Assembly (NCBI GenBank): GCA_023206055.1
Contig: CP065366.1
Span: forward strand, 2,219,385 to 2,243,384
Length of the DNA stretch: 24,000 nt
Origin: Vibrio cyclitrophicus
GTDB taxonomy: Bacteria; Pseudomonadota; Gammaproteobacteria; Enterobacterales; Vibrionaceae
Reading direction: 5' to 3'
This document shows positions 1 through 24,000 of the stretch, in pieces; position 1 is the first letter of the stretch, and the number at the start of each line of letters is the position of its first letter. Under the pieces are notes generated by a model. That model was given only the letters and a program-made list of their open reading frames with translations. It did not search any database and was not told the DNA's origin. A program made the translations under genes and the position numbers.

Positions 1-44
1 ATAATCCCGCAAAAAAGGCTTGATCTTATAAGCAACTAAAACTA

Positions 45-60
45 CTGTATACACATACAG
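45..60 (+). promoter_or_regulatory. LexA (SOS) box upstream of sulA
   Basis: CTGTATACACATACAG fits the gammaproteobacterial CTGT-N8-ACAG consensus. The wider 43-62 stretch TACTGTATACACATACAGCA is close to TACTGTATATATATACAGTA. It lies 22 nt upstream of the sulA start, with an AAGGA ribosome-binding site at 70-74. Confidence 0.8.
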
Positions 61-81
61 CATGTATATAAGGACAGCAAA

Positions 82-489
82 ATGATTCAAGCACACGTTA
101 AAGCACAACACTCTAGCCCGCTAGTTCACTGCGCATTTACATCAGCTTCTCGTAAAAGTAAAAATTCAAACGAGGAAGCGTTGTTTGCAAGAATGGCGTT
201 GCTGTCCAATCAACATCAGTGGTTGCTGTTTACAGCTCAAACGCCACGACCATCGGCTAAGCAGCTTAAGCAACACAACGTGTGCTGTGACCGCGTTATT
301 CACATGAAAGCCTCTCACCAGATGACGGAAGTTGAAACGGTTGAGAAAGCCATCCGCTCTAAGAATGCGAGTGCGATTGTTGCAAGTGCATCGATTGATC
401 AGTTCAGCCAGCAATACCTAAGAACATTAGGAATGCGCTTTCAATGTGAAGTATTCTTTATGGATGCAAATTCAGAGCGTATTCACTGA
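82..489 (+). CDS. sulA: SOS cell-division inhibitor SulA
   Basis: 135-aa ORF. The central segment HQWLLFTAQTPRPSAKQLKQHNV...VETVEKAIRSKNASAIVAS aligns by eye with E. coli SulA [22 protein letters not shown]...VESMVRALRTGNYSVVIGW. A LexA box lies directly upstream. Confidence 0.8.
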   Translation: MIQAHVKAQHSSPLVHCAFTSASRKSKNSNEEALFARMALLSNQHQWLLFTAQTPRPSAKQLKQHNVCCDRVIHMKASHQMTEVETVEKAIRSKNASAIVASASIDQFSQQYLRTLGMRFQCEVFFMDANSERIH

Positions 490-568
490 TCTACGTTGCT
501 TAACATTTTGGTTCACAAACATAGCTTAATCTTTTAGCTCAAAAACACGGTCCAAACATACTGCCTTC

Positions 569-620
569 CCCTGCCCTACAACTCGCCAATTTTTAAGCGG
601 ATAGTTAAGCAGGGTTTTTT
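569..620 (+). terminator. Possible weak terminator after sulA
   Basis: CCCTGC (569-574) can pair with GCAGGG (609-614), followed by a T6 run (615-620). The loop is long (34 nt), so the structure is weak. Confidence 0.3.
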
Positions 621-636
621 ATTTGATTAATAGATT

Positions 637-652
637 TAGCAATCGTTTGCTT
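637..652 (+). promoter_or_regulatory. Putative PurR operator in the purC promoter region
   Basis: TAGCAATCGTTTGCTT matches 10 of the 11 conserved positions of the PurR box pattern ANGCAANCGNTTNCNT (consensus recalled from memory). A TATAAT -10 hexamer lies at 681-686 and a second half-site-like AGCAAAC at 663-669. Confidence 0.5.
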
Positions 653-752
653 TTTCTCTGGAAGCAAACAGTAGATTGGGTATAATGCCCGTCTAATCAT
701 GTGCACACCGCACTTCTCTGTATGACGTTTGATAAAAGATAGGAATGTCTAA

Positions 753-1856
753 ATGAGCCTTGCTGATCAAGTTCTTGCCGTAAATGATGACCTACCAATC
801 CGTACTGACAAACCTGTCCACAGTGGCAAGGTTCGCTCAGTCTACTGGTTAACTGAAGAAGATAGCCAACGACTAATTAAAGAGAAAGGCTACGATGTAG
901 CACCAGATGCGCCTTTAGCCATCATGGTGATCAGTGACCGTATCTCTGCATTTGATTGCATCTGGCGTGGTGAAGGGAATCTAAAAGGTGTTCCAGGTAA
1001 AGGAGCGGCTCTGAATGCTATCTCTAACCACTGGTTCAAATTGTTTAAAGACAACGGCCTTGCTGACAGTCATATCCTTGATATCCCTCACCCATTCGTA
1101 TGGATTGTACAAAAAGCTCGTCCAGTCATGATTGAAGCGATTTGTCGTCAATACATCACAGGCTCTATGTGGCGTGCGTACGCGAACGGCGAACGTGAAT
1201 TCTGTGGTATCGAGATGCCTGAAGGCCTAAAGAAAGACAAGAAGCTGCCTGAGCTACTTATCACGCCTTCTACTAAAGGGATTCTGAGAGATATTCCTGG
1301 CGTTCCAGAAGCTGACGATGTGAACATCACACGTAACAACATCGAAGATAACTTCGCAGCATTCAACTTTACTCAAGCAAGCGACATCGCTCATTACGAA
1401 AAATTGCTTAAAGAAGGCTTCAACGTAATCAGCCAAGCGCTAGCAAAAGTAGACCAAACCTTTGTTGATACAAAATTTGAGTTCGGCTACGTCAACGATG
1501 CTCAAGGTAAAGAAAAACTTATCTACATGGACGAAGTCGGTACTCCAGATTCATCTCGCATTTGGGATACTCAGGAATACAACAACGGCAACATCGTTGA
1601 GAATTCAAAAGAAGGCTTCCGTCAGTTCTTGCTTAACTACTTCCCTGATGCCGACATTCTTTTGAACAAAGAACGCATGCCAGAACGTGAGGCATTGGCT
1701 CGTGACAATGAACTGCCTCTTGATTCGCTAATGTCTCTGTCTCGCACTTACCTTGATATCGCAGCGAAAATCACAGGTGCAGAGATCGTACTGAGCGAAA
1801 ATCCTAAGCAAGAGATCATTGATGTTCTGCGCGCTAACTATGGTCTAATCGACTAA
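753..1856 (+). CDS. purC: Phosphoribosylaminoimidazole-succinocarboxamide (SAICAR) synthase, long form
   Basis: 367-aa ORF with SAICAR-synthetase signatures (GKVRSVY..., [28 protein letters not shown]). The length matches the long Vibrio-type PurC. Confidence 0.95.
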
Positions 1857-1880
1857 TTGCTTAATTGCTTAATTGCTTAA
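1857..1880. repeat. Tandem octamer (TTGCTTAA)x3
   Basis: Three perfect head-to-tail copies begin immediately after the purC stop codon (TAA at 1854-1856). Confidence 0.95.
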
Positions 1881-1893
1881 TCTTAAGATAAAA

Positions 1894-1941
1894 AGCTAAT
1901 AAGCTAATAAGCTAATAAGCTAATAAGCTAGAAAGCTAGAA
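1894..1941. repeat. Tandem octamers (AGCTAATA)x4 followed by (AGCTAGAA)x2
   Basis: Six contiguous 8-bp units read directly from the sequence. The last two differ from the first four at one position. Confidence 0.95.
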
Positions 1942-1960
1942 AGCACAGATTTTAGATACT

Positions 1961-1991
1961 AAAAGGGCCTCACAATATTGAGGCCCTTTTT
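1961..1991. terminator. Bidirectional intrinsic terminator between purC (+) and the 130-aa ORF (-)
   Basis: Stem GGGCCTCA (1965-1972) / TGAGGCCC (1979-1986) with a 6-nt loop. It is flanked by A4 upstream and T5 downstream. Confidence 0.85.
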
Positions 1992-2037
1992 ACGTGTACG
2001 TTTTTATATCCTTTGAGAGAGCTTATAGGCGACTGAG

Positions 2038-2430
2038 TTACAACCTAATCGTCAACTCTTCCCCAGAATTACCCGCAATCACTAAATGACTGCGCGATTC
2101 GATGTACTCGATCTGCTCTTCTTCAAGAGAATATGGCATAACCACCTTAAGTTCATTGATACCTTCGAGCTTGGCAAGCTTAAGCAAAGTAACAATGTTT
2201 GATTCATCGCTTTTACGTGTCGACATTGATTTCAATGCCATCTGCCATAAGCGATCCTCTGGGGTACCCAGCTCTTTAATGCTATCTCGCCAAACGGTAC
2301 TGAACACTGGCGCAATTGTGGTGAGTGCTTCCAGAAAAGTCCATTTTTTACTGCATGAGGCGCCAAGAAATGTTGTGTAATCGAACTCTACACGCGTTTC
2401 TTCCTGTTTATCCATGATGTCCCCCGACAC
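2038..2430 (-). CDS. Hypothetical protein (125-130 aa), family not recognised
   Basis: The ORF opens with GTG at 2430. An ATG at 2415 (MDKQEE...) preceded by GGGGGA is the more likely start. It is convergent with purC and has its own AT-rich upstream region (2431-2618). I saw no motifs I recognise. Confidence 0.65.
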   Translation of the reverse strand: MSGDIMDKQEETRVEFDYTTFLGASCSKKWTFLEALTTIAPVFSTVWRDSIKELGTPEDRLWQMALKSMSTRKSDESNIVTLLKLAKLEGINELKVVMPYSLEEEQIEYIESRSHLVIAGNSGEELTIRL

Positions 2431-2618
2431 TTTGGCAACACAATATACTCAATATCTATCAACTTTTTCTTTATAGCAATAGGATATAGAAGAATAGTCT
2501 TTTATGACCTTTTGATTGGTTAAAAAGGCATATAAAAATCAAACTTGTAACAAAATAAGCACTGAAAAATCATATATGCACCTATTTGATTAATATTTTA
2601 GAGATAAAAGTTATCCAT

Positions 2619-5003
2619 CTATTTGATATCAATTATTCGGCTCGCTTTTTTGTATTGAATACGCCACCCAGACCATGTGGGTAGCTCCCAACGTTTTGGT
2701 GATAACTTCCGACTACCCGATTGATAATGAACGTAAATCAACTTCCTTCCAGTCAGGTATTCCACCTCAAGTTGCAAGTCGGCAAGACACAATGAAAACG
2801 GGTATTTTTCCGAGAATTCGTTATACAGCCAAGTAGGTATACCATCAAAGGGAATATCGTCATGTTCGAACATTTCCAGCTCACTGACATCCGTCACGCC
2901 TAACACTTCCAGTTGCTCTATAAACCATAGTTCAAAGCTCAATTGCTCGATCTCTGGCGTATATTTGGTTTGTTCATCTAACCCAAGTTTCACGTACAAT
3001 TGCCAATGCTTAATCTCTTGAGTGCGAACCTCTGCAAAGCCAGGAAGCTGAGCACCACTTACCACAAGATCAACGATAGGCTTCAAAGATAACTGACCTT
3101 CTGCCGCAACGAGCTTGGTATTAATCGTGCGGCCAGCGTACACCAATGCCATTTCGGTAAACACACCCTCGTCATTGACCACAGTTTCACCTTGCTGCCA
3201 TTCACCTAATTCTGCTTCAACAACGAGTTCTAAAGGAATAGGAGCAGTGGTCGTCGCTAATGTGAATGTTTGCTTCACACCGCGCCCCGGCAAGCTGTGA
3301 GTGTCCAACACCAACATCGCTTGTGCATTGTCAGGGAAGCGATTCTGACGGCCGAGTACTACTTCTAACATCCCGTTAGCAAAGGCTTCTGTTCTTTTCA
3401 GTCGGCGTACAAACACCAATTCAGGATGCAGCTGAATAATGGTTTCAAGTAGAGCGGTGCGTTGGTAGCGAGAGGCAACCTCTAACTGCGGAAGTTCAAA
3501 TACCTCACGCATTTGCTTAGCCAGACCTTGAGCTTCATTCCGTGCTTGCTGGTCGATGTCTAAATGCGGATATTCGCGACCACGCACAACCTGTATGAGT
3601 AAAGATAAATCACACCCTTCTTTCTCTTGTTGCGCGAGCGCTTCTAGGTGCTCTGCATTGTTTGGTAACTGATACAAACGAGCAGGAACGGACAACGCCG
3701 CAGTGAGATCGACCATCGCTTCTTTTAATGATTTGGGTTTGATTCGAGTAACGATATCGGCATACAAAGCATCTATCGGCAACGGATACAGCTTTTTACC
3801 ATGCTCGGTAATTTGATGGTCGGCGTTAATCGCTTCCATCCTCAGCAAGGTTTGAGTCGCGCTGTTTAATGATTTTTCAGGAATAGGATCAAGGAAAGAC
3901 AGACTCTCTAGAGTCGCACCACAACATGCCGCCGCCAACATAGGTTCGGTCAGTTCTTCACGCTGTAGTTCAGGAGGCGTAACCAACTCCAACGCCGCAT
4001 GTTCGCCATACAAACGAACACAGACACCATCCATTACCCTACCCGCGCGGCCCGCTCGTTGTTTGGCACTCGCTCGTGATATGGATTTAAGCATCAATGT
4101 GGTTCTGCCATTACGCTGGACGGTGCGTCTTTCTAATCCTGAATCTATCACCACGCCAATATCAGGAATGGTTAATGAGGTTTCAGCAACGTTGGTCGCC
4201 AAAATGACTTTTCGTAAACTATCGCCGTCATTTTTAGTATCGATATTACGACCAGAGAGCGCCAAATCTCGTTCTTTATCACTCACCGACGCATGTAATT
4301 TAACGACTTGGATATCTGGATTTTTCGCTAAGGCCTGTTCACATTGCACGATCTCTTTTTTACCCGGCAGAAAAACCAATATATCGCCAGAAGACGCTAT
4401 CAATTGATGATTCACTTCTTCAGCAATGCGCTGCTCTAGATGTCGACTATCCGGCAGAGCTCTGGATTCATTCGCTCGGTGTTCAATCTCAACTTGATAA
4501 GTTCGTCCTTCACAGCGTATGCGATTCGCCTCCAAATACTGAGCAAGGCGTTCACCTTCAATGGTTGCTGAAGTGATCACCAAACGATGACTCGCTTTTT
4601 GCTTCAGAATCGCCACCAGCAGATCAATGTCCCAACGTCTCTCATGAAATTCATCCACCACAATCACATCGAAGTTAGCTAATCCATCTTCTGACAGCCA
4701 ACGCAGCGCGATACCGGGCGTCACAAACACAACGTCTGTTTGCTCGTTGTACTCCGACTCTAGCTTAATCGCATAGCCAACCTTTGAACCCAGCTTTTCT
4801 CCCGATTGTTGCGCTAAATATTTAGCCAGTGATGTACACGCGATGCGTCTTGGCTCCACCACCAACACTCGCCCATGTTGAGAAGCCCAAATTGGTAAGC
4901 GCGTTGATTTACCTGATCCGGTTTCAGCCTCTACGACAAGGTGAGAACTAACGATTTGTTCGTGGAATACGTTTTGATAAGCATCGATGGGAAGTAATGA
5001 CAT
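2619..5003 (-). CDS. DEAH-box (HrpA/HrpB-like) ATP-dependent helicase
   Basis: 794 aa with helicase motifs I ETGSGKST, II DEFHER, III SAT, V TNVAETSLTI and VI QRAGRAGR. The N-terminal two thirds parallel E. coli HrpB. The C-terminal region does not resemble the HrpB C-terminal domain as I recall it. Confidence 0.9.
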   Translation of the reverse strand: MSLLPIDAYQNVFHEQIVSSHLVVEAETGSGKSTRLPIWASQHGRVLVVEPRRIACTSLAKYLAQQSGEKLGSKVGYAIKLESEYNEQTDVVFVTPGIALRWLSEDGLANFDVIVVDEFHERRWDIDLLVAILKQKASHRLVITSATIEGERLAQYLEANRIRCEGRTYQVEIEHRANESRALPDSRHLEQRIAEEVNHQLIASSGDILVFLPGKKEIVQCEQALAKNPDIQVVKLHASVSDKERDLALSGRNIDTKNDGDSLRKVILATNVAETSLTIPDIGVVIDSGLERRTVQRNGRTTLMLKSISRASAKQRAGRAGRVMDGVCVRLYGEHAALELVTPPELQREELTEPMLAAACCGATLESLSFLDPIPEKSLNSATQTLLRMEAINADHQITEHGKKLYPLPIDALYADIVTRIKPKSLKEAMVDLTAALSVPARLYQLPNNAEHLEALAQQEKEGCDLSLLIQVVRGREYPHLDIDQQARNEAQGLAKQMREVFELPQLEVASRYQRTALLETIIQLHPELVFVRRLKRTEAFANGMLEVVLGRQNRFPDNAQAMLVLDTHSLPGRGVKQTFTLATTTAPIPLELVVEAELGEWQQGETVVNDEGVFTEMALVYAGRTINTKLVAAEGQLSLKPIVDLVVSGAQLPGFAEVRTQEIKHWQLYVKLGLDEQTKYTPEIEQLSFELWFIEQLEVLGVTDVSELEMFEHDDIPFDGIPTWLYNEFSEKYPFSLCLADLQLEVEYLTGRKLIYVHYQSGSRKLSPKRWELPTWSGWRIQYKKASRIIDIK

Positions 5004-5186
5004 AAAATGGAGAATTGCGAAAAAGTGTGTGCAGAGTATAACGAATTATCGTGTTGAAATTCGATAAGTGTGGGACAGAGGTAAGAATATCATTTTGTTT
5101 GCTCAGATCGCGGAGAAACTATTTACAATTGAATAACTAAACCGTTATCATTTTTCAGTTACCCTTTCTCCCATATTAGGCATCCA

Positions 5187-6875
5187 ATGAACAACGATAA
5201 ACGCCCTCTATATATCCCTTATGCTGGTCCTGCTCTACTAAGTACACCTCTTCTAAACAAAGGCAGCGCATTCTCGGCTGAAGAGCGCAGTTCTTTCAAC
5301 CTTGAAGGTTTGTTACCGGAAACAACCGAAACAATCCAAGAGCAAGTAGGACGTGCATACAAACAATATTGTAACTTCGAAAGTGATATGGATAAGCATA
5401 TCTACCTTCGTAACATCCAAGACACTAATGAAACGCTTTTTTATCGTTTAGTTCAAAACCACATCTCTGAAATGATGCCTATCATTTACACGCCAACGGT
5501 TGGCGCAGCATGTGAGAACTTCTCAAATATTTACCGTCGTGGCCGTGGTCTGTTTATCTCATACCCGAACCGCGATCGTATCGATGATCTACTGAATAAT
5601 GCGACAAACCACAATGTTAAAGTTATCGTGGTTACGGATGGTGAGCGCATTCTTGGTTTGGGAGACCAAGGTATCGGTGGCATGGGTATTCCAATCGGTA
5701 AGCTAGCACTTTACACAGCGTGTGGCGGCATCAGCCCTGCTTACATGCTACCAATCGTGCTCGATGTGGGTACGAACAACCCTCAACGTCTTGCAGACCC
5801 AATGTACATGGGCTGGCGTCACCCTCGTATCACAGGTGCTGACTACGATGCATTCGTTGAAGAGTTCATCCAAGCGGTTCAACGTCGTTGGCCTGATGCA
5901 TTAGTTCAATTCGAAGATTTCGCACAAAAGAACGCAATGCCACTGCTTGAGCGTTACAAAGATCGCCTCTGTTGTTTCAACGATGACATCCAAGGCACAG
6001 CAGCTGTAACGGTTGGTTCTCTACTTGCAGCATGTAAAGCAGCAAACAGCAAACTTTCAGATCAACGAATCACCTTCTTAGGTGCGGGTTCTGCAGGTTG
6101 TGGTATTGCTGAAGCTATCATTGCTCAAATGGTGTCTGAAGGTATCAGCGATGCACAAGCTCGCTCTCAAGTTTACATGGTTGACCGTTGGGGTCTGCTA
6201 CAGGAAGGAATGCAAAACCTGCTTGATTTCCAACAGCGTCTGGTTCAAACCAACGAAAACACCAAAGACTGGGAAAGCGACGGCACTGGTTTCTCTCTAT
6301 TAGACGTTGTTCGCCACGCGAAACCAACAGTATTGGTTGGTGTATCTGGTGCTCCAGGTTTATTCAGCAAAGAAGTCATCAAAGAGATGAACCTACACTG
6401 TGAACGCCCTATCGTGTTCCCACTGTCGAACCCAACTAGCCGTGTTGAAGCAACGCCAAACGACATCATTCGTTGGACTGATGGCCAAGCACTTGTTGCA
6501 ACAGGTAGCCCATTTGAGCCAGTGGTTCACAACGGCACGACTTACCCAATCGCTCAATGTAACAACAGCTACATCTTCCCAGGTATTGGCCTTGGTGTAC
6601 TGGCTGTGAACGCTTCACGCATCACTGACGAAATGCTAATGGAATCGAGCCGTGCACTTGCAACGTGTTCTCCACTAGCAATCAATGGCACAGGCGCTCT
6701 ACTTCCACCATTGGAAGAGATCCACACCGTATCTAAGAAGATTGCTTTTGCCGTTGGTAAAAAAGCGATTGAGCAAGGTGTTGCTCTAGAGATCACTGAA
6801 GAAGCATTGCAACAAGCGATTGACCAGCACTTCTGGCAGCCGGTTTACCGTCGCTACAAGCGTACTGCATTCTAA
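5187..6875 (+). CDS. maeA: NAD-dependent malic enzyme
   Basis: 562 aa. The N-terminus [34 protein letters not shown] and the motifs [15 protein letters not shown] and [11 protein letters not shown] are canonical for MaeA/SfcA. Confidence 0.95.
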
Positions 6876-6912
6876 TAGAGCATACTTGTTCTCAAATAGC
6901 ACTCTTACAAGA

Positions 6913-6938
6913 GCCTCTGCAATCGCAGGGGCTTTTTT
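6913..6938 (+). terminator. Intrinsic terminator after maeA
   Basis: Stem GCCTCTGC (6913-6920) / GCAGGGGC (6925-6932) with loop AATC, followed by T6. Confidence 0.85.
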
Positions 6939-6982
6939 CTTTACACTGTCTTGTCTTTTTAACTGATTTTTCTCATTTTTAT

Positions 6983-7825
6983 TTGGTATTATCGAGCACT
7001 CAAAAATTAATGCTCAGTCAAAGGACCATACCGAGAGTGAAATTTGATTCTCACATTATCCGTAGCTACTTAAATAAAGCTTACAAGAAACTGCAAGGTT
7101 TTCTGTTTGGCGCTTTCCTCGTGTTCTTAGTAGGCAGCGCTGCGGTTATTGCGATCGATTATTGGGTTTCATGGCAAGCGGAAGATCGCATCATCTACGA
7201 TATAGATGAAGTGCCCGAGCTTGAGGTCGCCGTTGTGCTTGGCACGAGCAAATATTTGGGTCGAACACTCAACGACTATTATAAGCACCGAATCGAAGCC
7301 GCAATTGAGCTCTTCGATCGTGAAAAAGTAGACCAATTTCTACTGAGCGGCGATAACGCTCATCGCTCTTACAATGAACCGTGGACGATGAAGCGCGACT
7401 TGTTAAAAGCGGGCGTCCCCGAGGAACGCATCAATCTAGATTACGCGGGTTTCAGAACCTTGGACTCGATTGTTCGCGCCAAAAAGATATTCGATACCGA
7501 TAACTTTCTGATCATCACTCAAAAATTCCACTGTGAAAGAGCGCTATTCATCGCTAACTCTTACGATATTCACGCGCAGTGTTTAGCGGTTTCAGGTCCA
7601 ACCCACCATTCGGGAAGCTCAATACGTTTACGTGAAGTGTTTGCGCGTACCAAAGCGTTTCTTGACCTGTATATTATGGGAACAACGCCAAAGTTCCTTG
7701 GACCTAAAGAGCCGATTCAACCGAGTCCAAAACCGGAATCATTTCCGATCCCAAACCCTATTACTGACCCCACTGTAAACCCTACAACAAACCCGATTGC
7801 AGACCCCGCAGAGACCGATGTGTAG
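6983..7825 (+). CDS. sanA: SanA (DUF218/ElyC family) inner-membrane protein with a Pro-rich C-terminal extension
   Basis: Strong by-eye alignment to E. coli SanA (VVLGT.KY, LLSGDN...SYNEP.TM..DL, LDYAGFRTLDSIVR, IITQ.FHCERALFIA). The ORF opens with TTG at 6983; an in-frame ATG at 7010 is an alternative start. Confidence 0.9.
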   Translation: MVLSSTQKLMLSQRTIPRVKFDSHIIRSYLNKAYKKLQGFLFGAFLVFLVGSAAVIAIDYWVSWQAEDRIIYDIDEVPELEVAVVLGTSKYLGRTLNDYYKHRIEAAIELFDREKVDQFLLSGDNAHRSYNEPWTMKRDLLKAGVPEERINLDYAGFRTLDSIVRAKKIFDTDNFLIITQKFHCERALFIANSYDIHAQCLAVSGPTHHSGSSIRLREVFARTKAFLDLYIMGTTPKFLGPKEPIQPSPKPESFPIPNPITDPTVNPTTNPIADPAETDV

Positions 7826-8022
7826 AAAACTACACATTTTGAATTTGTTGCCTCACACTTCACCATTGTTAAGCAAAAACACACCAACACTCCTTTATTA
7901 ACTTGAGTAACATTCTTCCAACAAAGTCTGACCCTACATCAAGCTATATACCTCGAAAATAATAAGCACAACTCAATGAAGTCGTGCACCAATAAAACGA
8001 GGATAAACAAAAGGAGCGTCTT

Positions 8023-9393
8023 ATGACGGCACTTGTTACTACACTGAAACACTGGTTGTTTACCCGCAACAGCATGATATTAATTGGTAATTTCACGCTA
8101 TTTGCAGTTTTGCTCAATACCCTGCCATTCGAAGCGCAAGTGAATACGGGGTTAAGTATTCTCGTGTTCGTTGCCATTCTATGGTTAACAGAAGCTATTC
8201 ACGTCAGCATCACCGCTCTGCTCGTTCCCCTATTGGCTGTCTTGTTTGGTGTATTCAACACGCCTGCAGCACTGGCTAACTTCTCAAACCCTATCATCTT
8301 CTTATTTATGGGTGGTTTTGCGTTGGCAGCCGCACTGAACAAGCAAGAGCTAGATAAAGCGATTGCAGACAAAGTACTGCTGATAGCAAAAGGTAGAATG
8401 TCAGTAGCTGTGTTCATGTTGTTCGGTGTGAGTGCGGGCCTATCCATGTGGATATCAAACACAGCCACCACAGCAATGATGCTTCCTCTTGTTCTTGGCA
8501 TCATGAACAAAGTCGACCAAAGTGAAGACCGCAACACGTACGTGTTCGTGCTGCTGGGTATCGCTTACTGTGCATCGATTGGTGGTATCGCGACCTTAGT
8601 GGGTAGCCCACCGAACGCAATCGCCGCTGCAGAAGTTGGCTTGAGCTTTACTGAGTGGATGGCGCTAGGTCTTCCAATCTCACTTATCTTGATGCCAATC
8701 GCGATGTTCATTCTTTATGTGATGACGAAGCCAAAGCTTGACCACAAATTCGAGCTAGACCACGCTCCTGTAGAGTGGACGAACAGCAAAAAAATCACGC
8801 TATCTATCTTCTTGTTAACGGTTACGCTTTGGATATTCGGTAAGCCAATCAACGCAATGATCGGCGGCTTCTCTAAGTTCGATAGCTTGGTAGCGATTGG
8901 TGCGATTGTACTGCTTGGTGCTTCTAGAGCTGTAGAATGGAAAGACGTTGAGAAAACTACGGACTGGGGTGTACTTATCCTGTTCGGCGGCGGTATCTGT
9001 TTAAGTAATATTCTGAAAGCGACAGGAACTAGCGTATTCCTAGCACACTCATTAAGCGGGTTTTTAGAAACAGCTGGCGTACTGCTTACGATTCTAGCCG
9101 TGGTAGCCTTCGTGGTATTCCTAACAGAGTTTGCGAGTAACACAGCGAGTGCGGCATTGCTTGTCCCTGTATTTGCGACTATTGCAGAAGCGCTGGGTAT
9201 GTCTCCAGTTATCTTGTCTGCACTGATTGCGGTAGCTGCATCTTGTGCTTTCATGCTGCCAGTCGCGACACCACCTAACGCAATCGTGTTTGGATCAGGC
9301 CACATTAAGCAGAAAGAGATGATGCGAATCGGTATGGTGTTAAACCTAGTTTGTATCCTAGTTCTGACTTTGTTCGCTTGGATCTTCTGGTAA
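8023..9393 (+). CDS. DASS/SLC13-family sodium-coupled anion (sulfate/di-tricarboxylate) symporter
   Basis: 456-aa polytopic membrane protein. It carries the duplicated [10 protein letters not shown] and [11 protein letters not shown] hairpin motifs plus PPNAI repeats typical of DASS transporters. AAGGAG lies 6 nt upstream of the ATG. Confidence 0.85.
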
Positions 9394-9475
9394 GCACTAA
9401 CGTCCTATAAGCGCATACTTGTAGGAATGCTCCCCTAAACTGGTTGAACTTCCCCCGGTTCAACCAATACAAAAA

Positions 9476-9515
9476 TGCCCGCTCAGTTTGAAACTACCAG
9501 TCAACTGAACGGGCA
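9476..9515 (-). terminator. Hairpin with a T-run on the minus strand, the probable original terminator of the glpM-like gene
   Basis: 13-bp stem TGCCCGCTCAGTT (9476-9488) / AACTGAACGGGCA (9503-9515) with one mismatch. A5 at 9471-9475 gives a T5 tail on the minus strand. There is no T-run on the plus strand. Confidence 0.5.
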
Positions 9516-9544
9516 CATAAAAACAAGAAACGCTTTTCCCTTTT

Positions 9545-9567
9545 GGTGGCCCCGCGCCACCTTTTTT
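9545..9567 (+). terminator. Intrinsic terminator of the DASS transporter gene
   Basis: Stem GGTGGC (9545-9550) / GCCACC (9556-9561) with a 5-nt loop, followed by T6-G-T5. Confidence 0.75.
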
Positions 9568-9573
9568 GTTTTT

Positions 9574-9586
9574 GGCTATTGGCTAT
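9574..9586. repeat. Left part of the (GGCTATT)n heptamer array interrupted by the IS
   Basis: GGCTATTGGCTAT directly abuts the left IS terminus. Confidence 0.9.
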
Positions 9587-9634
9587 TGATGTGACCCCAT
9601 AAAAGTAGACACTTAATACAGAGCATTGAGTGTC

Positions 9635-9951
9635 ATGAAAGTAAAATCACAAAGGCAATATACAGACGAATTTAAACGAGAAGCTGTTCAGCGATCTCTT
9701 GATTCTTCTGACACCGTTAAGTCAGTAGCACTATCCTTAGGAATATCGCCGGTGCTACTTTCTAAATGGAGATGCCAAATGACGTCGAAGAAGACTAATA
9801 ACTCCCTCCCAATACCTAATCACGGTCCCGAAAATCCGTTGCACAACTGGAGAAAGAGATCCGTCAATTGAAAAAGAAGCTTGAGATTGCAGAGCTGGAG
9901 AATGATTTCTTAAAGGAAGCGAAGGCTTTCTTCGACAGCCAAAAAGAATAA
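9635..9951 (+). pseudogene. IS3 orfA (HTH plus leucine zipper), apparently frameshifted
   Basis: The HTH part (MKVKSQRQYTDEFKREAVQ...LGISPVLLSKWR) runs in the frame that stops at 9869-9871. The leucine-zipper part (SVAQLEKEIRQLKKKLEIAELENDFLKEAKAFFDSQKE*) is in the -1 frame and ends at 9949-9951. The two join seamlessly if the A4 tract at 9831-9834 were A5. Confidence 0.6.
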
Positions 9952-9980
9952 GGTTCGAGTATATCCTTAAGAAGGCCAGT

Positions 9981-10808
9981 GTGAAGTTTCCTGTCATTCG
10001 ACTATGCAAATGGTTAGGCGTTTCTAAAGCGGGTTATTACAAGTGGCTAACAAGGAAACCATCGAAGCGAGAGACAGACAATGAGTCTTTAAGTCACTAC
10101 TTGAGGAGAGAAAGCAAAGCTCAGTATTGTATTCCAGGCTATCGAAAGCTTTGGGAAGCAGCAGTCGCTAACGGCTTTATTTGCAATAAAAAGCGAGTAC
10201 AGAGGCTTCTACAGAATATGGGCTATCGCTCTTGCGCGAGTAAGAGGCGATATGGACGAGCGCCAAGACAAAATGCGCTTATACCAGCCTATAACATTCT
10301 TGCCCGTCAATTTAAGGTGGATAAACCCGATCGAGTTTGGGTGTCTGATATAACTCAGGTGCGCTGTACGGATGGCTGGCAATACCTGTGCGTCGTCTTA
10401 GATTTGTTTTCACGCAAAGTGATTGGTTGGTCGACAAGTCGCATTAATAACGCAAAGTTAGTGCTTAGAAGCCTGAATAAGGCTTGGGAACAAAGGCAGC
10501 CCTTAGGTCACGAGCTTTTGTTTCACTCCGATCAAGGTATACAGTATCGAGCGTTGGAGACGATCCGTTGGCACCGTAAACGAAAGATTAAAGTCAGCAT
10601 GTCGAGAAAAGGAAACTGTTGGGATAACGCTTGTTCCGAAAGCTTCTTTGCGCAATATAAGAAAGAGTGGATGAACAACTTAGATCAGCTTTCACGACAA
10701 GAAATGACGATGCAGAGTCGCATTTATATCGATACCTATTATAATCCAGTAAGAAGACATGGGACTCTAGGTGGAGTGAGTCCCATAGACTTTGAACTAA
10801 TCAACTAA
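9981..10808 (+). CDS. IS3 orfB, DDE transposase/integrase core (normally made as an OrfAB fusion)
   Basis: DDE residues in VWVSDIT, HSDQGIQY and NACSESFF. The frame is open from 9939 (PKRIRFEYILKKASVKFPVIRLCKWLGVSKAGYYKW) and is -1 relative to the orfA zipper frame. A slippery-like CCAAAAAG lies at 9939-9946. Confidence 0.9.
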   Translation: MKFPVIRLCKWLGVSKAGYYKWLTRKPSKRETDNESLSHYLRRESKAQYCIPGYRKLWEAAVANGFICNKKRVQRLLQNMGYRSCASKRRYGRAPRQNALIPAYNILARQFKVDKPDRVWVSDITQVRCTDGWQYLCVVLDLFSRKVIGWSTSRINNAKLVLRSLNKAWEQRQPLGHELLFHSDQGIQYRALETIRWHRKRKIKVSMSRKGNCWDNACSESFFAQYKKEWMNNLDQLSRQEMTMQSRIYIDTYYNPVRRHGTLGGVSPIDFELIN

Positions 10809-10840
10809 ACCCCTGTGTCTACTTTTTAGGGGCCATATCA

Positions 10841-10864
10841 CTATTGGCTATTGGCTATTGGCTA
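10841..10864. repeat. Right part of the (GGCTATT)n heptamer array
   Basis: CTATTGGCTATTGGCTATTGGCTA. Deleting the IS and one CTAT copy rebuilds an in-phase (GGCTATT)4-GGCTA array. Confidence 0.9.
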
Positions 10865-10899
10865 AAGCAAACAACTCATAACTATTCAGAACAACAGTG

Positions 10900-11250
10900 T
10901 TAAATTGCGCTTGGCACCAAACGCGTCCAACCTAGCAGTAGCATCGAAGCACATAACACCCACACTAAGGTTGCCAACGAGAGTGTCGATACCAAGTTAT
11001 AGCGATAACTGAACACATACACTGCGCCAAGATAAGCGGCGTATGGCACAAGTGAAAACAGGCCAAACAACGCTGTGGTACGCAACTCGACCATGGTTTG
11101 TTCCGTGCCGACAATGTAGTGAGCAATCAGAGCAAAGGTCGGAAACAGCGGCACTAAACCAGAGATATAAAAGCTCTTACTTTTCGACAACAGAGCAATT
11201 AATAAAACCGCCGCTGCACCTAGCAAACATTTAAAGAACAGTGAAATCAT
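10900..11250 (-). CDS. glpM: GlpM-family small membrane protein
   Basis: 116 aa with 4 hydrophobic segments. The core GLVPLFPTFALIAHYIVGTE...LRTTALFG matches my recollection of Pseudomonas GlpM (GLVPLFPTFALIAHYIVGSE...LRTT). Confidence 0.75.
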   Translation of the reverse strand: MISLFFKCLLGAAAVLLIALLSKSKSFYISGLVPLFPTFALIAHYIVGTEQTMVELRTTALFGLFSLVPYAAYLGAVYVFSYRYNLVSTLSLATLVWVLCASMLLLGWTRLVPSAI

Positions 11251-11317
11251 TTCAATACGTTATCCAAACATACTAACCAACAAAAGGTTCTAGAGGGTAA
11301 ACTCATATAGCGCCCAT

Positions 11318-11350
11318 AAAAACGCCACACGTCACATATGCACGTGTGGC
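11318..11350 (-). terminator. Intrinsic terminator of the GGDEF gene
   Basis: Stem GCCACACGT (11324-11332) / ACGTGTGGC (11342-11350). A5 at 11318-11322 gives a T5 tail on the minus strand. Confidence 0.75.
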
Positions 11351-11378
11351 TTATTAAGTGATCAAAACAATTTTTAGA

Positions 11379-12674
11379 TTAGTGACTCAAGATCACTTGA
11401 TTTCTACCTGAATGCTTCGCTTGATATAAAGCTTCATCAGCGCGGGCAATGGTCTCTGTCACTCGTTCTTGCTTCATCTCGGCAACACCAATACTGCATG
11501 TCAGTGGATCGCCATGAACCCAAAGGTGTTGGCTGACTAAAAGTCGAATTTTCTCGGCCTTCCTTTGTGCTTCGCCAAGATCAGTCTCAGGGCAAAAAAC
11601 AATAAATTCCTCGCCGCCCCAACGAACCAACTTGTCGGTAGCGCTGATCGAGCTGCCCACCACCATGCTGAACTCACGTAATATATGGTCACCCATTTGG
11701 TGCCCGTATTTATCGTTCACACTCTTGAAGTAATCAATATCGAGATAGAGCATACTCAGCTTACCGTGGCCTTGCTTCACGTATTGTGACTGCATTTTCA
11801 ACCAATCACGAATCGCGTGTCGGTTGAGTATTCCTGTTAACTCATCACGATGGGCCATCTCTGAAAATTCAAAGTTTTGTTCTCTCAGTGCCCGATTGAC
11901 GTTCTTCAAGTGATGATGTCTTTTCTCTGCAATCACCATGCGCTTTCTTGATCTGTGCAACTCTGAAAGCAGGAACACAGTGCCCGTACCTACCCAAACA
12001 AACAGCAAGATCATAAACAAGCTTTCACCCGTGATATACGAGCCTTCGAATTCAATACTTCGTATGACGATTCTGTGGTGACCGAGTTTCGCTCCAGACG
12101 CAGTAGCAAACTCGACCATATTCACGTTCGAATACTCAGGGGCAGAGTGCTCTAACGCAATATCGTTATCAGCCAACCACCATGTCATCACTTGCAGGTT
12201 TTTGATCGGAATCTCAATCACACCACCATCAATTCCTGGAGAAAATTCCATCCCGTTGTACTTGTGCGTGTACTCGTCATCAGGAACCGAATAAGCAGGG
12301 TTGTAGTTACGTAGGTAGGTTCTCAAACGACCGCTAGAGTCAGCCTCTGCATGGTAATCAATGTTCACTCTAAAGGTGTGATATTGGGAAAGATCAAGAC
12401 CTTCGGTAATGTCAGGGGTGATTCGAATCGATAAGCCGCAATAAGGCCACGGATACTCGGATTCTTTAAGTTCACACTCGAGAATGTACTGCCCATTTTC
12501 ATAAAAAAACTGGGATGTACTGATTCCCCTATCAACTCGATCGCTGGTCGCGATAAATTCATATTTATCAGGGGTAATTGCCGTTATCACACGATTTCCG
12601 CTCACACGGTAATACTGCACAATGGCAAGCGTTGCGATAACTAGAAAGATAACAATCTTATGGATCCACTTCAC
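11379..12674 (-). CDS. Membrane-anchored diguanylate cyclase (periplasmic sensor domain plus GGDEF)
   Basis: 431 aa. It has an N-terminal TM helix (IVIFLVIATLAIV), a domain of about 190 aa between it and the second TM helix (LFMILLFVWVGTGTVFLL), then a GGDEF domain (DELTGILNRH, LDIDYFKSVND.YGH..GD, active site GGEEF). Confidence 0.9.
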   Translation of the reverse strand: MKWIHKIVIFLVIATLAIVQYYRVSGNRVITAITPDKYEFIATSDRVDRGISTSQFFYENGQYILECELKESEYPWPYCGLSIRITPDITEGLDLSQYHTFRVNIDYHAEADSSGRLRTYLRNYNPAYSVPDDEYTHKYNGMEFSPGIDGGVIEIPIKNLQVMTWWLADNDIALEHSAPEYSNVNMVEFATASGAKLGHHRIVIRSIEFEGSYITGESLFMILLFVWVGTGTVFLLSELHRSRKRMVIAEKRHHHLKNVNRALREQNFEFSEMAHRDELTGILNRHAIRDWLKMQSQYVKQGHGKLSMLYLDIDYFKSVNDKYGHQMGDHILREFSMVVGSSISATDKLVRWGGEEFIVFCPETDLGEAQRKAEKIRLLVSQHLWVHGDPLTCSIGVAEMKQERVTETIARADEALYQAKHSGRNQVILSH

Positions 12675-12977
12675 GTCTAAGCTTCCGGCTTAATATCCCT
12701 ATAATTGGGACTTCATGATAAAAAATAAGTTGAGAGAATTAGTGATCTTAATGCCAATAATCCACTAAAAAACGTTATATCACGCCCGAACAAAATGTCA
12801 TACTATATTTTTATGCAAGTGCATGCTGTTGATTATTCACGTCGAGAATCAAGTAATATTGCGTATAAAAACAGGTCCTATTTGTTATACTCATCGCATA
12901 ATCATCGTTAACCGTATCGCCTGCTCACAAGGCGAACGAGTGGGCGAAATAATAATCAAAATACAACGAGTAATGTC

Positions 12978-13802
12978 ATGTCTTTATTAGCAAAAGGAAC
13001 ACTCAAGAAGATGAGTGCTTCCCTTGATGGTGCGGTTACTTACCGTTTACCTGTAGGTGAAGAGTTTGTAGAACTAAACCCTCTGATTGGTAAAACCATC
13101 AACCTCACCCATACTGGCAATATTTTTTGTTGTTCGTGTGGTAAGAAAACCAAGAAAAGCTACTCTCAAGGCCACTGCTTTGTGTGCATGAGAAAGCTAG
13201 CAAGTTGCGACATGTGCATCATGAAGCCAGAGACTTGCCACTACGATGAAGGTACTTGTCGTGAGCCTGAATGGGGCGAAGCGAACTGCATGGTTGATCA
13301 CTTCGTTTACCTGTCGAACACATCAAGCCTTAAAGTGGGTATCACTCGTCATACTCAAATCCCGACTCGCTGGATCGACCAAGGTGCCACTCAAGGCCTG
13401 CCAATCTTGAAAGTGAAAACACGTCAAATTTCTGGCCTGATCGAAGTTGAATTAGCAAAACACATTGCTGACAAAACCAACTGGCGCACGCTGCTTAAAG
13501 GCGACGGCGACGATATGGAATTGGTAGAAAAAGCCAAAGAACTGTTGCCGTTGGTTGAGGATAAAATCCAAGAGATCAGAGCGAAGTTTGGTGATGATGC
13601 TATCGAGATTCTTAGCGAAAACATCACTTCATTGAGCTACCCAGTAGAACAACACCCAGTGAAAATTGTATCGCACAACTTTGATAAGAACCCTGAAGTG
13701 ACGGGCGTACTTCAAGGCATTAAAGGCCAATACCTAATCCTAGATACTGGTGTGATTAACATCCGTAAATTTGGCTCTTACGAAGTAGAAGTGTCTGCAT
13801 AA
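12978..13802 (+). CDS. Cys-rich conserved hypothetical protein, DUF2797-like
   Basis: 274 aa with ten Cys between residues 51 and 104 (CCSCG, CFVC, CDMC, ...). The overall pattern resembles what I recall of the DUF2797 family of gammaproteobacteria. The family label comes from memory, not from a search. Confidence 0.8.
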   Translation: MSLLAKGTLKKMSASLDGAVTYRLPVGEEFVELNPLIGKTINLTHTGNIFCCSCGKKTKKSYSQGHCFVCMRKLASCDMCIMKPETCHYDEGTCREPEWGEANCMVDHFVYLSNTSSLKVGITRHTQIPTRWIDQGATQGLPILKVKTRQISGLIEVELAKHIADKTNWRTLLKGDGDDMELVEKAKELLPLVEDKIQEIRAKFGDDAIEILSENITSLSYPVEQHPVKIVSHNFDKNPEVTGVLQGIKGQYLILDTGVINIRKFGSYEVEVSA

Positions 13803-13860
13803 CTTTTAGAACTTAAGCGTTTCTCATCGTGAGAAGCGTTTAGTTAATAGCCAAAAACTC

Positions 13861-13894
13861 AAATGCCCTCAAGTGATGACTTGAGGGCATTTTT
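13861..13894. terminator. Bidirectional intrinsic terminator
   Basis: Perfect 14-bp stem AAATGCCCTCAAGT (13861-13874) / ACTTGAGGGCATTT (13879-13892) with loop GATG. The T-run overlaps the 3' end of the stem (13890-13894) and A-rich sequence lies upstream. It sits between convergent genes. Confidence 0.9.
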
Positions 13895-13935
13895 CGTTGT
13901 CGATTCTATTCGCCATTGGATAATGGTTATAAGCG

Positions 13936-15186
13936 TTAAAGCGCAACTACATCTCCGTCTACACAATTCTTGCCATTGGCTTTCGCGCGATAGAGAGATT
14001 GATCGGTTAAATTCACGAGTGCGTCAATCGTTACACCGCCTTCACAGGCTTGGCTATCACTGATTCCGATACTGACACTCGAATTAAATCGAATCTGTTC
14101 ATCGATTTTGAACTCGACTTGATGGAACTGTTGGCGAACCTGTTCAGAAACCTCATGCGCTGTTTCAAGAGACGCATTTGGGATAAATATAATAAACTCT
14201 TCACCACCCCAACGGCCTGCTACTCCGCCGACTTTCTCGGCATTGCGCTTGGTAATATTAGCCAAAGCACAAATGACTTCATCACCAACCATATGGCCGT
14301 AAGTATCATTAATCGACTTAAAATCATCGATATCCAGCAGCATACACACAAGGTAGTTGTTAGAGGACATGTGCTCTCTCAGCCACTCATAAATCGCTCT
14401 GCGGTTAAGTAAGTTAGTCATTTCATCGTAGTTCGCTTGGTGAACCAACTGCTTTTCCAACATCACCTTTTGCGTCACATCTTCGAGAACAACCTGAACA
14501 GCGGGCAGACCTTTCCAAGTAATCGCATTGTCGTAAATATTGAAGAACCGATGAACGCCATCAAAGCCAATGTTTTCAACCACAGTACTCGTTCCGGACA
14601 ACTCCCCCGAAACGATCGCTTGATAGTGCTTGCTAATGCCATCGGTATTCTGTTTTGGCACCAGTTCAAGGATAGAGTCCAACTCTAATACTTGCTCAAT
14701 GGAAGAACCACCCTGCATTTTAACCCACGATTGATTGACCATCAGCGGTTTGAACTCTCGGTGAACCAAGATGCCCTGCCCTGATTGCATGATCATATCG
14801 TGATACATCTTATCTTGTTCACGCACCGCATTTTGTAGCTGAATCGCAGGGGAAAGATCGATCACCGTGACTTGCAGTGCTGGCCGACCTTGCCACTCTG
14901 TCACATGGTCAATAGAGAACACTGTGAACTCTCGACCATTGCGATCAACATTAACATAGGTGTGGACCTGCGGATCGCGTTGACCACTGATCGTTTCAAG
15001 GTAATTTTGATAGGCTAAAACATGGTATTCTTCTGAGATTAGATCTAGGAAGCTATCTATATTAGTAAGTAGTTCTTCGGGTGATTGGTATCCATAGATG
15101 CGAGCATAATTAGCGTCAACACTAACTACATTCATATCTTGAATAGTTATTACACCGTACGTGGATTCGAAATTTATTGAAGACAT
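13936..15186 (-). CDS. Cytoplasmic PAS-PAS-GGDEF diguanylate cyclase
   Basis: The GGDEF domain carries NLLNRRA, LDIDDFKSINDTYGH.VGD and GGEEF. Two PAS-like repeats lie upstream. The ORF extends to 15267, but the ATG at 15186 (MSSINFEST...) has GGAG 6 nt upstream and is the more likely start. Confidence 0.9.
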   Translation of the reverse strand: MSSINFESTYGVITIQDMNVVSVDANYARIYGYQSPEELLTNIDSFLDLISEEYHVLAYQNYLETISGQRDPQVHTYVNVDRNGREFTVFSIDHVTEWQGRPALQVTVIDLSPAIQLQNAVREQDKMYHDMIMQSGQGILVHREFKPLMVNQSWVKMQGGSSIEQVLELDSILELVPKQNTDGISKHYQAIVSGELSGTSTVVENIGFDGVHRFFNIYDNAITWKGLPAVQVVLEDVTQKVMLEKQLVHQANYDEMTNLLNRRAIYEWLREHMSSNNYLVCMLLDIDDFKSINDTYGHMVGDEVICALANITKRNAEKVGGVAGRWGGEEFIIFIPNASLETAHEVSEQVRQQFHQVEFKIDEQIRFNSSVSIGISDSQACEGGVTIDALVNLTDQSLYRAKANGKNCVDGDVVAL

Positions 15187-15536
15187 TGCCAACTCCGCAC
15201 TCTCGCTACACTCCACAAACTGGAGCATAACAACACATCCTGCCAACGCTTCCACACAATCTTTCACGCGTTAGGGGCATTAATATGGTATCTAGTATAT
15301 CGTACTGCTACAGGCTTCTCTACAATTCTATCGCTAACACGAGTCACTAAAAGTAGACAAGTATCTCAATCCTATTACTCGCGTCAAAAAACAAAAAAAG
15401 ATAACGTATATCTATGTAAGCGTTAGCTTTTCTGTTTTCCGCTTTAAAGTAGGTAGCTAGAGCTAATCACGACTCTTTTCAAATCCTTTTATTATTCACT
15501 TCTATCTTGTTGGCTGTTAGCTTGAAACCTTGTCGG

Positions 15537-16421
15537 TTATTCATTCCAATCCGAAAAGTAAGCGACTAAGAAGTCGATCGCCAATCTTGCTCTCTGGGGT
15601 AAAAAACGACGGTTTTGATATACGACCCAACTGCTGGTTCCCGCTCCCCAATACTCTTCAAGCACCGGGACCAGTTTTCCATTACTAAGACCGCCATTGA
15701 AGCTGCTTTTGGGTAGGTAGACAACACCAAGCCCCTCTTCACATGCTTTCAGTACTGCGCTCGAATTGTTACTGCGCCAGCGCCCATGCACTCGTACTGC
15801 ATTTAACGGTTTACCCTCTTTCTCAAACAGCCACTGATCACTGTTGGCAATAATACAACTGTGCAACTTCAACTGCTCAGGCTGGGTTGGAGAACCAAAT
15901 TGATCGATGTAATCCTGACTCGCGGCCGCTGCCATCGGACGATCCACCAGCTTCCTTGCCACCAAACCAGAATCATCTAACCGACCATAACGAATCGCGA
16001 AGTCGATACCATCTTCGATGAAGTTAACCATGTTGGTATTGAAGTTCATTTCGATGGTGAGATCAGGGTGATCTTTGGCAAATTCCATTAGCGCCGCCGC
16101 GACATGATTTTCTGCAAACGCACCCGCCGCACTCACGCGTAAAGTACCACTCAGCTGAGCTTGTTGAGACGTGACTTGTTCATTCGCCTGTTGCAGCCCG
16201 ATAACCAGATCTTTGCATTGCTGATAATAGGTATGCCCAGACTCGGTCAAACTCACCATACGAGTTGAACGCGCCAACAACGCCACGCCTACCCGTTCTT
16301 CTAGTCTCGATACTTGGCGGCTGACATGGCTGGTGCTGCAACCCAATTGTTTCGCTGCCGCGGAAAAGCCGTGGCATTCGGCTACCGCAACAAACTCATT
16401 AATCCCTTCAAAGCTATCCAT
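15537..16421 (-). CDS. LysR-family transcriptional regulator
   Basis: 294 aa. The N-terminal wHTH FVAVAECHGFSAAAKQLGCSTSHVSRQVSRLEERVGVALLARSTR is classic LysR. It is divergent from the DJ-1 family gene. Confidence 0.9.
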   Translation of the reverse strand: MDSFEGINEFVAVAECHGFSAAAKQLGCSTSHVSRQVSRLEERVGVALLARSTRMVSLTESGHTYYQQCKDLVIGLQQANEQVTSQQAQLSGTLRVSAAGAFAENHVAAALMEFAKDHPDLTIEMNFNTNMVNFIEDGIDFAIRYGRLDDSGLVARKLVDRPMAAAASQDYIDQFGSPTQPEQLKLHSCIIANSDQWLFEKEGKPLNAVRVHGRWRSNNSSAVLKACEEGLGVVYLPKSSFNGGLSNGKLVPVLEEYWGAGTSSWVVYQNRRFLPQRARLAIDFLVAYFSDWNE

Positions 16422-16474
16422 ACTTCACCTGTTAACGTCTAACGAATTCACATTCGACTAATTCACATCTGACT

Positions 16475-16490
16475 ATTGCTATATAGCAAT
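16475..16490. promoter_or_regulatory. Perfect 16-bp palindrome, a candidate LysR-type operator
   Basis: ATTGCTATATAGCAAT is its own reverse complement. It lies 54 bp upstream of the LysR start, in the 239-bp divergent intergenic region. Confidence 0.5.
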
Positions 16491-16660
16491 AATGTTTTGC
16501 CTATTCGGCATATTATCACTCAAATGGTTTGCTACTAGTATTACAGGTAATGAAACAGCGGCATCTAAATTGAAAACTTTGGTTTTCTAAATAAAAACCA
16601 CGATGCCTAAAGAAAAACCACAACGCTGAAACCAAACAAACGTGCTCAAAGGGACGAATC

Positions 16661-17332
16661 ATGAAAAAAATACTAATACCTGTAACTAACCACGCAACAC
16701 TAGGCGATACAGATCAAGCGAACGGTACTTACGCACCTGAACTGACTCATGCTCTGAAAGAGATCATTGCTGCGGGTTTTGAGTACGACATCGCGTCTAT
16801 CAAGGGTGGCAAAGGCCCATTGTACGGAACCAATATTGAAGGGGATTCAGTAAACGCCGAGATCTTGGCTGATGATGACTTCCAGAACCGCATTAATAAC
16901 ACGATTCCTGTAAGCCAAATTAACGTAGAAAGCTACGATGCTATCTTCTACCCAGGTGGATTCGGCCTACTTTCTGACTTAGCAACCGACGAGCAATTCG
17001 CAGCGATTGCGGCTAAGCACTATGAAGATGGCGGTGTGATCGCATCTGTATGTCACGGCCCAGCAGCACTGCTTCCGATTGTCCTAAGCAACGGCGAGAA
17101 GCTATTGAGCTCTAAATCGGTGACTGGCTTTACACGCGAAGAAGAGATCGACTTTGGCACAATCAATGACATTCCGTTCTTATTGGAAGAGTCTCTTGCT
17201 CGCAGCGCAGCGCGTTTCAATAAGGTTCAACCTTGGCATGAGCTTGTAATTGTTGATGAGCGAGTGATTACCGGTCAGAACCCAACCAGTGCGCACGCAG
17301 TAGGTGTAGCCCTCGTTAAGCAGTTGTCTTAG
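16661..17332 (+). CDS. DJ-1/PfpI (Hsp31-like, class I glutamine amidotransferase-like) family protein
   Basis: 223 aa. The nucleophile elbow SVCHGPAAL and the motif IFYPGGFG are typical of the Hsp31/DJ-1 superfamily. Confidence 0.85.
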   Translation: MKKILIPVTNHATLGDTDQANGTYAPELTHALKEIIAAGFEYDIASIKGGKGPLYGTNIEGDSVNAEILADDDFQNRINNTIPVSQINVESYDAIFYPGGFGLLSDLATDEQFAAIAAKHYEDGGVIASVCHGPAALLPIVLSNGEKLLSSKSVTGFTREEEIDFGTINDIPFLLEESLARSAARFNKVQPWHELVIVDERVITGQNPTSAHAVGVALVKQLS

Positions 17333-17425
17333 TTCAATCACGGCTTAATCGAGTGGCGGTTTTAGTCTTAGTAACCGTCCTAACAGAATAACTACCGTTA
17401 AACAGATATAAGTTCATGAAACAAA

Positions 17426-17476
17426 AAGAGCACACTTCCTACTCAATATTATTGAGAGAAGTATGCTCTTTTCTAA
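17426..17476. terminator. Bidirectional imperfect terminator hairpin
   Basis: AAGAGCACACTTCCTACTCAAT (17426-17447) pairs imperfectly with ATTGAGAGAAGTATGCTCTT (17451-17470). An A-run precedes it and TTTCT follows. It sits between convergent genes. Confidence 0.7.
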
Positions 17477-17521
17477 TTCTGTAGCTATTAAGTGCTAGTG
17501 ACTTCTCGCTAATTACTTCTG

Positions 17522-18757
17522 CTAGTGGCTTCGCAAGATCCCTTCAAGCACATTAAACAACAAGTCGATCTCTTCAATCGAGTTGTAATGCATACAACCA
17601 ATACGCACCACGCCCTGCTCTTCAATACCCAACTGTTTCACCAAACCTAATGCGTAGAAATGTCCGTTCCACACACAGATATTATGTTCACCCAACTTCT
17701 TAGCGATGAACTCTGGAGAGTGGTCATCAAAGGTAATCGCAAACGTTGGGGTTCTTAGGTTCGAATCAAATTCGGTTTTCCCGTAAAGCTTTGCCCCTTC
17801 AAGGTCGGCCAAGCGTTTAAGGAAGTACTCACTCAGTTGGCTTTCATGCTTATTATACAGCGCGTAGCTTTGCTCTAAACGAGAACGCAATGAATCGGCT
17901 GGATCACCTAACTGCGCCAAGTAATCCACCGCCGCAATCACACCGGCAAGGCCTTCAAAGCTTTGTGTTCCTGTTTCAAATCGACCTGGGCCGATATTGG
18001 TTGCAGGCTCAACCTTGTAAGGCTTTAAAGTATGCAGCCATTGAGGCGCAACATAAGCAATGCCAACATGAGGGCCGAAGAACTTATACGCTGAACACGC
18101 TAAGAAATCACAATTCAGTTGCTGAACATCAATCAAGTGATGGGGTGCGTAATGCACGGCATCGACATAAACCTGCGCACCATGCTGATGGGCAAGCTCA
18201 ATAACTTTCGCCATGTCGACAATCGAGCCCGTCGTATTCGAAGCAAACGTCACCGCGACAAGCTTGGTTTTCTCGTTAAGCAGCGACTCAAAGTGCGCCA
18301 TATCCAAACTGCAATCCGACTCGTCTACGCGAACTTGGCGAACAATCGCACCTTTGTCGCCTGCCGCTTGCTGCCAGCTCGAAACATTTGAGTAATGGTC
18401 TAACGCCGTGACGATAACTTCATCGCCCTCTTTCCAATCGCGGCTGATCGCTCGGCTAAGTTGGAAGGTCAGCGATGTCATGTTCGCGCCGAACACAACA
18501 TTGCCAGAAGACTCCGCATTAAGCAGTGCTTGCGCCGCTTCTCGCGCTTGCTGCATTAAGCTTGTGGTCTTTTGGCTAGAAAAATAGTGGCCGCCTAGGT
18601 TTGAATTGAAATGCCCTAGGTATTCGGTCATCGAAGCTAAAACATTCTCTGGTACCTGAGATCCACCAGGCCCATCAAAAAAGGTCACCGGCTTGCCGTT
18701 ATGATATTGGCCTAAAGCACTAAACTGTTGGCGCACATCATTAAGAGTGAAGGACAT
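17522..18757 (-). CDS. Class-V PLP-dependent aminotransferase / cysteine desulfurase-like protein (VC1184-type)
   Basis: About 411 aa. The PLP-lysine motif SAYKFFGPH (compare S-x-H-K-x-x-G-P in NifS/SufS) and the overall fold-type I pattern are present. The ORF opens at 18766, but the ATG at 18757 has AAGGA 8 nt upstream. The subfamily label is from memory. Confidence 0.88.
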   Translation of the reverse strand: MSFTLNDVRQQFSALGQYHNGKPVTFFDGPGGSQVPENVLASMTEYLGHFNSNLGGHYFSSQKTTSLMQQAREAAQALLNAESSGNVVFGANMTSLTFQLSRAISRDWKEGDEVIVTALDHYSNVSSWQQAAGDKGAIVRQVRVDESDCSLDMAHFESLLNEKTKLVAVTFASNTTGSIVDMAKVIELAHQHGAQVYVDAVHYAPHHLIDVQQLNCDFLACSAYKFFGPHVGIAYVAPQWLHTLKPYKVEPATNIGPGRFETGTQSFEGLAGVIAAVDYLAQLGDPADSLRSRLEQSYALYNKHESQLSEYFLKRLADLEGAKLYGKTEFDSNLRTPTFAITFDDHSPEFIAKKLGEHNICVWNGHFYALGLVKQLGIEEQGVVRIGCMHYNSIEEIDLLFNVLEGILRSH

Positions 18758-19400
18758 TGCGCGCATCCTTAGCTGTTAGAACAAACACATCCATATAGCC
18801 CATCTCATCGTGGTCTATGGTACGAATCGGCTGTGCGTTGTGCCAAAGCTTGCTGTCGGCCAGCATTGCGACTTCACCGTCTTCAAGCACTTTTCTAAAG
18901 AATGGTGCTTCATGAGAATCTTGGTACAGCATGATCTCGCCGCCCACAATGTTATGACGGTTAACACCAATTAAAGCGATGTGGTCGAAGCCATCTTGGT
19001 GAACACCTTCTGGCGCAACCTGAGTTTCTTCAAAAATAGCGGCAATGCGGATTTGGTGGATTTCGATTTCTTGTCCGTCTTCAAGCCCATTGGTTTCAAT
19101 AAACAGTTCACACATCTCTTGCATGCCTTCGCTGCTTAGAATTGGTGCTTCAATTGGCTCGAATTGGCGAACAACATCACCTTGAAAGTGATTAATGTCT
19201 TCAGACTGAACAAAGTTATGTTTGTCTAGCTCTACGACTTGTCCATTACTGAATTGAACCACCGAGTACCTTCTCAATCGAAACTGACCATCCGCATGCT
19301 CTGTGCTTGGAAGCTTAGAGAATGACGGTGACAACTCCTCAACTGCGTGGTTACTGAGGTGGGTAATATGTAGGGTATTTTCGTGAGCATGTAACATCAT
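18741..19400 (-). CDS. 2OG-Fe(II) dioxygenase family protein (PF10014-like)
   Basis: It carries an HxD...H facial-triad candidate (GVHQDGFDH ... KLWHNAQP) and resembles what I recall of the 2OG-Fe_Oxy_2 family of amino-acid hydroxylases. The ORF extends to 19493, but ATGATG at 19400 is preceded by AAGGAG. The stop overlaps the downstream gene by 17 nt. Confidence 0.75.
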   Translation of the reverse strand: MMLHAHENTLHITHLSNHAVEELSPSFSKLPSTEHADGQFRLRRYSVVQFSNGQVVELDKHNFVQSEDINHFQGDVVRQFEPIEAPILSSEGMQEMCELFIETNGLEDGQEIEIHQIRIAAIFEETQVAPEGVHQDGFDHIALIGVNRHNIVGGEIMLYQDSHEAPFFRKVLEDGEVAMLADSKLWHNAQPIRTIDHDEMGYMDVFVLTAKDARNVLHS

Positions 19401-19880
19401 CGACTCCTTAATGATTGTTAATTTACTTTCGATATTTAACGTTTTATTTACATAAAGGATACTTGAAGATCTTGTCAAATCAACATTAAACAATCATTTA
19501 TCCCGTCAGATTTAATAATTCAGACACTAAATCCAACTTGAAAATCAAAAGCAGTGTATAACACCAGAATAAAAGATGACCAACTCTTAAAACTAGCACA
19601 CTCCACTAGCTAGTTATAAATCCCTACAAATTTAAATTTAACGATATTATTAACTAGCATGTGATGTTTCATACTATGTCAGCCCTCTCTCTTCAATACG
19701 CCAGTCTCCATGCATGAGTTCAGGCATCACACTCGTCATCATTCATTTCTATGCTTTTGCACAACGAAATACGACCTACCTATCAATTGCCAAGCTATTG
19801 ATTATTTACACAACAATCTGAAATTGGTTAATTTATGAGTACGCCAGAATCCACACGCCTTTGCTTGCGCGTCTGGAACA

Positions 19881-19905
19881 GGTCGAGTTCGGGGGGAACT
19901 CGGCC
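19881..19905. other. GC-rich stem-loop in otherwise AT-rich non-coding DNA
   Basis: TCGAGTTC (19883-19890) / GAACTCGG (19896-19903) around a G5 loop, extendable to GGTCGAGTT / AACTCGGCC. No adjacent T-run on either strand. Confidence 0.4.
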
Positions 19906-20258
19906 GCCCTCAAATGGCTCATTTCTTTTAGAAGAGCAACTTGATAGTTCTTTTAGTATCGAAGATGTTTGAGATGGAATGTTGCGGGTGGGATTTGCTC
20001 AGTAGCGTTTGAAGTCGATGGTGACAATGAATCTAACGTCTAAATAAACGGCAAGTAGTCAAAAACGCCAAGTGTTCTTAGCTAACACGTTTATGCCCCA
20101 TGATTTGGTAACCTTTTACTCATTCACATCGTGTTCATGGGATTTTACCCTACTAGAAGTTATCCATTCTTCTAATACTGTTCGTCGTGAATCCCCCGTG
20201 TTGGATCTCGGGGGTAAATTCGACCAACTATCAACTACTTTGCACTTCAAATAATTGC

Positions 20259-20285
20259 AATTGATTAATTTCCTTTAAATCAATT
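20259..20285. promoter_or_regulatory. Inverted repeat AATTGATT-N11-AATCAATT upstream of the cassette, a possible operator or promoter element
   Basis: 8-bp arms at 20259-20266 and 20278-20285. A CATAAT -10 candidate lies at 20292-20297, 40 nt upstream of the ATG at 20337. Confidence 0.3.
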
Positions 20286-20336
20286 AAGTAGCATAATGCG
20301 CCGCAACAGCATATCAAATTCAAATATGGTAAATTA

Positions 20337-21305
20337 ATGAGCGTTGATACTAAAAAAGTTAAAGTGACTTTTTTTATAACTGGGCAAGATGATAAGAGTA
20401 AAACTCTAAATGCCCCACTACAATTTGGTAGCTTATGGAAAGACCATTTCTCTAAGTCAAAAAAACCAAAGTTGCAAACTCGTGTGTTGACTAACAATTC
20501 GACAACCAAAACATCTACACGTGACCTAGTTCTTTCCATTATTGAATGGGACAAAGATGCTGAATTTTATTTCGGTTATGTCGGTACATTTAGAGACACG
20601 ACGCTACCAACAAAGTTTAATAAAGATACACTGATTGACCAAAATATCGACTTGGACAACCAAGAAGAGATTATGGAAAAAAGTTATTTCTTGTATTACC
20701 CAAAAACAGACATTCTCGTATTCCACCAAAACCACCTTGGCCCTCGTGCCGATGACTTGGGGTATCTGTTATACATGTTTGGAGGTCTAAAAAGAGTACA
20801 TTTTGAACCTATTTGGAAAGACGCAGATATCAAAGCTCTGCTAGAAAATAACAATGTGATCAAAAATGGGTCTTTAACACTTGCTCTACCACGTAACTTC
20901 TCTGAATCAAACTTAGATTTGTCTAATTCTTGGAGCAAAGAGATCATTAGTATGATGTCATCTACTGGTATGAGTCGTCTTGCGATAAACTTTTGGGGTC
21001 GAGCAGGTAGAAAAACTGAGAAAGGCTATCTTAATGATAATATTCGTGCCGGTATTAAGGAGTTAATTAGTACTTATGGCACAAGTCGTAGACTTGGTAA
21101 ATCGGAGCCCGCAATCAAAAAAGCGGAAGTCACTTTAAAAAGTGGTGGAAAGAAACAAACTCTTCTCAACCAAGATCTATCGACTAAACTAGATGTAAAC
21201 GTAGTTAAAGGCTATCCGACATTACAAGGTATGCGTCAGACATTAGTTTTTGCAAAAACGAGGTGCCAAGATACCTTGTTGCAGTACTACCATCAAAAAA
21301 GATAG
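20337..21305 (+). CDS. Uncharacterised 322-aa soluble protein, first gene of the AT-rich cassette
   Basis: A 969-nt uninterrupted ORF in DNA of about 30-37% GC, where random ORFs should be short. The protein is Lys/Asn-rich with no TM segment. I found no Walker, nuclease, DDE, HTH or other motif I can name. Confidence 0.85.
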   Translation: MSVDTKKVKVTFFITGQDDKSKTLNAPLQFGSLWKDHFSKSKKPKLQTRVLTNNSTTKTSTRDLVLSIIEWDKDAEFYFGYVGTFRDTTLPTKFNKDTLIDQNIDLDNQEEIMEKSYFLYYPKTDILVFHQNHLGPRADDLGYLLYMFGGLKRVHFEPIWKDADIKALLENNNVIKNGSLTLALPRNFSESNLDLSNSWSKEIISMMSSTGMSRLAINFWGRAGRKTEKGYLNDNIRAGIKELISTYGTSRRLGKSEPAIKKAEVTLKSGGKKQTLLNQDLSTKLDVNVVKGYPTLQGMRQTLVFAKTRCQDTLLQYYHQKR

Positions 21306-21311
21306 TGAAAA

Positions 21312-21779
21312 ATGATATCAGAATTTAAGTTTAGTAAATCGAAGTTATTTTACAGTGCTGTTGTTATATGCCCTGTACTCGCTTTTACTGCAGAGCCAAC
21401 ACACGACAGAATCATAGCTATAGCTAGCCCATTGGCTACTGTAGCTGGTATTTTGTTTGGATTTGTAATGGCATCGATAACTTTTATTTCTTCTAATTCC
21501 AAAAATCAACTCATCGCCAACATGAAGAGCACCAACTTGTACCACCCGCTGATGGAAAACCTCGCAACCACAGGTTTAGCCTTAATCACGAGTTGTATAT
21601 TTATGGTGTTTTCTATTTTCATGCCCGAAAATGATATGTTTTCTTGGTTTTTGAAGACTAGCTTCAAGCTCAACTGGGACAATTTTTTTCTATTGATTGG
21701 CTTTTACACCTTAATTTACGGTCTCTTTGAGTTCTTATCTACGTGGCGTAAAGTTAACGACGTAGTATGTAAATTATAA
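21312..21779 (+). CDS. Uncharacterised 155-aa integral membrane protein (about 4 TM helices), second gene of the cassette
   Basis: It starts 6 nt after the upstream stop. Hydrophobic segments are LFYSAVVICPVLAFTA, IIAIASPLATVAGILFGFVMASITFI, LATTGLALITSCIFMVFSIFM and FFLLIGFYTLIYGLFEFLSTW. A strong terminator follows immediately. Confidence 0.85.
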   Translation: MISEFKFSKSKLFYSAVVICPVLAFTAEPTHDRIIAIASPLATVAGILFGFVMASITFISSNSKNQLIANMKSTNLYHPLMENLATTGLALITSCIFMVFSIFMPENDMFSWFLKTSFKLNWDNFFLLIGFYTLIYGLFEFLSTWRKVNDVVCKL

Positions 21780-21801
21780 AGCTCCGACCGGAGCTTTTTT
21801 T
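21780..21801 (+). terminator. Intrinsic terminator of the two-gene cassette
   Basis: Stem AGCTCC (21780-21785) / GGAGCT (21790-21795) with loop GACC and a T7 run, starting 1 nt after the stop codon. Confidence 0.9.
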
Positions 21802-22199
21802 ATTTCATGATTTTAGCTAATGCCCTAGCGACTTTTAACAGATGCGTTGATGTCCGGATCTCCAATTCAGATTGAATCCCCCCAACAGTGCAATCCCTGC
21901 CAATGTTTGCTGTGGCCTAACTACTTGGCCTGTAGGCCTACAAGCTTCTTCAAAGTCGATTTCAAACCAACGAGAGGTAAGTTTGATTAAGGGAGTGATA
22001 CCTCATCTATTCAACCGTACACAGCCATAGCCCAACACTCCAAAGCCCCAAAACCTTTACGTGTTTTGACCAATCTTCCAGCCACGAAAACGTTTGTCTC
22101 GATTAAGTTCTAAACTATAACGATTAATTACACTTCTGCCCTTGTTTACACTTTTATTGCCTCCATATTTTCCATACAATCCTAAGCGATTATAAATAA

Positions 22200-23183
<984 letters not shown>

Positions 23184-23262
23184 ATCTGAGATTGCAGATT
23201 TGATTATCGGTGCTCTCGCCTCAGTAGATGCAGGGCGTCATCACATTTTGTTGTAAATCCCT

Positions 23263-23297
23263 AAAGCCCAGTGGTATATCCACTGGGCTTTCTTTTG
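23263..23297 (+). terminator. Intrinsic terminator after trxB
   Basis: Stem AAAGCCCAGTGG (23263-23274) / CCACTGGGCTTT (23280-23291) with loop TATAT, followed by CTTTTG. Confidence 0.85.
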
Positions 23298-23344
23298 TAT
23301 ACTAGCCGCCCTCAACAAATAATAATTATCATTAAGCCTTCATA

Positions 23345-24000
23345 ATGGATAAGAAAAAACAACGCAGCTTGAACAAGTGGCTTAAGCAACAGAGTAAGTT
23401 AGCGAAACGCTGGCTTATGATTGCGATTAGCCTTGGCGTACTTTCAAGCGTGTTCTTAATTGCTCAAGCAGCTCTTCTCGCCTCTATTCTTCACCAGCTG
23501 ATCATCGAGAATGTCGATAAGTCTGAACTGGTTGGTCATTTTGCTGGCTTGGCACTTTCGGTCGTTGGCCGTGCGGGCTGTACATGGGGTCGTGAAATCG
23601 CAGGTTATCGCTGTGGTGAACAGATCCGTGTTTACATTAGGCAGCTCATTCTCGATAAGTTACGCGAACTAGGCCCTGCTTACATCAAAGGTAAGCCTGC
23701 GGGTACGTGGGCAACGTTGTTGCTAGAACAAGTTGAAGACATGCAAGACTTCTTCTCTCGTTACTTACCTCAGATGTCTTTATCGGTAATGATTCCATTC
23801 ATTATTTTAGTTGTGGTGTTCCCAGTAAACTGGGCAGCAGGACTGATCTTCTTGATTACTGCTCCACTGGTACCGATGTTCATGGCACTTGTTGGTATGA
23901 AAGCGGCCGATGCAAACCGTAAAAACTTCAAAGCGCTGCAGCGTCTTTCAGGTCACTTTTACGACCGTTTGCAGTCAATGACAACCATTCGTCTATTTGA
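23345..24000 (+). CDS. cydD: Cysteine/glutathione ABC exporter subunit CydD (5' part, runs off the window)
   Basis: Hand translation gives MDKKKQRSLNKWLKQQSKLAKRWL...GKPAGTWATLLLEQVEDMQDFFSRYLPQM...TAPLVPMFMALVGMKAADANRKNFKALQRLSGHF. It tracks E. coli CydD nearly motif for motif. It is absent from the ORF track only because no stop codon falls within the window. Confidence 0.9.
   Translation, partial: MDKKKQRSLNKWLKQQSKLAKRWLMIAISLGVLSSVFLIAQAALLASILHQLIIENVDKSELVGHFAGLALSVVGRAGCTWGREIAGYRCGEQIRVYIRQLILDKLRELGPAYIKGKPAGTWATLLLEQVEDMQDFFSRYLPQMSLSVMIPFIILVVVFPVNWAAGLIFLITAPLVPMFMALVGMKAADANRKNFKALQRLSGHFYDRLQSMTTIRLF

Follow-up and report, generated by a model that had tools for sequence, protein, structure and literature searches.

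The two-gene cassette described here is probably a highly divergent RexAB-type module for phage exclusion (abortive infection), acquired horizontally into a hotspot upstream of trxB. It lies in a 24-kb stretch of DNA from Vibrio cyclitrophicus (24,000 nucleotides, referred to throughout as the window) and encodes a soluble protein, A, followed by a small membrane protein, B. Going by a 100% protein match, the organism would be Vibrio echinoideorum. Computational evidence shows its anatomy, its foreign composition, the hotspot it occupies, the strict pairing of A with B, the carriage of relatives by mobile elements and a distant kinship of the two proteins with RexA and RexB. By analogy with RexAB of phage lambda, gp30/31 of the actinobacteriophage Sbash and RexABpp of Pseudomonas putida, A would bind DNA and activate B, with membrane damage and phage exclusion as the outcome. 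The initial annotation of this DNA had put the cassette forward as a candidate undescribed defence or abortive-infection module. Defence is still the best reading, given the foreign GC content, the hypervariable defence slot, the architecture and the mobile relatives, but the word undescribed has to go since the A and B families match RexA and RexB. Judged by those profile matches, this is most likely not an undescribed kind of system but a very distant relative of the lambda RexA/RexB exclusion pair.

The features of the locus, in window coordinates, are these:
18741..19397, minus strand: 2OG-Fe(II) oxygenase gene (PF10014), the conserved left flank, 218 aa as called in siblings
about 19916..22060, no strand: strain-specific islet of variable cargo between conserved flanks, ~2.1 kb, GC 0.381
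20337..21305, plus strand: gene A, 322 aa, soluble, basic (pI 9.6), RexA-like, from a divergent branch of the DUF6731 superfamily
21312..21779, plus strand: gene B, 155 aa, RexB-like four-helix membrane protein, putative effector
21778..21804 (21778..21797 in the scan), plus strand: intrinsic terminator at the operon end, AAAGCTCCG-ACCG-GAGCTTT followed by a T-run
21939..21991, no strand: remnant (~50 bp) of the 3' end of a DUF6575 gene, 83-87% identical by blastn to four sibling loci (L007, L008, L009 and L015)
22224..23183, plus strand: trxB (thioredoxin reductase), the conserved right flank, with cydDC-type ABC genes next

Much of the anatomy was read correctly at the outset. The two open reading frames are co-oriented, their coordinates and the 6-nt gap between them stand, and a single terminator serves both. 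That terminator is as strong as was claimed (a stem of 8 bp including 4 GC pairs, a loop of 4 nt, then the T-run), but it does not begin 1 nt past the stop codon of B; the final two bases of that codon already belong to it. The ORF-free DNA upstream does measure 843 bp, whereas the downstream stretch is 444 bp (21780..22223) rather than about 420. The upstream figure depends on a mechanically called frame on the oxygenase side that extends to 19493; because the upstream gene is 218 aa in sibling genomes, the true gap is nearer 940 bp. Within the window a simple scan found no plus-strand sigma-70 consensus promoter upstream of A, no Rfam family was found in 19300..22300, and there were no convincing direct repeats or att-like sites around the cassette.

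The suspicion of foreign composition, first raised from hand counts, is confirmed. Cassette GC is 0.368 against a mean of 0.460 (sd 0.019, minimum 0.428) in the window's 15 other long ORFs, and the cassette is the lowest-GC stretch of its length (1443 nt) in the whole 24 kb. Both genes are intact. The N terminus of A, MSVDTKKVKVTFF, agrees with the family consensus MxxxxKxVKVTFFITGQ, and the family-invariant residues have all been kept (26 of 26 in A and 9 of 9 in B).

The borders of the islet were drawn with blastn against 10 sibling loci whose TrxB is 100% identical: homology on the left stops at 19913-19972 and restarts on the right at 22050-22107, mostly at about 22061-22073. Both flanks of the cassette are partly conserved in sibling strains, and these carry a DUF6575 gene at the position where the window has its ~50-bp remnant. 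Strains with identical TrxB fill the slot with Lamassu, AbiL, PD-Lambda-1 or other cargo. The proposal that this is a variable locus is thereby strongly vindicated, slot cargo differing among Splendidus-clade genomes. We regard the interval between the 2OG-oxygenase gene and trxB as a clean defence hotspot in Splendidus-clade vibrios, and cargos there that lack annotation may be a source of more systems.

Protein A has no hydrophobic segment, is basic (pI 9.56) and matches phrog_7651 at 8.6e-65. Its score against Pfam DUF6731 (PF20505) is 15.9 bits (E=0.0095), below the gathering threshold of 27 bits, but the model does pick up relatives of A: 9 of the 37 close ones, the best at 1.7e-10, and in the wider set 102 of 112, with 3.5e-33 as the best value. 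The E. coli ortholog carries the PGAP name 'DUF6731 family protein'. On these profile matches A is a divergent branch of the DUF6731 superfamily. In the literature searched no paper mentions DUF6731, and its Pfam entry is without functional annotation.

The link to RexA runs through the family rather than through A itself. Neither RexA model (Pfam PF15969 or PADLOC) matches the window's A at E<=1, and among its relatives the PADLOC model picks out 1 of 37 (0.011) and the Pfam model 1 of 112 (2.3e-4). When profile was aligned with profile by hhalign, the DUF6731 superfamily and RexA (28 sequences) came together at E=1.3e-5, with a probability of 80.5%; the 253 aligned columns are collinear and cover RexA positions 2-272 of 283. 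The score is 43.9, whereas none of 30 column shuffles exceeded 22.1 and reversing the target gave 18.0 (z=14). The close A family alone aligned with RexA at E=0.002 over 75 columns. Read off the alignment, the common motif consists, in this order, of acidic residues, F-L/Y-F/Y, D-x-I/L-x-F and G-P-x3-D-L, the last element being G135-P136 and D140-L141 in A. The DUF6731 superfamily thus appears to be a remote, near full-length homolog of RexA, to which the window's protein is tied transitively, via family profiles.

Structure prediction gives a marginal signal. The top 16 PDB matches that Foldseek returned for the AF2 model of A (pLDDT 83.9) are all RdgC, CENP-N/Chl4 or CENP-L/Iml3, at marginal values (E 3.6e-3 to 6e-2, TM 0.2-0.33), and phage RdgC proteins are among its BFVD matches. 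RdgC and CENP-N/L are the structural relatives of RexA (PMC11077077). Lambda RexA itself (8TWQ, also in BFVD) is absent from the model's top 50 Foldseek matches. Sequence searches of the PDB with A, B and A-family profiles gave nothing meaningful (MuSK, NorB, Hcp2 and eIF2-alpha, all at E>0.01).

Protein B, which matches phrog_8552 at 1.2e-29, had been called a four-TM protein. This is plausible: the AF2 model (pLDDT 82.2) has helices at 9-25, 31-61, 77-103 and 122-154, three of them strongly hydrophobic and one moderately so, and in homologs the first helix rises above the hydropathy threshold. The TM helices are conserved across the family, as is the loop between TM2 and TM3, with L67, T74 and Y77 as its conserved residues. 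The PADLOC RexB model gives E=0.024 with the window's B, matches 10 of 24 members of the B family (best 1.6e-5) and finds the membrane partners of distant DUF6731 genes at 2.9e-5 and 4.6e-5. Aligned by hhalign, the B and RexB families agree at equivalent positions with E=1e-4, a probability of 57.5% and z=8.3, over 56 columns. The RexB signals agree with one another but are short, the B-RexB alignments spanning 56 to 76 columns, and in membrane proteins composition can easily drive a match. Weak matches of B to GntP, FtsX, Cas8b and KwaB we regard as composition noise.

The two proteins travel together. In all 10 independent loci examined a B homolog directly follows A, at a spacing of -1 to +23 nt, and many of the A and B matches lie on common contigs with adjacent locus tags. 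Most homologs of the pair are inside prophages. Relatives were found on five kinds of mobile element, near restriction-modification (R-M) and nuclease genes. Those in lambdoid phages occupy the Q-to-lysis moron slot; one in a PM2-like prophage comes right after the integrase; two sit at the ends of inovirus (filamentous) prophages, one of these adjoining a PLD nuclease; and one is cargo of a Tn7-like transposon, where a type III R-M system is its neighbour. Two distant pairs of the DUF6731 type (L005 and L021) directly follow CI-type repressors of the Peptidase_S24 family, and cI-rexA-rexB loci likewise place the rex pair after the CI repressor. Some DUF6731 genes have atypical partners, such as one of 86 aa in L017. 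A search of viral contigs returned one locus, and the A1 profile found no confirmed relative in the genome contigs of 185,579 species representatives.

The initial annotation was right about the architecture, a soluble component with a small membrane effector. The order and sizes that it thought odd are those of rexA-rexB: the soluble gene comes first, and with 322 and 155 aa A and B fit the RexAB-type layout, in which a soluble protein of ~280-370 aa precedes a four-TM partner of ~140-165 aa.

How might such a pair work? A, which is basic and soluble and has a putative two-domain fold of the RdgC/RexA class, would dimerise and bind DNA. It would sense either a protein of the phage or an intermediate of phage replication or recombination. 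On activation it would engage the conserved cytoplasmic TM2-TM3 loop of B, the putative RexB-like four-helix protein of the inner membrane. B would then depolarise or permeabilise the membrane; ATP would fall, growth would stop and the infection would abort. The 6-nt spacing between the genes may keep the two proteins at a fixed ratio, and the corresponding ratio matters in lambda Rex and RexABpp. The direction in which A and B act on one another is uncertain, since the roles are reversed in gp30/31 of phage Butters.

That reversal raises a first alternative, which we consider unlikely: a Rex-superfamily defence pair with the roles exchanged or with another mode of action. In a Butters-like version soluble A would be the toxic or antiviral effector, an RdgC-type clamp blocking phage replication or recombination, and B would only sequester or sense it at the membrane; a version with the logic of Kiwa would join a membrane sensor to a DNA-binding effector. 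The basic charge of A fits such a role, as does the RdgC-like fold suggested by the marginal Foldseek matches, and the literature has both RdgC and RexA binding DNA non-specifically. Butters supplies a precedent for swapped roles among Rex-like systems, and the atypical partners of some DUF6731 genes lean the same way. Yet the membrane protein is the effector in four of the five characterised Rex-like systems, and B is strictly co-inherited, its conserved TM helices and TM2-TM3 loop resembling the essential loop of Sbash gp31.

It is quite unlikely that this is a mobile-element accessory pair with a main role other than defence against phage, left in Vibrio as a stranded passenger or a decaying remnant. 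It might then tune the lysis-lysogeny switch of a prophage (RexA favours lambda lytic growth), shield proteins from ClpXP, a role that has been reported for RexB, or serve for addiction. RexA does act on the bistable switch of lambda independently of RexB, according to the literature, and prophages carry the majority of the homologs. Here the pair stands without a prophage, an integrase or a repressor (no CI-type repressor is present in the islet), next to the remnant of an earlier cargo. Decay is hard to square with intact reading frames that retain every invariant residue, and the slot otherwise holds bona fide defence systems. The pair also occurs in Tn7 cargo, by an R-M system; this is a non-phage location, in which a prophage-switch role makes no sense.

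A new defence system unrelated to Rex, with profile similarities that are convergent or driven by composition, is very unlikely. In its favour, neither of the window's proteins reaches significance in a direct HMM comparison with RexA or RexB, and RexA is missing from the Foldseek list. Against it stand an A-RexA profile score 14 sd over shuffles along nearly the full length, concordant RexB signals that come independently from the partner protein, and the repressor-A-B synteny common to distant members.

Kiwa, the comparison drawn in the initial annotation, is a two-gene defence system made of a small multi-TM protein and a soluble protein of ~300 aa, with the membrane protein KwaA encoded upstream of KwaB. 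Kinship with it is highly improbable, for all the general likeness in build and the NCBI DUF4868 name borne by one homolog (P0023): DUF4868/KwaB matches are absent from A, its 37 close and its 112 distant relatives (Pfam and PADLOC), the sole KwaB match is a spurious E=0.021 to membrane protein B, the order is the opposite of kwaA-kwaB with the soluble gene first in 10 of 10 loci, and the literature search found nothing joining DUF4868 with RexA or RdgC, or KwaB with RdgC. The DUF4868 label of P0023 was not reproduced, and the Kiwa/DUF4868 reading was rejected.

If the cassette works as we propose, as a RexAB-type exclusion module, abortive infection of this type would extend to marine Vibrio. 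Inoviruses, a PM2-like prophage, Tn7-like cargo and a chromosomal hotspot would be added to the carriers of Rex. Pfam DUF6731, missed by the PADLOC RexA model, would gain a working annotation. Hundreds of diverse A-B pairs would become available for covariation and structural work on how a RexA-like sensor signals to a RexB-like effector. DUF6731 genes with a four-helix partner form 278 clusters at 50% identity, and RexAB-like systems described experimentally number just five, by the count of a 2026 paper. A larger claim, about which we are doubtful, is that these pairs make up a branch of the Rex superfamily that is large and has gone unrecognised, reaching far beyond lambdoid immunity regions into filamentous and PM2-like phages, Tn7-like transposons and chromosomal hotspots, and possibly distinct in mechanism, for example with an RdgC-like ring of A that clamps phage DNA and so blocks replication or recombination directly, and with B as sensor or anchor in the membrane. 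Were this so, the Vibrio pair would make it tractable to ask what Rex proteins sense, a question now 70 years old.

Among known proteins, RdgC and the kinetochore proteins CENP-N/Chl4 and CENP-L/Iml3 come closest to the A model among solved structures and belong to the fold class of RexA. The matches are marginal (TM 0.2-0.33) and there is no sequence similarity to A; RdgC, moreover, is a housekeeping recombination modulator without a membrane partner. PDC-M67 is a candidate defence system in PADLOC. Some relatives of A match PDC-M67A (4 of 37 and 5 of 112, best 3.3e-6) and 5 of 24 relatives of B match PDC-M67B (best 0.0097), whereas the window's A has no PDC-M67A match and its B reaches E=0.024.

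The likeness to lambda RexA/RexB (PF15969/PF15968; RexA structure 8TWQ) is one of layout and of profile. In both, adjacent co-oriented genes encode the soluble protein first and then a four-helix membrane protein of ~145-155 aa; both partners appear to be remotely homologous at the profile level; the marginal model matches suggest a shared RdgC-class fold; and distant DUF6731 members keep the repressor-A-B layout. The differences are that no direct sequence match reaches curated thresholds, that A has 322 aa and RexA 279, and that the Vibrio pair lies in a chromosomal islet, not beside cI, with close relatives in the Q-to-lysis slot, at inovirus ends, in a PM2-like prophage and in Tn7 cargo. 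A location by a CI-type immunity repressor is typical for RexAB and not universal, Sbash being a displaced case.

The actinobacteriophage pairs, Sbash gp30/gp31, CarolAnn gp44/gp43 and Butters gp30/gp31, also combine a soluble with a four-TM protein and are prophage-expressed in those systems. The Sbash membrane protein cannot do without its central cytoplasmic loop, which corresponds to the conserved TM2-TM3 loop of B. A 165-aa Sbash protein ranks third among the viral structural matches of the B model. Their soluble proteins are larger (337-372 aa) and reported with DUF4747, a domain not seen in the A family, and in Butters the soluble and membrane roles are reversed. RexABpp (PP_5643/PP_5644) of Pseudomonas putida is a RexAB-type system recognisable solely by sensitive profile or structure methods; its soluble protein binds DNA and its four-TM partner damages the membrane when triggered (Sci Rep 2026, PMC12894663). 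RexABpp, an experimentally tested system, is part of a cryptic prophage and has a CI-like repressor nearby. It is the best functional precedent for the Vibrio pair.

The two-gene cassette (proteins A and B) is most likely a distant relative of RexAB, the phage lambda exclusion pair, within the DUF6731 branch. The initial annotation had proposed an undescribed defence module; context supports the defence reading, and the novelty has to be given up. The pair itself, with its 6-nt gap, is as first read:

20337..21305, + strand: gene A, ORF of 322 aa
21312..21779, + strand: gene B, ORF of 155 aa, 6 nt after A
21778..21797: canonical intrinsic terminator with 8-bp stem, 4-nt loop and T-run

The strong hairpin stands, but not its placement 1 nt past the stop, because it begins within the stop codon. 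The 843 bp of ORF-free DNA upstream was likewise confirmed, while the downstream figure of about 420 bp becomes 444 bp; no RNA families were found in either gap with Rfam. The cassette is as GC-poor as had been claimed, at 0.368 against a mean of 0.460 (sd 0.019) for 15 other long ORFs, and no 1443-nt stretch of the 24-kb window is lower. On the strength of a 100% protein A match, the source organism is Vibrio echinoideorum. At 20260-20286, 50-77 nt 5' of the A start codon, there is a perfect 8-bp inverted repeat (AATTGATT ... AATCAATT, 11-nt spacer). A simple scan gave no + strand sigma-70 promoter around it; the repeat may be an operator or may have arisen by chance in such AT-rich sequence.

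No curated model matched the window's A significantly (DUF6731 reached 15.9 bits, short of its 27-bit cut-off, and there was no PADLOC match). An exhaustive profile search with A returned 278 representatives at E<=1e-3, of which we aligned 112. DUF6731 matched 102 of these (best 3.5e-33), the PADLOC candidate PDC-M67A five (best 3.3e-6) and Pfam RexA one (2.3e-4). When the DUF6731 superfamily was compared with a RexA profile built from 28 sequences, 253 columns aligned with a probability of 80.5% and E=1.3e-5, spanning almost all of RexA (positions 2-272 of 283), with a score of 43.9 against 18.0 for the reversed target and 22.1 for the best of 30 column shuffles (z=14). The close A family alone gave E=0.002 over a common core motif with a G-P-x3-D-L end. 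The AlphaFold model of A is confident (pLDDT 83.9); its 16 best PDB matches, which are marginal, are RdgC, kinetochore CENP-N/Chl4 or CENP-L/Iml3, the fold relatives given for RexA in its structure paper (PMC11077077). Pfam lists the function of DUF6731 as unknown, and no paper in the searched literature mentions it. As side observations, AIPR_N (abortive-infection phage resistance N-terminal domain) matches weakly in 4 of 37 close A relatives (best E=0.0011). One A-family member, P0023, carries an NCBI label of DUF4868, which was not recovered when Pfam and PADLOC were scanned. Kiwa was considered as an identity for the cassette and rejected.

Protein B is confidently modelled (pLDDT 82.2) as four long helices, three strongly hydrophobic and one moderately so. 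The window's B matches the RexB model weakly but collinearly (E=0.024); the model is also hit by 10 of 24 B-family members (best 1.6e-5) and by small partners of distant DUF6731 genes (2.9e-5 and 4.6e-5). Against a profile of five RexB sequences the B family aligns at E=1e-4 (z=8.3 versus shuffles; reversed score 14.1), with the TM1 end, a conserved His/Arg loop and TM2 at equivalent positions. The best viral structural matches of A and B come from the same uncultured phage, and the third best for B is from phage Sbash, a protein of 165 aa. Among the soluble parts of B, conservation is highest in the TM2-TM3 loop; the equivalent loop of Sbash gp31 is essential (PMC6426596).

If lambda RexAB, Sbash gp30/31 and P. 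putida RexABpp are taken as models, A would most likely be a DNA-binding sensor, with which its basic charge (pI 9.56) is compatible. Infection would lead A to activate B, and activated B would depolarise or permeabilise the membrane and so abort the infection. A reversal of the two roles, as in the Rex-like Butters system, is possible.

The pair travels as a unit. A matches phrog_7651 (8.6e-65) and B phrog_8552 (1.2e-29), and a search of 5.8 billion proteins gave no more than 36 clusters for A and 22 for B; their sources are Vibrio, Aeromonas, Shewanella and enterobacterial phages. Many members of the two sets lie on a common contig or bear neighbouring locus tags, and a B homolog begins -1 to +23 nt after A in every locus inspected. 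In lambdoid phage cdtI and three E. coli relatives the pair lies on the opposite strand in a classic moron slot, with antiterminator Q on one side and the lysis genes on the other; the E. coli version, named 'DUF6731 family protein' by PGAP, is present in 25 of 5,426 complete genomes. Elsewhere the pair directly follows the integrase of a PM2-like Vibrio prophage, is present on one IMG/VR contig, adjoins a type III R-M system in a V. cholerae Tn7-like transposon, and sits at the ends of two integrated filamentous phages (V. fluvialis, V. vulnificus), one with an adjoining PLD-family gene. Both inovirus-borne copies have a 122-aa ORF directly 3' of B on the opposite strand (L030 9443-9811, L031 9456-9824; minus strand); it has no Pfam match, is absent from the window, and may be a phage regulator or third associated gene. 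Among metagenome contigs L017-L019, one DUF6731 gene (288 aa) has nothing more than an 86-aa ORF after it, across a 185-nt gap, and that ORF gives a weak 4TM/SLATT-like match. Transposase fragments and a 1126-aa protein are its neighbours, and the pair may be a variant or degraded form.

The chromosomal site had been called variable, and comparison of ten contigs encoding a 100% identical TrxB bears this out. On one side all ten have retained the aminotransferase and 2OG-Fe oxygenase genes, and on the other trxB, followed by cydDC-type ABC genes; the genes between differ from contig to contig. In the window the variable DNA runs from about 19915 to about 22061 (blastn). PADLOC models identify among the cargos Lamassu (LmuA 2.7e-17, LmuB 8e-62), AbiL (6.5e-57), PD-Lambda-1 (1.6e-112) and an LmuB-like ABC ATPase. 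The locus is a defence hotspot. Its remaining cargos match no PADLOC model; several of them are, by their location, candidates for further defence systems:

L006 3031-5422: pair of 357 and 438 aa
L010 3220-5173: trio of ParA-like, 153-aa and DUF5677 proteins
L012 3790-4308: 172-aa AbiLi partner
L015 1408-5039: Transgly, 274-aa protein and CoiA-like nuclease

An identical A was found on a single further contig, in the same layout, and no close relative was confirmed in 185,579 species-representative genomes. What is left of a DUF6575 gene, about 50 bp of its 3' end, lies at 21939..21991 (blastn), and such a gene adjoins trxB in at least five siblings, which suggests that the RexAB-like cassette replaced an earlier cargo through recombination. 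Right of the strain-specific DNA, 5' of trxB, lies a 37-48-bp segment (22074-22120) with a second copy at the left cargo edge in two siblings (L013 2026-2062, L014 1792-1839; 85-89% identity), so that cargo there lies between direct repeats; no left copy was seen in the window. The repeat may serve as an att-like site, or one for recombination, that drives cargo turnover. The oxygenase ORF as called mechanically (18741-19493, 250 aa, TTG start) overlaps the end of the aminotransferase ORF by 26 nt; siblings have it at 218 aa, so its true start is probably near 19397.

DUF6731 would gain an annotation from this, Rex-like systems would gain new carriers, and Vibrio gains a well-defined defence hotspot. 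Among the distant members, Pseudomonas phage AUS531phi and a Mu-like prophage contig place a Peptidase_S24 CI-type repressor directly ahead of the DUF6731 gene and its small membrane gene, and this repressor-A-B arrangement is like the cI-rexA-rexB order of lambda and four other rexAB loci.
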